Positions 1 to 64,000 of a stretch of 64,000 nucleotides of DNA are shown here, one piece after another (position 1 is the first letter of the stretch; every line of letters begins with the position of its first letter). Source of the stretch: Acidobacteriota bacterium (GTDB taxonomy: Bacteria > Acidobacteriota > Terriglobia > Acidiferrales > 2-02-FULL-67-57). Location: assembly GCA_037442885.1 (NCBI GenBank), contig JBBIPK010000007.1, forward strand, positions 4,093-68,092. Direction: 5' to 3'. The translations under genes were made by a program, and so were the position numbers. A model generated the notes under the pieces. That model did no database searches, had not been told where the DNA came from, and worked only from the letters and a program-made list of their open reading frames with translations.

Positions 1-405
1 CAACTCCCCCGCCTTTCCCCCCTGAATCCGAAACGCCCGAATCGCAGGCTCGCTCACCAGCGAGATGATCACGTAGGCCGCCTCGGGATAGTAGGCGCGC
101 TCGAGGTCCCGCGCCGAGGGAGAGTTGTCGCTCGCCGGATGCGAATGGTAGATGCCCACCAACTCCAGGTTCTCCGCGCGCAGCCGCCGGAAGAGGACGA
201 ACAGCTCTTGCGGTGCAATCTCATAGGCCGTGGAACTGGCAAGCGCATTGACGGCGGGGAGAATGGCCTCGACGCGCTCCCCCTGCCCGCCCAGCAGACC
301 GCAGCACTCCAGCGGCGCCTGCCGCCGCGCCTCTGCCAGCAACTCCTCAGCCAGCGCGCGCGGCAGCATCAGCCGCCCCGCTGTCGTCGCATCGCTGGTA
401 GCCAT
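1..405 (-). CDS. JAB/MPN (M67 family) metallopeptidase, C-terminus runs off the window
   Basis: Manually translated, not in the ORF track: MATSDATTAGRLMLPRALAEELL...ECCGLL...GIYHSHP...PSARDL. JAMM motif E...HxH...S..D. Frame is open to base 1; alternative start at 369. Confidence 0.85.
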   Translation of the reverse strand, partial: MATSDATTAGRLMLPRALAEELLAEARRQAPLECCGLLGGQGERVEAILPAVNALASSTAYEIAPQELFVLFRRLRAENLELVGIYHSHPASDNSPSARDLERAYYPEAAYVIISLVSEPAIRAFRIQGGKAGEL

Positions 406-431
406 TTCAAAACCACAACTTCTGATGCAGT

Positions 432-584
432 GGGGAGGGCACGGCTGGTAGGGCAGGACTTCAGTCCTGCCTGCCGAAGGCACCGTGCCAAAAAAAACAC
501 CAAAAACAAGGGGCTTTTCGGAGCGAGTCCCGAGCTTCGGGACAAGCGGAGAGCCCGCACGTTTGTTGCGGGAAGCCCCTGAGG
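432..584. repeat. REP-doublet element with nested hairpins, homologous to 25860-25923 and 30246-30370
   Basis: GGGAGGGCACGG...CCGTGCC-A-rich spacer-GGGCTTTTC...GCCCCTGAGG, with inner palindromes GGCAGGACTTCAGTCCTGCC and GTCCCGAGCTTCGGGAC. Confidence 0.8.
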
Positions 585-614
585 TTCAACGGAGAACAGA
601 TTAGGCAGCGAGCT

Positions 615-1772
615 CTAGTTCACGCGCAGCCGCCGACGCAGAAACGCCGGTGTGTCGAGGTCGGTTGGCGGTATCGGCGGCACGTCCAGGCCGGCCCCGC
701 TGCTGCCGGGGCCAGCCGGCTTCTTCGCCAGCGGCAGCACGCGCGGCAAACCCAGCCGCACGCCCGCAGCCGGCCCCACCCCGGCCGTTTTTTTCGCCTC
801 GCGGAAGCCGGTCGCGATGACGGTGATCTTCGCCGCGTCCTTCATCCGCGGGTCCTCGACCGCGCCGAAGATGATGTTGGCATCTTCGTGCGCCACCTTC
901 TGAACCAACGAGCAGGCGTCCTCTACCTCCTGCAGCGTCAGGTTCCGCGAGCCGGTGACGTTGACCAGCACCCCGCGCGCGCCTTGAATCGAGCCGTCAT
1001 CCAGCAGCGGACTCGCCACCGCCCGCTGCGCCGCCTCCACCGCGCGCTTCGGTCCGCGCGCCACCGCCATCCCCATCACCCCGTGCCCCATCCCCTGCAT
1101 GATGGCCTTCACGTCGGCAAAGTCGCGGTTCACGATGCCGGGAATGGCGATGATGTCGGTGATGCCCTGCACCGCCTGCCGCAGAATGTCGTCGGCAATC
1201 CGGAAGGCCTCAAAAAAACCGGTGCCCTTCGCTACCGTCGCCAGCAGACGTTCGTTGGGGATGCAAATGACTGTGTCCACACAGGGCACGAGCTCGGAAA
1301 GCCCCTGCTCGGCCTGCACCTGCCGCCGCCGGCCTTCAAACCCGAACGGCTTCGTCACCACTGCCACCGTCAAGGCGCCCAAGTCAGCCGCCAGGCTGGC
1401 GATGATGGGCGCCGCGCCCGTGCCCGTGCCTCCTCCCAGCCCCGCAGTTACGAACACCATGTCGGCGCCTTCCAGCGCCTCCAGCAGCTTCTCGGTGTCT
1501 TCCAGCGCCGCCTGCCGGCCGATCTCGGGATTCGCGCCTGAGCCCAGCCCCTTGGTCAGCTTGGCGCCGAGCTGAATCTTCACTTTCGCTTTCGATTGCT
1601 GCAGCGCCTGCAGGTCGGTGTTGGCGGCCAGGAACTCCACGCCCTCCACCCGCGCCTGAATCATGCGGTTGACCGCGTTGCCGCCGCCCCCGCCGATGCC
1701 CACCACCTTGATGCGCGCCGCGTTCCGCACCCGCTCGCCGTAACTCGTCCTGCGGTTCCTCTCTCGACCCAT
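615..1772 (-). CDS. ftsZ: Cell division GTPase FtsZ
   Basis: [18 protein letters not shown] tubulin signature, C-terminal LDTPAFLRR core. Confidence 0.98.
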
Positions 1773-1804
1773 CGTTCGTGTCTCCCTCCTTCTGAGTTCT
1801 GGGC

Positions 1805-3049
1805 TCAGGCCGCCCAGCCTTTCCCGTGGCCGTTTTTCGGCCGCGTCCAGAGATTCTTGAGTCGCCCCAGCATCCCGGCGGGCCGGCGCTGGAGTTGCCG
1901 GATGCGATTCCCGTGCAGCACCAACCCCGCCAGCGTGGCAAAAGCCGGGTCCTTGAGCGGATGCGGTGCCCCGGTCTGCGTCGTCAGACCCAGGATTCCA
2001 CTTGGCTTCCCGACCCGCGCTGGCATCTGAAAGATCTGCTCCGCCAACTCTGCCAATGACTCCAGTTGCGCGCCCCCGCCGGTCAACACCACGCCGCCGC
2101 CCAGCGGGCGCTCGTTGCCACTGCGCAGCAGGTCGGCGCGTACCAGCGCCAGCAACTCCGCCGCCCGCGCCTCGATAATTTCTGCCAGCGCCCGCCGCGA
2201 CACCACGCGCCCGCCGGTCACCTCCAGCAGACTTTCCTCCCGCAGCCAGCGCCGCCCCGCGCAGCCATACACCCGCTTCAGCCGCTCCGCCTCCCAGAGC
2301 GGCGTGCGCAGCCCGACCGCGATATCCTGGGTGAAATGCTCTCCACCCACCGGCACCACGCCCGTCGCCCGCGGGGCGTTCTGCGCCACCACCATCCAGT
2401 CCGTGGTGCCGCCCCCAATGTCCACCACCAGCACGCCCAACTCGCGTTCATCCGCGCTCAGGCAGGCCTCGGCGCTCGCCAGCGGCTCGAGCACCGTGTC
2501 GGCCACCAGCACGCCCGCGTGGTTCACCGCCCCCACCAGATTCTGCGTTGCCAACGCGTCCGAGGTCACGATGTGCACGTTCACTTCCAGCTTCCTGCCC
2601 AGCATCCCCACCGGATCGCGCAAGCCCTCCTGCTGGTCGAGAAAGAACTCCTGCGGCAAGACGTGCAGGACTTCTCTCCCCTCCGGCAGATTGACTCCCC
2701 GCGCGGCCTCGATCGCGCGCCGCACGTCCTCCAGCGTCACCGTGCGCGGCCGGTGGCCCAGCACAATCCCCCCGTGGCTGTTGAGGCCCTTGATGTGGCT
2801 GCCGGAGACTCCGATCAGCGCGTTCTCCAGCGACACGCCCGCCTGCGTCTCCGCGGCTTCCACCGCCTGCCGGATCGCTCCCACTGCCGCCTCCAGGCTC
2901 ACCAGCACGCCCTTGCGAAATCCCTTCGACTCGGCCACGCCCAGCCCCCGCAACTGCACCTGCCCGGCCTCATCCCCTTCGCACAGGATCGCCGAAACCT
3001 TGCTGCTGCCCAGGTCCAGGGCTGCGAGGTAGTGTTCGGGCTGGGTCAT
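1805..3049 (-). CDS. ftsA: Cell division protein FtsA
   Basis: LDLGSSK and VDIGGGTT actin-like motifs; start at MTQPEH overlaps the ftsQ stop (ATGA). Confidence 0.96.
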
Positions 3050-3927
3050 CGCGTACGGCTCCGCGGCGCAGCCTCTATCTCCGGGTTCAACACCAGTTGG
3101 CCGCGATAGCGCAGGTCCACCGAATGAACGACTTCGCCGGTTTGCTGCCACAGCGGACGGTGCTTGCGGTAGGCCTCGTACTTTTCGCGATAGCGGTCGC
3201 GCCCGAAATGCAGCAGCACCGCCGCGCCTTTCTCCACCACGGTGGCCCGCAGGTTCTCCGTGTCGCTCAGATCCACCTCCGAGATTTCGTCGCTGTAGGC
3301 TCGCTCGCCGGCATCGAGGTCGCGGATGAACTCCTCGTAGAGCTGCAGCCGCGCCCGCCGTTCCTCCCGCTCCATCCCTGCGTGGATTCCCGTAACGACC
3401 GGGAAAGTGAAGCTCCCCGCTTCTGGCCGCTCCAGCAGCACCCCCTCACCATCAACGAGCAGGAGCTGGCTTCCTTGCCGCACGAACGCCACCGGCGTGC
3501 GTTCCTCCACCACCACTCGCAGGCGATTCGGCAGCAGCCGTTGCACGCGCGCTCGCGCGACCCAGGGAATCTCCTCCACCGCTCGCCGCCGCGCCTCCAG
3601 CGGAATCCAGAGGACGCTGCGGCCAGCATCCCCGGCGAAGCGGTCCCGCACCTGCGTCGCCGACGCATACCTGAGGTTGAGGACTTCTACAGCCGAGCTG
3701 TCCCACAGGCGGAAGCGGGGCGACGTGTGGAGGGAGCGAAACCCGGCATAGAACGTCGCCCCTAACGCCATCAGTACCGCGGCTCCAGCCACGAGTCGCG
3801 GCCAGCGGTCCAGCAGTTGCCGCCACACGCCGCGCCGCCGCACTGCTGGCCTCCGCGGCGGCCGCAGGTAGCGGGTCGGCGGCTCTGCTGCCAGCTCCTC
3901 CAGTTGCTCCCTCTCCTGGTACGTCAC
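3046..3927 (-). CDS. ftsQ: Cell division protein FtsQ/DivIB
   Basis: One TM helix, POTRA-like region (WV..ARVQRLLPNRLRVVVEERTPVA), C-terminal VDLRY; position in dcw. Confidence 0.9.
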   Translation of the reverse strand: MTYQEREQLEELAAEPPTRYLRPPRRPAVRRRGVWRQLLDRWPRLVAGAAVLMALGATFYAGFRSLHTSPRFRLWDSSAVEVLNLRYASATQVRDRFAGDAGRSVLWIPLEARRRAVEEIPWVARARVQRLLPNRLRVVVEERTPVAFVRQGSQLLLVDGEGVLLERPEAGSFTFPVVTGIHAGMEREERRARLQLYEEFIRDLDAGERAYSDEISEVDLSDTENLRATVVEKGAAVLLHFGRDRYREKYEAYRKHRPLWQQTGEVVHSVDLRYRGQLVLNPEIEAAPRSRTR

Positions 3928-4824
3928 GCGCCGTTGCTCCAGAGGATGACTTCGTTCTCCAGGTCCACTCCAAACGACTGTCGGACGCGCCTCCGCACCT
4001 CCTCCAACAGGACGAAGAAATCATCGGCCGTGGCCCCGTGGCGGTTCACGAAGAAGTTGGCGTGCCGCTCGGACACCACCGCCCCGCCCCGCCGATGCCC
4101 TTTCAACCCCAGCTCGTCAATCATCCGCCCCGCTGAACCTCCCGGCGGGTTCTTGAAGATGCAGCCCGCGCTCTTCTCATTGAGCGGCTGCGACGCGCGC
4201 CGCTTCTCGTTGCACATGCGGATGGCCGCGCGAATCTCCTCGTAGGGCCGCTCCGGCAACTGCAGCTCACATCCCAGCAGGATGTCTTCCGGCGCGAAGG
4301 AGCTGTGGCGGTACTGGAAGGAAACCTGGCTCATTGGGACGCGCACAATCTCCCCGCGCGCAGCCTGGAACAAGCTGACTGACTGCACGAACTGGCTGAT
4401 CTCGGTTCCATACGCGCCCGCGTTCATCCGCAACGCTCCCCCCACCGTTCCCGGCACGCCGATCAACCCTTCCATTCCGCCCAAGTTCCGGCGCGCGCAT
4501 TCCGTCACCGTGCGCCCCAGGTCCGCCGCCGCATCCACTTCCACGCGATTGCCGTCGAACCGCGCACCGGCCTGCTTCGAAGAGAGCTGCAGGACGAGGT
4601 AGGGCAGCTCTCCGTCAGGCACCAGGAGGTTTGTCCCTCCGCCCAGCAGCCGCCATGGCAGGCCTTCCCCGCGCAGCCATCCGAGGAGCTCGGGGAGCCG
4701 CCGCGCGTCCTCCACGATCAGCATGTCGGTTGTCCCGCCCACGCCAAGCGACGTCCAGTTCGCCAGCCGCTCCCCGGGGCGGTGCTCCACTCCCAGCTCC
4801 CGCAGCCTCGATTGTGCCTGGGGT

Positions 4825-4835
<11 letters not shown>
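3924..4835 (-). CDS. murB: UDP-N-acetylenolpyruvoylglucosamine reductase MurB
   Basis: [17 protein letters not shown]-like [25 protein letters not shown]. Confidence 0.96.
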
Positions 4836-6233
<1,398 letters not shown>

Positions 6234-6237
<4 letters not shown>

Positions 6238-7298
6238 CGGGCCACACTCTCAATCAAGCCGGCAATGCGTTCGGCTGCGTCGAGAACCGCGAAAGCGCGC
6301 ACGCGGCTCTCCATCGCCGCGAGTTGCTCGGGTCGCCGGAACAGGTCGAGAACGGCCTCGGCCAGCCGCGCTGCGGTCAACTCCCTCTGCTCCAGCACCC
6401 GGGCCGCACCGGCCCGCGCCAGCAGCTCCGCGTTCCGCGCTTGATGCCCGGCCGCATGCGGATAAGGAATCAGGAGCGCAGCCTTGCCGGCGGCGGCCAA
6501 CTCGGCCAGGGTGCTGGCGCCCGCCCGGCAGATGACCAGGTCGGCCTGGGCAAAGCTGTCGGCCATGGTGTCAATGAAGACCCGCACGTCGGCGCACACC
6601 CCGCGCCGCGCATAGGCCGTGCGCACCGCGTCGAAATCCCGCTGCCCGGTCTGATGAATGAACCGCAGCTCCAGACCCGAGGCGCCGAGCGCCTCCAGGC
6701 TCTCCACTACCGCGGCGTTGATCGCCAGCGCCCCCTGGCTGCCGCCGAAGATGAGCAGCGTGAACGGTGGCTCGTGTTTCTTTTCCCGCACGCGGAAGAA
6801 CTCCGCCCGCGCCGGCATCCCGGTCCGAACCGCGCGGTTGCCGAAATAATTGAGTGTCGCTTCGTAGGCCACGGCTACGCGTGTCGCCAACGGCGCGAGC
6901 GCCCGGTTTGCCAGCCCCGGCTCAGCGTTCGGCTCAAACAAAACGATGGGGCAGTGATGCAGCCGCGCCGCCAACACCGCCCCCGCCGAGGCATAGCCGC
7001 CGATGCTGAACACCACATTCGGGTCGAGTTTCCGAATCAGGCGCTTCGAGGCCAGCATGGCTTGCCCCAGCAACCACAGGCTCCGGGCTTTCTCTCCCCA
7101 GCCCGCTCCCCGAAAGCCCCGCGCCGCAATCGTGTGCAGCGGATAGCCCGCTGCTGGCACCGCCTGCGCCTCCACGCCCTTCTCCGTCCCGAGGAACGTA
7201 ATCTCGCGACCTGAATTGCGCGTTCGCAGCGCTGCGGCCACCGCCAGCGCGGGGAACACGTGCCCGCCGGTCCCGCCGCCCACCATCATCACGCGCAT
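6234..7298 (-). CDS. murG: Undecaprenyl-PP-MurNAc-pentapeptide GlcNAc transferase MurG
   Basis: [28 protein letters not shown]. Confidence 0.97.
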
Positions 7299-7313
7299 CG
7301 CCTCACAACCATC

Positions 7314-8405
7314 TCAGTCCACGAACTGACTCAAGTTCAACAGCAACCCGGTTCCCAGCATCATCACCAACAGGCTGGTGCCGCCGTAGCTGATGAACGG
7401 CAGCGGAATGCCCTTGGTAGGCAGCAACCCGAGCACCACGCTGGTGTTGATGAGCGCCTGCCCGATGACCATCGTCGTCACGCCAATGGCGAGCAGGCGG
7501 GCGAAATTGTCCGGCGCCTGCGCGGCAATGCGCAGCCCCCGCCAGCAGAACATACCGAACAGTACCACCACCAACCCCGCGCCCAGCAGCCCTAGCTCCT
7601 CGCCGACCACCGCAAACACAAAATCCGTGTGCGCCTCGGGCAGGTAGAAGAGCTTCTGCTTGCCGTCCATCAACCCCACGCCGGTCACGCCTCCCGAGCC
7701 GACCGCCAGCAGCGACTGCAGCATCTGGAAGCCACTGCCCCGTGGGTCGGTGGAAGGATCCAGAAACGCCCGGATGCGTTCCAGCCGGTAGGGGACGCGC
7801 ACAATCAGCAAGTAGGCGGCCGGCAACGTGGCCAGCGCGAGATAGGCGAAATAGCGCCACTGCAAACCGGCAATGAAAAACATCGAACCCGCAATCAAGG
7901 CCAGCGACGCCGCCGTCCCGAAATCCGGCTCAATCAGAACCAGCCCGACGAACACGCTGACAATGCCCAGCGCCGGCAACAGCGTCCCGTAGGGGTCGTT
8001 CACCGCCCGCCGGCGCCGATCGAGAAAGTAGGCCAGGAAAAGAATCAACACCGGCTTGGCCAGCTCCGACGGCTGCAGCGACAGCGCTCCCCAGCGGATC
8101 CAGCGGTGCGTCTGCCGCGACGCATCCAGAAACAGCACCGCCACCAGCAACGCCACCACCACAAAGATGGCGGTGAAGATGGCCACCGGCTGCCGCAGCC
8201 GGCGATAGTCGAGATTCATCACGCCCACCAAGGCCGCCCCGCCAACCGCCAGCCAGGCGAGTTGCCGCCAGAGCAGCGCCGTGGGACTGCCCAGGTGCTC
8301 GCGTGCGTAGATGGCCGAGGCGCTGAACACCATCACAATGCCCAGCGTCAGCAGGGCCAGCAGCGTTCCCAGCAGCACGCGGTCGAGTTCAAGACGCTTG
8401 GCCAC
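7314..8405 (-). CDS. ftsW: SEDS peptidoglycan polymerase FtsW
   Basis: Multi-TM; QPSELAK, PEAHTDF, KGIPLPFISYGG. Confidence 0.96.
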   Translation of the reverse strand: MAKRLELDRVLLGTLLALLTLGIVMVFSASAIYAREHLGSPTALLWRQLAWLAVGGAALVGVMNLDYRRLRQPVAIFTAIFVVVALLVAVLFLDASRQTHRWIRWGALSLQPSELAKPVLILFLAYFLDRRRRAVNDPYGTLLPALGIVSVFVGLVLIEPDFGTAASLALIAGSMFFIAGLQWRYFAYLALATLPAAYLLIVRVPYRLERIRAFLDPSTDPRGSGFQMLQSLLAVGSGGVTGVGLMDGKQKLFYLPEAHTDFVFAVVGEELGLLGAGLVVVLFGMFCWRGLRIAAQAPDNFARLLAIGVTTMVIGQALINTSVVLGLLPTKGIPLPFISYGGTSLLVMMLGTGLLLNLSQFVD

Positions 8406-9774
8406 GTTTGGCTCCCGAGTGCACCGCTGCGAGTTTCCTCACTTCCTCTTTGAACACACGGCCGCGGTGCTCGAAATTTTCAAACTGGTCAAAGCTCGCG
8501 CAAGCCGGCGCCAGCAACACCGTGTCGCCCGCGCGGGCCAGCTCAGCGGCGCGCACAACCGCTTCCGGCAGCGTCTCGACCTGCTCGAACGGCAAACCAT
8601 TGCGAAGCGCAGCAGCGAGCTTCTCCCGCGTTGCTCCGATGAGCAGCGCGCAGCGCGCCCGCCCGGCCAGCGCCTCCCGCAGCGGCGCAAAGTCGCTGCC
8701 CTTATCCTTTCCCCCCAGAATGACGATCAAGTTCCCGGGAAAGGCGGCAATGGCCTTCAGAGCCGCATCCACGTTCGTGGCCTTCGAATCGTTGTAGTAC
8801 GCCACCCCGTCAATCTCCGCCACAAACTCCAGCCGGTGCTCGACCCCTTCAAAGCTCGCCACTGCCCGATGAATCACATCCGCAGACACACCCAGCAGGC
8901 TGGCGGCGCACACAGCAGCCAGGACGTTCTCCAGGTTGTGGAGGCCCTTAAGCTGAATGACGCTCTGCGGCAGCACGCGCTCCCGCCGCGCACCCTGCAC
9001 GAAGACGATCCAGTCGCCTTCCAGGTACGCGCCGGCATCCAGCCGCCGCTGGCGGCTGAACCAGAAGCGTTGCGCCTGTACCGCCGGGGCCAGCGCCGCC
9101 GAGCCGGGATCATCGGCATTGAAGACCGCAAAGTCGTCCTCGTGCTGGTAGCCGAATAGGCGTGCCTTGGCGGCAATGTAGTCATCCATCGAGGCGTGCC
9201 GGTCGAGGTGATCGGGAGTGATGTTCAACAGCGCCGCCACTCGCGGACGGAAGCTGGAAATGGCCTCCAACTGAAAGCTGCTGACTTCCAGCACAACCGT
9301 GGCCGCCTCGCTCGCCGCCTCGACCAGCGTGATCGCCGGCGTGCCGATGTTGCCGCCCACCAGCGTCGGCCGACCGGAATCGGAAAAGATTTTCCCCAGC
9401 AACGCCGTAGTCGTGGTCTTGCCGTTCGAACCGGTAATGGCCACCACGCTTCCCCGCAGGAACCGCCAGGCCAACTCCAGTTCGCTCAAGATTTCGATTC
9501 CCTTCCGGCGAGCCGCTTCGAGCGGCGGCAGGTTCAAGGGCACGCCGGGACTCGGCACGATGAAGTCTGCTCGCAAGAACGTGGCTTCCCGGTGGCCGCC
9601 GGTCTCCAATTCGACGCCGAGCGGCCGCAGACGCTCGCTGTACTCGGCCACCTGCTCGCCCGGTTTCTGCTCGCTGACGGTGACACGGGCACCCCGCCGG
9701 GCCAAGAATTCCGCCGCCGCCACACCCGTCCGCGCCAAGCCGACCACGAGCGCGCGTTTGCCTTTCACGTCCAT
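8389..9774 (-). CDS. murD: UDP-MurNAc-L-Ala--D-Glu ligase MurD
   Basis: GSNGKTTT, EVSSFQL, HLDRH, DSKATN, PACASFDQF. Confidence 0.97.
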   Translation of the reverse strand: MDVKGKRALVVGLARTGVAAAEFLARRGARVTVSEQKPGEQVAEYSERLRPLGVELETGGHREATFLRADFIVPSPGVPLNLPPLEAARRKGIEILSELELAWRFLRGSVVAITGSNGKTTTTALLGKIFSDSGRPTLVGGNIGTPAITLVEAASEAATVVLEVSSFQLEAISSFRPRVAALLNITPDHLDRHASMDDYIAAKARLFGYQHEDDFAVFNADDPGSAALAPAVQAQRFWFSRQRRLDAGAYLEGDWIVFVQGARRERVLPQSVIQLKGLHNLENVLAAVCAASLLGVSADVIHRAVASFEGVEHRLEFVAEIDGVAYYNDSKATNVDAALKAIAAFPGNLIVILGGKDKGSDFAPLREALAGRARCALLIGATREKLAAALRNGLPFEQVETLPEAVVRAAELARAGDTVLLAPACASFDQFENFEHRGRVFKEEVRKLAAVHSGAKRGQAS

Positions 9775-10901
9775 CAGCGCAGCTTCAGCGTGCTCAGAGA
9801 AAACAACGCAAACACCACCGCCGCAATCCAGAAGCGGGCGATGATTTTCGACTCCGTCCAGCCCTTCAGCTCAAAGTGGTGGTGGAGCGGCGCCATCAAA
9901 AAAATCCGCTTGCCGCGCAGCTTGTAGGAGGCAACCTGCGCCATCACCGAGAGCGCCTCAATCACAAACACCCCGCCGATGAAGAAGAGCAGGATTTCCT
10001 GCTTGATGATGATGGCCACGGTGGCGATGGCTCCGCCCAGGGCGAGCGAGCCGACATCGCCCATGAACACTTCCGCCGGATGGGCGTTGTACCAGAGAAA
10101 GCCCAGGCTGGCGCCGGCCAGCGCGCCGCAGAAAATCGTCAGCTCGGCCACCTGCGGCATCTTGGCCAGATCCAGATATTCGGCGAAACGCGCGTGGCCG
10201 CTGATGTACGTCAAGGCGGTCAAGGCGCCGGCCGCGATGGCCACGCAGCCAATGGCCAGCCCATCGAGCCCGTCGGTGAGGTTCACGGCGTTGGACGAGC
10301 CGACCAGGACAGAAGCGATGAAAAGCAGGAAGGGAGCGACCGCCAGCGGGAAGCTGTACCAGCCGTTGAAGAGACTGTCAATGACCGGGTCGGGCCGGAG
10401 GTTCTTGAAGAAGGGAAACAGAATCTCGGTCGAGTACAAGCCGTCGCGCATGAGCAGCAGGGTAAGCCCGATGATGACCGCCACCACGATTTGCAGGCCG
10501 AACTTCCGCCCCGCCCGCATACCCAAGTTTTGCTGGCGCGTAATCTTGAGGTAGTCGTCGGCAAACCCGATCCCCCCGTAGGCCAGCAGCGCAAACAGGG
10601 CAATCCAGACAAACGGGTTCCGCAAGTTGGCCCACAGCAGGGTTGCGGCCACGACGGCGGTGAGGATGAGCAGCCCGCCCATCGTCGGCGTCCCCGCCTT
10701 GGCGCGGTGCGCCGCCACGTCCTCGTGCACGAACTGGTGGATCTGAAACTCCCGCAACCGCCGGATGAACCACGGCCCGAGAATGAGCGAGAGCACTAGC
10801 GCCGTCAGGCCGGCGAAGGCCGTCCGCACGGTGATGTAGCGGAAGACGTTGAGCGGGCTGAAGTAGGGCTGCAGCCAGAGATAGAGGACGTCGTAGAGCA
10901 T
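9774..10901 (-). CDS. mraY: Phospho-MurNAc-pentapeptide transferase MraY
   Basis: TPTMGG, DDY, NLTDGLDGL, FMGDVGS, APLHHHFE; start MLYDVL overlaps the murF stop. Confidence 0.97.
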   Translation of the reverse strand: MLYDVLYLWLQPYFSPLNVFRYITVRTAFAGLTALVLSLILGPWFIRRLREFQIHQFVHEDVAAHRAKAGTPTMGGLLILTAVVAATLLWANLRNPFVWIALFALLAYGGIGFADDYLKITRQQNLGMRAGRKFGLQIVVAVIIGLTLLLMRDGLYSTEILFPFFKNLRPDPVIDSLFNGWYSFPLAVAPFLLFIASVLVGSSNAVNLTDGLDGLAIGCVAIAAGALTALTYISGHARFAEYLDLAKMPQVAELTIFCGALAGASLGFLWYNAHPAEVFMGDVGSLALGGAIATVAIIIKQEILLFFIGGVFVIEALSVMAQVASYKLRGKRIFLMAPLHHHFELKGWTESKIIARFWIAAVVFALFSLSTLKLR

Positions 10902-12343
10902 CAGTGCGCCTTCACCGCCGGGGCCGGGACTTCGAGAGGAAACCGTGCGCAGAAGGCATCGACCAGCGTCTCCAGCGCGATTGCCCGGGAAGCTTTGAGG
11001 AGAATCAGGTCGCCCTCGCGCACGCTGGCGCAGAGCCACTCGGTGGCTTCTTCTTTGGTTTCAAAAAACAGGGTTCGGGCCGCAGGCATGCCCGCGCGGC
11101 GTGCGCCCGCCACCAGCTCCGCCGCCAGCCCCGTGACCCCGACCAGGATGTCAACGTTGCCGAGTCGCGCGATCAGTTCGCCCGTCTCCTGATGCAAGGC
11201 CGGGCTGGTCTCCCCCAGCTCGCGCATCTCGCCCAGGACGAGAATCCGCCGCTTGGCGCTGCGTGTGCGGCTGATGGCTTCGGCCATCGCGGCCACGGCT
11301 CGCGGGTTCGCGTTGTAGGCATCATTGATGACCGTAAAGCCTTCCCCGCCGCTTGGAGCGGAAAAGCGGAGCCGCTGGCCGCGCAGTGCTGGTGCCTCCA
11401 GACGAGAAAAAACCTCCGCTGCCGCCTTGAGGCTGATCTCGAACTGGCTGGCGGCGGCGAATGCAGCCAGCGCATTCGCAACGTTGTGCCGCCCGATGAG
11501 CGGCAACCGAATGCGCTGCCGCTGGCCCCCGCTCAGCAGGTCAAACTCGCTCCCCTCGCAGCCGGAGTCGGCAACCTTCGCCGCGCGCACATCTGCCTCG
11601 TCCGCTAACCCAAAAAAAACTACCCGACCGTTGAATTGCTCACCGAAGCGCCGCACGTGTCCATCGTCGGCGTTGAGCACCGCCGTCGCCGGCTCCCGCA
11701 GGCCTTGAATCAGCTCGCGCTTGGCCTCGGCGATCTCCTCCACGGAGGAAAAGAATTCCAGGTGCACCGGATTGACGTTCGTGACCACGCCCAGGTTCGG
11801 CTCCGCCACCGCGCAGAGCTTGGCGATTTCGCCCGGGTGGGTCATCGCCAGCTCGACCACCGCCAATTCTGTGTCCGCCTGCAGGCGCAGCAGCGTCAGC
11901 GGCAGGCCAAACTCATTGTTGTAGTTGCCTTCGGACTTCAGCACCTGGTAACGGCGGGCCAGCAGCGCCGCCAGCATCTCCTTAGTCGTGGTCTTGCCGG
12001 TGCTCCCGGTGACGGCGAGCACGGGACGATTCCAGGCGCGGCGCGCAAAGCGTGCCAACTCCTGCAACGCTTGGAACGTATCGGCCACGCGCAGCAGCCG
12101 GTCGCTGAGCGCGCCGGAGCCCTGGGAAGGAAGTTGCTCGCTGACAACCGCGCCCACGGCCCCGCGGTCAAAGGCCTCCCCGACAAACCGATGGCCATCG
12201 TGCCGTGGCCCCCGGATGGCAAAGAAAACCTCGCCGGGCTTGATTGTGCGCGAATCGATGGAAAAGCCAGCCACGAGTTCCCCGGGGAGCTTCGGGGGTG
12301 CGGCGCGCAGGACGTCGCCGATTTTTCCCAGCGTCCACTGCAT
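10901..12343 (-). CDS. murF: UDP-MurNAc-tripeptide--D-Ala-D-Ala ligase MurF
   Basis: [40 protein letters not shown]. Confidence 0.96.
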   Translation of the reverse strand: MQWTLGKIGDVLRAAPPKLPGELVAGFSIDSRTIKPGEVFFAIRGPRHDGHRFVGEAFDRGAVGAVVSEQLPSQGSGALSDRLLRVADTFQALQELARFARRAWNRPVLAVTGSTGKTTTKEMLAALLARRYQVLKSEGNYNNEFGLPLTLLRLQADTELAVVELAMTHPGEIAKLCAVAEPNLGVVTNVNPVHLEFFSSVEEIAEAKRELIQGLREPATAVLNADDGHVRRFGEQFNGRVVFFGLADEADVRAAKVADSGCEGSEFDLLSGGQRQRIRLPLIGRHNVANALAAFAAASQFEISLKAAAEVFSRLEAPALRGQRLRFSAPSGGEGFTVINDAYNANPRAVAAMAEAISRTRSAKRRILVLGEMRELGETSPALHQETGELIARLGNVDILVGVTGLAAELVAGARRAGMPAARTLFFETKEEATEWLCASVREGDLILLKASRAIALETLVDAFCARFPLEVPAPAVKAH

Positions 12344-12348
12344 CGGCC

Positions 12349-13857
12349 TCAGCGACCTCCCCGGACAAGCGGCTGACTCATAGAACTGCCGAACCCTTTC
12401 TGGGCAAGCAAGCGTCGGGCAACTTCCTGATCGCTCCACGGAATGACGCGGTCGGCCAGGATCTGCTTGCGCTCGTGTCCCTTGCCCGCCACGAGCACCG
12501 TGTCTCCCGGCCGCGCCAGCTCAAACGCCCGCACCATGGCCTCCTCACGCTCGAGACGGATCTCGCACGTTCCCCCCGCCTTCTGCACACCCACCACAAT
12601 GTCGTTGACGATGCGGACGGGGTCTTCCGTGCGCGGGTTGTCATTGGTGAGAATGATCACATCGGCGAGCCGCGCGGCGATTTCCCCCATGACGGGGCGC
12701 TTCGTGCGGTCGCGGTCGCCCCCGCAGCCAAAAACCAAAATCAGCCGCCCCCGCGAAGTCTCCCGGGCCGTCTCGAGCAGCGACTGCAGCGCAAGATCGG
12801 TGTGGGCAAAATCCACTACTACCTCAAAGGGTTGACCGGCTTCAACCCGCTCGAATCGCCCGGGGACGCAGGCCAGCCCCTCCACGCCCGCGCGAATCTC
12901 TTCCAGGCGCACCCCCAACCCCAACGCCGCAGCCGAGGCAGCTAGGATATTGGAGACGTTCGGGCGGCCGACCAGTCGGGACTGGATCGCAACCGTTCCC
13001 GCCGGTGTCGAAAGAACAAACCGGAGGCCGGAGGAGGAAAGCTCCAAGTCCCGGGCGCTGACCTGGGCCGTTGCGTTGAACCCGTAGAGCCAGAGCCGCC
13101 CGCCGGCGGGAGCACCCAGCCGGCGACCGTAGGGATCATCGGCATTCACCGCCACCACCGGCGGCGGTGGTGCGCCCTGGCCCAGGAAGAGCCGCTGCTT
13201 GGCGGCAAAGTAACTCTCGAAGTCGCCGTGGAAGTCGAGGTGGTCGCGGGAGAGGTTGGTGAAGACCGCGGCGGCAAAGGGCAGGCCGTAGACGCGCTCC
13301 AGCGCTAGGCCGTGCGAAGAGACTTCCATTACGGCCCAACCCACGCCAGCATCGCGCCAGTTCGCCAGCAGCGCCTGCAGGTCGAGCGATTCCGGCGTGG
13401 TGTGCGAAGCCGGCTGGACAAGACCCGCCGGCGAGCGGTATTCAACCGTGCCAATCAGACCCACCGACTGGCCGGCCGCGCGCAGGATGGCTTCCAGCAG
13501 ATGCGTGGTCGTGGTCTTGCCGTTCGTGCCCGTCACGCCCACGAGTCGCAGGCTCCGCCCGGGATGCCGATAGAAATTCGCGGCTGCCAGAGCCAGGGCC
13601 TGCCGGGCGGAGGCAACCTGGACCCAGGTGCGGTCAAAACCGGGCGGGGCAGGCCGTTCACTGAGGATGGCCACCGCCCCGCGGGCCAGTGCGCTGGCCA
13701 CAAACTCGTTCCCGTCGGCTTTCTCCCCGCGGACGGCGACAAACAGGTCGCCGGGCGCGACCGCGCGCGAGTCGTAGCGAAGGGAAGCAATCTCGAGATC
13801 GCGGAGTCCAACCGTGGCAACCGGCTCGATACCCTGGAGGATCTCCGTCAAGCGCAT
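12349..13857 (-). CDS. murE: UDP-MurNAc-dipeptide--meso-DAP ligase MurE
   Basis: GTNGKTTT, HTTPE, EVSSH, DNPR (meso-DAP specificity motif), GKGHE. Confidence 0.96.
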   Translation of the reverse strand: MRLTEILQGIEPVATVGLRDLEIASLRYDSRAVAPGDLFVAVRGEKADGNEFVASALARGAVAILSERPAPPGFDRTWVQVASARQALALAAANFYRHPGRSLRLVGVTGTNGKTTTTHLLEAILRAAGQSVGLIGTVEYRSPAGLVQPASHTTPESLDLQALLANWRDAGVGWAVMEVSSHGLALERVYGLPFAAAVFTNLSRDHLDFHGDFESYFAAKQRLFLGQGAPPPPVVAVNADDPYGRRLGAPAGGRLWLYGFNATAQVSARDLELSSSGLRFVLSTPAGTVAIQSRLVGRPNVSNILAASAAALGLGVRLEEIRAGVEGLACVPGRFERVEAGQPFEVVVDFAHTDLALQSLLETARETSRGRLILVFGCGGDRDRTKRPVMGEIAARLADVIILTNDNPRTEDPVRIVNDIVVGVQKAGGTCEIRLEREEAMVRAFELARPGDTVLVAGKGHERKQILADRVIPWSDQEVARRLLAQKGFGSSMSQPLVRGGR

Positions 13858-13900
13858 GGTGCCAAACTCGGCATTATAGTGCCGCTTCGCCTCCGCTCGC

Positions 13901-15985
13901 TCACATCCACGGAGCCGGCGCGCGACCAAACTGCACGCGCACGCGCCCGCGCGGCGGCAGCTGCGTCCCCGCACGCGGGAACTGCTCCACCGCCACCCCC
14001 GTGCCCACCAGCACCACTTCCAAACCCACGCGCGCGGATTCCTCCACTACCTCCCGCACGGATTTGCCCAGGAAGTTCGGTACGGTCACGCGCTGGCTGG
14101 CTTCGAGGATGACGCGGCCCTGCGTCGCCCGCTCCCGGCCGGCGTCTGCTTCCTGTTCCTGCGGTTCTGCCTCCCATTCACTCTGAGTCGCAAACCGGGC
14201 TTCCGAGTTGGCCGCTGCCGTCCTCCAGAGGGAAAATTGTCGCTGCGCGGGGGAAAAATCCCGCACGGCGGCGTATTGGAGGCGAGGTCGCCGCGTCAGT
14301 GGCGGCCCCTTGAGATCCGGGGGAACGTTCAAGTAAGCCAGCGTCTGCTCGACCACACTCTTGAAAACCGGCGCCGCCACCTCGCCGCCGTGGTAGAGCG
14401 GCTGCGGGGAGTCCAGCACCACCAGAACGGTAATGGCGGGTTTGCTGGCGGGTGCAAACCCGACAAAGGAAGCGATGAAATCCGTGGCCGAGTAGGCTCC
14501 GGTTTCATCAATCTTCTCTGCCGTACCGGTCTTGCCGGCGGCGGTGTAGCTGTCGGGCTGGGCGAACACGCCCGTGCCAGCCACCACCGCACCGCGCAGC
14601 ATGGCGCGCAGCCGCTCGGCGGTCTGACGACTGACCACGCGCCGGCGGGTTGAAGGCAGAAGCAAGGAGGTGCCGGGCTTGCTCCCGAACGGAACGATCT
14701 CGCGCAGAATGCGGGGCGCCACCCATTCCCCGCCGTTGGCGATGGCGGAAAAGGCCGCCACCAGTTGCAGCGGCGTGACCGCGATTTCCTGCCCCATCGA
14801 AAGCGCCCCTATGGAGATGCCCGACCAATTCCCCGGCGTGCGCAGCAGCCCGGGGCTTTCGGCCGGCAGCCCGCTGCCGGTAGACTGCCCGAAGCCCCAG
14901 CGCCGCATGTGCGCGTACATCCGCCGGTTGCCCAGCCGCAGACCAAGCTTGATGGCGCCAACGTCGCTGGACTCGTGAATGATTTCGCTGACCGTAAGGT
15001 CGGCGAAGGGCTTGTGGTCGCGGATGAGATGGCCAGCCAGCAGAATGCCGCCGCGCTGGCAGTCGATGACCTCCTGCGGCCAGGTCAAGCGTTCCTCCAG
15101 GGCGGCCGCCACTGTAACCACCTTGAACGTGGAGCCGGGTTCAAACGCCAGGCTGACCGCACGGTTCAGGTGATGAGTGGGTGGAACCGTGGCCGGGTTA
15201 TTCGGATTGAAGGTAGGCCAGTTGGCCAGCGCCAGAACCTCGCCGGTCATCGGGTCGGCGACAACAATGGTTCCCGTGCGGGCTCTGGTCCGGCGGATGG
15301 CTGCGGCCAACTCGCGCTCGGCGATGAACTGGATGGTTTCGTCCAGCGTCAGCACGACACTGGCGCCTTCGGCCGCAGGCCCCGCCGTGCGATGAAAGGG
15401 GCGACGGCGACCATCGGCAAACGCCACCACGCGCTGGGCGGGGCCGCGAATCTCGCCATCGAGTTTGTGCTCGATGCCCGCCAGCCCATCCTCGTCAATC
15501 CCGACGAAGCCCAGGACGTGGGCGGCCAGCTCCCGCTTGGGATAGAAGCGCTTGTTCTCCGGCTGGAAGTAAAGCCCTTTCAGGTTCAACGCCCGGACAC
15601 GCGCCGCCTGCTGCGCGTCGAGCTTGCGCGCGATCCAGACGAAGGAACGCGGGCTGCGGAGTTTTTCCGCCAGTTGGTCGGCCGGCTCTCCCAGGACCGG
15701 AGCCAGCAGGCGGCCAACTAGGTCAGGGTCGGAAACTTCGCCGGGGATGGCGAACAGGGAGTCCACCGTGATGGTGACGGCCAGTTCGCGGCCCTTGCGG
15801 TCATAGATGATGCCGCGCTTGGGACTGACGGTGAGGACGCGCTGCTGCTGCCGCTCGGCGCGAAGGGCGAATTCCCCGTGCTGCAAGAACTGGAGCTGCA
15901 CCAGCCGGACGAGAACGAGCCCCAGCCAGAGAAAGGCAACCGCTCCCAGGCCGACTATGCGTGCACGGGACGTTGCCACTGGCAT
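13901..15985 (-). CDS. ftsI: Class B PBP (FtsI/PBP3) with C-terminal PASTA-like domain
   Basis: SxxK (GSTFK), SSD, KTGT; C-terminal VPNFLGKS...VAVEQFPRAG. Confidence 0.93.
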   Translation of the reverse strand: MPVATSRARIVGLGAVAFLWLGLVLVRLVQLQFLQHGEFALRAERQQQRVLTVSPKRGIIYDRKGRELAVTITVDSLFAIPGEVSDPDLVGRLLAPVLGEPADQLAEKLRSPRSFVWIARKLDAQQAARVRALNLKGLYFQPENKRFYPKRELAAHVLGFVGIDEDGLAGIEHKLDGEIRGPAQRVVAFADGRRRPFHRTAGPAAEGASVVLTLDETIQFIAERELAAAIRRTRARTGTIVVADPMTGEVLALANWPTFNPNNPATVPPTHHLNRAVSLAFEPGSTFKVVTVAAALEERLTWPQEVIDCQRGGILLAGHLIRDHKPFADLTVSEIIHESSDVGAIKLGLRLGNRRMYAHMRRWGFGQSTGSGLPAESPGLLRTPGNWSGISIGALSMGQEIAVTPLQLVAAFSAIANGGEWVAPRILREIVPFGSKPGTSLLLPSTRRRVVSRQTAERLRAMLRGAVVAGTGVFAQPDSYTAAGKTGTAEKIDETGAYSATDFIASFVGFAPASKPAITVLVVLDSPQPLYHGGEVAAPVFKSVVEQTLAYLNVPPDLKGPPLTRRPRLQYAAVRDFSPAQRQFSLWRTAAANSEARFATQSEWEAEPQEQEADAGRERATQGRVILEASQRVTVPNFLGKSVREVVEESARVGLEVVLVGTGVAVEQFPRAGTQLPPRGRVRVQFGRAPAPWM

Positions 15986-16199
15986 CGAGGTTCCTGGCGG
16001 CTCGCCCCCCGGCTCACCCCGGTAGTAGAATTACTATGAGTGCAGCCCCGACCCGGTGGGGACGGGCCGGAGCTGTCCTTCGAGCGGGCCCCGTGGGGTA
16101 CGGGGCTGTCCCGATGGGGTCGGGACTGGTCCGGGTGCAGCGTCAAGAAGGCTGTGGAGCTCAGCATCCAATGAGACCGGCCAACCCGACCCCCTTTCA

Positions 16200-16613
16200 T
16201 TAGTCCGTAACCGAAACTTGTGTGGCAGGCAGCCGCCGCGCCCAGACCGGTTCCGGGCGGGCAGCCGCCGGAGTTCCAACCGGGATCCACTGCCCCGATT
16301 CCGGCGCCCCCAGCCCCAACCGCGCGCGCGCCAGCGTGTCAATCCGCATGGGGTCGCGCAGGCTGGCCTGCTCCAGCCGCAGCGTGCGGTTCCATTCCCG
16401 CGCCGCCTCGAACTGGGCGCGCAGCTCCTCCAGCCGGTAGCCGGTATCGAGATAGCGAAAGTGCTGCCCGGCGCAGAGTAAAGCCACCAGCAGGCAGATG
16501 CCCGCCACCGCCAGCAGCGGGGCCGCCTCGCGCAGCCGCTCGCGGTGGCGCTGGCGCACGAGCCGGGAATTGTCAATCCGCTTGACCCAGTAGATGTGGG
16601 CAGGGCGAGCCAT
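16200..16613 (-). CDS. ftsL: Cell division protein FtsL
   Basis: Short protein with one TM then a coiled coil (LRLEQASLRDPMRIDTLAR), between rsmH and ftsI. Confidence 0.85.
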   Translation of the reverse strand: MARPAHIYWVKRIDNSRLVRQRHRERLREAAPLLAVAGICLLVALLCAGQHFRYLDTGYRLEELRAQFEAAREWNRTLRLEQASLRDPMRIDTLARARLGLGAPESGQWIPVGTPAAARPEPVWARRLPATQVSVTD

Positions 16614-17491
16614 CAGTTCTGAGCCACCTTTTCGGCGGCGCGCAGCTTGGCGCTGCGCGCGCGGGGATTGGCGCGAGTCTCGGCCGCCTCGGGTCGCACG
16701 GGTTTGGGCGTCAACAGCCGCAACGTGCCGGCGACCGCGCCGACGCGAAACGCCTGCTTCACCAGCCGGTCTTCCAGCGAGTGGTAGGAAAGCACCACCA
16801 CCCGCCCGCCCAGCTTGATTGTGGTGGGGACCCGACGGAGAAACTGCTCGAGCTCCTCCAGCTCTCGATTCACCGCAATCCGCAGCGCCAGAAACGTTCT
16901 TGTTGCGGGATGCAGTTTCTGCCTTCCCTTGTGTTGGGTCCCCACCACAACTTGTGCCAGGTGCCGCGTGTCGCGGATGGGCCGCGCGCGCACGATGGCG
17001 CGGGCAATCCGCCGCGCCGCGCGCTCCTCGCCGTAGCGCAGCAGAATCTCGGCCAACTCTCCCTCCGGCAAATGGTTGACGAGGTCGGCGGCGGTCACCG
17101 CCTCCGTCGGGCTCATGCGCATGTCCAGCGGGCCCGCCTGCTGAAACGAAAAGCCTCGCTCCGGAGCGTCCAATTGCAACGAGGAGACCCCCAGGTCGGC
17201 CAGCAGGCCGTCCACCGGGCCTAGGCTCAGCCGTTCGCAGATTTCCTCCAGGCGCGCGAAAGTCCCGGCGACGAGCGTGACCTTCGCCCCATACGGTCGC
17301 AGCCGCTCCTGAGCCAGTTCCAGTGCCATCGGGTCTCGGTCCACTCCAATCAATCTACCGGTGGTGAGCCGGGCCAAAATCGCCTCGGCATGGCCGCCCG
17401 TGCCCACCGTGGCATCCAGGTAGACGCCCCCGGGCTGCACGGCCAGGTAGTGCAAGACTTCCGCAACCATAACCGGCGTATGCCATCTCAC
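16613..17491 (-). CDS. rsmH: 16S rRNA m4C1402 methyltransferase RsmH (MraW)
   Basis: HTPVM, DATVGTGGHA, DLGVSSLQLD, YHSLEDR, NPRARSAKLR. Confidence 0.97.
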   Translation of the reverse strand: MRWHTPVMVAEVLHYLAVQPGGVYLDATVGTGGHAEAILARLTTGRLIGVDRDPMALELAQERLRPYGAKVTLVAGTFARLEEICERLSLGPVDGLLADLGVSSLQLDAPERGFSFQQAGPLDMRMSPTEAVTAADLVNHLPEGELAEILLRYGEERAARRIARAIVRARPIRDTRHLAQVVVGTQHKGRQKLHPATRTFLALRIAVNRELEELEQFLRRVPTTIKLGGRVVVLSYHSLEDRLVKQAFRVGAVAGTLRLLTPKPVRPEAAETRANPRARSAKLRAAEKVAQN

Positions 17492-17931
17492 TACACGCCC
17501 AGCTCATCCAGAATCTTCTCGTCATCCGGCGTAATCGGGTTCTTCTTGATCTCTTCGAGGAACCGCTGGTGGTTCCAGACATCGAGGTAGGTGAGCGAGC
17601 CGAGCACGTCCACCTCGCCCCGCATCGCCGCGGCCTCGCGCAGCAGCGAGGGAATCAGCAGGCGTCCCTGTTTGTCGAGTTTCACCTGCTGCCCGTAGTA
17701 GTTGACCCGGTTCAGGAATTTTTTCTTGGCGCGATTCGTAGAAGAGACGCGAGCGAGGCGCGCTTCGATCTGGCTCCATTCCTCCAGCGGCCAGAGGCGC
17801 ACGAATTCGCCGTTCAAACTGGTCACGAAAAAATCTCCCGCATAGTTTTCCCGCAATACCCCCAGAAACGCCTGCGGAATCTTCAACCGGCCCTTCTCGT
17901 CCACGCGCGCCGGATAGTTCCCCCGCAGCAT
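17491..17931 (-). CDS. mraZ: Transcriptional regulator MraZ
   Basis: Twin DxKGR motifs (VDEKGRL, LDKQGRL); first gene of dcw. Confidence 0.96.
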   Translation of the reverse strand: MLRGNYPARVDEKGRLKIPQAFLGVLRENYAGDFFVTSLNGEFVRLWPLEEWSQIEARLARVSSTNRAKKKFLNRVNYYGQQVKLDKQGRLLIPSLLREAAAMRGEVDVLGSLTYLDVWNHQRFLEEIKKNPITPDDEKILDELGV

Positions 17932-18087
17932 CGCTTCTCGCTTGCCTCCGCGCCGCAGCGCGTCGTACCGGGAACGTGAAGGTGGGCCGTCAGACCTTCG
18001 ACATCACCGCGACAACGGTGCCCGAGGCGATAAGCCTCCCCTGCATCGCCTCAGCTAGTGGTGGCCCAACCACGTTTCCCCCACCCT

Positions 18088-18131
18088 CCACAAACTCACA
18101 CTGAAAGCCACTTCTTTCCACTTCGCGCCAC
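18088..18131 (-). promoter_or_regulatory. Putative MraZ operator: five GTGG-type boxes at 10-bp periodicity
   Basis: Plus-strand CCAC at 18088, 18108, 18118 and 18128, and ACAC at 18098; resembles the periodic GTG(G) repeats bound by MraZ in other bacteria. Confidence 0.75.
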
Positions 18132-18160
18132 CTTATAGGTTCGCATCTTTCTCGTGTCAA
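18132..18160 (-). promoter_or_regulatory. sigma70-type promoter of the dcw operon
   Basis: TTGACA (18160-18155), 17-nt spacer, TATAAG (18137-18132). Confidence 0.8.
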
Positions 18161-18270
18161 GGGAAAAATGAACGTTCGGCAAAAAATTTTTCGTCTGCTG
18201 CTTTCGCCTTGTATTCGCTAGAAAAGACTGCTGCCGCTGCGCGAAGTGTCGTCGAGAGCAGAGAGGAGGC

Positions 18271-18933
18271 TTAGAGGGGGGGCGTTTCTGCGGGTTCTTC
18301 CATCTGTCGCAGGAGCGGCGCAAGCCGAATGACGCCACGCAGCAAAGCGCGCTCCTCTTCGGTAAGGGCGCCGAGGAATTCAGGGTCTTGGAGCAGCCGA
18401 CGTCGCTCTTCTGGCGGCGCGTTGCGGAGACGCTGCGCGCGGTCGCGGATGAGCGCGCGGCGGTCAGGCGACAACTGCTGCCAGCCGTAGAAAATCCGGC
18501 GCGCTTCCTCCCGCTGCTCTGGGGTCAGCTCGGCGAACATGCGCGCGCGCCGCCGGAGTTGCTGGCGCTGCTCGGGCGTCATCTCCTCCAGCCGCTCCAT
18601 CCGTTCCACCATCAGCCGCTGCTGCTCGGGCGGCAGGCTGTTGAACCAGTGCAGCCGCTCGCGCAGACGTTCCTGCTGTTCGGGCGGGAGGCGGCGGAAG
18701 CGGTCGTCGGTTTCGAGGGCACGCAGCCGCTGCTCGGGCGGCAACTGCTGCAGACGCTCGAACAGCCGCACCATCCGCGCCTCGCGCCTCGGAGCCGGCC
18801 GCTCCACGCCAGGACGCCGCTGTGGCCCCGGTCCAGGGCCGCGGCGCTGACGCATCTGCGCGCCCGCATCCGGCGGCAGCAGTGCGAGGGCGGCCGCAAG
18901 CGCAGCGAAGATAGCCAGGGCTCTTGTCTTCAC
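18271..18933 (-). CDS. Secreted helical repeat protein (DUF3106-like)
   Basis: GTG start with signal peptide (MKTRALAIFAALAAAL...AGAQ); repeated LPPEQ/LTPEQ motifs. Confidence 0.8.
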   Translation of the reverse strand: MKTRALAIFAALAAALALLPPDAGAQMRQRRGPGPGPQRRPGVERPAPRREARMVRLFERLQQLPPEQRLRALETDDRFRRLPPEQQERLRERLHWFNSLPPEQQRLMVERMERLEEMTPEQRQQLRRRARMFAELTPEQREEARRIFYGWQQLSPDRRALIRDRAQRLRNAPPEERRRLLQDPEFLGALTEEERALLRGVIRLAPLLRQMEEPAETPPL

Positions 18934-18940
18934 GAATGCC

Positions 18941-19435
18941 TCACGTTCCCTGCTTCTTGTCCGGCGGCTTCTTCTCCGCCGGCGGCTCGAAGAGCAGATC
19001 GAAGTCGCGCAGCAAGTCGTAGTTTTCGAGCACCACCGGCTCGACCAGAGCCATCTCCTCGGCGGTTTCTTCAGGCGTTTGGGTGATTTCCGCGGGCGAG
19101 CCGCTCGGCTCCGGTGCGGGTGGCTGCACGATAATGACCAGGAGTACGGCCGCCGCCACGGCCAAGGCCCCGGCATACGCCCAACTCCAGCTTCCGCTGC
19201 GTCCCACGCTGGCGGATTCGGCTTCAATCCGCTGGCGCACGGCGGCCGGGAAACCCGGCGAAACATCTGCCCCGCGCCACTCATCCAGCACGCCCAGCAG
19301 GCCGCGCAGGTCCTCGATGCGGGTGCGACACTCGGCGCAGGCGGCCAGATGCCGCTCGACCGCTTCCTGTTCCTCCCGGGCGAGCCGTCCGTCCAGGTAG
19401 GGCACCACCTGCTCTTCCCTCAGATGTCCGTCCAT
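18941..19435 (-). CDS. Zinc-binding anti-sigma factor (zf-HC2) with TM helix
   Basis: HLAACAEC (HxxxCxxC), one TM, downstream of the ECF sigma; RBS GGAGAGG before MDGHL. Confidence 0.88.
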   Translation of the reverse strand: MDGHLREEQVVPYLDGRLAREEQEAVERHLAACAECRTRIEDLRGLLGVLDEWRGADVSPGFPAAVRQRIEAESASVGRSGSWSWAYAGALAVAAAVLLVIIVQPPAPEPSGSPAEITQTPEETAEEMALVEPVVLENYDLLRDFDLLFEPPAEKKPPDKKQGT

Positions 19436-19460
19436 CGCGCTTTCCTCTCCGTTTTCCGGT

Positions 19461-20081
19461 TCACGCTTCCCGATTCGCGACAAATGGCTTCAGCCGTATC
19501 CGCAGCGCCTCATAGGCGCGAAACAGCAGCGACTTCAACGCGCTCTCCGAGCAGTCCAGAATGTCTGCGATCTCTCGGTAGTCGAGCTCCTGATACTTGT
19601 GCAGGAGCACCGCCAGCCGTTGCTTTTCCGGCAACTCTTCGACCGCTTGGCGGATGACGGCCAGCCGCTCGCGTTCCATCAGGTATTGCTCCATCGTTGG
19701 CCTCGCATCTGCTACATCGGCCAGCCGCTCATGCTCCTCGCCCGCGGCCTCGTTCCGCTTCGGGTTCCCCGCGGCGTCGCTCCCGGCGGGAACCTCCCGC
19801 GCGCGGCGGAGGCGGCCGTCGCGCAGGCTGTTGAGCGCCACGTTGGTGGCAATCTTGAACAGCCAGGTGGAGAACTTGGCTCGCGGTTTGTACGAACTCC
19901 GCGCGCGATATACGCGCAGGAAAACTTCCTGCGCCAATTCTTCGGCCGTGGCCGCGTCGTGCACCATCCGATAGAGGAAGTGGACGAGCGGAGTGCGGTA
20001 GCGCTCGACCAAAGGCGTAAGCGCATCGGCGTCGCCTGCTTTGACACGCAGCATCTGCTGCTCATCACTCTCCGCCGCCAT
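19461..20081 (-). CDS. ECF RNA polymerase sigma factor
   Basis: AEELAQEVFLRVYR, FSTWLFKIATN, region 4 YREIADIL...ALKSLLFRA. Confidence 0.93.
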   Translation of the reverse strand: MAAESDEQQMLRVKAGDADALTPLVERYRTPLVHFLYRMVHDAATAEELAQEVFLRVYRARSSYKPRAKFSTWLFKIATNVALNSLRDGRLRRAREVPAGSDAAGNPKRNEAAGEEHERLADVADARPTMEQYLMERERLAVIRQAVEELPEKQRLAVLLHKYQELDYREIADILDCSESALKSLLFRAYEALRIRLKPFVANREA

Positions 20082-20128
20082 GTCCTCCCCTTCTATCTAA
20101 CCCCTTCTTCTCCGAAAGGTTGCGCCCT

Positions 20129-20862
20129 TCACGTCAGCACGCGCTGGCGCTCGCCCGGGGCCAGCTTTTCGCAAGCATAGCGCAGGACGAGCCGGGGCGC
20201 ATCGTGCTTGACACTCAGCAGAAAGCGCGCGACCTCTGCCGGCCGCGCCTTCGAGGCCTCCTTGAGCAGCCAGCCCACGCCCTTCTGCACCATTTCGTCC
20301 GAATCCCGATAGAGCCGTCGCGCTAGGCGGAAGACTGCAGTTGCGTAGAAGCCGCGGCGCGCGGCGGGGATCAGGCTGGTGGCGGCCGCCCGCCGATACC
20401 AGCGGTTCCGCGATCGCGCCCAGCAAAACACCCGCTGCACGCGTTTTCTGTCCGCCAGAAGTTGTGGCCCCAGGACGTTGACGCTCAGGCCATCGTTGGT
20501 GGCCCAGTCGGAGGTGTATCGCAGCCAGCGCTCCCTGCGGCGAAACTCGGCCTCGCCGAAGCGCCGCACAAAACTTTCCGCTGCGTAGATGCCTGCTGCT
20601 CTGTCCTCCAACCAGCGGCTGGCCAGCAGTGCCTCGGAAAAACGGATAACGTCCCGGTCGGTGCCGTTCTGCCGCAAGGCGCGTTTGGGGCGCGCGCCGC
20701 AATGCGGCGGACGTCGGTAGCGCGCACGCCGCGCGCGTGGATCTTCTCGTCCGGCTTGAAAAATCTTTTCGTCTGCGCCGCCACCGCCGAGCGTCCGCCC
20801 CGCTGCAATTCCCTCTGAACCCAATGAGCTAGCTTTTCCATTTTCCATTTGTCATCTGTCAT
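20129..20862 (-). pseudogene. DNA alkylation repair (AlkD-like) protein split by a -1 frameshift near 20683-20690
   Basis: N-terminal half in ORF 20485..20862 (QTKRFFK...GVRATDVRRIA); C-terminal half in ORF 20129..20848 (DWATNDGL, WYRRAA, EMVQKGVGWLLKE). Confidence 0.75.
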
Positions 20863-20883
20863 TAGTTCATTGGCCCTTGGTCA

Positions 20884-21612
20884 TCACACGCCAAACAGAT
20901 ACTTCAGGCCGAGCATGGAGGCGACGCCGACGAACACCCAGAGCGGCATCAGCACGCCCGGCTCGCGGTTGACCTCGGGCATGAGGTCGGAGGCGGCCAC
21001 GTAGAGCGTGGCACCGGCCGCCAGCGCCAATCCCCAACTCACTTCGGCCCGCAACAGCCACATCGCCGCCACGCCGAGCAGAGTCGAGATGCCGAGCAGA
21101 ACGGTGGCCCAGACAGCCGTGCGCTGCCGGTAGCCGCTGGCCAGCAGCAGCGAGGCGACGGTAAAGCCGTCAGGGATCTTGTGGAGGAAGATGGCGAGAA
21201 AGATGACGCCGCCGAGCCAGTTGGAGATGACGAAGCCAGCAGCGATGGCGACGCCGTCGAAGAAAGTGTGGATGACCATGCCCAGCACCGCCGCGTAACC
21301 GACACCTGGGCGTGCCATCTCCTCCGGGTGAATCTCCTCGCCGAAGTGGAAGTGCGGGCTGATGGTGTGCTCGAAGAAATGCACAATCAGATAGCCGACC
21401 AGCACAAACGCGAGCGCAAGCCTGCCCGCGCCGGCAACGCTTTCCGGCACCATCTCGAGCAGGGCCGTGGCCAGCATGAAGCCGGAGCCGAGCGCGATGA
21501 AATACTTCAGGTAAATCCGCTTCCAATTGCCCTCGGTGACGATAAAGCCGCCCAGCACGTTCGCCACCGCCGCCGTCAGCCCCAGCAGAAAACTCCACGC
21601 CACCGCGCTCAC
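20884..21612 (-). CDS. ZIP family metal transporter
   Basis: HTFFDGVAIA, HKIPDG, His-rich loop PHFHFGE. Confidence 0.92.
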   Translation of the reverse strand: MSAVAWSFLLGLTAAVANVLGGFIVTEGNWKRIYLKYFIALGSGFMLATALLEMVPESVAGAGRLALAFVLVGYLIVHFFEHTISPHFHFGEEIHPEEMARPGVGYAAVLGMVIHTFFDGVAIAAGFVISNWLGGVIFLAIFLHKIPDGFTVASLLLASGYRQRTAVWATVLLGISTLLGVAAMWLLRAEVSWGLALAAGATLYVAASDLMPEVNREPGVLMPLWVFVGVASMLGLKYLFGV

Positions 21613-21662
21613 GTCCGACTCCAGTTCACTGTGCCCCCAGTGTGTTTGCCATTTGTCATTTT

Positions 21663-22742
21663 CTATTTGCGGGCGGCGTGGCGGATGTAGAGGACGTCGC
21701 CGTCCGCGACCGCGTAGTCCTTCCCTTCCAGCCGGATCTTGCCCTCAGCGCGGGCGATGGCCAGGCCGCCGGTGGCGACCAGTTGATCCCAAGGGATGAC
21801 TTCCGCCTTGATGAAGCGCTCGGCGAAGTCGGTGTGAACCTGCGCGGCGGCCTCGAGCGCCGTTGTGCCCCGGTGCACCAGCCAGGCGCGGCATTCCGGC
21901 TCGCTGACGGCGAAAAAAGTCACCAGCTCCAGCGTCCGCAGCAGCTCCGGCAGCAGGCGCTCGTGGGGTAAATCCTGCAACGCATAGCTTGCGCGCAACT
22001 CCGCCGCCTCGGCTGCTTCCAACTCCGCCAGTTCCGCCTCAATCTTGCCACAGATCGGTGTTACGCCCACAGCCGGCTGTTCGCGCAGGGCTTCGAGCTT
22101 GCAGATGCGTGGCAGCTCAGCGAGCCGCGCGGCGTCCTCCTCGCCCGCGTTGAGCACATGCAGCAGCGGCTTGGCGGTGAAGAACATGAAGCCGCGCAGC
22201 AGGCGCCGCTCCTCCGCCGTCCAGACAACGGCGCGCAGCGGCGTTGCAGCGGCCAGTCGCTCACGGCACTTTACCAACGCGCCGTGTTCGTGCTCCGCCT
22301 CGGGGGCGCGTGCTTTTTTCATGTCGTGCTCGAGTTTTTCCAAGCGCTTGTTGGCCGTGTCGAGATCCACCCAGACGAGTTCGGTTTCGAGGGCAGCGAT
22401 GTCGCGCGCGGGGTTGACCTCCCCCGGGAGGTGTCCCACGTTCGGGTCGCGGAAGAGCCGGACGACGTGCGCCAGCGCGTCCACCTGTCGGAAGTGGGCG
22501 AGGGCGGCGGCATCTTTTTCCGGTTCGTTCGTCAGGGCGGGGCCGTCGAGAAACTCCAATTGGGCCGGGGTCACTTTTTTCGGCTGATAGATTTTCGCCA
22601 GCGCCTCCAAGCGCGGGTCGGGAATGCGGACGACACCCACGTGGGCTATGGCATCGTGCGGGGCGCGCGCGTGTCCACTGGTCAGAATTTTCAGCAGGGT
22701 GGTCTTGCCGACTTGCGGCAAGCCGATGATGCCGATGCGCAC
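21663..22742 (-). CDS. ychF: YchF/DUF933-like TRAFAC NTPase
   Basis: GLPQVGKTT P-loop; C-terminal TGS region AAQVHTDF..FIKAEV, EGKDYAVADGDV. Confidence 0.85.
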   Translation of the reverse strand: MRIGIIGLPQVGKTTLLKILTSGHARAPHDAIAHVGVVRIPDPRLEALAKIYQPKKVTPAQLEFLDGPALTNEPEKDAAALAHFRQVDALAHVVRLFRDPNVGHLPGEVNPARDIAALETELVWVDLDTANKRLEKLEHDMKKARAPEAEHEHGALVKCRERLAAATPLRAVVWTAEERRLLRGFMFFTAKPLLHVLNAGEEDAARLAELPRICKLEALREQPAVGVTPICGKIEAELAELEAAEAAELRASYALQDLPHERLLPELLRTLELVTFFAVSEPECRAWLVHRGTTALEAAAQVHTDFAERFIKAEVIPWDQLVATGGLAIARAEGKIRLEGKDYAVADGDVLYIRHAARK

Positions 22743-22954
22743 CCGGGACCTCCCGCCTACTATAGCAGAGAGCGGGCGAGCGTCAGTCGCCCGAGCAGAA
22801 CCTCGCGTCTGCGCGGCGAGATGCGGGCAGCGGAAAAGCAGTTTCCCTGCCCCGCGCTTTTCGCTAGAATCCTGTCCGAGCCGCCTTTGGGGTGGACGGG
22901 AGGGCGCGCGTGGGGAGTGCCTGCGTTGCGCCTTTTTTGTTGAGCCCAGGAGGG

Positions 22955-23030
22955 TGGTGGGCGCTGTAGGATTTGAACCTACGACCTCTCCCGTGTGAGG
23001 GGAGCGCTCTAACCGCTGAGCTAAGCGCCC
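22955..23030 (-). tRNA. tRNA-Val(CAC), CCA encoded
   Basis: GGGCGCTTAGCTCAGCGGTTAGAGCG-CTCCC-CTCACAC-GGGAG-AGGTCGTAGGTTCAAATCCTACAGCGCCCACCA folds as a cloverleaf. Confidence 0.96.
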
Positions 23031-23046
23031 GCGGGAACGATTCTAG

Positions 23047-24021
<975 letters not shown>

Positions 24022-24031
24022 GCGAGGTGAA

Positions 24032-24451
24032 ATGGGAACCGGGAAACGGGAACCGGACGAGACCACTCCTCCGCGCCGAATTCGCACCTTCGAAGACCTC
24101 GAAGCCTGGAAGGCGTGTGCTGCCGTCAGGCAACAAATGACACCGCTCGTGGAGGCATTGCCTCGCGAGGAACGTTACCTTCTGCGGACCCAGCTCCTGC
24201 GCGCGAGCCGTTCGGCCACGGCGAACATTGCCGAAGGCTACGGCCGCTACCACTATCAGGAAAATATTCAATTTTTGCGTCAGGCCCGCGGATCGCTCTA
24301 TGAACTGATTGATCACCTGTCTGTTGCAGCGGAAAACCGATACATCTCAAACGCAAGACAGAGTGAACTGCGGGAGCAGATTCTCCGAGCAAGCCAACTC
24401 ATCAACGGTTACATTCGCTATCTGCAGAGAACGCGGAAAGCTACGCAATGA
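24032..24451 (+). CDS. Four-helix-bundle protein (23S rRNA IVS-encoded protein / Avd-like family)
   Basis: FEDLEAWK, QLLRASRSATANIAEGYGR, FLRQARGSLYE. Confidence 0.9.
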   Translation: MGTGKREPDETTPPRRIRTFEDLEAWKACAAVRQQMTPLVEALPREERYLLRTQLLRASRSATANIAEGYGRYHYQENIQFLRQARGSLYELIDHLSVAAENRYISNARQSELREQILRASQLINGYIRYLQRTRKATQ

Positions 24452-25821
24452 CTCCCGATTCCCGATTCCCGTTTCACGTTTCCCGAATCTCGGGGTGGCG
24501 TACCATTGATTGGCCGGGCTGGAAGAGCTTCGGGATTGCGCTGCTGCTGCTGGCGGGAGCGCTGCTGCTGGCGCTGCACGGGGCGGCGGCGTTCGAGGCC
24601 GGGCAGCAGCGGCTGGGAGCCTTCTACGCGACGCTGGCGCTCATCGTGGCGGCCTTCGTAGCCGTCGCCATCGTCCCCACGCTCGCCCGCCGCACGCCCC
24701 TGCACTGGCTCTTCTTTCTGGAAGACTACAAGCTGACGCGGGAGGGAATGGTCTATCTGGCGGCGGTCTTCATCATCATCCTGGCCGCGCTCAACACGGG
24801 CAACAACTTGCTCTTCATTATTCTGGCGAGTCTGCTGGCGGGGATTCTGGTGTCCGGCATCGTGTCGCGGGTGGTGCTGACGGGCGTTCGCCTGGAGTTC
24901 CTGCTGCCCGACCACATCTTTGCCCAGCAGCCGGTGCAAGCGACCGTGCGGTTGCACAACGACAAGGCGACGCTGCCGTCTTTCTCGCTCTACGTCGCGG
25001 GTGACGGGCGGCCCGCCAAGAAGAGGAAAGGGGAACCGGGAAACGGGAACCGGACGAAACAAGGGCGCGTGTTGACGGAGACCGTCTACTTCCCCTACCT
25101 GCCGCGGGGGAAATCGGCGGCCCAGCAGGTGGAGCTTCTCTTCCCCCGCCGCGGGCGCTACACGCAGGAGAGTTTCCGCGTCTCAAGCAAGTTTCCCTTC
25201 GGCTTTCTGCTCAAGACGCGTACCGTTCCCACAACGACCGAACTCGTCGTCTATCCGCCGGTGCGCCCGACCGAGGAGTTTTACGAAATCCTGCCGCTCA
25301 TCAGCGGCGAGCTGGAAAGTTTCTACCGCGGCCGCGGCCACGACCTCTACGCCATCCGCGGCTACCAGCCCACCGACAGCGCCCGCTCGATTGATTGGAA
25401 AGCATCAGCCAAGACCCAGCAGCTCAAAGTGCGCGAGTTTACGCGCGAGGACGAGCGCCGCGTGGAGCTGGTGTTTGATCCCTGCCTGCCGCCGGAAAAG
25501 GAATTGCCAGCAGGCTGGGAAGAAGAGTTCGAAAACGGCGTCACGCTCTGCGCCTGCCTGGCCTGGCATTTCTACGAGATTGACGCGCAACTGAAGTTCT
25601 GCACGCCGGGCAGCGAGACGCCGATGGCGCCAGCCGGCGAGATCATCTACGACGTGCTCTATCAACTTGCGTTCATCGCGCCGCAGCGTGCCGACGACAC
25701 GGCGCTGCTCGAGCGACTCGCCGCCGAGGCCGACACGTTCAAGATTCTGCTCACGGCGCGGCCGCGCGGCTCCATCCCCACCAGCCTCTGGTCCTCCTCC
25801 TACATCCTCTTCATGCAATAG
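24448..25821 (+). CDS. DUF58 family membrane protein
   Basis: NTGNNLLF, PRRGRY, SSKFPFG, IRGYQPTD..RSIDWKASAK, VREF; follows MoxR. Confidence 0.9.
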   Translation: MTPDSRFPFHVSRISGWRTIDWPGWKSFGIALLLLAGALLLALHGAAAFEAGQQRLGAFYATLALIVAAFVAVAIVPTLARRTPLHWLFFLEDYKLTREGMVYLAAVFIIILAALNTGNNLLFIILASLLAGILVSGIVSRVVLTGVRLEFLLPDHIFAQQPVQATVRLHNDKATLPSFSLYVAGDGRPAKKRKGEPGNGNRTKQGRVLTETVYFPYLPRGKSAAQQVELLFPRRGRYTQESFRVSSKFPFGFLLKTRTVPTTTELVVYPPVRPTEEFYEILPLISGELESFYRGRGHDLYAIRGYQPTDSARSIDWKASAKTQQLKVREFTREDERRVELVFDPCLPPEKELPAGWEEEFENGVTLCACLAWHFYEIDAQLKFCTPGSETPMAPAGEIIYDVLYQLAFIAPQRADDTALLERLAAEADTFKILLTARPRGSIPTSLWSSSYILFMQ

Positions 25822-25859
25822 CTCTTGTAACTATTCCAAACGCCAATCTTCATGCGCTC

Positions 25860-25923
25860 GGGAGGGCACGGCTTCAGCCGTGCCGAAAAAGCCCTCGTAA
25901 GCAGCGGGCTTCAGCCCCTGAGG
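25860..25923. repeat. REP doublet between convergent genes
   Basis: GGGCACGGCTTCAGCCGTGCC-gaaaaag...-GGGCTTCAGCCCCTGAGG. Confidence 0.85.
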
Positions 25924-25962
25924 TTCCGACGGAATGAAGCTGAAGCGCTCGAGTCGGCGCGG

Positions 25963-26497
25963 TCAGTGGCGGAGCACATAGCCGATTCCGACGGTGGCGC
26001 GGAGAAAGGGTTCCCAGCCCACACGCACCTCGGGCGCCAGATACCAGCGCTCGCTTAAGAAAATCTTCGTGCCCAGGCCGACGCCAGCGCTGAACGAAGT
26101 CCCGGAGCCGAATGCCCCGCGGTGGTAGAGCAAGCCAACGCCACCGATGACGTAGGGCACGACGCGTTTCTCTCCCGAACGGAGGACAGCGGCGAAGGCG
26201 GGCACCACGACCCAATCCTTGTCGCCGGGCGAGTGGTACATATAAACGAGCTCGGGTTGGAGGCTGAAGCGCGGGGTCAGATAGAACCGGGGGGGCGCCG
26301 CCCACCGCCCAGTGATGCAAGTCAATGAAGGCTTCATCCACAAAGCCGGCGTAGCCTCCGACTGCCTGGAGTTCGATGCGCCCGGCCGCCGCCTCCGGTT
26401 GAACTGGCTCGCCCGACTCGGGCTCGCCGGCAGATGCCGGGAGGGCAAGAACGAGCCAGGCGGAAAGGAAGAAGAGACAACGCTTCAGGTCTTGCAT
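25963..26497 (-). pseudogene. Outer-membrane beta-barrel protein interrupted by a +1 frameshift in a C7 tract (26289-26295)
   Basis: Signal peptide and first strands in ORF 25874..26545 from MQDLK (RBS GAAGGAG). Remainder in ORF 25963..26448 (PYVIGGVG, GVGLGTKIFL, ...GIGYVL). Removing one C gives a 177-aa ORF. Confidence 0.75.
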
Positions 26498-26967
26498 GGC
26501 GCTCTCCTTCGAAGGGTATTCGTCAGGCCAGCGAGTCGCGGCCAAGACACCGGAGAGAACACAAAGAGTTCGCTGAGGAGGAAATTCAGCAGGCCGCAGG
26601 CGGCAATGGCCAACAGGTTCGCGGGCAGGTAGTGCAGGCCGAGAGTTCCCACCAGTAGGCGCATCAGACCGAGGTTGCCCAGAATCGAAATCGCGCCGGT
26701 GGTGAGATTGAAACCAAGCAGGCGGCCGAGGATGCCGGGGCGGTGGCGGGTGCGGTCGCGCCAGGTCCAGTATTCGTGCCAGAGGAAGTTGTGCAGGACA
26801 GCGGTCTCGACCGCGAGGCCGGTAGCCAGGAGGTAGTGCAGGCCGACGGCGCCAGCGAGCAGGCTCAGGGCAGCCAGTTGCACGCCGATACCCAGAATCC
26901 CGACCGCGTCGAATTTCAGCCAGCGCCCGAGCAGGGCGAGCCAGAAGCTCTTGCGTTCGGCGGTCAC
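26485..26967 (-). CDS. GtrA family membrane protein
   Basis: KFDAVGILGIGVQ, HNFLWHEYWTW, NFLLSELFVF; GTG overlaps the upstream stop. Confidence 0.88.
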   Translation of the reverse strand: MTAERKSFWLALLGRWLKFDAVGILGIGVQLAALSLLAGAVGLHYLLATGLAVETAVLHNFLWHEYWTWRDRTRHRPGILGRLLGFNLTTGAISILGNLGLMRLLVGTLGLHYLPANLLAIAACGLLNFLLSELFVFSPVSWPRLAGLTNTLRRRAPCKT

Positions 26968-27671
26968 GGCAGGCGCTCCGCGCGATAGAGAGCGAGGGTG
27001 TTGCGGACGGCAGCGGCCAGAAACATCACGAACAGCCCGGCGGTGGCGACCACACCGCCGACATCGAACAGGAGGTAGCGCGCGCCGAACAGCGGCACGG
27101 TCGGCTGGAAGAAGAGCGCGAGATTGCCGAGCGCAATCAGGATGCGGAGCTCGGTCGGCCCCAGGCCCAAGTGGGTGAGGCGGAAGGTGGCGAGCGTGTA
27201 GGTGGCGAGATAGACTTCGATGCAGAGCAGGAAGTAGGCGAGCAGCAGCGCGACCGCAACCCAGGCGCTGAGATAGCCCGAGAGAACGAGTCCGCCGACG
27301 AGGAAGAGAGCGCCGAAGGCATCCACGATGTGGTCGACGTAGAAGCCGTAGCGCGGCCGCTGCTGGTTGCGCACGCGCGCGAGCGTGCCGTCCAGGCTGT
27401 CGCCGAACCAGTTGACCGCAAGCCAAAAGATGACAAGGAACAGCGCGTAGCGGTTCGAGCGCGCCCACCAGTAGCTGAGCCCGGCCGCGAGCATCGCCGC
27501 CAGCCCGAGCAGGGTCAGGTGGTCGGAGTTGACCCAGCGCGGCATCCGCTGCGCGAACCACAGCAGGCAACGTTTTTCCGGTGCGGCGAGAAGGCTGCGC
27601 TGCTCGCGCGTTGCCAGGCGAAACTCCTGGCTCGCTTCCGTTTGAGATAGGCTGACAGTTTCAGTGCCCAT
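26964..27671 (-). CDS. CDP-alcohol phosphatidyltransferase
   Basis: DSLDGTLAR...G...DHIVD signature; RBS GTAGGAG. Confidence 0.92.
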   Translation of the reverse strand: MGTETVSLSQTEASQEFRLATREQRSLLAAPEKRCLLWFAQRMPRWVNSDHLTLLGLAAMLAAGLSYWWARSNRYALFLVIFWLAVNWFGDSLDGTLARVRNQQRPRYGFYVDHIVDAFGALFLVGGLVLSGYLSAWVAVALLLAYFLLCIEVYLATYTLATFRLTHLGLGPTELRILIALGNLALFFQPTVPLFGARYLLFDVGGVVATAGLFVMFLAAAVRNTLALYRAERLP

Positions 27672-28335
27672 CGGGCTTTCTCCTACCGGATTCCCAAGTG
27701 ATTTCGTTGACCGCCTCCCGGGCACAGAAAGGCCGGTAGGCGGTGCGGAGCGGCGGAGGAAGGGACGCGGTCGAGGGGAAGGCAGATGCCGGCGGTGGAT
27801 TGGGCTGCGCAGGACTCAGCGACGGCGGGGCGCGGTAAATCAGTGTCCGCTTACGAACACCAACTCCGATGGCAGCGCCGATGCCAGCCCCGATGCCGGC
27901 AAACATCAAACCACCCCCGATGGCCCCGGCGGCGCCTTCGCCGGACTCGCCCGAGCTTGCCCCCGCGATACCATAGGTGAGTGCGCCGATGAGTCCAAGA
28001 CTCAGGGCACCGACGGCAGCGCCCTTGGCAATCTTTCTGCCCCCGAGGAGCCAAACACGCTCGACACGATCTCGCGGGATGCCACGGATGCGTTTGCGTT
28101 GTCGGATGCTGATGGCATCGTCGGCCATCCCCACAAAGCACCCTCGATGCAACTTGCCGTCAATGTCTTCGACAATGACCAACGTTCCACCCGGCAGGCG
28201 CGCGAGGTTTCCCCAATTGGATTCCTGCGCTGGGGCCTGGGCCGGCTCGGCGGCTTCGACCGCCACGACGATGAGGAACATCGCCAGCAGGACACCGGTG
28301 GCGAGACCAACTCCAAACCAAAGAGCTTTGCGCAT
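27661..28335 (-). CDS. Secreted/membrane protein with glycine-zipper helices
   Basis: Strong RBS GAGGAGG; N-terminal hydrophobic leader; GAAVGALSLG and GIGAGIGAAIG. Confidence 0.8.
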   Translation of the reverse strand: MRKALWFGVGLATGVLLAMFLIVVAVEAAEPAQAPAQESNWGNLARLPGGTLVIVEDIDGKLHRGCFVGMADDAISIRQRKRIRGIPRDRVERVWLLGGRKIAKGAAVGALSLGLIGALTYGIAGASSGESGEGAAGAIGGGLMFAGIGAGIGAAIGVGVRKRTLIYRAPPSLSPAQPNPPPASAFPSTASLPPPLRTAYRPFCAREAVNEITWESGRRKPDGH

Positions 28336-28345
28336 GGCTACCTCC

Positions 28346-28507
28346 TCATCTACCTGCTCCGACCGGCAACGGGCCGAGGCTGGCCCAGTGGGTTTCGCCG
28401 GCCTGGGGGTTGAACGGCTCATCCGTCCGCGCCGGCACGGCCAGCATCAGCAGTGCCAGCACGAGCAGGGCGGCCAGTACCAGTAAGGGAAACAGCAGCG
28501 TTCGCAT
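28346..28507 (-). CDS. 53-aa small protein with signal peptide, possibly a truncated paralog of 27661..28335
   Basis: Manual translation MRTLLFPLLVLAALLVLALLMLAVPARTDEPFNPQAGETHWASLGPLPVGAGR; RBS GGAGG at 28512-28516. Confidence 0.6.
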   Translation of the reverse strand: MRTLLFPLLVLAALLVLALLMLAVPARTDEPFNPQAGETHWASLGPLPVGAGR

Positions 28508-28652
28508 TCCGCCTCCTATCCCGCCGCCTGCTTTGGCGCGCAGGCCAGCGGCTGTGGTAGAGTTTGCTGAGCGGCAGCCTAGTCGGGCCTTCGGTGGGAG
28601 TAACGAGGGGCAGGCGAAGAGTCTCCGAGATTTCGCCGAGGAAGGGACGAAG

Positions 28653-29417
28653 GTGGCCGGAGCCAGCCTTTACCGCTTCGGGGAGTTCGAGTTAGACGCA
28701 GCGGCCGGGCGCCTGCGGCAGGGCGAGCGCGAGGTCGAGCTGCCGCCCAAAGCCTTCCAGGTTCTTCGCTACCTCATCGAGCACCACGAGCGGGCCGTGT
28801 CGAAGCAGGAGTTGATGGAAAATCTCTGGAAGGACACCTTCGTCACCGACGACGCGCTGGTGCAGGTCATCACCGCGCTGCGGCGGGCGCTGGGCGACGA
28901 CCCCGAGCAGCCGCGCTACATCCGCACGCGGCCGCGCGTGGGCTATCAGTTTGTTGGCTCGCTTGAGTCCGCGATCGCGCCGCTGCCGGCCACGGTCGTC
29001 CCCATGCGGCGGCGCACGGCGCGGCTGTTTTTCCTGCTGATTCAGGGCGGCTACCTGACGCTCTACGTCGTCACGCTCTACCATGTGCGCGAGGCGGCGG
29101 TCATCCTGGCCGAGGTGCTGCCGGCGCTGCCCGCGATTGGAATCATCTGCCTGGTGGCCATCGTCGCCCTCGCGCTCTGCGGCATTGCCGCGCGGCTCTA
29201 CTTGCTGCCGGCGGTAGGCTTCGACCATCCGCGAATCGGCCAGCAGTTCGAACGGCTGTTCCCCTGGCTGTTCGCGCTGGACGTAATCTGGGCGTTGTCG
29301 CCGCTGCTGCTGGTAGAGAAAACCGGCGTGCTGCTTTCGCTGGCACTGATTCCCGTCCTTGTCTACAGCCCCTTCACTCAGCGCACCCTGATGCGCACCG
29401 CCTACGCCCCCCGCTAG
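28653..29417 (+). CDS. ToxR/CadC-like winged-helix regulator with multi-TM C-terminus
   Basis: YRFGEFELD, LPPKAFQVLRYL, LRRALGDD...YIRTRPRVGYQF, then about 4 hydrophobic helices. Confidence 0.88.
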   Translation: MAGASLYRFGEFELDAAAGRLRQGEREVELPPKAFQVLRYLIEHHERAVSKQELMENLWKDTFVTDDALVQVITALRRALGDDPEQPRYIRTRPRVGYQFVGSLESAIAPLPATVVPMRRRTARLFFLLIQGGYLTLYVVTLYHVREAAVILAEVLPALPAIGIICLVAIVALALCGIAARLYLLPAVGFDHPRIGQQFERLFPWLFALDVIWALSPLLLVEKTGVLLSLALIPVLVYSPFTQRTLMRTAYAPR

Positions 29418-29432
29418 GGCGCTGACCGATGA

Positions 29433-29700
29433 CCCGTGACTGGTGACTCGCAACTGAGAACTGACAACTGAACACTCATGGGCGCATCACGGCGGTGGAA
29501 GCCGTACTCATCGCGGCGGATCGCGTCGCATCGAGCCCTCCCCCGTCGAACCGCGTCGCCTTCCGGGGCACAAAGCACGAGGCACATCTCCTAGACTCCT
29601 GTCACCAGCCACCAGTCACCAAGCACCAGCCACCGCCCTTGCTTCCTTGCTTCCTTGCTTCCAGCCACCAGCCACCAGTCACCCACCACCGGCCACACCC
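29433..29700. repeat. Heptamer and octamer short tandem repeat arrays, partly inverted
   Basis: TGGTGAC/TGACAAC-type (29433-29475), CAGCCAC/CAGTCAC (29599-29634, 29662-29695), CCTTGCTT x3 (29637-29660). Confidence 0.8.
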
Positions 29701-29776
29701 TGCCTTCTTGCCTCTTCACCCCGAGCCCGGGGGCCTCCGGCAGACGGGCGAGGGGCTGCCGCCGTGCCACAAGTCA

Positions 29777-29901
29777 CTAGAGCCTGTTGCAAGACCTGTT
29801 CTTGGCGGGTCAGGGCTTTAGCCCTGACATGAAAAGACCCGAAAAATTAGGGGCTTTAGCCCCTGAGGACTTCCTCCTTGGAGTTATGCAACCGCTTCTA
29901 G
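29777..29901. mobile_element. MITE-like element A1 (125 bp, CTAG at both ends)
   Basis: Near-identical to 30418-30541; imperfect terminal inverted repeats around GTTGCA; two internal REP hairpins. Confidence 0.75.
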
Positions 29902-29992
29902 GTAGAAGGTACAAGGCATAAGGCACACCCTCCTGCCACACGCCACACCTCTCGCATTCGCCCCCAAGTACCACGCTTCTGTTGAGGTGTCC

Positions 29993-30059
29993 ACGGACGG
30001 TACGGACGATACGGATGATACGGACGGTACGGTTCGTACGGACGATACGGACGATACGG
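29993..30059. repeat. 9-bp tandem repeat, ACGGACGAT-type, about 7.4 units
   Basis: acggacggt acggacgat acggatgat acggacggt acggttcgt acggacgat acggacgat acgg. Confidence 0.9.
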
Positions 30060-30088
30060 TTTTTGCGGTTTCCCCCCTATCACCTTTA

Positions 30089-30173
30089 CCCTGAGGCCGA
30101 TAGGCCGAAGGGTTTATCCTGCTTGCCCTGAGTCCCGAAAGCATTCGGGACGAAGGGAGCGAAGCCGAAGGAT
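30089..30173. repeat. CCCTGAG...CGAAGGG hairpin repeats, one nested in an ATCCTG/AGCGAAGCCGAAGGAT repeat
   Basis: Copies at 30089-30112 and 30126-30157; a related inverted copy near 31049-31066. Confidence 0.7.
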
Positions 30174-30206
30174 TTCCCCGCGCCTGGTGCCGGGGGCTTT
30201 ACCTCA

Positions 30207-30421
30207 CTAGAAGCTTATGTCAAAACCGCCACTCCATGTGCGCTCGGGAGGGCACGGCTTTAGCCGTGCCGAAAAAGCCGCCAAAAACACCGGGCTTTTC
30301 GGAGCGAGTCCCGAAAGCGTCCGGGACGAGCGCAGATCCCGCACGTTTCTTGCGGGAAGCCCCTGCGGGAACCCGACGGCATTCTCGATGGTCATTGATG
30401 GAGTCTTGAAATAGGTTCTAG
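30207..30421. mobile_element. MITE-like element B (215 bp, CTAG at both ends)
   Basis: Ends CTAGAAGCTTATGTCAAAAC and (reverse complement) CTAGAACCTATTTCAAGAC; carries the GGGCACGG REP doublet. Confidence 0.7.
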
Positions 30422-30541
30422 AGGCTGTTGCAAAACCTGTACTTGGCGGGTCAGGGCTTTAGCCCTGACATGAAAGGCCCGAAAAATTAGGGGCTTTAGC
30501 CCCTGAGGACTTCCCCCTTGGAGTGATGCAACCGCTTCTAG
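30418..30541. mobile_element. MITE-like element A2 (124 bp), shares a CTAG with element B
   Basis: Direct repeat of 29777-29901 with a few substitutions and a 1-nt indel. Confidence 0.75.
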
Positions 30542-30691
30542 TCACCCCGGTAGCCGCGACCCGTTTACGGTGAAGCCATTCAGGCTGAACCCGTTCACGG
30601 TGAACCCGTTCAGGGTGAACCCGTTTACGGTGAAGCCGTTCAGGCTGAATCCCCACGCGTCGCCGGTCGCTGCCCCCGCGGTGCCTGTCAT
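30542..30691 (-). CDS. 49-aa micro-protein with six FxxNG pentapeptide repeats
   Basis: MTGTAGAATGDAWG-FSLNG-FTVNG-FTLNG-FTVNG-FSLNG-FTVNG-SRLPG; differences between units are synonymous or S/T, L/V. Confidence 0.65.
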   Translation of the reverse strand: MTGTAGAATGDAWGFSLNGFTVNGFTLNGFTVNGFSLNGFTVNGSRLPG

Positions 30692-31110
30692 CCCGACCCC
30701 GACGGCAGCCGCGGCCGCCAGTCGGGGGAGGGATCTGCTGTTAGTCTTTTTCCCGAATCACGGTTCGCGCATCACGAGCCTGTCCCGCCAAGAAACACCA
30801 GGATTCAGGCCGCGCATGGACGGGCTGGGCGGGCCCTGCGGCCCAGTCAGTTACGGGGGCAGCGGAGGGGATTTATGGCCGCAGGGGGGGTGGTTTGATT
30901 TCCTTTTGCCGAGGGATGGGGTGCGTCTCGACTGGCTGGCTTTGGCGGCCTGCTCGACCCGCTCCCATACGGCCTGGGGCAAGCCGGCGATGGAAATCCT
31001 CACACCCTAGTACCCCAATGCCTCGCGTTAGTCCACCGGCGAGACGCTCTTCGACCGCACTCAGGGCTTGGGGCGTGCCACCGCTGCCACCGGGAAGTGA
31101 GTGGGTTTAA

Positions 31111-31875
31111 TTATTGTTCTTGGACTTCCAGCGTGGAAACCGGTGCACGCACAGCCTCGAAGGCGCACTCAGGGAAATAGAGGTGATTGTAAGAGCATGA
31201 GGTCATCCACGGGTAGGCATATTCCACGCCGGCATTTCTGGCGTGTACGGTTACCACGTTAGCGGAAACCGTTGCTACGACGATCGCGGACAGAGCAGGG
31301 TCGGAGTTGATTCTGCTGGCTATCTGTTGAGCTAGAGAGGAAGCAGTAGTGCCGGCGATGGCCAAAGCACTTATGGTTGTGCCATTGATGTTAACCCAGA
31401 TCCTTGTGTTATTGCATATCTGGCGTCTTCTAAAACACTCAGGCTCTGAACAAGTCTCCTGACATTCGACGCCCGGACCCTCAATGATCAGCCTGCCGAG
31501 GACGATGGTTACTATAGCGGGCTGGCAAATCAAAGTGGCCTCTCCTGCACAGGGCAAAGTAGCGATTCCGATACACCCCGTAAAGGGGCTCAACGCCGTG
31601 TATCGGATGTTGTCCACCATGTGCGTTGCCCAGGCCACACCAAACATATTAAGTCGAACGGTAGCAAAGTCGGCGCACCCATCGATTGGGAAGCAGCAGA
31701 CGCCAGCATGAACAGGTTCTGCGCGTTGCACGGTAACAACATCTCCAGGGGTTCCTTGGACTCGCAAGTCCCCTCCTGGCGGAAGTGGCGGAGCACAGCC
31801 GACCAGAGATACAGCAGCGGCAAGGATGAACTTGGCGTAGCTCCGCTGCTTCAGGTTGAGACTCGGTCGGGCCAT
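31111..31875 (-). CDS. Cys-rich putative lipoprotein, function unknown
   Basis: Lipobox SLVG-C after a basic and hydrophobic leader; 13 Cys; ATG lies 1 nt after the upstream stop; AT-richer DNA. Confidence 0.75.
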   Translation of the reverse strand: MARPSLNLKQRSYAKFILAAAVSLVGCAPPLPPGGDLRVQGTPGDVVTVQRAEPVHAGVCCFPIDGCADFATVRLNMFGVAWATHMVDNIRYTALSPFTGCIGIATLPCAGEATLICQPAIVTIVLGRLIIEGPGVECQETCSEPECFRRRQICNNTRIWVNINGTTISALAIAGTTASSLAQQIASRINSDPALSAIVVATVSANVVTVHARNAGVEYAYPWMTSCSYNHLYFPECAFEAVRAPVSTLEVQEQ

Positions 31876-31876
31876 T

Positions 31877-32728
31877 TTAGAAGCCCAGCTCGCCAAATAA
31901 CTGGCCCATTGCCTGTTCAGTTAAGAAAGTCTGCAGTGGACGGCGAACCAAGTATCCGCGCTCTCCGTAGAGATATCGGTTTGCCATGTCTAATCCTGTC
32001 AGATCGGTCAATGCCTTTCTAACTTTGCTGGAGAAATCGCCCCCGAAGCCTGTGTCTCCGGAAGCGAGGAAATAGAAAACCAGTATCGCTTCGCCGGGGT
32101 AGAAGTTGGTTGAGTTGCTGACCATGCCGGGCGCCCATTGCGAAAACGTGGCCTTGCCTCCCGCAAACGCAGCGGAACTAATTGTGACCGTCCATCTGCC
32201 GTCACCCTGCTTGACGGCGCTGACATAATCTTCCTTCTGGTTGAGACCAAGTCTGCCTTTTGGCGTAAGCTCGGTCATCATGGCCCAGAACAGGGCCACC
32301 TGCTGCTCGGCCGTCATGCTTGCAAGCCTTGCATTGATCAAGTTGGTTACAGCTGTCGCTAGTTGCTCGGCGGTAATCTGCGGTGAACCCGCCTTACGGG
32401 CGTTCCAGTCGGCTGTGGCCAGCCGATCCAACAGTGGCGCCGTCAGGCCTAGTCCCCATTCCGAGCGGGAAACGACATAGCTGTTCCAATCCGAGAGCGT
32501 CTGCAACGTCTCTGAGGGGGAAGCGGATTGCTGGAGCCTTACTCCGAATTGCGCCATCCCGCCATCGGAGGCTTGGAGATAGCTGGCTGCCGAAAACTCC
32601 CCACCGCCCGTAGCGGCGATCACTCCTACTGTTTGGCGACTAGTCCGAAACCACCAAGCAAAGCCAACAACCACGAGAAAAGCGAAAACTATCAATGCTG
32701 ATCGGAGGGTCTTCTTTCGCATGGCCAA
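31877..32728 (-). CDS. Hypothetical protein with N-terminal membrane anchor
   Basis: 283-aa ORF, MRKK followed by a hydrophobic helix; coupled to the lipoprotein gene. Confidence 0.75.
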   Translation of the reverse strand: MAMRKKTLRSALIVFAFLVVVGFAWWFRTSRQTVGVIAATGGGEFSAASYLQASDGGMAQFGVRLQQSASPSETLQTLSDWNSYVVSRSEWGLGLTAPLLDRLATADWNARKAGSPQITAEQLATAVTNLINARLASMTAEQQVALFWAMMTELTPKGRLGLNQKEDYVSAVKQGDGRWTVTISSAAFAGGKATFSQWAPGMVSNSTNFYPGEAILVFYFLASGDTGFGGDFSSKVRKALTDLTGLDMANRYLYGERGYLVRRPLQTFLTEQAMGQLFGELGF

Positions 32729-32910
32729 GCCCTTCTGCTTGGGTGGAAAATTTGCTTCCTATTACCAAAGAAAAGCTGCCGTATCAAGTGAATGCGGTGC
32801 AAGCAGCGCCAGCGCCAGTGTTTGAACTGAGAAGTGACCAGAGTCTGTCAGGCGGAGCCCTTCGGCAAAAGCCGCAGGATCAGTCTTCGAGAAGGGCGGC
32901 GCGGTCCACC

Positions 32911-33170
32911 AAGCGGGCCTGGGTGCCGTCGTGGAGGGCGTGGGTGCGCTCATTCAGATACGCCACGTCTGAGTTCGGGGTGACGAGCAGGAGGGTCATC
33001 GTCAAGACGGGATGGGTTCGCCGCCGCTCGCTGGAGACGCTCCTGCAGAAGGTTGAGGGCGTCGGCGTCGACTAGGGAATCCTTGGCAGGCTGCTCGGCT
33101 AGGACCTATGGTGGTCACCGGAAGGGGCGGGTCGAAGGATCCGTTCCGTCGCGTTGCGCAGCCGCTGGAG
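32911..33170 (+). pseudogene. Decayed bacterial PH-domain (bPH_2-like) membrane protein gene
   Basis: RYATSEFGVTSRRVIVKTGWVRRRSLETLLQKVEGVGVD*GILGRLLG* then, in a shifted frame, VVTGRGGSKDPFRRVAQPLE; TAG stops at 33073 and 33100; frameshifts near 32955 and 33105. Confidence 0.7.
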
Positions 33171-33290
33171 CCCGCAGGCACGTCCACGGGCGAGTGGGAA
33201 AATCCTGACCCCTATCACGCCGCCAGCGGCAGCCTGAACGCGACTGCGGATGCGGTAAAGCCCGGGCCCCCTGGTCGGCAAGGCAAGCAG

Positions 33291-33400
33291 ATTCCCCCCG
33301 CCCCTTTTCGCCTTTGGTTCAGCCGCGCCGGAAGCCGTTCAGCCCCACGGGCTTCCGCCCGTGGGTGTGCAGCAAGGCCAAAGGGCAGGGTCGGAATGAC
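33291..33400. repeat. Long nested REP-type hairpin
   Basis: ATTCC/GGAAT, CCTTTGG/CCAAAGG and CCCACGGG/CCCGTGGG pairings. Confidence 0.7.
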
Positions 33401-33485
33401 AAACGGGGAGCGGAGCGCCGGGCCAGAAGCGCGGTGGCTCGGGGGTGGGTTCGGTATTAGAATCGGGGCAAAGAACATCGTCGTG

Positions 33486-34580
33486 ATGGCTTCGCGGACG
33501 AAAACCGAATCCCTGCGGCGCGCTCTGCTCGGGTGGTTTGACCGGAACCGGCGCGACCTGCCGTGGCGACGTCCCGATAGCTATCGGGACGACCCCTATC
33601 GCATCTGGCTGGCCGAAACCATGCTCCAGCAGACGCGCGTGCCCGTCGTGATTCCCTACTACCGGCGGTTCCTGCGCGTGTTTCCGACTCTGCGGCGGCT
33701 GGCGACGGCGCGGCGGGAGCGGGTGCTCGCGGCCTGGGCGGGGCTGGGCTACTACCAGCGCGCGCGCAATCTCCATCGAGCCGCAAAAACAATCCTGAGC
33801 CGGCATCGGGGTCGCTTCCCCGACTCGCTTGAAGCCGCCCTGCGCCTGCCGGGCATCGGCCCCTACACCGCCCGCGCCATCCTCAGCATCGCCTACGGCC
33901 AGCCGCACGCGGTGGTGGACGGCAACGTCGCGCGGGTGCTGGCGCGGGTCTTTCGGATTCGCCTGGCGGACTCGCAAGCCGCGCGGGCGAAACTCCAGCC
34001 GCTGGCCGACCGCCTGGTGTCGCCTCGGCGGCCGGGCGACTTCAATCAGGCGTTGATGGAATTGGGCTCCACCATCTGTCTGCCCAGACTGCCCCGCTGC
34101 GCGGCCTGTCCGCTTGCGCGAGTCTGCGCGGCGCGACGCGCAGGCATCGAGAATTCCTGGCCGCCGCGCACTGCGCGTCGCCCTCGCCCGCGCCGACGGC
34201 TTGCCGTCCTTGTTCTCCGCCGCCACGGGCGGCTGTTGGTTACACGCGAGCGCCGCGGCCTCTTCAGCGGTCTCTGGCACTTCCCCTATGCCAGCCGCCG
34301 CAACGGAAGGAGCTTGCCCCCTTCGCTCGTGGCGCTTGTAGCGCGCTTCCGCGCTCGGCTCGATTCTCGCCAGCCGATCGTGCGGATTCGCCATCCGATG
34401 ACCGCGGGCGACCTTGACCTCAGCGTCTATGTCGGCGCGGCTCGCCGCGACGGAAGCTTGCCGGGCGCGCGCTGGGTCTCTCCGCATCGTCTGCAAGAAA
34501 TCGGCGTGAGCGCCGGAACCCGCAAGATTGCAGAAGCGCTGAGAGGCGACGTGCATTCGGTGTATGATGGCGCAGCATAG
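33486..34580 (+). CDS. mutY: A/G-specific adenine glycosylase MutY
   Basis: RRDLPWR, ETMLQQT, GLGYYQRARN, HhH LPGIGPYTA, VDGNVARV, 4Fe-4S motif C-X6-C-X2-C-X5-C; start inferred. Confidence 0.95.
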   Translation: MASRTKTESLRRALLGWFDRNRRDLPWRRPDSYRDDPYRIWLAETMLQQTRVPVVIPYYRRFLRVFPTLRRLATARRERVLAAWAGLGYYQRARNLHRAAKTILSRHRGRFPDSLEAALRLPGIGPYTARAILSIAYGQPHAVVDGNVARVLARVFRIRLADSQAARAKLQPLADRLVSPRRPGDFNQALMELGSTICLPRLPRCAACPLARVCAARRAGIENSWPPRTARRPRPRRRLAVLVLRRHGRLLVTRERRGLFSGLWHFPYASRRNGRSLPPSLVALVARFRARLDSRQPIVRIRHPMTAGDLDLSVYVGAARRDGSLPGARWVSPHRLQEIGVSAGTRKIAEALRGDVHSVYDGAA

Positions 34581-36774
34581 AGTCATGGCGGCAACGGCTC
34601 GCCCCAGCCCCAGCGTCGTGCAGCGCTACTTCGAGGTCTCACTCTTCCTGCTGCTGACGGTGGGCTTTCTGACGCTCGCAAGCACGGGCCGGCTCGACAT
34701 TCCCTCGCTCGTCGTCGCGGGCCTCGCGCTCGCGGTCAAGGCGCTGCGCTACCGGCGCCATCCCGAGCCGGAGCTCTCCCCGCTGATCGTGAACCGGCTG
34801 ACCTGGTTTTACTTCCTCTTCTATGCCCTCGACTATTTCTTGTTGTCTGGCACGTTCCTCGATGCCACCGTCCACCTCGTGCTCTTCCTCGCTGTGGTCA
34901 AGCTCTTCTCGGCGCGCACCAACCGCGACTACCTCTGGCTCGCCCTCATCGCCTTCCTGGAAATGCTCGCCGCCGCCATCCTCACCGTGGACACCACCTT
35001 CCTCTTCTTCTTCTTCCTCTTCCTGCTGCTGGGAATCTCGACCTTCGTCAGCTTCGAAATCAAGCGCGGCGCGGAATCGGCGCGGACGGCGCCGCTGCCG
35101 GCCCACACGCCGCTGGCACGCCGCCTGCACCGCTCCTTGTTTGTCACCTCGGCGGTGGTGTCGGTGGGAATCCTCGTACTGGCCGCCATCATCTTCTTTA
35201 TCCTGCCGCGCTTCTCGACCGGCTTCTTCAGCGCCTACGCCTTCCAGCCCGAACTCATCACCGGATTCTCGAACGATGTCACGCTCGGCCAGATCGGGGA
35301 AATCAAGCGCAATCGCGCCGTCATCATGCGGATTCAGGTGGCAGGCAACGACCCGCAGGCCGCCCAAGACATCAAGTGGCGCGGCATCGCCCTGGCGCAG
35401 TTTGACGGCAAGCGCTGGTACAACGAACTTCACCCGCCGGCCGTCCTGCGCCTGCCGCGTGCCACGCGCTTCTACCTGCCGATTGCGCAATATCCGCGCC
35501 GGCCGGTCGGCCGCCGCCTGGATTACCGCGTGCTGCTCGAACCTGTCAGCACCGACGCTCTGTTTCTCGCCGCCGTCCCCGCCTGGGTGGAGGGCCGCTT
35601 TCAGAGTCTCGGCGTAGATGCAAATGATTCCGTCGTCAACCCGCAGCACAACTACACGAAGGTCAGCTACGCCGCCGGCTCGGTGGTGACGCGCCCGTCG
35701 GCTTCCCTGCTCCGGCAAACCCGCGCTGATTACCCGAAGGAAATCAGCGAACGCTACCTGCAGCTCCCCCCACTCGATCCCCGCATTCGAGAACTGGCGG
35801 CCTCGCTGACCGCCCCGCTCGCTACGGCCTACGACAAGGCCGCCGCCCTTGAGCTCCATCTGCGCACACAATACGGCTACACACTCGACCTCCCGCCCGT
35901 CCTGCCGGACGACCCGATCGCGAGCTTCCTGTTTGAAACCCGCCGCGGCCATTGCGAGTACTTCGCCGCCGCGATGGCCGTGCTCGCTCGCTCCGTAGGC
36001 ATTCCTGCGCGCATCGTGAACGGCTTCCTCACCGGCGACTACAACGACGTGGGCGAAGACTACATCGTGCGCGCCAGCGACGCTCACACTTGGGTGGAGG
36101 TTTTCTTTCCCGAGGTCGGCTGGGTAGAGTTCGACCCCACGCCTCCCTCCGCCGAGTATCGCGCGCGGACCTTCTGGACTCGGCTGGGGGATTACGCCGA
36201 TGCCTTTGACCTCTGGTGGAGCGAATGGGTCATCAACTACGACTTCAGCCACCAGATTCAGTTGGCGCGCAACCTCGAGCGACGCACGCGCTCCTGGACT
36301 CTGCAGGCGCACCTCTACCTCCGCCAACTCCGCCGCAATATCACCCGCGAACTCCAGCAGGCAGAAACCAGTATCCTCACCAGCCCCTCCCTGCTGCCCG
36401 CCCTGCTGGTGGTTCTGTTGGCTCTAATCGGTTTCTTCCGCGGGCGCCAACTGCGCGATTGGCTCGCCCTGAATTGGCAACTCCGACGCCGGAGGAGCGC
36501 CGGCCTCGTCGGCCGCGAAGCCACGCTCAGCTATCGCCGCTTCCTGAAGCTCCTCGCCCGGAAGGGATTTCACAAACGGCCCGGGCAGACGCCGCTCGAG
36601 TTCTCCGCCAGTCTCTCGACCCAGCCGCTGGGCCCGGTCGTAGCCGAATTCACGCGTCTCTACCAGGAAGCCCGCTACGGCGAACACCCGGCCGACACCG
36701 CCCGGCTCCTCGGCCTGATCCGCAGCCTGCAACAGTGGAAGCCATCCGCCGCCGCCCGCGATGAAAACACGTGA
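34564..36774 (+). CDS. DUF3488/transglutaminase-like (TgpA-type) membrane protein with DUF4129-like C-terminus
   Basis: Multi-TM N-terminus; GHCEYFA, HTWVEV, WVEFDPTP (Cys-His-Asp triad). Confidence 0.92.
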   Translation: MMAQHRVMAATARPSPSVVQRYFEVSLFLLLTVGFLTLASTGRLDIPSLVVAGLALAVKALRYRRHPEPELSPLIVNRLTWFYFLFYALDYFLLSGTFLDATVHLVLFLAVVKLFSARTNRDYLWLALIAFLEMLAAAILTVDTTFLFFFFLFLLLGISTFVSFEIKRGAESARTAPLPAHTPLARRLHRSLFVTSAVVSVGILVLAAIIFFILPRFSTGFFSAYAFQPELITGFSNDVTLGQIGEIKRNRAVIMRIQVAGNDPQAAQDIKWRGIALAQFDGKRWYNELHPPAVLRLPRATRFYLPIAQYPRRPVGRRLDYRVLLEPVSTDALFLAAVPAWVEGRFQSLGVDANDSVVNPQHNYTKVSYAAGSVVTRPSASLLRQTRADYPKEISERYLQLPPLDPRIRELAASLTAPLATAYDKAAALELHLRTQYGYTLDLPPVLPDDPIASFLFETRRGHCEYFAAAMAVLARSVGIPARIVNGFLTGDYNDVGEDYIVRASDAHTWVEVFFPEVGWVEFDPTPPSAEYRARTFWTRLGDYADAFDLWWSEWVINYDFSHQIQLARNLERRTRSWTLQAHLYLRQLRRNITRELQQAETSILTSPSLLPALLVVLLALIGFFRGRQLRDWLALNWQLRRRRSAGLVGREATLSYRRFLKLLARKGFHKRPGQTPLEFSASLSTQPLGPVVAEFTRLYQEARYGEHPADTARLLGLIRSLQQWKPSAAARDENT

Positions 36775-37258
36775 CGCCGAGGCCGGCGCAGCGGCCATCG
36801 CCACCCTGTTCGGCCTGGGCCGCATCCCCCGTATCCCGGGAACCGCCGGCTCGCTGGCATCCGCCTTGTTCTTCGTCCTGCTCGTCCGCGTCCTCCCCGC
36901 GCAGAGTCTTCTGTTTGCTCATTTAGTGTGGCTGGGCGTCCTGCTGCCGGTAGCGGTCTCGGCGTCGGCTGCAGCCGTGCGCGCTGCGGGCGGACACGAC
37001 CCGCGCGAAGTTGTGATTGATGAATTCATCGGCCAGCACTTGGCGCTGCTGCCGCTCGCCTTCCCGGGGGCTTTCGGGTGGAAAATGTGGCTGCTCGGAT
37101 TTATACTTTTTCGCGCCTTTGACATTGCCAAGCCCTTTCCGCTGCGCCGGCTGGAACGCTGGCCGGGCGGATGGGGCGTGGTGGCGGACGATCTCGCCGC
37201 CGGGCTCTACGCGGCGGCGGTGCTGGCGCTGGTGCAGTACACAGGGTTCGTGGCGTGA
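36761..37258 (+). CDS. pgpA: Phosphatidylglycerophosphatase A
   Basis: DPREVVIDE, FRAFDIAKP, GVVADDLAAG. Confidence 0.92.
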   Translation: MKTRDAEAGAAAIATLFGLGRIPRIPGTAGSLASALFFVLLVRVLPAQSLLFAHLVWLGVLLPVAVSASAAAVRAAGGHDPREVVIDEFIGQHLALLPLAFPGAFGWKMWLLGFILFRAFDIAKPFPLRRLERWPGGWGVVADDLAAGLYAAAVLALVQYTGFVA

Positions 37259-38307
37259 CCTCAAAACTTTCCCCACTCCAGAAACCCGGTGACGGCGGTG
37301 TAGGCCCGCGCATCGAGCGCGTCCACCCCCAAGCTGCCATTCCGGGCGGCGATGTCTTCATCCACGGCTCGGGCTTTGCTCCTGATCACCAGCGGCCCCA
37401 GGTACGGTTCGGTGACAGCGAAGCGCCCGTGGTGGTGGCCTCCGACCAGCTTGTGGTCGCCCGGGTCCCCGAAGGTGCGCTGGGCGGGAACGTCCAGGTA
37501 ACTTCCGCCCAGACTGCCAGCGATCCCTTCCCGTTTGAAATCGGCGTCCAGATCGCCGACAACCTCCATCCCGTGGCCAATCCCGCCGTGGACGCCGCGG
37601 GCAACATCTATGTGACCTTCAGCGGCACACGCGGACAGAAAGTGCCCATCTCCATCTACCGAATTGACCGCAACTACAACATCAAGCCCTTTGTAGCCGA
37701 CCTGATGAACCCGACGGGCCTGGCGGTGGATGCCGAGGGTCAGCTCTACGTCTCGAGCCGGCACGAAGGCATCGTCTACCGTGTCACGCCGGAGGGCCAG
37801 CGCAGTGTTTTCGCCGAAGGCATGGGCATCGCCACCGGCATCGCCTTCGATGCCGAAATGAACCTCTACGTCGGTGACCGCAGCGGCACCCTCTTCAAGG
37901 TCAACCGCAACGGCCAGATTTTTGTCTTTGCCACCCTGGAGCCTTCCATCGCCGCCTATCACCTCGCCTTTGGCGCCGATGGGTCCCTCTTCGTCACCGG
38001 CCCGACCACCTCCAGCTTCGACTCCGTCTATCGCGTCTCTCCCGAAGGCAAAGTTTCCAACTTCTACCGCGGCCTGGGACGCCCGCAGGGGCTGGCCTTC
38101 GACGTTGATGGCATGCTCTACGTGGTCGCCTCCCTCCATGGCCGCCGCGGCGTCGTGCGGCTCACCCCCGACGCCCAGGCCGATCTGGTCATTTCCGGAC
38201 CCAACCTGGTCGGCCTCGCTTTCGCCGCCAAGCTCCTGCTGTTGGCCAGTACGAATGCCCTCTACCATCTGAACTGGCCGACCGCCGGCAAGCCCCTGCT
38301 CTCCTAG
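37255..38307 (+). CDS. IPT/TIG domain plus SMP-30/NHL-type beta-propeller protein
   Basis: N-terminal Ig-like IHGSGF...VVARVPEG, then repeated PTGLAVD, GIAFD and PQGLAFD blades. Confidence 0.8.
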   Translation: MTSKLSPLQKPGDGGVGPRIERVHPQAAIPGGDVFIHGSGFAPDHQRPQVRFGDSEAPVVVASDQLVVARVPEGALGGNVQVTSAQTASDPFPFEIGVQIADNLHPVANPAVDAAGNIYVTFSGTRGQKVPISIYRIDRNYNIKPFVADLMNPTGLAVDAEGQLYVSSRHEGIVYRVTPEGQRSVFAEGMGIATGIAFDAEMNLYVGDRSGTLFKVNRNGQIFVFATLEPSIAAYHLAFGADGSLFVTGPTTSSFDSVYRVSPEGKVSNFYRGLGRPQGLAFDVDGMLYVVASLHGRRGVVRLTPDAQADLVISGPNLVGLAFAAKLLLLASTNALYHLNWPTAGKPLLS

Positions 38308-38315
38308 CCGCGCCG

Positions 38316-39551
38316 ATGCAGGCTGAAATCATCGCCATCGGCTCCGAGCTGCTCACTCCTCATCGCCAGGACACCAACTCCCTCTGGCTGACTGAAAAAC
38401 TCCTCAGCCTCGGCATCCCCGTCATCCGCAAGACCGTGGTCGGCGACAACCGCGTGGACATCCGCAACGCCTTCGAGGAAGCCCTCGAGCGCGCCGAGCT
38501 GGTGATCGGCATCGGCGGACTTGGCCCCACCCGAGATGACATGACGCGGGAAGTCGTCGCCGACCTGCTCCAGCGGCCGCTGGAGGAGAATGCGGAAATC
38601 CTGGCGCGCATCGAAGAGCGCTTCCGCGCCCGCGGGCGGCGGATGCCGGAAGTCAACAAGCGCCAGGCGCTCGTCCCCCGCGGTGCCATTGCGCTCGACA
38701 ACGACAACGGCACCGCCCCCGGCCTCTGGCTGGAAGAGGCCAACAAGGTCGTCCTCCTGCTGCCCGGACCCCCGCAGGAGCTCATGCCCATGTTCGAGCA
38801 GCACTGCCTGGGCCCGCTGCGCGACCGTGCCCCCCGCAACATTATCCTGACCCGCGTCTTCAAGGTCGTGGGCATGCCCGAATCCGAAGTGGAAGAAAAA
38901 ATCGCTCCCCTCTACTCGCGCTATTCCAATCCCGCCACCACCCTCCTGGCCTCGCCGGGCGAGGTGCAAGTCCATCTGCAGGCCACCGGAGAGCGCCGCG
39001 AACGCGTGGAGCAACTGCTCACTGAACTGGGCGATCAGATCGAAGCGCTGCTGGGAGACAACATTTTCTCCCGCGGCCCCGAGACGCTGGAGCAAGTCGT
39101 GGGGATGTACCTCCTGATGCGCGGCGCCACCCTGGCAGTAGCCGAAAGCTGCACCGGCGGACTCATCGCCCGCCGCCTCACCGACGTTCCCGGCAGCTCG
39201 CGCTATTTCCTGGGCGGCGTCATCTGCTATTCCAATACGGTCAAGGAAAAACTGGCCGGCGTCCCCGACAAGCTTCTGAAGCAGAAGGGACCCGTGAGCG
39301 AAGAGGTGACGGCGGCGCTGGCGCGCGGCATCCGGCGCCACACGCGCGCCCGCCTCGGCCTGGCCGTCACCTGTATTGCCGGCCCCGAGGGCGCCCTCCC
39401 CCTCAAACCCGTCGGCACCACCTTCATCGCCCTCGCCGATGACCACCGCGAGCACGTCGTGAAATACCGCTTCCTGGGTGATCGCGAGCGCGTCCGCTGG
39501 CAGGCCTCCCAGGCGGCTCTCGACCTCGTGCGCCGCCGGCTGATGAAATAG
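38316..39551 (+). CDS. cinA: CinA (MocF-like domain plus NMN deamidase PncC)
   Basis: IIAIGSELL, GGLGPTRDD, PGPPQE, VAESCTGG, YSN..K. Confidence 0.95.
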   Translation: MQAEIIAIGSELLTPHRQDTNSLWLTEKLLSLGIPVIRKTVVGDNRVDIRNAFEEALERAELVIGIGGLGPTRDDMTREVVADLLQRPLEENAEILARIEERFRARGRRMPEVNKRQALVPRGAIALDNDNGTAPGLWLEEANKVVLLLPGPPQELMPMFEQHCLGPLRDRAPRNIILTRVFKVVGMPESEVEEKIAPLYSRYSNPATTLLASPGEVQVHLQATGERRERVEQLLTELGDQIEALLGDNIFSRGPETLEQVVGMYLLMRGATLAVAESCTGGLIARRLTDVPGSSRYFLGGVICYSNTVKEKLAGVPDKLLKQKGPVSEEVTAALARGIRRHTRARLGLAVTCIAGPEGALPLKPVGTTFIALADDHREHVVKYRFLGDRERVRWQASQAALDLVRRRLMK

Positions 39552-39555
39552 CCCG

Positions 39556-40125
39556 ATGCGCCTGTTCGTGGCCGTGGATGTGGCGCCGGAGATTCACGCC
39601 GCCGTGCGGGAGCTCATAGAGGAGCTTCGCCCCCTCGTGCCAAGCGCACGCTGGGTCGAAACCCAGGGTATGCACATCACCTTGAAGTTCATCGGTGAAA
39701 CACCAGAGCAAAAAGTAGGCGCGATCTCAAACCGGTTGGCGGGGATTCAGTCCAGCTCGCCGGTCGAGATGCGATTCCACGGGGTGGGTTTCTTCCCCAA
39801 TGAGCGTCAACCCCGGGTCCTCTGGGTGGGAATCGAAGCCACGCCCAACCTGGCCGAGCTGGCCGACCGCATCGAGGCAGAACTGGAGGAGCTCGACATC
39901 CCCCGCGAGAAGCGCGCCTTCCACCCCCACCTGACGCTGGCGCGGTTCCGCGTGCCGGCGCGCAACCCGCGCCTCGAGGAACGCCGGCCGGCGTTGGCGG
40001 CGCGCGAGTTTGGCCGACAGACGATTTCGGAGTTCTACCTCTACCAGAGTCACCTCTCGCCTCGGGGCGCCGAGTACCGCAAGCTGGCCCGGTTCCAGTT
40101 CGTCCGCCCTCACCCGGCGCATTGA
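39556..40125 (+). CDS. thpR: RNA 2',3'-cyclic phosphodiesterase (2H family)
   Basis: Two HxT motifs (HITLKF, HLTLAR). Confidence 0.93.
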   Translation: MRLFVAVDVAPEIHAAVRELIEELRPLVPSARWVETQGMHITLKFIGETPEQKVGAISNRLAGIQSSSPVEMRFHGVGFFPNERQPRVLWVGIEATPNLAELADRIEAELEELDIPREKRAFHPHLTLARFRVPARNPRLEERRPALAAREFGRQTISEFYLYQSHLSPRGAEYRKLARFQFVRPHPAH

Positions 40126-40174
40126 TTTGTCAGAGCCCATCGGTTAGAATTCCTCCCAGCTTTCTCCCAGGGGC

Positions 40175-41977
40175 ATGGCAGGAACACTCGGAAAACTGGC
40201 CGCCAGCGTACGCACCTCGCTCCAATGGTTGCTCCCGAAGCGCATCCCCATCCTCTATCTCGTCTCCGGGGTGCTTCTGCTCTTGAGCGTGGTGCCCCTC
40301 CTGTTCTACAGCCAGGTCGTCGCCCGCCAGAACCGGAACGCCCTCGAAACCAACGAACGGCTCTTGCAGAGCACGATTACGCGTTCCCTGGCGGAGGAAA
40401 TCCGTCTCTACCGGCGCAACCTGGTTACGCAGATTGAGTCCCTCGTGCAAATGCTCCAGACCAGCGGCGCCATTGAAGACGTGGGCGACCCCAAACACGA
40501 AAAACTCCTCCGCGAGGCCACCGAGGCCTTCATCCGCTCGACCGAATACTTCCTCTACGTGGCCATCGTGAATCCCCAAGAGAAGGGGATTCAGGCGGGC
40601 AGCCCAACCCCGCAGGAAGATCCATTTCTCCGTCTGACCATGGACCGGGCCAGACAAGCTGCTCACCAGGGCATGCAGTTCCACGGGGGCGCCATGATCG
40701 TGCAGCGCGGCACTGAACGCATCCCCGTGATGCTGCTCGCCATGCCCATGGTCCACGAGCGCCAGGAAAAAGGGATGATTGCCGCGCTCGTGCGGCTCAA
40801 TTCCTTGCGGGCGCGTCTCCAGGCGTCTAGCCAGTGGCTGCCGGAAGCCAACCGCTGGAGCCTGGTGAGCTACGTCGTCGACCGCAACGGCCGGCTCGTG
40901 CTGCACCCGGACGAGAACAACCCCTTAGGTCAGGACATGACGCAAGTCCCGTTCGTGCAGGATTTCCTTGCTGGCAGCGCGCTGGCCTCGGTCACCGCCA
41001 CCCGCGTCGTCGAAGAAGGGGGCAAGCCAACCGAGATGCTGGGTACGTTCTCGCCGGTGGCAGAGCTCGACTGGGGCGTGATCGCGCAGAAGCCCACCGC
41101 CGACGCCTTCCGCGTGGCTTCGGAGATGGAACGCAACGCGCTCTTGCTGGCCCTCTTGGTCATCCTGCTGAGCGTCGTCATCGGCTACGTCTCCGCCCAG
41201 CGGATTACCACGCCCATCCAGTATTTGGCCCAATCCACCCAGGCCATCGCCAAGGGCGACTTCTCCCAGCGCATCACCCTCACCAGCCGCACCGAAATCG
41301 GCGAGCTGGCCCAGACCTTCAACTTGATGACCGACGACCTAGAGCGTTACGTCGAGCGCCTCAAACAGGCCGCCCAGGAGAACCACGAGCTTTTCCTTGG
41401 CTCCATCCGCACGCTCGCGGCCGCCATTGACGAAAAAGACCCCTACACCCGCGGCCACTCGGGACGTGTCGCCAAGTACTCCGTCATCATCGCCGAGGCT
41501 ATGGCCTTGCCGGAAGAAGAGGTGTACAAGATTCGCATCTCCGCGCTCCTCCACGACGTCGGAAAAATCGGCATTGACGACCGCATCCTCAAGAAGCCCG
41601 CCGGGCTGACCCCGGAAGAGTTCGAGGTCATGAAGCAGCACACCATCAAAGGCGCCAACATCATCCGCCCCGTCGCCCAATTGCGCGAGATGCTGCCCGG
41701 CATCGAATACCACCACGAAAGCCTCGACGGCAAAGGCTATCCCTATGGGCTGAAGGGTGACGAAATTCCCGTGATGGCGCGCATCATCGCCGTGGCCGAC
41801 ACCCTCGACGCCATCACCACCAACCGCCCCTACCAGGCGGCCATGGACCTGGAAGTGGCGCTGGACAAAATCAAGGCACTCGAAGTGAAAAAATTCGACG
41901 CCGCCGTCGTGCATGCCCTCATTGCCGCCGTGGCCGCTGGCCAGCTCAAACTCGCGCCCCAGATGGTCGAAGTCTGA
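40175..41977 (+). CDS. Membrane sensor HD-GYP phosphodiesterase (periplasmic sensor, HAMP, HD-GYP)
   Basis: Two TMs; HAMP (EIGELAQTFNLM); DPYTRGHS, HDVGKIG, HHESLDGKGYP. Confidence 0.92.
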   Translation: MAGTLGKLAASVRTSLQWLLPKRIPILYLVSGVLLLLSVVPLLFYSQVVARQNRNALETNERLLQSTITRSLAEEIRLYRRNLVTQIESLVQMLQTSGAIEDVGDPKHEKLLREATEAFIRSTEYFLYVAIVNPQEKGIQAGSPTPQEDPFLRLTMDRARQAAHQGMQFHGGAMIVQRGTERIPVMLLAMPMVHERQEKGMIAALVRLNSLRARLQASSQWLPEANRWSLVSYVVDRNGRLVLHPDENNPLGQDMTQVPFVQDFLAGSALASVTATRVVEEGGKPTEMLGTFSPVAELDWGVIAQKPTADAFRVASEMERNALLLALLVILLSVVIGYVSAQRITTPIQYLAQSTQAIAKGDFSQRITLTSRTEIGELAQTFNLMTDDLERYVERLKQAAQENHELFLGSIRTLAAAIDEKDPYTRGHSGRVAKYSVIIAEAMALPEEEVYKIRISALLHDVGKIGIDDRILKKPAGLTPEEFEVMKQHTIKGANIIRPVAQLREMLPGIEYHHESLDGKGYPYGLKGDEIPVMARIIAVADTLDAITTNRPYQAAMDLEVALDKIKALEVKKFDAAVVHALIAAVAAGQLKLAPQMVEV

Positions 41978-42070
41978 GCTCGCCCTCCTCGTCTTCTCCC
42001 GGTTGTTAGAAAAGCGCGATTGCCCTCTGCTAGAATAGCCCTCGGATTTCGAATCGGTCGCCGCAAACCG

Positions 42071-43030
42071 ATGAGCGAAAGCGAACGGATGGGCTGGCGC
42101 GCCCGCCTGCAGCGCGCGGTGGAGCGTACGCGCGAGCAACTAAGCCAGCGACTGGATGCTTTCCTGCGCGATCGTCCGGCCCTGGCTCCCGAACAGCTTG
42201 CGGACTTGGAGGCCGTATTGCTTGCCGCTGACGTCGGCCTGCCCACCACTAAGCAAATTCTCAGCCGCCTGCGGGAGCGCCTCGAGCGCAATCCGGAATC
42301 CAACGGAACCGCGGTGCGCGAGTTGCTGCGGGAAGAGCTGCTCGCCGTGTTGCACAGCCTGCCCCCGACCGAGCGCACCGGCGTTGCGGGAGCTTCGCCA
42401 GCGGTTGTTCTGTTCGTGGGTGTGAATGGCACCGGCAAGACGACCAGCGTCGCCAAACTGGCGCACCGCTTGCAGCAAGAGCGAAAGAAGGTGCTGCTCT
42501 GCGCCGCGGATACCTTCCGCGCGGCCGCCGGCGAGCAACTGGAAATCTGGGCCGAGCGGCTGGGCTGCGAAATCCTCCGGCAACAACCCGGTGCAGACCC
42601 GGCCGCCGTCGTCTATGACGCCGTAAAGGCGGCGCAGACACGCGGCTTGGACGCGGTGTTGGTGGATACGGCCGGACGGCTTCACACCCGCAGCAACCTG
42701 ATGGCGGAGCTCGAAAAAATCAAGCGCACCGCCCAAAAGCTGGTGGTCGGCGCTCCCCAGGAAATCCTGCTCGTACTCGATGCTCCCACCGGGCAGAACG
42801 GACTGGCGCAGGCGCGCGAGTTCACCGGGCGGGTGGGCGTGACGGGCATCGTGCTGACCAAACTCGACGGCACCGCCAAGGGCGGCGTCACCATCGCCAT
42901 CGCCCGCGACCTCGCCCTCCCCATCCGCTACCTGGGCACCGGCGAGCAACTCGACGACCTGGTGGAGTTCGACGCAGAAGCGTTCGTGGATTCCCTGCTC
43001 GGACTGCCGGTGTCCGAAACCCGCGCCTAG
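42071..43030 (+). CDS. ftsY: SRP receptor FtsY
   Basis: GVNGTGKTT, DTFRAAA, DTAGR, TKLDGTAKGG. Confidence 0.97.
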   Translation: MSESERMGWRARLQRAVERTREQLSQRLDAFLRDRPALAPEQLADLEAVLLAADVGLPTTKQILSRLRERLERNPESNGTAVRELLREELLAVLHSLPPTERTGVAGASPAVVLFVGVNGTGKTTSVAKLAHRLQQERKKVLLCAADTFRAAAGEQLEIWAERLGCEILRQQPGADPAAVVYDAVKAAQTRGLDAVLVDTAGRLHTRSNLMAELEKIKRTAQKLVVGAPQEILLVLDAPTGQNGLAQAREFTGRVGVTGIVLTKLDGTAKGGVTIAIARDLALPIRYLGTGEQLDDLVEFDAEAFVDSLLGLPVSETRA

Positions 43031-43032
43031 CC

Positions 43033-44154
43033 ATGCCCACTCGCACACAATCCCGAACCGATGCAGACTGGATGGAACAGACACTGGCGCTGGCGGCACA
43101 GGCGCACGGCTTGGCCAGTCCCAACCCGCTCGTGGGCGCCGTCGTTGTCCGCGACGATGAGGTGGTCGGGCAGGCCTTCCACACCTACGCGGGCGTGAAG
43201 CACGCCGAAGTACTCGCCCTGGAACAGGCCGGCGCCCGTGCCCGCGGCGCGACACTCTACACCAACCTTGAACCCTGCACCCACACCGGGCGCACCCCGC
43301 CCTGCGTGGACGCAATCCTCGCGGCCGGCATCCAGCGCGTCGTGGCGGCGATTCCCGACCCGAACCCGGCGGTGAACGGCCGGGGATTCGAGAAGTTACG
43401 GGCGGCAGGCCTGGAAGTAAGCGTTGGCCTGCTGGAGGAAGAGGCTCGGCAGCTCAACGAGGCTTTTGCCTGTTTCATCCGCCTGCGCCGGCCGCATGTG
43501 ACGCTGAAGGCTGCGCTCTCGCTCGACGCCAAGATCGCCGGCGGCGAGGGCCACCGCTGGATCAGCTCGCAAGAGTCACGCGCCTACGTGCAGACGCTCC
43601 GGCACCAGCACGATGCGGTTCTGACCGGCGTAGGCACGGTGCTTGCCGATGACCCGCGGCTCACCGACCGCAGCGGCCGCCCGCGGCGGCGTCCCCTGCT
43701 GCGCGTCGTGCTCGACACGCGACTCCGCCTCCCGCTCGATTCCCAACTCGTGCGCGGCGCCGAGGATGACCTGCTGGTGTTCACCTCCGCTGATTCCTCA
43801 CCCGGCAAGCGACGTGAGCTCGAAGCGCGCGGCATTAAAATCGAGTTCGTTCAGGAGATGAGCGGCAAGCTGGGCTTGCCCGGTGTCCTGCGCCATCTGG
43901 CAGAGCGCGAGATTGCCAGCGTCCTGCTCGAGGGGGGCGCCCACGTGAACGCGAATGCGCTGGACTCAAATCTGGTGGACAAGGTCTTTCTGTTTTATGC
44001 CCCCAGATTTCTCGGCAGCGAGCACACCGTCCCCTTGCTCGCGGACGGAGCCAGTGTGAGCTCCGCCATCAGGCTTCAGCGCTATCACGTGCACCGGTTT
44101 GGCCCCGACTTTGCCATCGAAGGCTGGTTACGCGATGTTTACCGGGATCATTGA
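43033..44154 (+). CDS. ribD: Bifunctional riboflavin deaminase/reductase RibD
   Basis: HAE, LEPCTH..RTPPC, SLDAKIA, LEGG. Confidence 0.96.
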   Translation: MPTRTQSRTDADWMEQTLALAAQAHGLASPNPLVGAVVVRDDEVVGQAFHTYAGVKHAEVLALEQAGARARGATLYTNLEPCTHTGRTPPCVDAILAAGIQRVVAAIPDPNPAVNGRGFEKLRAAGLEVSVGLLEEEARQLNEAFACFIRLRRPHVTLKAALSLDAKIAGGEGHRWISSQESRAYVQTLRHQHDAVLTGVGTVLADDPRLTDRSGRPRRRPLLRVVLDTRLRLPLDSQLVRGAEDDLLVFTSADSSPGKRRELEARGIKIEFVQEMSGKLGLPGVLRHLAEREIASVLLEGGAHVNANALDSNLVDKVFLFYAPRFLGSEHTVPLLADGASVSSAIRLQRYHVHRFGPDFAIEGWLRDVYRDH

Positions 44155-44788
44155 AGAAGTCGGCCGGATTGCCACACTCGACGTCACTCCCGCGGGCGGG
44201 CGGCTGCGCGTCCAGGCAAAGAAAGTCATGGACCGAGTGCGTGCCGGCTCCAGCATCGCGGTCAACGGCGTGTGCCTGACGGTGACGGCGCTGGTAGACG
44301 GCAGTTTCTCTGTGGACTTGTCGGATGAAACCGTGCGGCGCACGAGTTTTCGCCACCTGGGTCCCGGTCGCGGTGTCAACCTAGAATTGCCGCTCACCCC
44401 GAGCACGCCGCTCGGCGGCCACATCGTGCAGGGACACGTGGACGGAACGGGCATCTTCCGGGCGCTTGAACCTTCGGGAGAGAATTACTGGCTGCGCGTC
44501 GAGGTGCCGCCGGAACTCGAGCGCTATCTGGTGGAGAAGGGCTCGGTAGCGATCGAAGGCATCAGCCTGACGGTGGCCACGCTGCAAGGACAAGAACTCG
44601 GCGTCGCCATCATCCCCTACACCTATGAAAACACCAACCTCCGAGAACTCCAGCGCGGAGAACACGTCAACATCGAGTGCGATGTGCTGGCGAAATACGT
44701 AGAAAAACTGCTGGGAGCGGAACGCGCCGCCCGCCAAACCTCAGAAGCGAAGATTACCTTGAGCCGCTTGCTCGAAGAGGGGTTTTAG
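44135..44788 (+). CDS. ribE: Riboflavin synthase (alpha chain)
   Basis: N-terminal MFTGIIEE, NGVCLTV, GGHIVQGHVD. Confidence 0.97.
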   Translation: MFTGIIEEVGRIATLDVTPAGGRLRVQAKKVMDRVRAGSSIAVNGVCLTVTALVDGSFSVDLSDETVRRTSFRHLGPGRGVNLELPLTPSTPLGGHIVQGHVDGTGIFRALEPSGENYWLRVEVPPELERYLVEKGSVAIEGISLTVATLQGQELGVAIIPYTYENTNLRELQRGEHVNIECDVLAKYVEKLLGAERAARQTSEAKITLSRLLEEGF

Positions 44789-44791
44789 TCC

Positions 44792-44950
44792 GTGCGCCGA
44801 GTCCGTCGCAAGCCCCGCCGCAAGCGACCGGCCAGGAAAAAACCCCGCCGCTCCGGCCAAGTGCTCGAGTTCTTTTCCAAGCAGAAAGAGGGCGGTGAGT
44901 TTCGCGTCTACCTGCCCCCCAGTTGGGCCCAGCGACGTCCCGCCCGATGA
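44792..44950 (+). CDS. Possible 52-aa highly basic small protein
   Basis: GTG 3 nt after the ribE stop: MRRVRRKPRRKRPARKKPRRSGQVLEFFSKQKEGGEFRVYLPPSWAQRRPAR. Confidence 0.35.
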   Translation: MRRVRRKPRRKRPARKKPRRSGQVLEFFSKQKEGGEFRVYLPPSWAQRRPAR

Positions 44951-44966
44951 GCGTCCGAACAATCTT

Positions 44967-46223
44967 CTAGGGTCTCTCCAGGCCTCCGCCCGCTCTTGCA
45001 TCACTGCGCTTGAGCAGCAGCGCGAAGACAAAACCCACCAGACCGAGCGTGGCGAATACGATCATCCCCGCGGTGTAGGTCTGCGTCGCATCCCGTAGCC
45101 GGCCCACGACCCAAGGGAAGGTAGCCAGGCCGAAATTCTGAATCATGGTCATCAAGCCGAAGGCTGTGCCCACGCTCTTCGCTTCCACGATCAGCGGAAC
45201 CGCCGGCCACAGGGCTGCCGGCACCAAGGAGAAAGCCAGCCCGATGACTACCATCGGCGCAATGGGAGTGAATGTTGTCAGCCCCAATGCCAGATAGCAC
45301 GGCACCAGCATGAGCGAGCCCACCAGCATCATGCTCCCGCGGCGGCCCAGCTTGTCCACCATCCGGCCCAAGATGGGCGACAGAATCATCGAAGCAAAGA
45401 TGACAATGCTCGTGATGCGGCCTGCCGTGACTACCTCGTAGCCCCACTTCGTGTGGATGAAGTCAGTGGAAAAAGCGGTGAAGGGAAAGATGGCGGAGTA
45501 GAAGGTGACGCACAGGGCCGTGACGAACCAGTAGGAGGGGCTGAAGTGCTTGACATCGGAGAGGACGATCTTGTCTCCCGCCGCCGCCTCGCTCAGCTTT
45601 ACCCGCCCGAGGGCGCGCCGCTCCAGGAACACATAGACGAGGTTCGACACCATCGAGAGCGCGCACAGGAGCACCGCTGCCCACAAGGCGATGCGCCAGC
45701 TTCCGAAACGCTCGGCAATCCAAGCCTCGGTGTTGAAGCTGAAGAGCGTCCCCAGGCGCATGAACGTCAACCCCAGGCCGAACGCGAGCGCCAGTTCCCT
45801 GCCCTTGAACCACTTGGCCGAGATGGCGCTCTGGCACACGATGAGCGACTCGGCCCCGATGCCGAAGATAACGCGGCCGACGAGCATGAGCCAGAAGGCC
45901 GGCGCCGCGGCCACGATGGTGGCCCCGAGCACGATGAGACCGGAAAACACCAAGCTCATTCGCCGCGTACCAAAGCGGTCGATCAGGAAACCCCCGATGA
46001 AGACCATAATGATGTTCGGCCAACTGTAGAAGCTGTAGAGCATCCCGATCTGCTCGCGGCCGATTCCCATCCCCTCGATGATGAGCGGCGCCAGCGCCCC
46101 GATGCTGTCATAAGCGAAATAATTCCCCACGAGCATCAGGCTGACAAAGACCAGGATGGTGAATCGGTAGGCGGCACGGCTCGGATGGAACGGGCCGGGT
46201 GTGGCTGGCTCCAGGCTGTTCAC
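44967..46223 (-). CDS. MFS transporter, MFSD1-like
   Basis: About 12 TM; YFAYD, YSWPN..GGFLIDRFG, GTAFGLMTMIQN. Confidence 0.9.
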   Translation of the reverse strand: MNSLEPATPGPFHPSRAAYRFTILVFVSLMLVGNYFAYDSIGALAPLIIEGMGIGREQIGMLYSFYSWPNIIMVFIGGFLIDRFGTRRMSLVFSGLIVLGATIVAAAPAFWLMLVGRVIFGIGAESLIVCQSAISAKWFKGRELALAFGLGLTFMRLGTLFSFNTEAWIAERFGSWRIALWAAVLLCALSMVSNLVYVFLERRALGRVKLSEAAAGDKIVLSDVKHFSPSYWFVTALCVTFYSAIFPFTAFSTDFIHTKWGYEVVTAGRITSIVIFASMILSPILGRMVDKLGRRGSMMLVGSLMLVPCYLALGLTTFTPIAPMVVIGLAFSLVPAALWPAVPLIVEAKSVGTAFGLMTMIQNFGLATFPWVVGRLRDATQTYTAGMIVFATLGLVGFVFALLLKRSDARAGGGLERP

Positions 46224-46254
46224 GATTCGCCCGTGGCCTCCGTTCCTCGGCCCC

Positions 46255-47031
46255 TTAGCGGGCTCCGGCTCCCAGCGCGGGCATGGCGTCGAGCTCGCGA
46301 AAGTCGCGGATGACTTCGTCCTCCGACCGGTTCCATTCGGCCACGCTGCCGAAAAACGCCACGCGCCCTTCGTGTAGAAAGACCATGCGGTCGGCCAGCC
46401 GCGTGGCCAACCGCACGTCGTGGGTCACGACGATGGACGTCTTGTGGAACTTCTCCTTCAACTTGGCAATCAGCTCGGTAATGGTCTGGGCCATCAACGG
46501 GTCCACCATCGTTGTCGGCTCGTCGTAGAGCACGGCATCCGGGTCCGCCACCAGCGCCCGCGCAATCGCCACCGCCCGCTTCATCCCGGTGGAGAGGTCG
46601 GAGGGCATGTGGTTTGCATACTCTTCCAGCTCCACTTCGCGGAGCATGGCAGATACGCGACGCTCTTTTTCCTCCTCGCTCAGCCCCGCGCGCTCCTCCA
46701 GCGGAAAGGCCACGTTTTCCGCCACGGTCAGAGAATCGAACAACGCGCCGGACTGGAACACCATTGCCGTCCGCTTGCGGATTTCGATCAACTCGTCTTC
46801 CGAAGCATCGGTGATGTCGCGGCCCGCCACCCAGACGCGTCCCTGGTCGGGCTTGAGAAAGCCAACGATATGCTTGAGGGTGACGCTCTTGCCCACGCCA
46901 CTCCGGCCCAGGATGGCAACCGTCTCTCCCGGCACGACGTCAAAACTGACATCGATCAACACCGGCACTTCGTCAAAGGATTTGTAAACGTGCTCGAAAC
47001 GGATATAGGGCGCAGAGGGTTCCATCCTCAT
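46255..47031 (-). CDS. ABC transporter ATP-binding subunit (MlaF/Mkl-like)
   Basis: GRSGVGKS, MVFQSGALFDS, LSTGMKR, LYDEPT, VTHD. Confidence 0.9.
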   Translation of the reverse strand: MRMEPSAPYIRFEHVYKSFDEVPVLIDVSFDVVPGETVAILGRSGVGKSVTLKHIVGFLKPDQGRVWVAGRDITDASEDELIEIRKRTAMVFQSGALFDSLTVAENVAFPLEERAGLSEEEKERRVSAMLREVELEEYANHMPSDLSTGMKRAVAIARALVADPDAVLYDEPTTMVDPLMAQTITELIAKLKEKFHKTSIVVTHDVRLATRLADRMVFLHEGRVAFFGSVAEWNRSEDEVIRDFRELDAMPALGAGAR

Positions 47032-47177
47032 CTGCAGGCGGCGTTATTGTTCCCGATTCGTATGCCAAATGCAAACGCCGCTGCTTGCATCCTTTGCCCC
47101 CCTCCATCATCCAATAGTCGTTTGAGAACACCGTGGTCATTGGGCATACTGATCGGCAAGGCTTCGGGAGACGACGG

Positions 47178-47975
47178 GTGAAACGGAGTTGGAATTGGGC
47201 CATCTATGCGGGTTTTGCGGTCGTAGTGTTCGCGTTCGTCAGCTATTTTCTGCTTTTCAGCCAGTTTCCCCTCACGCGCGATTTCCCCTGGCTGAATCTG
47301 CTTCTGTTTGCGCTGGGGCTCGGGCTGCTCTGGACCGGCTCGCGGCGCGGCTGGCGCCAGCGCGAGCAATACCGTGGGCGTATCGCCGGGCCGACATTGG
47401 CCATGCTCAGCGTCCTCGTGCTGGGCTTTTTTCTCTTCTACAACTTCTCCTTTTCGGCCCAACTGCCCGAGTCCCGTGGCGCGCCCAAGGTGGGTGAGGC
47501 CGCACCGGACTTCACTCTGCCGGATCAGGAAGGCAAGCCGGTCAAGCTTTCCGAGCTCCGGGGGCAACCCGTTTTGCTGGTTTTCTACCGCGGCTACTGG
47601 TGACCCTTCTGCAACTCTGAGCTGCGCGGTCTGCAGCAGCACCTGGAAGAATTCAAGAAGCGCAACGTCCGCCTGATCGCTGTATCCGTGGATCCGCCCG
47701 AGCAAAGCAAGAAACTGGCCGCCGACCGCGGCTACACCTTCCCGATTCTCTCGGACGCGGAACGCCGCGTCATTCGACACTACGACCTCGTCCATCCCGG
47801 CGGAGGCCCCGGCGGAACTGACATTGCGCGCCCGGCCGAATTCCTCCTCGACGCCGACGGCATCATCCGCTGGGTGAACCTGACCGAAAGCTACCGCATT
47901 CGCGCCAAGCCGGAAGATATCCTGGCCGTCATTGACCGGCTGCCGCTCGGCTCCCCTCAGCCCCCACCCAACTGA
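47178..47975 (+). CDS. Membrane-anchored peroxiredoxin-like (AhpC/TSA) selenoprotein, in-frame UGA at 47601-47603
   Basis: ORFs 47133..47603 and 47688..47975 are in one frame; readthrough gives FYRGYW-U-PFCNSEL (UxxC); GTG start with GGGAG RBS; three TM helices precede the thioredoxin fold. Confidence 0.88.
47621..47637 (+). promoter_or_regulatory. Putative bacterial SECIS hairpin
   Basis: GCTGC-GCGGTCT-GCAGC stem-loop starting 17 nt after the UGA. Confidence 0.65.
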
Positions 47976-48103
47976 CCCCTGTTGCGCCGCCCGCAGCGCT
48001 TGAGTATAGTTAGCCCGCGAGCGGGAAGTCGGCGCTCCGGCTTACGCGTGGAATCGCGTCTTCGCCCGGAGCGGTGCACGTCTAGGGAAAAGTGGAGGGC
48101 TCG

Positions 48104-48730
48104 ATGGCAAGTCTGCTGGCACGGCTGCTGCCGCAAGAGAAGAGTTTTTTCGTTCAATTCACCGCGGTCGCCGAGAACATCGAGGCCGGGGCCCGCGCAC
48201 TGGTGGACTTACTGGAAGACTATCGAGACGTCGAGAAAAAGATCGCCCACATCAAAGACCTGGAGCACCGCGGCGATCAAATGACCCACGAACTCTTTAC
48301 CCAGCTCAACCAGACGTTCATCACCCCCTTTGACCGTGAAGACATCTATGAGCTGGCGAGCAAGCTGGACGACGTGCTCGACCTCCTGGATGCGGCCGCC
48401 ACGCGCTTGGGCATCTATCGCATCGAAAGGCCGCGCGCCGGGGCCGCCGAGCTGGCCCACATCGTGCTGAAGTCCGCTGAAGCGATCCGGTCTGCCGTGG
48501 TGCAACTGGAGAAACACGACCGCATCTTCGACCACTGCGTGGAAATCAACCGGCTGGAAAACGAGGCCGACCGCATGGTCCGCAGCCTGATCGCCAAGCT
48601 GTTCGAAGAGGAAAAAAATCCAGTCGAAATCATCAAGTGGAAGGAACTGTTCGAAGTTCTCGAGATCGCCACGGACAAGTGCGAGGACGTTGCCAACGTC
48701 CTCGAAGGCGTCGTGCTGAAGAGCGCGTGA
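48104..48730 (+). CDS. DUF47 / PhoU-like Pit accessory protein
   Basis: LEHRGD, FITPFDREDI, LENEAD, DKCEDVA; upstream of pit. Confidence 0.92.
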   Translation: MASLLARLLPQEKSFFVQFTAVAENIEAGARALVDLLEDYRDVEKKIAHIKDLEHRGDQMTHELFTQLNQTFITPFDREDIYELASKLDDVLDLLDAAATRLGIYRIERPRAGAAELAHIVLKSAEAIRSAVVQLEKHDRIFDHCVEINRLENEADRMVRSLIAKLFEEEKNPVEIIKWKELFEVLEIATDKCEDVANVLEGVVLKSA

Positions 48731-48776
48731 GCCTCCCCACCTCTAGACCCCTGTCTGATTGAGCGGAGCGCACCGC

Positions 48777-49763
48777 GTGGAGACTACCAGCCTACTGGCT
48801 CTGATTGTACTGATGGCTCTCCTGTTCGAGTTTGCCAACGGCTGGAACGACGCCGCCAACTCCATCGCCACCATTGTCTCCACCCGTGTCCTGACCCCGT
48901 TGCCGGCGGTCGCCTGGGCAGCCTTCTGGAACTTCTTTGCCGCGTTTGTCTTTGGGACGGCCGTGGCCAAGACCATGGGCAAGGGTCTGGTTCACTTGGA
49001 GATGGTCAACGAGTACGTCCTTCTCACCGGCTTGATGGGAGCCATCATCTGGACGGGCGTCTGCACCTGGCTGGGGCTTCCCATCAGTGTTTCGCATTCC
49101 CTGATGGGAGGCTACGGCGGCGCCGCCGTGGCCAAGGCCGGCGTGGGCGCGATTATCGCGTCGGGATGGATCAAACCCGTGCTCTTCATTTTCCTGGCGC
49201 CCTTCGTGGGCTTGTTCGCCGCACTGGCGGTGACGGTCGTGACCAGTTGGCTGGTGCGCAATCAGGTGCCGCATCACGTCGACCGGTGGTTTCGGCGGCT
49301 GCAACTGGTATCGGCAGCGGGCTACAGCCTCGGGCACGGAACGAATGATGCGCAGAAAGGGATGGGAATCATTACCGCAGCGTTAGTGGCGGGTGGAGCG
49401 CTCCAGACCTATGAAGTTCCCTTCTGGGTCATCATCTCCTGCCACGCCGCCATTGCGGGCGGCACCGTGATTGGCGGCTGGCGCGTCATCAAAACCATGG
49501 GACAGCACATCACGAAGTTGAACCCCTTCGGCGGCTTTGCAGCTGAAACCGCCGGCGCTGTAACCCTGTTTGGAACCGCGCAAGCCGGCATCCCGGTAAG
49601 CACCACGCACACGATTACCGGTTGCATCATCGGAGTGGGAGCGGCGCGAAGGCTGACCGCGGTGCGCTGGGGCGTGACCCGGCGCATCCTCTGGGCCTGG
49701 ATTCTGACCATCCCCGGCGCTGCCGCGCTCGGTGCCCTGCTCTATGCCGTGCTCGGCAGATGA
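48777..49763 (+). CDS. pit: PiT family inorganic phosphate transporter
   Basis: [12 protein letters not shown] and HGTNDAQK signatures. Confidence 0.94.
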
Positions 49764-49852
49764 AACCGCAAGAGGCCAGGGCGGATTTTGACCTGCCCGG
49801 AGATTCTTCTATAATTTGAGTTCGATAGGGTCGCCCAATCGCAGCCGCAACT

Positions 49853-51022
49853 ATGGCTTCGCCACACGTCCAATTTGCCACCATCGAAGAGGGGATCGAG
49901 GAGATTCGCGCCGGGCGAATGGTCATCATCGTGGACGATGAGGACCGCGAGAATGAAGGCGACCTGATGGTCGCGGCCGAAAAGGTCACGCCGGAAGCCA
50001 TCAACTTCATGGCCAAGTATGGGCGCGGCTTGATCTGTCTGACCTTGACCGCCGAGCGCTGCGACCACCTGCGCCTGCGCTCGATGACGGACGAGAACAC
50101 CTCCCCCTATGGCACGGCCTTCTGCGAATCCATTGACGCCCGCCACGGCATCTCCACCGGCATCTCCGCCGCAGACCGCGCGGCAACCATCCGCACGGCC
50201 ATTGACCCGGCTGCACGGCCCTCCGACCTGGTGCGTCCCGGGCACGTCTTCCCCCTGCGCGCCCGCAAAGGGGGTGTGCTGGTGCGCGCCGGCCAGACAG
50301 AAGCTTCGGTTGACCTGGCGCGGCTGGCCGGTCTGACGGCGGCGGGAGTCATCTGCGAAGTCATGAACGACGATGGCACGATGGCCCGCGTGCCTGAGCT
50401 CGCCCAGTTCAGCCGCCAGCACGGGCTGCGCATGATCACGGTGGCAGACCTGATCCGCTACCGCCTGCGCACCGAGCGCTACATCCGGCGGATTGCCGAG
50501 GGGCTGCTGCCGACTCGCTTCGGCGAGTTCCGGCTGCTGGCCTTTGAGTCCGAGATTGACGGCGAGCAGCACGTGGCGCTGGTGAAGGGCACCATCACCG
50601 GAGAAGAGCCGGTGCTGGTGCGGGTGCATTCCCATTGCCTCACCGGGGACATCTTCGGCTCGGCGTCCTGCGACTGCCAGCAGTTGATTGAGCGGAGCCT
50701 GGAGATCATCAGCCGAGCAGGGCGCGGCGTCTTCGTCTATCTGCACCAAACCGGGCGCGGCTTCAGCTTGGAGCGTGAGCAGGAGCGCACCACCATCGTC
50801 TACCACACGCACCGGCACGCGAACCCCACCGACCCGGCTCACCAGCGCCAGATTCAACGGGAATCCGGCATCGGGGCGCAGATTCTCTCCGACCTCAACG
50901 TGCGCGAGATCCGGCTGCTGACCAATCATCCCCGCAAGGTCGTCGCGCTCGAAGCCTTCGGCATCCGCATCGTCGAGCAAGTACCGATTCCTCTCAACAC
51001 GCGTGTGGCAGAAACGGAATGA
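49853..51022 (+). CDS. ribB: DHBP synthase RibB fused to a degenerate GTP cyclohydrolase II domain (RibBX-like)
   Basis: [26 protein letters not shown]; GCHII half keeps C-X10-C-X-C but lacks EGRGIGL..K..AY and the C-terminal tail. Confidence 0.9.
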
Positions 51023-51099
51023 GCCGGCTGGCCGAGCTTTCCCTGGATATCTTGCTGCTCGCGGCTGTGATTTGGTTGGCGTCCCGCTTTGTGGTGATT

Positions 51100-51486
51100 C
51101 TAATCGTCGTCGGAACGTTCTTGCTGATCACCGTGGCGCTGATGCTGCTCGAACGAGCCATGGCGGACTAGCCCCGCATTCCCCGTTCTCGCCTCCGTCC
51201 CTACCGTAATCAAGGGCCGAATCTTCTCAAACTTCTTCCGGTTGACCCCCCGGATGATGAGCAACTCTTCCACTCTCCGGAAGGGGCCGTTTTTCTCGCG
51301 GTGCTGGACGATGCGTTCGGCGATGCGCGGGCCGATACCCGGCAAGCGCGCCAGCTCCTCCACCGTCGCCGTGTTGATGTTGACGGGAGCGGGTTTGGAC
51401 TCTTCCGCCTGCAGCCCCAGCGAGACCCACACCCATGCCGCAAGACAAGAGAAGGCAATCGTGCGAAATTCTTTTCCCTTGCTCAT
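51100..51486 (-). CDS. ComEA-like helix-hairpin-helix DNA-binding protein with signal peptide
   Basis: VNINTAT.EEL..LPGIG...A.RIV..R...GPF. Confidence 0.9.
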   Translation of the reverse strand: MSKGKEFRTIAFSCLAAWVWVSLGLQAEESKPAPVNINTATVEELARLPGIGPRIAERIVQHREKNGPFRRVEELLIIRGVNRKKFEKIRPLITVGTEARTGNAGLVRHGSFEQHQRHGDQQERSDDD

Positions 51487-52352
51487 CGCTTCCGGCTCCG
51501 CTCCCGCTGGCTGCGCCGAGGTGCTTTCCTCCCGTAGAGAGCCAGGCCAGCAGTGCCCAGGGCCGCGTACACGCCGGCAAAGTAGGGCGGCAGGCGTTTC
51601 AATTCCCTCAGATGGCTCCGCACCGTCTCCAGGTCACCCCGCGCGAGCGGGCCCGTCCAGGCTCTCGCCCCGAGGCGCTCGTATTGTTGCAGCGTGGCAC
51701 GCGTCAGCGGCAGGAGTGCCTGGCGGGCACTACTCTCCCGAACTCCGAGGTGAGTGAGGATGCGAGTGCAAAGATCCGCCAAGGTGAGTGCGTGCCCCGA
51801 GGCAAGTGCGGCCGCAGCGTGATACAGAACCTTGCGGCTTGACGCAACGGGCACGGCGATACCGTGCAACGCTCTCGCCCACCCGCGCCCGCGCCGCACC
51901 GCTCGCGCGTCACCTTCCAGGCCGAAGAAAACACCGGAGGGAAATTCAGGCAAGGGTTCGGGAAACGGGAACAAAGGATGAAAGGAGCCACACGCGGCCC
52001 CACGACGACGCAGGGCAGTCAGCTCGCGAGAACTGCGCGAGCCGCTGGTGTGGAGCACGACCTTGCCGCGCCACCGCCCGCCGCCCAGCGCGGCGAGCCG
52101 CGTGGCGACGATGCGGATGTGCGAGTCCGGAACAGCCAGCAGCACCGTTTCCGCCTCCATCGGCGCGTCACTCAGATGCCCGTGCGGGCGGCCCTCACCG
52201 ATAAACGCGACCGCGCGGCGCGCCTGACGCAGGGAACGGCCGACCACTGCCGTGATCCGATAGCCGCGCTGCCGCAGGGCACGCGCCAACGTCTGCCCCA
52301 CACGCCCGGGGCCGATAAGCGCAATGGTCCTCCGCACGATGCGTGGTAGCAT
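51483..52352 (-). CDS. Rossmann-like / DUF2520 oxidoreductase (PanG-like)
   Basis: IGPGRVG, LAVPD, LHTSGS, FHPL, YHAAA, TGPLARGD. Confidence 0.88.
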   Translation of the reverse strand: MLPRIVRRTIALIGPGRVGQTLARALRQRGYRITAVVGRSLRQARRAVAFIGEGRPHGHLSDAPMEAETVLLAVPDSHIRIVATRLAALGGGRWRGKVVLHTSGSRSSRELTALRRRGAACGSFHPLFPFPEPLPEFPSGVFFGLEGDARAVRRGRGWARALHGIAVPVASSRKVLYHAAAALASGHALTLADLCTRILTHLGVRESSARQALLPLTRATLQQYERLGARAWTGPLARGDLETVRSHLRELKRLPPYFAGVYAALGTAGLALYGRKAPRRSQRERSRKR

Positions 52353-52390
52353 AGCGCACCCTTTGGCGGACGGAGCAGGGAAACGCAAGC

Positions 52391-53545
52391 GTGTACACGG
52401 GTGAAACACTCCTGCTGGGGCTGGTGGCGGTTGCCTGGGTGATCACGGCAACCCGACTCCTCGGCGGACTGCGTCACATCCCGCATCTCTCCCAGGTCAA
52501 CCCTTTGCCAGATGCGCAGTCCCCCACGGTCTCCATTCTGGTGACCGCGCGCGACGAGGCCGCCAAACTTCCGCACGCCCTTCCGACGTGGGTGAGCCAA
52601 CAGTACCCGCGCTACGAGGTCATCGTCGCCAATGACCGCTCGCGCGATGCGACCCCGCAAATTCTTGAGGAATTCGCGCAACAGCACCCCCACCTCAAAG
52701 CCCTCCACTTGGACGAGTTGCCTGTCGGGTGGCTCGGGAAGCCGTATGGTTTGACGAGAGCCTATGAAAAGGCGACGGGCGAGTGGCTGGTGTTCACGGA
52801 TGCGGACGTGCGGTTTGGGCCCGACCTGCTCCGCTATGCCGTGGCGCTCGCACAATCGCAGGGCTGGGATCATCTGACCCTGCTCGCCCCCGTCGAACTC
52901 AAGGGTTTCTGGGAAAAAGTGGCGGGGACGTACTGGGCCTTGAGCTTCATCCTCTGGCTCGAGCCCTGGCGGGTGCGCGACCCGCGCTCGAAACGCTACA
53001 TCGGGACGGGAATGTTCCAACTGCTCAGACGATCGGTCTACGAGGCCATCGGAACCCACCGCCGCCTCGCATTGGAAGTCGTCGACGACATCAAACTGGG
53101 AAAACTGGTGAAGCAGGCGGGCTTTTCCTCCGGGGTCGCGCTCGCCGACGGCAGACTCCGCATTCGCTGGCAGGAGGGTCTCGGCAACTTTGCCCGCGGC
53201 CTCACGAAGAATGCCTTTGCGGCGACTGGGTTCAGCCTCGTACGCGTGGGCTTGCATCTTGCCGGCATGATTCTTACCAGTGTGTATCCCTTCCTCGCCG
53301 TGTGGACCACAGCAGGCCTGCCACGGACTCTGGCCATCATCGGCGTGGTGGCTGCCCTGGCGTTGCACGCAGCGGCAGCGCGGGCCGCGCTGGCCTCTCC
53401 GCTCTACGCGCTGACACATCCGCTCGGCGGACTCGTCATTGGCTATGTCTTGCTACGTTCCACCGTGGTCACACTCTGGCGCGGGGGCATCGTCTGGCGA
53501 GACACCTTCTATCCGCTCAAGGACCTCAAGCGCGGCATGGTCTGA
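52391..53545 (+). CDS. Membrane GT2 glycosyltransferase (HpnB/CrtQ/CruC-like lipid or pigment glycosyltransferase)
   Basis: ARDEA, NDRSRD, GWLGKP, FTDAD, VVDD; flanking TM helices. Confidence 0.88.
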   Translation: MYTGETLLLGLVAVAWVITATRLLGGLRHIPHLSQVNPLPDAQSPTVSILVTARDEAAKLPHALPTWVSQQYPRYEVIVANDRSRDATPQILEEFAQQHPHLKALHLDELPVGWLGKPYGLTRAYEKATGEWLVFTDADVRFGPDLLRYAVALAQSQGWDHLTLLAPVELKGFWEKVAGTYWALSFILWLEPWRVRDPRSKRYIGTGMFQLLRRSVYEAIGTHRRLALEVVDDIKLGKLVKQAGFSSGVALADGRLRIRWQEGLGNFARGLTKNAFAATGFSLVRVGLHLAGMILTSVYPFLAVWTTAGLPRTLAIIGVVAALALHAAAARAALASPLYALTHPLGGLVIGYVLLRSTVVTLWRGGIVWRDTFYPLKDLKRGMV

Positions 53546-53593
53546 GTGGGGAGCCTTGACCCCTGTTTGCAGAAGGGTAGAATCCGGCGAACG

Positions 53594-54778
53594 ATGAATC
53601 GGCGCGAACTCCTGCAGGCAATGCTGACGACGCTGGCAGCCGCTGTCAGCTTGCCCGCCCAGCAACAGAGAGCCTCCCCACGCCGTCACGTGCCGGAACC
53701 TCGGGATATTCCAGTCAACCTCTTCGAGTACGAGCCGCTCGCGCGCCAGCAACTGACGCGGATGGCCTATGACTACATTGCGGGGGGTGCGGCTGACGAA
53801 ATCACCTTGCGGCGCAACCGGGAAGCATTCGATGAAATCAGGCTGAAGCCACGCGTGCTGGTGGACGTCAGCCAGCTGGACACGCGGCTGGAGCTGTTCG
53901 GGCAGCAGATGGACTTTCCGATCCTGCTGGCACCCACCGCCTACCACAAACTTGTGCACGCGGAAGGAGAGACGGCGACAGCGCGGGGCGCAAGCGCCGC
54001 CGCTGCCACACTGGTGGTCAGTTCATTCTCCACCACAGCGGTGGAAGACATTGCCCGTGCAGCTGGCAAGCCGCTCTGGTTTCAGCTCTATGTGCAGTCG
54101 GACCGGGCGTTCACGCGCGAACTCGTGCAGCGGGCGGAAGCAGCAGGCTGTCGGGCGCTCTGCATCACGGTGGACACGCCGGTAGCGGGGACGCGCGACC
54201 GCGAGCGGCGCGTGCGGTTCAATCTCCCGCCTGAGATGGAACTGGAAAATCTGCGCGAGCTCACGGCGAAACTCCCGCGCAGCACGCATCTGAGCGAACG
54301 AGACATTTACAGCGTTGTATTGGATCCGACCTTGACCTGGAAGACGGTAGGCTGGATTCGCTCGTTCGCGCGCGTGCCGGTGATTCTGAAAGGCATACTC
54401 ACCCCGGAGGATGCGCGGCGCGCCGCGGAGGAAGGCTTTGCCGGCATCCTGGTCTCCAATCACGGCGCGCGGAACCTGGACACGGCGCCGGCGACCATTG
54501 AAGCGTTGCCGCGCGTTATCGAGGCGGTGGAAGGACGGATTCCGGTGTTGCTGGACGGCGGGGTGCGGCGCGGCACCGATGTGGTCAAGGCGCTGGCGCT
54601 AGGCGCGAAAGCGGTGCTGATCGGAAGGCCTTATCTCTGGGGACTGGCGGCGAACGGTTCGGAGGGCGTCCAGCGCGTGGTCGAGTTGCTGCGAACTGAG
54701 TTGGAAGCCGCTATGGCGCTCTGCGGCACCCCCACGCTAGCTGCCATCACCCCCGCCGTGCTCTGGCCGGGGCGCTAG
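53594..54778 (+). CDS. FMN-dependent alpha-hydroxy-acid oxidase with Tat signal
   Basis: MNRRELL leader; YDYIAGGA, FQLY, TVDTP, LKGI, SNHGAR, DGGVRRG. Confidence 0.92.
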   Translation: MNRRELLQAMLTTLAAAVSLPAQQQRASPRRHVPEPRDIPVNLFEYEPLARQQLTRMAYDYIAGGAADEITLRRNREAFDEIRLKPRVLVDVSQLDTRLELFGQQMDFPILLAPTAYHKLVHAEGETATARGASAAAATLVVSSFSTTAVEDIARAAGKPLWFQLYVQSDRAFTRELVQRAEAAGCRALCITVDTPVAGTRDRERRVRFNLPPEMELENLRELTAKLPRSTHLSERDIYSVVLDPTLTWKTVGWIRSFARVPVILKGILTPEDARRAAEEGFAGILVSNHGARNLDTAPATIEALPRVIEAVEGRIPVLLDGGVRRGTDVVKALALGAKAVLIGRPYLWGLAANGSEGVQRVVELLRTELEAAMALCGTPTLAAITPAVLWPGR

Positions 54779-54795
54779 TTCTTAGTTGACAGCTC

Positions 54796-56895
54796 TCAGT
54801 CCCTTCGGCCGGTTCGCCGCCGGCGGAAACTCCCTTTGCGAGACGATGTCGGAGGGGCTGTTTCCAACTCCCTAAGGGTTTCCCGGAGAGAAGCCAGGAA
54901 GGCGGGCTCAAACAGGATGCCCACGTCTTTCTGTTTCAGGGCGCGGATACGATCGCGCAATCGGGCCGCCTGCTCGAATTCAAAGCGCCTGGCTGCCTCG
55001 CGCATCTGCTCCTCGAGCTTCACAATCAGCTCGCGGAGCTGCTCCTCGCTCTTGATTTCCTCAAAGTCGGTCTCACTCAGAGGGACGGTGGCGTAGTCCG
55101 CCTCGACGATCTGCGCCAGCGCCATATCCACCGACTTGACGATGGATTCCGGCGTGATGCCGTGCTCGCGGTTGTAGCCGAGCTGGATGGCGCGGCGACG
55201 ATTGGTTTCCTCCAGGGCCTCGCGCATCGAATCGGTGACAACATCCGCATACAGAATGGCGGTGCCGTGCAGATGGCGCGCAGCGCGACCGATGGTCTGG
55301 ATAAGAGAAGTCTTCGAGCGCAGAAAGCCCTCTTTGTCGGCATCGAGGATGACAACGAGAGAGACTTCCGGCAGGTCGAGCCCTTCGCGGAGGAGGTTGA
55401 TGCCGATGAGAACGTCGAAGGCGCCGCGCCGCAGGTCGCGGAGGATACGAACCCGCTCGAGCGTGTCAATCTCCGAGTGCAGGTAACGGCAGCGGACGCC
55501 GAGTTCGGTGTAGTACTGCGTCAGGTCTTCCGCCATGCGCTTCGTCAGGGTGGTGACCAGAACGCGTTCCCCGCCGGCGACGCGTTTGCGAATTTCGCCC
55601 AATAAATCATCCACCTGCCCGCGCACGGGGCGCACTTCCACCTGCGGGTCGACCAAGCCGGTGGGGCGAACGATTTGCTCGACCACGACGCCGGAAGCTC
55701 GCGTCAACTCATAGGGACCTGGCGTGGCCGAAACGTAGATGACCTGATGAACGCGCTGCCAGAACTCGTCGAAGCGCAGCGGACGGTTGTCCAGTGCACT
55801 GGGGAGGCGGAAGCCGAAGTCCACCAGGGTCTGCTTGCGCGAGCGGTCGCCTTCGTACATGCCGCGAACTTGCGGGACGGTCTGGTGGGACTCGTCAATG
55901 AAAAGCAGATAGTCGGAGGGGAAATAGTCGAGCAAGGTGGGCGGGGGCTCGCCGGGCCGGCGACCCGAGAGATGGCGGGAGTAGTTCTCGATGCCGTGGC
56001 AGTAGCCGACAGTGCGCATCATTTCGACGTCAAACATCGTCCGCTGCCAGACGCGCTGGGCTTCGACGGCCTTTCCCTGCTTCTCGAGTTCGGCTTTCCA
56101 GCCTTGGAGCTCAGCAAGGATGCTCTCGAAGGCATCCTCGCGGGTCTGTTCGGGGATGACGTAGTGCGTGCGCGGATAGATGGGAACGCGGGGATGCGTC
56201 TCGCGCACTTCGCCCGTGAGGGGATCGATTTCCGCGATTTCGTCCACTTCGTCGCCCCAGAGCTGGATGCGAAAAGCCGCGTCCGCATCGGTGGGGTAGA
56301 TTTCGACGACGTCACCGCGGACGCGGAAGCTGCCGCGGCGCAGGTCTTCGCTGCGCTCGTACTGAATCTCGACGAGCTTGTTCAACATGCGCTCGCGGGG
56401 CAGGCGCTGGCCTTTTTCCAGCAAGAGGAGCATCCCATGGTAGGCCTCGGGCGACCCGAGGCCGTAAATGCAGGAGACGCTGGCGACGATGAGGGTGTCG
56501 CGGCGCTCGAACAGGGCGCGGGTGGCGCCCATGCGGAGCTTGTCGAGTTCGTCGTTGATGGTGGCTTCCTTCTCGATGTAGGTGTCGGTGGCGGGCAGAT
56601 AGGCTTCCGGCTGGTAGTAGTCGTAGTAGCTGACAAAGTAGTGGACGGCGTTGCGCGGGAAGAAGGCGCGGAACTCATGGAAGAGCTGGGCGGCCAGGGT
56701 CTTGTTGTGAGCGAGCACGAGCGTGGGGCGGTTCACCTGCTCGATGACCCGGGCCATGGTGTAGGTCTTCCCCGAGCCCGTCACCCCGAGCAGCACTTGG
56801 TGCGCTTCGCCCTCGCGCACTCCCCTGACGAGGGCTTCAATGGCCTGCGCCTGGTCGCCCCGGGGCGTGTAGTCGCTGACGAGCTTGAAGTTCAT
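54796..56895 (-). CDS. uvrB: Excinuclease ABC subunit UvrB
   Basis: [34 protein letters not shown] domain FEQAARLRD. Confidence 0.98.
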
Positions 56896-57010
56896 CCCCC
56901 CTGGCTCCTCCGGGAACTCCTGTCGAAACCCTCTATTATACGCGGCATCGCCAGCCATTTCGGACGCATGCCATAATAGGCGTTCGCTCATCCTTCAGAG
57001 GAAACAACCC

Positions 57011-58651
57011 GTGCAGCGCTTTGCCCAAGTGGGAGAGGCAGTAGCGGCCACTGCGAAGAAGACGGAGAAGGTGCGTCTGGTGGCGGACTATTTGAAGTCA
57101 CTGCCTCTGACCGAAGCCGCCCGCGCTGCCCTCTACCTTACGGGACGACCCTTTCCACGGGCGGAAGAACGCACACTGGATGTCGGAGGGACGTTGCTGT
57201 GGGAAGTGGTTGTGCGGTTGAGCGGCACAGATGAGGAAACCGTAGCTCGTGCCTTTCGCAAGCACGGTGACGCTGGCGCCGCCGCCGCCGAGCTACTTGC
57301 CCCGCGTGTGCCGGACCCTCCGCCGCTCAGCCTGGCCGACGTCGCCGATGCGTTTGAAGAGTTGAGCCGCGCACGGGGACCCTCGCAGAAGTTGCCGCGC
57401 CTGGAAGCTCTATTTCGCCGGGCTCAAGCACGGGAGGCCAAGTACCTGATCAAGATCATTACGGGCGACCTTCGCATCGGTCTCCGGGAGAGTTTGGTGG
57501 AGGAGGCAATTGCAGCCGCGCAGCAGGCACCGCTCGAAGCCGTGCGGCGAGCCACGATGCTGACCGGAGACATCAGCCAGGTGGTGCGGCTGGCCGCCGA
57601 GGGGAAGCTTGAACAGGCTACGTTCCGCCCCTTCCATCCGATTGACTTCATGCTGGCCAGCCCCGTGGAGACAGCCGCCGAAGCGATGGAGTATTTCCCC
57701 GCGGGCACACTGGTCGAGGACAAGTACGACGGCATCCGCGCGCAGGCACACAAGGGAGGTGGGCAGGTGCGGCTCTTCTCCCGCACTCTCGACGACATCA
57801 CGGCCCAGTTCCCGGAACTGGTCCCGGCCCTCGAGGGGCTGCCGGGGAGTTTCGTACTCGACGGCGAAATGCTCGCCTGGAAAGAAGGCCGTCCCCTGCC
57901 CTTCCATGAGTTGCAGAAGCGGCTGGGGCGCAAAGAGCCGGATGCGGCGCTGCTGGCGGAAGTGCCCGCAGCACTGATTGCTTTTGATCTGCTGTTTCGC
58001 GATGGCCGTCTGCTCCTCGACACGCCGCTCGTAGAGAGACGGGAAGAACTGGCGAGGGTCTTGAATGCATCATCCAGCGAGCGCGTTCAGCTCGCGGTGG
58101 CACAGGCGTGTCGCTCGGCGGGCGAATTGGAGCAAGCCTTCGAAGCCGCGCTGGCACACGGCAACGAAGGCGTGGTGGCGAAGGCACCGGATTCTCTCTA
58201 TGCACCCGGGCGGCGCGGCAAGCAGTGGCTGAAGCTGAAGCGGCCGCTGGCCACGCTGGACGTGGTGGTCACGGCGGTGGAATACGGCCACGGAAAGCGG
58301 CGCGGCCTGCTCTCTGACTACACCTTCGCCGTGCGCGATGGCGAGCGCCTGCTGAACATCGGCAAGGCGTACTCCGGCTTGACCGATGCGGAAATCCTCG
58401 AGATGACTGATTATTTCAAGCAGCACGTGCTCGAAGACCACGGCTTTCGCCTGATCGTCGAGCCGACGGTGGTGATCGAGGTGGCCTTCAACAACATCCA
58501 GCGCTCGCGGCGACACGCCAGCGGCTTTGCCCTCCGCTTTCCGCGCATTGTGCGGCTGCGGAGAGACAAGTCCGTGGAGCACCTCGACACGCTGGCGCAG
58601 GTCGAAGAACTCTTCGCCCGGCAGGGCGCCCGCAAGGAGAGAGAGCACTAA
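57011..58651 (+). CDS. ATP-dependent DNA ligase
   Basis: KYDG adenylation motif, LDGE, FDLL, EGVVAK, WLKLK, LRFPR. Confidence 0.95.
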   Translation: MQRFAQVGEAVAATAKKTEKVRLVADYLKSLPLTEAARAALYLTGRPFPRAEERTLDVGGTLLWEVVVRLSGTDEETVARAFRKHGDAGAAAAELLAPRVPDPPPLSLADVADAFEELSRARGPSQKLPRLEALFRRAQAREAKYLIKIITGDLRIGLRESLVEEAIAAAQQAPLEAVRRATMLTGDISQVVRLAAEGKLEQATFRPFHPIDFMLASPVETAAEAMEYFPAGTLVEDKYDGIRAQAHKGGGQVRLFSRTLDDITAQFPELVPALEGLPGSFVLDGEMLAWKEGRPLPFHELQKRLGRKEPDAALLAEVPAALIAFDLLFRDGRLLLDTPLVERREELARVLNASSSERVQLAVAQACRSAGELEQAFEAALAHGNEGVVAKAPDSLYAPGRRGKQWLKLKRPLATLDVVVTAVEYGHGKRRGLLSDYTFAVRDGERLLNIGKAYSGLTDAEILEMTDYFKQHVLEDHGFRLIVEPTVVIEVAFNNIQRSRRHASGFALRFPRIVRLRRDKSVEHLDTLAQVEELFARQGARKEREH

Positions 58652-61122
58652 CGCGGAGAGGCCGGAGCCAGTCGCACACCCGGCTCGCGCCAGCGGCCAC
58701 GGATTTCATAGAGGGAAGCAAAGAGCGCCCGCTGCGCCGGGGTGGGCTGGAGGCCGGCAACCAGCAACGGTTGGCCGCGCAACCTGAGATTCAGACGTCC
58801 CTCGAAGTCCACCTCCCCACTCAACTCCAGCCCAAAGGTATCAACGACCATGCGCGCATCCTCACAGCGGGCACGTTGGTTGGCCAGGCGGAACTCGCCT
58901 GCCAGGCTGTGAATGAGCGTCTCGGGCACGTCGTCGGATTCCTCCGGTGGGAGGCGCGCGGCGGCGCGCAGGGCGGCAAGCAGGTTAATGCGAGTGAGCG
59001 TGGTTTCGGTGACGACACCTGCAACCATCCCGGTCAAGTTGCGCCTGAAATCCGTGAGCCCGTAGCCCGCGCTTTCCAAGTTTACATTGACTGCCAAACT
59101 GCCCCCGCGGACGGAATCAGAAGCGAGCAGCCGCTCGACTTCCACCTGCCGGAGATTGCCCGCCAAGTGGTAGCGGGGCGGGCTGCGGCGGAAGTCGCCG
59201 CGGAAGCGGCCGCGGAAACGGCCAGCCAGCAACCGGAACTGCAGCTGACGGAAGGCTAGCTGCCGCTCCCTCCACTCGAGGTCAGCCTGGACATCTGCCA
59301 AGTCAAAGGGACCCGCGGCCAGGGCAGGAATCTCCAAGTGGCCGCGGGCCTGTAACCTCTCCCAGCCCCGGCTGGATGGAGCTGTGGTGCCGAGCAGGGT
59401 GGTCAGAATCCCGCGCGCCCGCGCAGGATTCACCAGGGCATCCAACTCGTGCAGGCTGAAGCGATCCAGGGTGAGTTCAAACGTCCAGGGGGAATTCGGG
59501 CGGAGGTGTTCCAGATGCCCAGCCAGATTCGCTTCGCCCACGCGGGCGGCCAGCGATGGAATCCGGACAGCCAGGCCGTCGTATGCCACCCGGGCGGAAT
59601 CAATCTGAACAGGTCGGTTAAGGAGCGTGGGACGAAAGCTGACATCGCGGAGTTCGAGGGTTCCCTGGCGACGTCGGTCTTGCCAGGCGCGAAGGTCGCC
59701 GTGCCATTCCAGGTCGAACTGGGCCCCACCGCGCCATTCACTTTCTCCCCACAGATTCCATCCCAGGGCGCGGGCAGCAGCGGTAAGTTGCTGCAACGAA
59801 AGCGCGGAGGTGCGGACTTCGATGCGGGCATTCCAACGCGCGTTCCGTGGCGTTAGACGCGCCCGTGCTTCCAGCGACTCGCCGCCCGGAAACAACAGAC
59901 GAAACAGCGAAGAGGCAAGCCGACCGTGCTCCCAGCGAACCTCGCCCGGCTCCAAACGGAGGGGTTGACGCACGCCGGGAATGTGCAGGCGAGCAGACTG
60001 GCCAAGAACAAGCCCAGCCTGCCAGCGGTCCGGGGAGCCTGTGAGCTGAGCAGCAAGTCGCGCAGTTCCTTCCAGCCGAACCTGCGGAGCCACGTCCGCC
60101 TTCACGGCGCTGTACTGCGCCAGCAGCTCGGCGAGAGACAAAGCGGGCGCGTCGGCCGCCAGCGCCCATTGGCGCGCGCCAAAAACATCCGCCACATGGC
60201 CCCGGACATCGAGTTGCGAGGCTTCGGTGGTGATGCGCAGGCGGACAACCTCGAGGGTGTGCGTGGGGCGGGAAATCCTCACCTGGAATTCTCCGCGGTA
60301 GCGAGGGATGGGCCGGGCGGGAATCAAATCCCACCTGCGAACGTCCTGAAGAGAGAAGTCACCGCTCACAGAAAGTTGCTCGAAAGTTCCTTCTAGTGTG
60401 CTGCGCAGGGTGAGGTGTGCGCGCAGGGGGCTTTCCTGGCCGGTAAGGAACGCGATCCACTGCGAGAGGCTCCCCGGCCCGATTTCCAGGGAGGCTTCAA
60501 GCGGCTGGCCCGCCGCATCCGGGTTGGGCCGGAAGACTGCGCTGAGCTTGGCGGGACCAATCTCGGTCAAGCGGCGATCCGAACGAAAGGGCTGCGCTTC
60601 CAGGCTCAGGCGCCAGCCGTCTGGCGCGGCGCGCAGGCTGAAACGCGCATCCGTGAGAGCATGAACCTTCTTTTCATATCCCTCCTTGAAGTTGATGCGC
60701 CCTCCTTCGGCCGAAAGGTCGGGCCACCCCTCCCGGAGGGGACGAGCCCAAAGAGCCAGATTCCAGGAGCCTGCGGGGCTGCGGACGAGATTCAGGCTGG
60801 GCCGAACCAGGTGAAGCTCGGCGCATTCAATGCGTCCGCGGAACAATACCGCCAGCGTGGGGCGACACTGAGCCTGCTCGGCGTGGATAAAAGGCTCGGG
60901 GCCAAACGGCTCGGCTTCCCCGATTCTGACGCCGAAGGCACGCAAGGACGGGCGCGGGAGCAGGTTGACCTCGACGCGATCCAATTCCACCGTACGGCCC
61001 CACTGCCCTTCCAGGGCGCGGGACACGCGCCCCCGGAGACGCAGCAGGCTGGAGGCCAGCGGAAGGAAAGCCAGCAGGACAATCCCCAGAAGCAGCCAGG
61101 CCAGCAAGCGCCGCTTTGTCAT
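58648..61122 (-). CDS. AsmA family protein
   Basis: N-terminal TM anchor; beta-rich body (LVRPSLNLVR...GSWN); AsmA-like C-terminal region. Confidence 0.8.
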   Translation of the reverse strand: MTKRRLLAWLLLGIVLLAFLPLASSLLRLRGRVSRALEGQWGRTVELDRVEVNLLPRPSLRAFGVRIGEAEPFGPEPFIHAEQAQCRPTLAVLFRGRIECAELHLVRPSLNLVRSPAGSWNLALWARPLREGWPDLSAEGGRINFKEGYEKKVHALTDARFSLRAAPDGWRLSLEAQPFRSDRRLTEIGPAKLSAVFRPNPDAAGQPLEASLEIGPGSLSQWIAFLTGQESPLRAHLTLRSTLEGTFEQLSVSGDFSLQDVRRWDLIPARPIPRYRGEFQVRISRPTHTLEVVRLRITTEASQLDVRGHVADVFGARQWALAADAPALSLAELLAQYSAVKADVAPQVRLEGTARLAAQLTGSPDRWQAGLVLGQSARLHIPGVRQPLRLEPGEVRWEHGRLASSLFRLLFPGGESLEARARLTPRNARWNARIEVRTSALSLQQLTAAARALGWNLWGESEWRGGAQFDLEWHGDLRAWQDRRRQGTLELRDVSFRPTLLNRPVQIDSARVAYDGLAVRIPSLAARVGEANLAGHLEHLRPNSPWTFELTLDRFSLHELDALVNPARARGILTTLLGTTAPSSRGWERLQARGHLEIPALAAGPFDLADVQADLEWRERQLAFRQLQFRLLAGRFRGRFRGDFRRSPPRYHLAGNLRQVEVERLLASDSVRGGSLAVNVNLESAGYGLTDFRRNLTGMVAGVVTETTLTRINLLAALRAAARLPPEESDDVPETLIHSLAGEFRLANQRARCEDARMVVDTFGLELSGEVDFEGRLNLRLRGQPLLVAGLQPTPAQRALFASLYEIRGRWREPGVRLAPASPR

Positions 61123-61128
61123 GGGAAG

Positions 61129-61890
61129 CTAGCGAACGAGGTGCAGGATGCGGTCCCAGCGCGTCCAAGAAAAGAAATGGAGCGCGGTATCCCACCAGGC
61201 AGCCACCTCTCCAGAGAGGCCGTCGGCTTGGCGGCGGTTGGCGCGGCTGCCGAAGGACCAGTAGATGAAGAGGGGACGGCCGACGATGTTCTTGCGCTCG
61301 ACGAAGCCCCAGTAGCGGCTGTCCGAGCTGCGGTCGCGGTTGTCGCCCATGACGAAGTAGCGATTGGGAGGGATAACCAGCTCGTTGCTGTCGCGGAACT
61401 GGTCGAGCTGGGCAGCCCACTCGGCGGGCAGCTCGTGCACCAGGTAACTGTTTTCCGGGGGAAAGTTGTCCCGGAAATCCGAGTGAACGAGCGGATCCCG
61501 GTGAGTCTTGTAAGGCTCCTCGATAGGTTGACCGTTGATGAAAACCTGCCGCCGGACAATCTTCAGCCGGTCCCCCGGCAGCCCGATCACTCGCTTGACG
61601 AAGTGCTGGTGGGGCGGTTCCGGATACTTGAAGACGATGATGTCACCCCGGCGGAGGGGACGATAGGGGAGCAGCCCCTTGGCGTCACCCGGCTCGCCCG
61701 CAAAGGCAAACTTGTTGACGAGCAGGTGGTCACCGATCAGCAAGGTGTCTTCCATCGAACTGGACGGAATCTTGAACGCCTGCAGGATAAACGTGGTTCC
61801 AAAAAGCGCCAGAATGACGGTAACGAGCAGCGAGTCCAGGTACTCGCGGGGCGAACTGGCCTTCTTTTCTTTCCGCCGTGATTCGCTCAT
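61129..61890 (-). CDS. lepB: Signal peptidase I
   Basis: IPSSSME (Ser), FVKRVIG (Lys), GDNRDRSSDSRYWG. Confidence 0.96.
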   Translation of the reverse strand: MSESRRKEKKASSPREYLDSLLVTVILALFGTTFILQAFKIPSSSMEDTLLIGDHLLVNKFAFAGEPGDAKGLLPYRPLRRGDIIVFKYPEPPHQHFVKRVIGLPGDRLKIVRRQVFINGQPIEEPYKTHRDPLVHSDFRDNFPPENSYLVHELPAEWAAQLDQFRDSNELVIPPNRYFVMGDNRDRSSDSRYWGFVERKNIVGRPLFIYWSFGSRANRRQADGLSGEVAAWWDTALHFFSWTRWDRILHLVR

Positions 61891-62621
61891 ACGGTCTCCG
61901 ACGGCAATGGCTGCTGCAGGCGCTCGAGTGCCGTGCGCGCGGCTTGCTGCTCGGCTGCTTTTTTGCTCACCCCACGGCCTTCCGCCAGCCGCACATCGCC
62001 GACCCAAACCGCAACAGTGAACTGCTTGCGATGTTCAGGGCCGTGGGTGGAGACAACCTGGTAGCGGGCGGGCGGCTGCTGGAAGGCCTGCAGGTGTTCC
62101 TGCAGGGCGGACTTATAATCGGCCCGGGCCAGGGCATCGATTCCTGTGCGTTCCAGCTCCTCGAGCCAGAGGCGGCGCACAAGCCCGCGCGCTGCCTCGA
62201 TGCCACCATCAAGATAGACGGCCGCAATCAAGGCCTCCACCGTGTTCGCTAGGATGGTTTGTTTGTGACGGCCTCCGGTCTTTTCCTCGCCGGGACCGAG
62301 CCGCAGATAGCGCCCCAGGTCAAGCTGCCCGGCCACCGCGTAGAGACGAGCGGCGCTGACCAGATTGGATTTGATGCGAGCCAACGTACCCTCCCGCAGG
62401 CGCGAGCCCAAGCGGTAGAGCTCCTCGCTGACCAGAAAGCCCAGAATGGCATCCCCGAAGAATTCCAGCCGCTCGTTGTCGCCCGCCGCGGCATCCGGTT
62501 CACCCCGATGGGAGCGATGAGTCAAGGCCTGTTGCAGCAAGGCGCGATCGTGAAACGTGTAACCGAGGACCTGCTCAAGCGCGTCCAGTTGCTCCAGGGT
62601 GTTCGTGCGTCCGAGCTTCAC
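61887..62621 (-). CDS. rnc: Ribonuclease III
   Basis: NERLEFFGDAIL, ANTVEALIAA, C-terminal dsRBD. Confidence 0.97.
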   Translation of the reverse strand: MKLGRTNTLEQLDALEQVLGYTFHDRALLQQALTHRSHRGEPDAAAGDNERLEFFGDAILGFLVSEELYRLGSRLREGTLARIKSNLVSAARLYAVAGQLDLGRYLRLGPGEEKTGGRHKQTILANTVEALIAAVYLDGGIEAARGLVRRLWLEELERTGIDALARADYKSALQEHLQAFQQPPARYQVVSTHGPEHRKQFTVAVWVGDVRLAEGRGVSKKAAEQQAARTALERLQQPLPSETV

Positions 62622-62623
62622 GG

Positions 62624-63478
62624 TCAGATTTCGGGCTGCGGAGGCTTGGGCGCCGGTGGCTGGCTCTCCGGCGGCGTGGGGGCGGCCGGCTTGCGTTTTG
62701 CCAATTCTTGCTCGGCGAGCTTCAGGTGCTCGACCGCCTGCTCGTACATCGGCCCACCGAGGCCCACGGCCTTGCGAAACATCTCTACCGCTTGCTCGTG
62801 CTTGCCTTGGAGGAGATAGGCGCGGCCCAAGCGGATCAGGTCAGCCTGGTTGGGTTGCAGTTCGGCCAGTTGGACCGCTCTGAGCAGCTCCTCTTCGGCT
62901 TTCGGGTTGTTTTCGCGAAGAAGGTAGATGTAGCCCAGGGTCGCGTGCGGCTGGGCTTCGATCAGCTTCTTCTGCAGCTCGATCTCTTCCTGCGTCATCG
63001 TCGGCGGGGGACGGAGAGCCGTCAGGTAGGAGGGAAGGAGTTCGAGGGAGCGCTGAGCATATTTTTCGGCCTTCAACAGTTTTTCGGCGTAATCGGTATC
63101 CTCCTTCTTGGCCCCCTCGGCCAGCGCATCGGCAACGATCATATGAGCCATGGGATCATCACCCTTGAGCGCAATCGCGCGCTCGCCGTACTCGACGGCC
63201 TTGGCGTGATTGTTGATCCGCCGGAAGGAGTCGCTGGCATGCAGGCAAAGGCTCCAGGCATAGGGGGTATCGGGGTATTTCTGGAGAAACTCCTCGATGA
63301 GCTTGGCGCGCTGGGCCCGATCGAGAGTGGACTCAATCGCCATCAGTGCCTGGCGCTGCTCGGCGGCCGGATCAGCGGGCGGGGCCGGCTTTTGCTCTTG
63401 AGCGGGCTGCTGGGCCCCCAGCAGGGCAGTGGCGAGCAAGAGCAGAGACAGAGTCAAAAGGCATCGCGGGTGTTTCAC
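62624..63478 (-). CDS. Secreted TPR-repeat protein
   Basis: Signal peptide; helical repeats (LGYIYL, LGRAYLLQGK). Confidence 0.8.
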   Translation of the reverse strand: MKHPRCLLTLSLLLLATALLGAQQPAQEQKPAPPADPAAEQRQALMAIESTLDRAQRAKLIEEFLQKYPDTPYAWSLCLHASDSFRRINNHAKAVEYGERAIALKGDDPMAHMIVADALAEGAKKEDTDYAEKLLKAEKYAQRSLELLPSYLTALRPPPTMTQEEIELQKKLIEAQPHATLGYIYLLRENNPKAEEELLRAVQLAELQPNQADLIRLGRAYLLQGKHEQAVEMFRKAVGLGGPMYEQAVEHLKLAEQELAKRKPAAPTPPESQPPAPKPPQPEI

Positions 63479-63516
63479 AAGAGTTTCCTCCTCCTGGTTG
63501 GACTCCTTTCGCTTTC

Positions 63517-64000
63517 CTACGGTTGCATATCTCTCAGCAAGGGCCGGTAGGGAGCCTCCAGGCCGCGGCGAGCCGCCTCCTGAGCCCTGGGCGGAATGCC
63601 CGCCAGCGCCAGGGCGGCGCGGTAGCTGGTGAGCGCCTCTTCCCTTTTGCCAGCCAGATCATAGAGCCGCCCCAGATAGACGTAAGTCCACCCCAGGATG
63701 TGGGGGTCGCGGGCGACGCGGGCGGTGCGTTCGAACAACTCACGCGCGCGTTCCGCCTCCCGCTGCAGGCTGGCAATGACAGCAAGGCCGTAGAGAGCGC
63801 GCGGCTCTTCGGCGTTGTATTCGCTCAGGGCGCGCTCGAAGAGGAGGCGCGCGCGTTCGTGGTTTCCCTGGGCTAGCTGGCGCTCAGCTTCCGCCAGCAG
63901 GGGTTCCGGTCCGGGGGCCACCAGTGGCTCGGACGCCGCCGGTTGCTCCTCCGCGGGAGCAAAGCGCAGTTGCTCCAGACGCGTGCGTTCCGATAGCGGG
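63517..64000 (-). CDS. C-terminal part of a TPR protein, N-terminus beyond the window
   Basis: Frame open to the window end (PLSERTRLEQL...); ALYGLA and YLGRLYD TPR helices. Confidence 0.75.
   Translation of the reverse strand, partial: PLSERTRLEQLRFAPAEEQPAASEPLVAPGPEPLLAEAERQLAQGNHERARLLFERALSEYNAEEPRALYGLAVIASLQREAERARELFERTARVARDPHILGWTYVYLGRLYDLAGKREEALTSYRAALALAGIPPRAQEAARRGLEAPYRPLLRDMQP

Follow-up and report, generated by a model that had tools for sequence, protein, structure and literature searches.

The locus and its reading frame

On the plus strand of the window (the whole 64,000-nt stretch of DNA analysed here) lies a coding sequence that starts with GTG at 47178, encounters a TGA triplet well before its end, and continues in the same frame to a terminal stop at 47973-47975 (Table 1). 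The strand reads TAC TGG TGA CCC TTC TGC over 47595-47612, followed by AAC TCT GAG, which confirms the in-frame TGA (47601-47603) that the first-pass annotation had placed at a redox position. When this TGA is read as selenocysteine (Sec), the result is a single open frame of 265 residues with the motif FYRGYW-U-PFC-NSE. Ordinary ORF calling of the window instead yields two pieces, 47133..47603 and 47688..47975. However, one Pfam AhpC/TSA match (PF00578, 2.7e-39, aa 105-232) crosses the TGA, and an ordinary stop at 47601 would therefore sever the thioredoxin fold at its active site. The earlier observation that thioredoxin-fold sequence runs uninterrupted past the triplet is upheld by the same match.

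The GTG at 47178 is backed as the start codon by the N-termini of homologues (M-K/R-R-x-x-N-W in a 40-sequence alignment). Moreover, in a syntenic relative (L191) that shares 88% nucleotide identity with the window over 14 kb, the changes 5′ of this codon look non-coding. On these two grounds, an alternative GTG at 47133 was dropped. The terminal stop occupies the same position in the window (TGA) and in L191 (TAA). A promoter-like site, identified by consensus match only, was found once in a scan that would be expected to yield 0.1 such sites in shuffled sequence.

Table 1. Features of the candidate selenoprotein gene and its surroundings, in window coordinates.
Feature	Position	Strand	Details and basis
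Promoter-like site TTGAGA-17-CATACT	47122..47150	+	28 nt 5′ of the start codon; consensus match only
Complete coding sequence of the predicted selenoprotein	47178..47975	+	GTG start; 265 codons including Sec142; terminal TGA 47973-47975
Predicted TM helix 1	47196..47252	+	aa 7-25; hydropathy; AlphaFold helix with pLDDT of about 90-98
Loop motif P-L-T-R-D-F-P-W between TM1 and TM2	47268..47291	+	aa 31-38; R34 invariant; 40-sequence alignment
Predicted TM helix 2	47289..47357	+	aa 38-60; the next loop, SRRGWRQREQYRGR, is strongly basic (6 K/R)
Predicted TM helix 3	47385..47459	+	aa 70-94; followed by S-A-Q-L-P; matches the signal-peptide region of Cys paralogues
AhpC/TSA (peroxiredoxin-fold) catalytic domain	47490..47873	+	aa 105-232, spanning the TGA; PF00578, 2.7e-39; Bcp4 and AhpE fold matches
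UGA predicted to encode selenocysteine 142, W-U-P-F-C motif	47601..47603	+	aligns to the Thr/Ser of the peroxiredoxin PxxxT/SxxC motif
Cys145 (TGC), putative resolving partner	47610..47612	+	aligns to ApBCP C49 and AhpE C45; nearly invariant (40-sequence alignment)
SECIS candidate hairpin GCUGCGC-GGUCU-GC(A)GCAGC	47621..47640	+	apical loop GGUCU at 47628-47632

Conservation of the TGA and selection on both halves

A protein search returned 976 relatives. Among the 120 of these that were listed, at least 65 gene calls, each about 150 aa long, have ...YRG(Y/H)W as their very last residues, and the NCBI name is 'hypothetical protein', just as had been expected if standard annotation splits the gene. 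Among the matches listed there are also 21 JGI calls named 'peroxiredoxin' that carry tryptophan at the site (YW-W-PxC), which we take, from their sequences, to be translations of TGA as Trp. An alignment of homologues had been proposed as a check, and it places either Cys or TGA at exactly the Sec position. True Cys is found there in P0004, P0012, P0014, P0018, P0021, P0048, P0051 and P0054, and also in L021, L138 and L139, while G and E occur in one homologue each.

A peptide-pattern search for loci in named genomes returned mostly distant Cys homologues, the patterns being too query-specific, and was replaced by a whole-genome search that reads through stops in 301 genomes of the same class. 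AhpC/TSA-type matches are present in 120 of the 301 genomes, nearly all with exactly one in-frame TGA, and every one of the 30 class-level loci that were fetched has this triplet in the context F-Y-R-G-(Y/H)-W-TGA-P-x-C. Full-length TGA orthologues with 58-64% identity occur in six further genomes of the window's family, and the TGA is kept across many genomes at 50-64% protein identity. The persistence of the TGA at this codon in the homologous loci inspected far exceeds chance. Judging by source names such as 'Terriglobia bacterium' and 'Candidatus Acidiferrales', the genomes in which the clade is common are probably of Terriglobia type.

Metagenomes were searched with a back-translated pattern in which synonymous sites were free and the TGA was fixed. 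The search yielded 80 loci of the same orthologue group, and because the TGA was part of the pattern, its presence in 80/80 loci is informative on codon choice only. Although the pattern was aimed at the window's 'NSELRGLQ' lineage, it returned mostly 'NSELRGF' orthologues, since YTN also matches Phe codons.

Could the TGA simply be a genuine stop, leaving a pseudogene, or a 141-aa membrane protein followed by a downstream fragment? Gene callers read it so by default, at least 65 database entries are annotated in this way, and the folding energy of the wider region around the triplet is unremarkable (see below). Against it, purifying selection is alike in the two halves and keeps to one frame: in the comparison with L191, the 140 codons that precede the TGA have a dN/dS of 0.16 and the 123 that follow it have 0.20. 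Out-of-frame controls on the same downstream DNA give dN/dS values of 1.01 and 2.54 with 3-4 stops, and 23 of the 38 downstream substitutions fall on third positions. A genuine stop would also break a single thioredoxin fold apart at the active site, and it sits poorly with the retention of TGA at 50-64% protein identity across many genomes and with the presence of both Sec machinery and a SECIS candidate. We consider it highly improbable.

We attach a negligible probability to an assembly or sequencing error that has replaced a true TGC or TGG codon. The genome is indeed a 69-contig draft, but the TGA is shared by independent assemblies (L191 as well as L142/L143/L176), the 45 nt that follow it are identical in L191, and all other orthologues have TGA too.

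Selenocysteine machinery and the genetic code

If the gene encodes a selenoprotein, then selABCD should be found elsewhere in the genome, as the first-pass annotation had pointed out. The window's genome (2.69 Mb, 69 contigs, 64% GC) supplies the expected components. The genes selB (390 bits), selA (581 bits) and selD (361 bits) all score above curated cut-offs, and one tRNA-Sec with anticodon UCA (69.9 bits) likewise exceeds its cut-off. The selD gene has one in-frame TGA of its own. In addition, contig C46 carries a second AhpC/TSA-fold selenoprotein, a TxxU peroxiredoxin with the motif FTGG-U-TKE.

These data also bear on whether the UGA might be read through as a standard amino acid (Trp, Cys, Gly or Arg) by near-cognate or suppressor decoding. 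The JGI calls do give W at the site, and the two homologues with G and E could be cited in the same vein. However, TGA is the commonest stop in the genome (882 of the 1,808 long open frames end with it), and no tRNA other than tRNA-Sec has a UCA anticodon. The search of the genome for a suppressor tRNA found none. By these counts, TGA is not reassigned across the genome. The occurrence of Cys in homologues at this position forms a classic Sec/Cys pair, and the hairpin described below is retained only in TGA forms. Insertion of a standard amino acid is thus very unlikely in our estimation.

A SECIS candidate under nucleotide-level constraint

The hairpin that begins shortly after the TGA occupies +21 to +40, has a stem of 5-7 bp, and is predicted to fold with -8.4 to -10.3 kcal/mol. 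A SECIS-type hairpin in this region was part of the initial proposal, and we find that it is not only present, with G in its apical loop as in bacterial SECIS elements, but under constraint at the nucleotide level. No change relative to L191 occurs in the 45 nt after the Sec codon, whereas the rest of the downstream half is 11.4% divergent (P about 0.004). In a comparison with the more distant L142, codons +5 to +14 are identical at 30/30 nt, whereas the flanking blocks share only 3-6 of 10 third positions.

Orthologues have a hairpin of their own, AACUCCG-AGUUR-CGGAGUU, at +13 to +31 from the U of UGA. Over 21 sequences, 93.9% of the cells are paired and four of the seven pairs have changed on both sides, whereas a control in which the hairpin is slid by 1-3 columns gives just 21-57% pairing. 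The codons that build the hairpin are nearly fixed among the metagenome loci (Glu GAG in 80/80, Leu UUG/UUA in 78/80, Arg CGG in 78/80 and Ser UCC in 77/80). By contrast, the TGC paralogues L021, L138 and L139, whose peptide is nearly identical (NSDLRS), use GAC CUG CGC AGC and have no hairpin. These hairpin-less Cys paralogues are a natural control for the SECIS. Loss of the Sec machinery was considered as the cause of the Cys forms and rejected: genomes G301 and G310 retain selA, and the Cys forms are signal-peptide paralogues.

The window departs from the orthologue consensus. Its variant, UCU GAG CUG CGC GGU CUG CAG CAG, weakens the hairpin in the orthologue register (-3.3 to -4.5 kcal/mol), and its own hairpin lies about 8 nt further 3′. 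The same hairpin sequence is found in a groundwater contig (L142/L176) and in L191. Relative to the window, L142/L143/L176 show two synonymous differences, in the first six bases after the TGA. The metagenome search recovered the window-type variant in two sequences (L176 and L191), and L137 has an independent hairpin in the window's register, GCUGCA-AGGUU-UGCAGC. The window's register is thus represented by three independent sequences only, namely the window/L191 lineage, L142 and L137. Within the same genome, the SECIS of selD has its loop (GGU) at +24 and that of the TxxU peroxiredoxin on C46 has its loop (GGC) at +27; like the loop in the window, both begin with GG.

Two broader analyses gave null results. 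A wider 76-nt fold (47595-47670) is no better than shuffles (z = +1.77), leaving the short local hairpin as the only meaningful fold, and Rfam at gathering thresholds reports no SECIS family, only a tRNA-Val and a borderline V_AS9.

It had also been claimed that the hairpin matches the apical part of the E. coli fdhF SECIS. The comparison used a 46-nt fdhF element, which matched at 100% under fdhF among 5,419 genomes. The claim holds insofar as GGTCTGCA, at 47628-47635, lies within that element, but as a bare 8-mer the sequence is at chance level (2 found in the window versus 2.37 expected). What gives it weight is its location, across the apical loop and the 3′ arm of the local hairpin (47621-47640). 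The two elements are alike in having a hairpin just 3′ of the UGA, an apical GGUC and the common octamer GGUCUGCA. They differ in that the fdhF loop is at +22 with a bulged U, whereas the window's loop is at +28 on a shorter stem with a bulged A.

A conserved three-helix membrane module

The three-TM anchor described in the first-pass annotation is borne out by three hydrophobic segments (Kyte-Doolittle >1.5 over 19 residues at about aa 6-33, 36-54 and 67-94) and by AlphaFold helices at 7-25, 38-60 and 70-94, in a model with an overall pLDDT of 94.9 and a pTM of 0.88. By the positive-inside rule, the six K/R residues of the second loop would make this loop cytoplasmic and the topology N-in/C-out, and the catalytic domain is accordingly predicted to face the periplasm. 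This topology gains independent support from the Cys paralogues, in which a cleavable signal peptide (...LLAFASNAAA|QLP) takes the place of TM3 and SAQLP.

The anchor is conserved over about 100 aa, with the general loop motif P-x-T-R-D-F-P-W. When the module was searched alone, 336 clusters (50%-identity representatives) were returned, most of them short or truncated. One protein (P0263) has the anchor joined to an alpha/beta-hydrolase, with no redoxin.

A full-text literature search on membrane-anchored, membrane-bound or transmembrane peroxiredoxins found no bacterial protein of the three-TM type. The conserved three-TM module is the new part of this protein, as we found no description of a polytopic membrane-anchored form, and the earlier suggestion that the anchor fusion is the unusual feature is in line with this search.

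A thioredoxin-type motif within a peroxiredoxin fold

The catalytic domain superposes best on the BCP/PrxQ and AhpE peroxiredoxins. Matches to Bcp4 and AhpE (TM 0.87-0.91, rmsd 1.7-1.8 Å) identify a peroxiredoxin fold, with ResA slightly behind (TM 0.81-0.85). When aligned to the solved structures 2cx3 and 1xvw, the protein has U142 at the Thr/Ser of PxxxT/SxxC and C145 at the peroxidatic Cys. Only this Cys is kept from the canonical active-site motif, as R138 replaces the signature Pro and U142 replaces Thr/Ser. The canonical Arg (ApBCP R122, AhpE R116) aligns to P219, and a nearly invariant R218 lies one position earlier, while a nearly invariant A-R-P-A-E-F block adjoins the canonical catalytic-Arg position. 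The earlier designation as a UxxC peroxiredoxin-like domain thus stands with respect to PF00578 and the UxxC motif, but the domain is not a canonical peroxiredoxin, given that Sec occupies the Thr of PxxxTxxC.

In line with a thioredoxin-like signature, the best NCBIfam match is to ResA (NF002854), which at 75.2 bits is far under its cut-off of 170, and the fold is nearer to BCP/AhpE peroxiredoxins than to ResA. No NCBIfam model reaches its cut-off, with TlpA at 30.7 versus 230 bits, DsbE at 19.7 versus 123 and the PrxU model NF040737 at 46.6 versus 270. The active site is best described as a thioredoxin-type W-U-x-x-C motif within a peroxiredoxin fold. This corresponds to the 'PRX-like1' arrangement of the NCBI CDD.

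Relationship to known proteins

Selenoproteins of the AhpC/TSA-like kind were already said to be known, and the literature agrees. A UxxC type of this family is catalogued as 'Prx-like thiol:disulfide oxidoreductase' (PF00578, UxxC/UxxU; PMC13188914, Table 1) and as 'Prx-like 1' (pfam00578, UxxC; PMC2398784, Table 2), this selenoprotein family having been predicted by Kryukov, Zhang and Gladyshev. By family description, the catalytic domain of the window protein fits this type. Both have PF00578 and a UxxC motif with Sec first, and in both cases Cys homologues are far more numerous. What distinguishes the window protein is its conserved three-TM module of about 100 aa: no membrane anchor is given for Prx-like 1 in PMC13188914 or PMC2398784, and the words 'membrane' and 'transmembrane' have 0 occurrences in the latter. 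We therefore regard the protein as a new architectural variant, in which a polytopic anchor is placed on a known catalytic type of selenoprotein.

The closest characterised CXXC Prx-like1 protein is PrxL of Caulobacter crescentus, to which no function is assigned (PMC3322552). PrxL and PprX are envelope proteins reduced by ScsB/TlpA. PprX is a real envelope peroxidase, whereas no peroxidase activity could be detected for PrxL, which has two Cys (PMC3322552). The likeness to the window protein, as predicted here, lies in an extracytoplasmic peroxiredoxin fold served by a DsbD-family electron relay, and PrxL also lacks the other stringently conserved peroxiredoxin residues, much as the window protein keeps only the Cys for certain. 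However, PrxL and PprX are soluble, signal-peptide-bearing Cys proteins, whereas the window protein is predicted to be polytopic, membrane-anchored and Sec-containing. Also unlike the PrxL/PprX system, no ScsB linkage is seen at the window locus.

Other relatives are set apart by similar differences. TlpA, ResA and CcmG share a W-C-x-x-C-type motif (here W-U-P-F-C), an extracytoplasmic site and a membrane tether, but they have a single anchor helix rather than three and Cys rather than Sec. PrxU (TxxU, for example in Eubacterium acidaminophilum; NF040737) is also an AhpC/TSA-fold selenoprotein. There, however, Sec replaces the peroxidatic Cys, whereas in the window protein it replaces the Thr three residues upstream and the Cys is kept.

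A proposed mechanism and its alternatives

Our best explanation, to which we assign a probability of roughly 85%, is that 47178-47975 is one intact selenoprotein gene for an anchored periplasmic redox enzyme with a peroxiredoxin fold and a W-U-P-F-C motif. From the data above we infer selenium incorporation, topology, electron donor and substrate. With the hairpin at 47621-47640 as the signal, SelB and tRNA-Sec would insert selenocysteine at the UGA (47601), and the three N-terminal helices would hold the peroxiredoxin-fold domain at the cytoplasmic membrane, on its outer side. The U142 selenolate could then attack an oxidised substrate, for which a peroxide and an envelope protein with a disulfide or sulfenate are both candidates. 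C145 would resolve the adduct to give an intramolecular selenenylsulfide, and this in turn would be re-reduced by electrons carried across the membrane through a CcdA/DsbD-type relay.

The window's genome encodes a DsbD_TM/CcdA homologue, which is a possible electron supply. An operon-encoded donor was also considered and dropped, because no redox partner recurs among the neighbouring genes. The neighbours that do recur downstream, and only in the close family, are DUF47-like and PitA genes.

With respect to substrate, we put reduction of protein disulfides or sulfenates at somewhat below even odds, and reduction of peroxides or lipid hydroperoxides at a lower but still appreciable likelihood, with the remainder left to other substrates. 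An enzyme with the same gene, Sec decoding and topology might be chiefly a peroxidase, with U142 (or C145) acting at the outer membrane surface to reduce H2O2 or lipid hydroperoxides of the membrane, in the manner of GPx/Prx enzymes, and the selenenylsulfide being recycled thereafter. Several observations favour such a role. The closest folds belong to true peroxidases (Bcp4, AhpE and PrxQ) and rank slightly ahead of ResA, C145 sits at the peroxidatic-Cys position, and the A-R-P-A-E-F block lies beside the canonical catalytic-Arg position. Tight tethering to the membrane, as suggested by the structural model, would suit lipid substrates, and an envelope peroxiredoxin pathway is known in Caulobacter (PprX; PMC3322552). 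However, R138 and U142 stand in for the signature Pro and Thr, the residue opposite the canonical Arg is P219, with R218 displaced from it by one position, and W-C/U-x-x-C is a thioredoxin-type motif. Moreover, PrxL, the PRX-like1 protein with CXXC, is without detectable peroxidase activity (PMC3322552). We hold a chiefly peroxidatic role to be a credible proposal, though less likely than not.

A more speculative and rather unlikely idea is that the three-TM module and the Sec redoxin jointly form an undescribed membrane enzyme, widespread among the Terriglobia of soil and groundwater, that acts on membrane-embedded oxidants. Such an enzyme might be, for example, a GPx4-like lipid-hydroperoxide reductase or a quinone-linked selenol/thiol couple at the outer face of the inner membrane. 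The invariant P-x-T-R-D-F-P-W loop would then help to build the substrate site and the module would not be a passive tether.

Implications

The clade to which this gene belongs occurs commonly among acidobacterial genomes as well as soil and groundwater metagenomes, but it is almost always mis-annotated, either as a 150-aa 'hypothetical protein' plus a fragment or with its TGA read as Trp. A survey in 2006 reported four selenoproteins in the phylum Acidobacteriota (PMC1794560), and correct gene calls would enlarge the known selenoproteome of this group. The pairing of Sec forms that have a hairpin with Cys forms that lack one, on nearly the same peptide, shows cleanly how a SECIS constrains the choice of codons, and in the window's lineage the hairpin has shifted while the protein is unchanged. 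Correct calls would also give the Prx-like selenoproteins a further architecture, polytopic and membrane-anchored, and would indicate that aerobic soil bacteria have a need for selenium in the redox defence of their envelope.

Relocation of the SECIS hairpin and residues at the Sec position

When the hairpin region of the window (47613-47640) is compared with that of the homologous loci L102-L141, the hairpin is seen to occupy two distinct registers, counted from the U of UGA. Most orthologues of the window's selenoprotein gene carry it at +13..+31 with an AGUUR loop, whereas in the window, its syntenic relative L191 and the loci L142 and L137 it lies at +21..+40, with a loop of either GGUCU or AGGUU. 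The encoded peptide (NSELR) is essentially unchanged between the two registers. On this sequence comparison, we conclude that the SECIS hairpin has relocated within the family, and this may be a case of SECIS turnover via synonymous changes.

Cys (TGC) paralogues, L021/L138 and L139, are found in genomes of the window's family. These proteins have a cleavable signal peptide in place of the three-TM anchor, and the hairpin is absent from their genes; selA is still present in their genomes. In a few full-length homologues (P0011, P0040 and P0025) the Sec/Cys position is taken by Ser (GHA-S-PFCN), Gly or Glu; P0011 is a 314-aa protein from a 7.3-Mb NCBI contig. Such variants might have lost activity or acquired another role, or the residues might be artefacts of sequencing.

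The anchor module in another protein

A search with the anchor module alone recovered P0263, a 408-aa protein that begins with the same N-terminal three-TM module (44% identity across residues 1-88), joined here to an alpha/beta-hydrolase (Peptidase_S15/S9-like) domain and without a redoxin. The module may be a portable anchor.

Other features of the window and genome

Features in the window and on contigs C22 and C46 of the same genome
Feature	Position	Strand	Remark
Terminator-like stem, then T-run	47405-47426	+	Inside TM3 coding region
DUF47/PhoU-like ORF and PitA-type phosphate transporter ORF	48092-49763	+	Identity assigned by eye from sequences
V_AS9 (Vibrio antisense RNA) match	49965-50052	-	Rfam, 50.9 bits
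selD with one in-frame TGA	C22:5014-5940	-	...KAAG-U-ASKL...
AhpC/TSA selenoprotein gene, TxxU type	C46:14368-14850	-	AFTGG-U-TKEL

SelD is a predicted selenoprotein in this organism, since a strong hairpin of 10 bp, its GGU loop at +24, comes after the in-frame TGA of the gene. The genome also has a second AhpC/TSA selenoprotein, on C46, which belongs to the other, already known type. In this true peroxiredoxin Sec takes the peroxidatic position, and the hairpin of the gene has a GGC loop at +27.

The DUF47/PhoU-like and PitA-type ORFs lie directly downstream of the window's selenoprotein gene, an arrangement that recurs in close relatives only. The V_AS9 match just beyond the PitA-like gene barely exceeds the gathering score of 50 and is probably a false positive, the genome being GC-rich and unrelated to Vibrio. 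The terminator-like stem, whose T-run codes for ...GFFLF..., is not beyond chance (two found versus 1.4 expected for the region).

Annotation and frequency of selenoprotein genes

Among P0003-P0052, 21 JGI 'peroxiredoxin' entries have Trp at the Sec position (YW-W-PxC). Judged from the protein entries, they resemble genes predicted on short contigs under a TGA=Trp code; if so, they would represent an annotation artefact that conceals selenoproteins. In a class-level genome sample, AhpC/TSA-type matches occur in 120 of 301 genomes, often several per genome, and nearly all the matches listed have exactly one in-frame TGA. Genes for Sec-containing peroxiredoxins and peroxiredoxin-like proteins seem far commoner in this class than the four acidobacterial selenoproteins counted in 2006 (PMC1794560).
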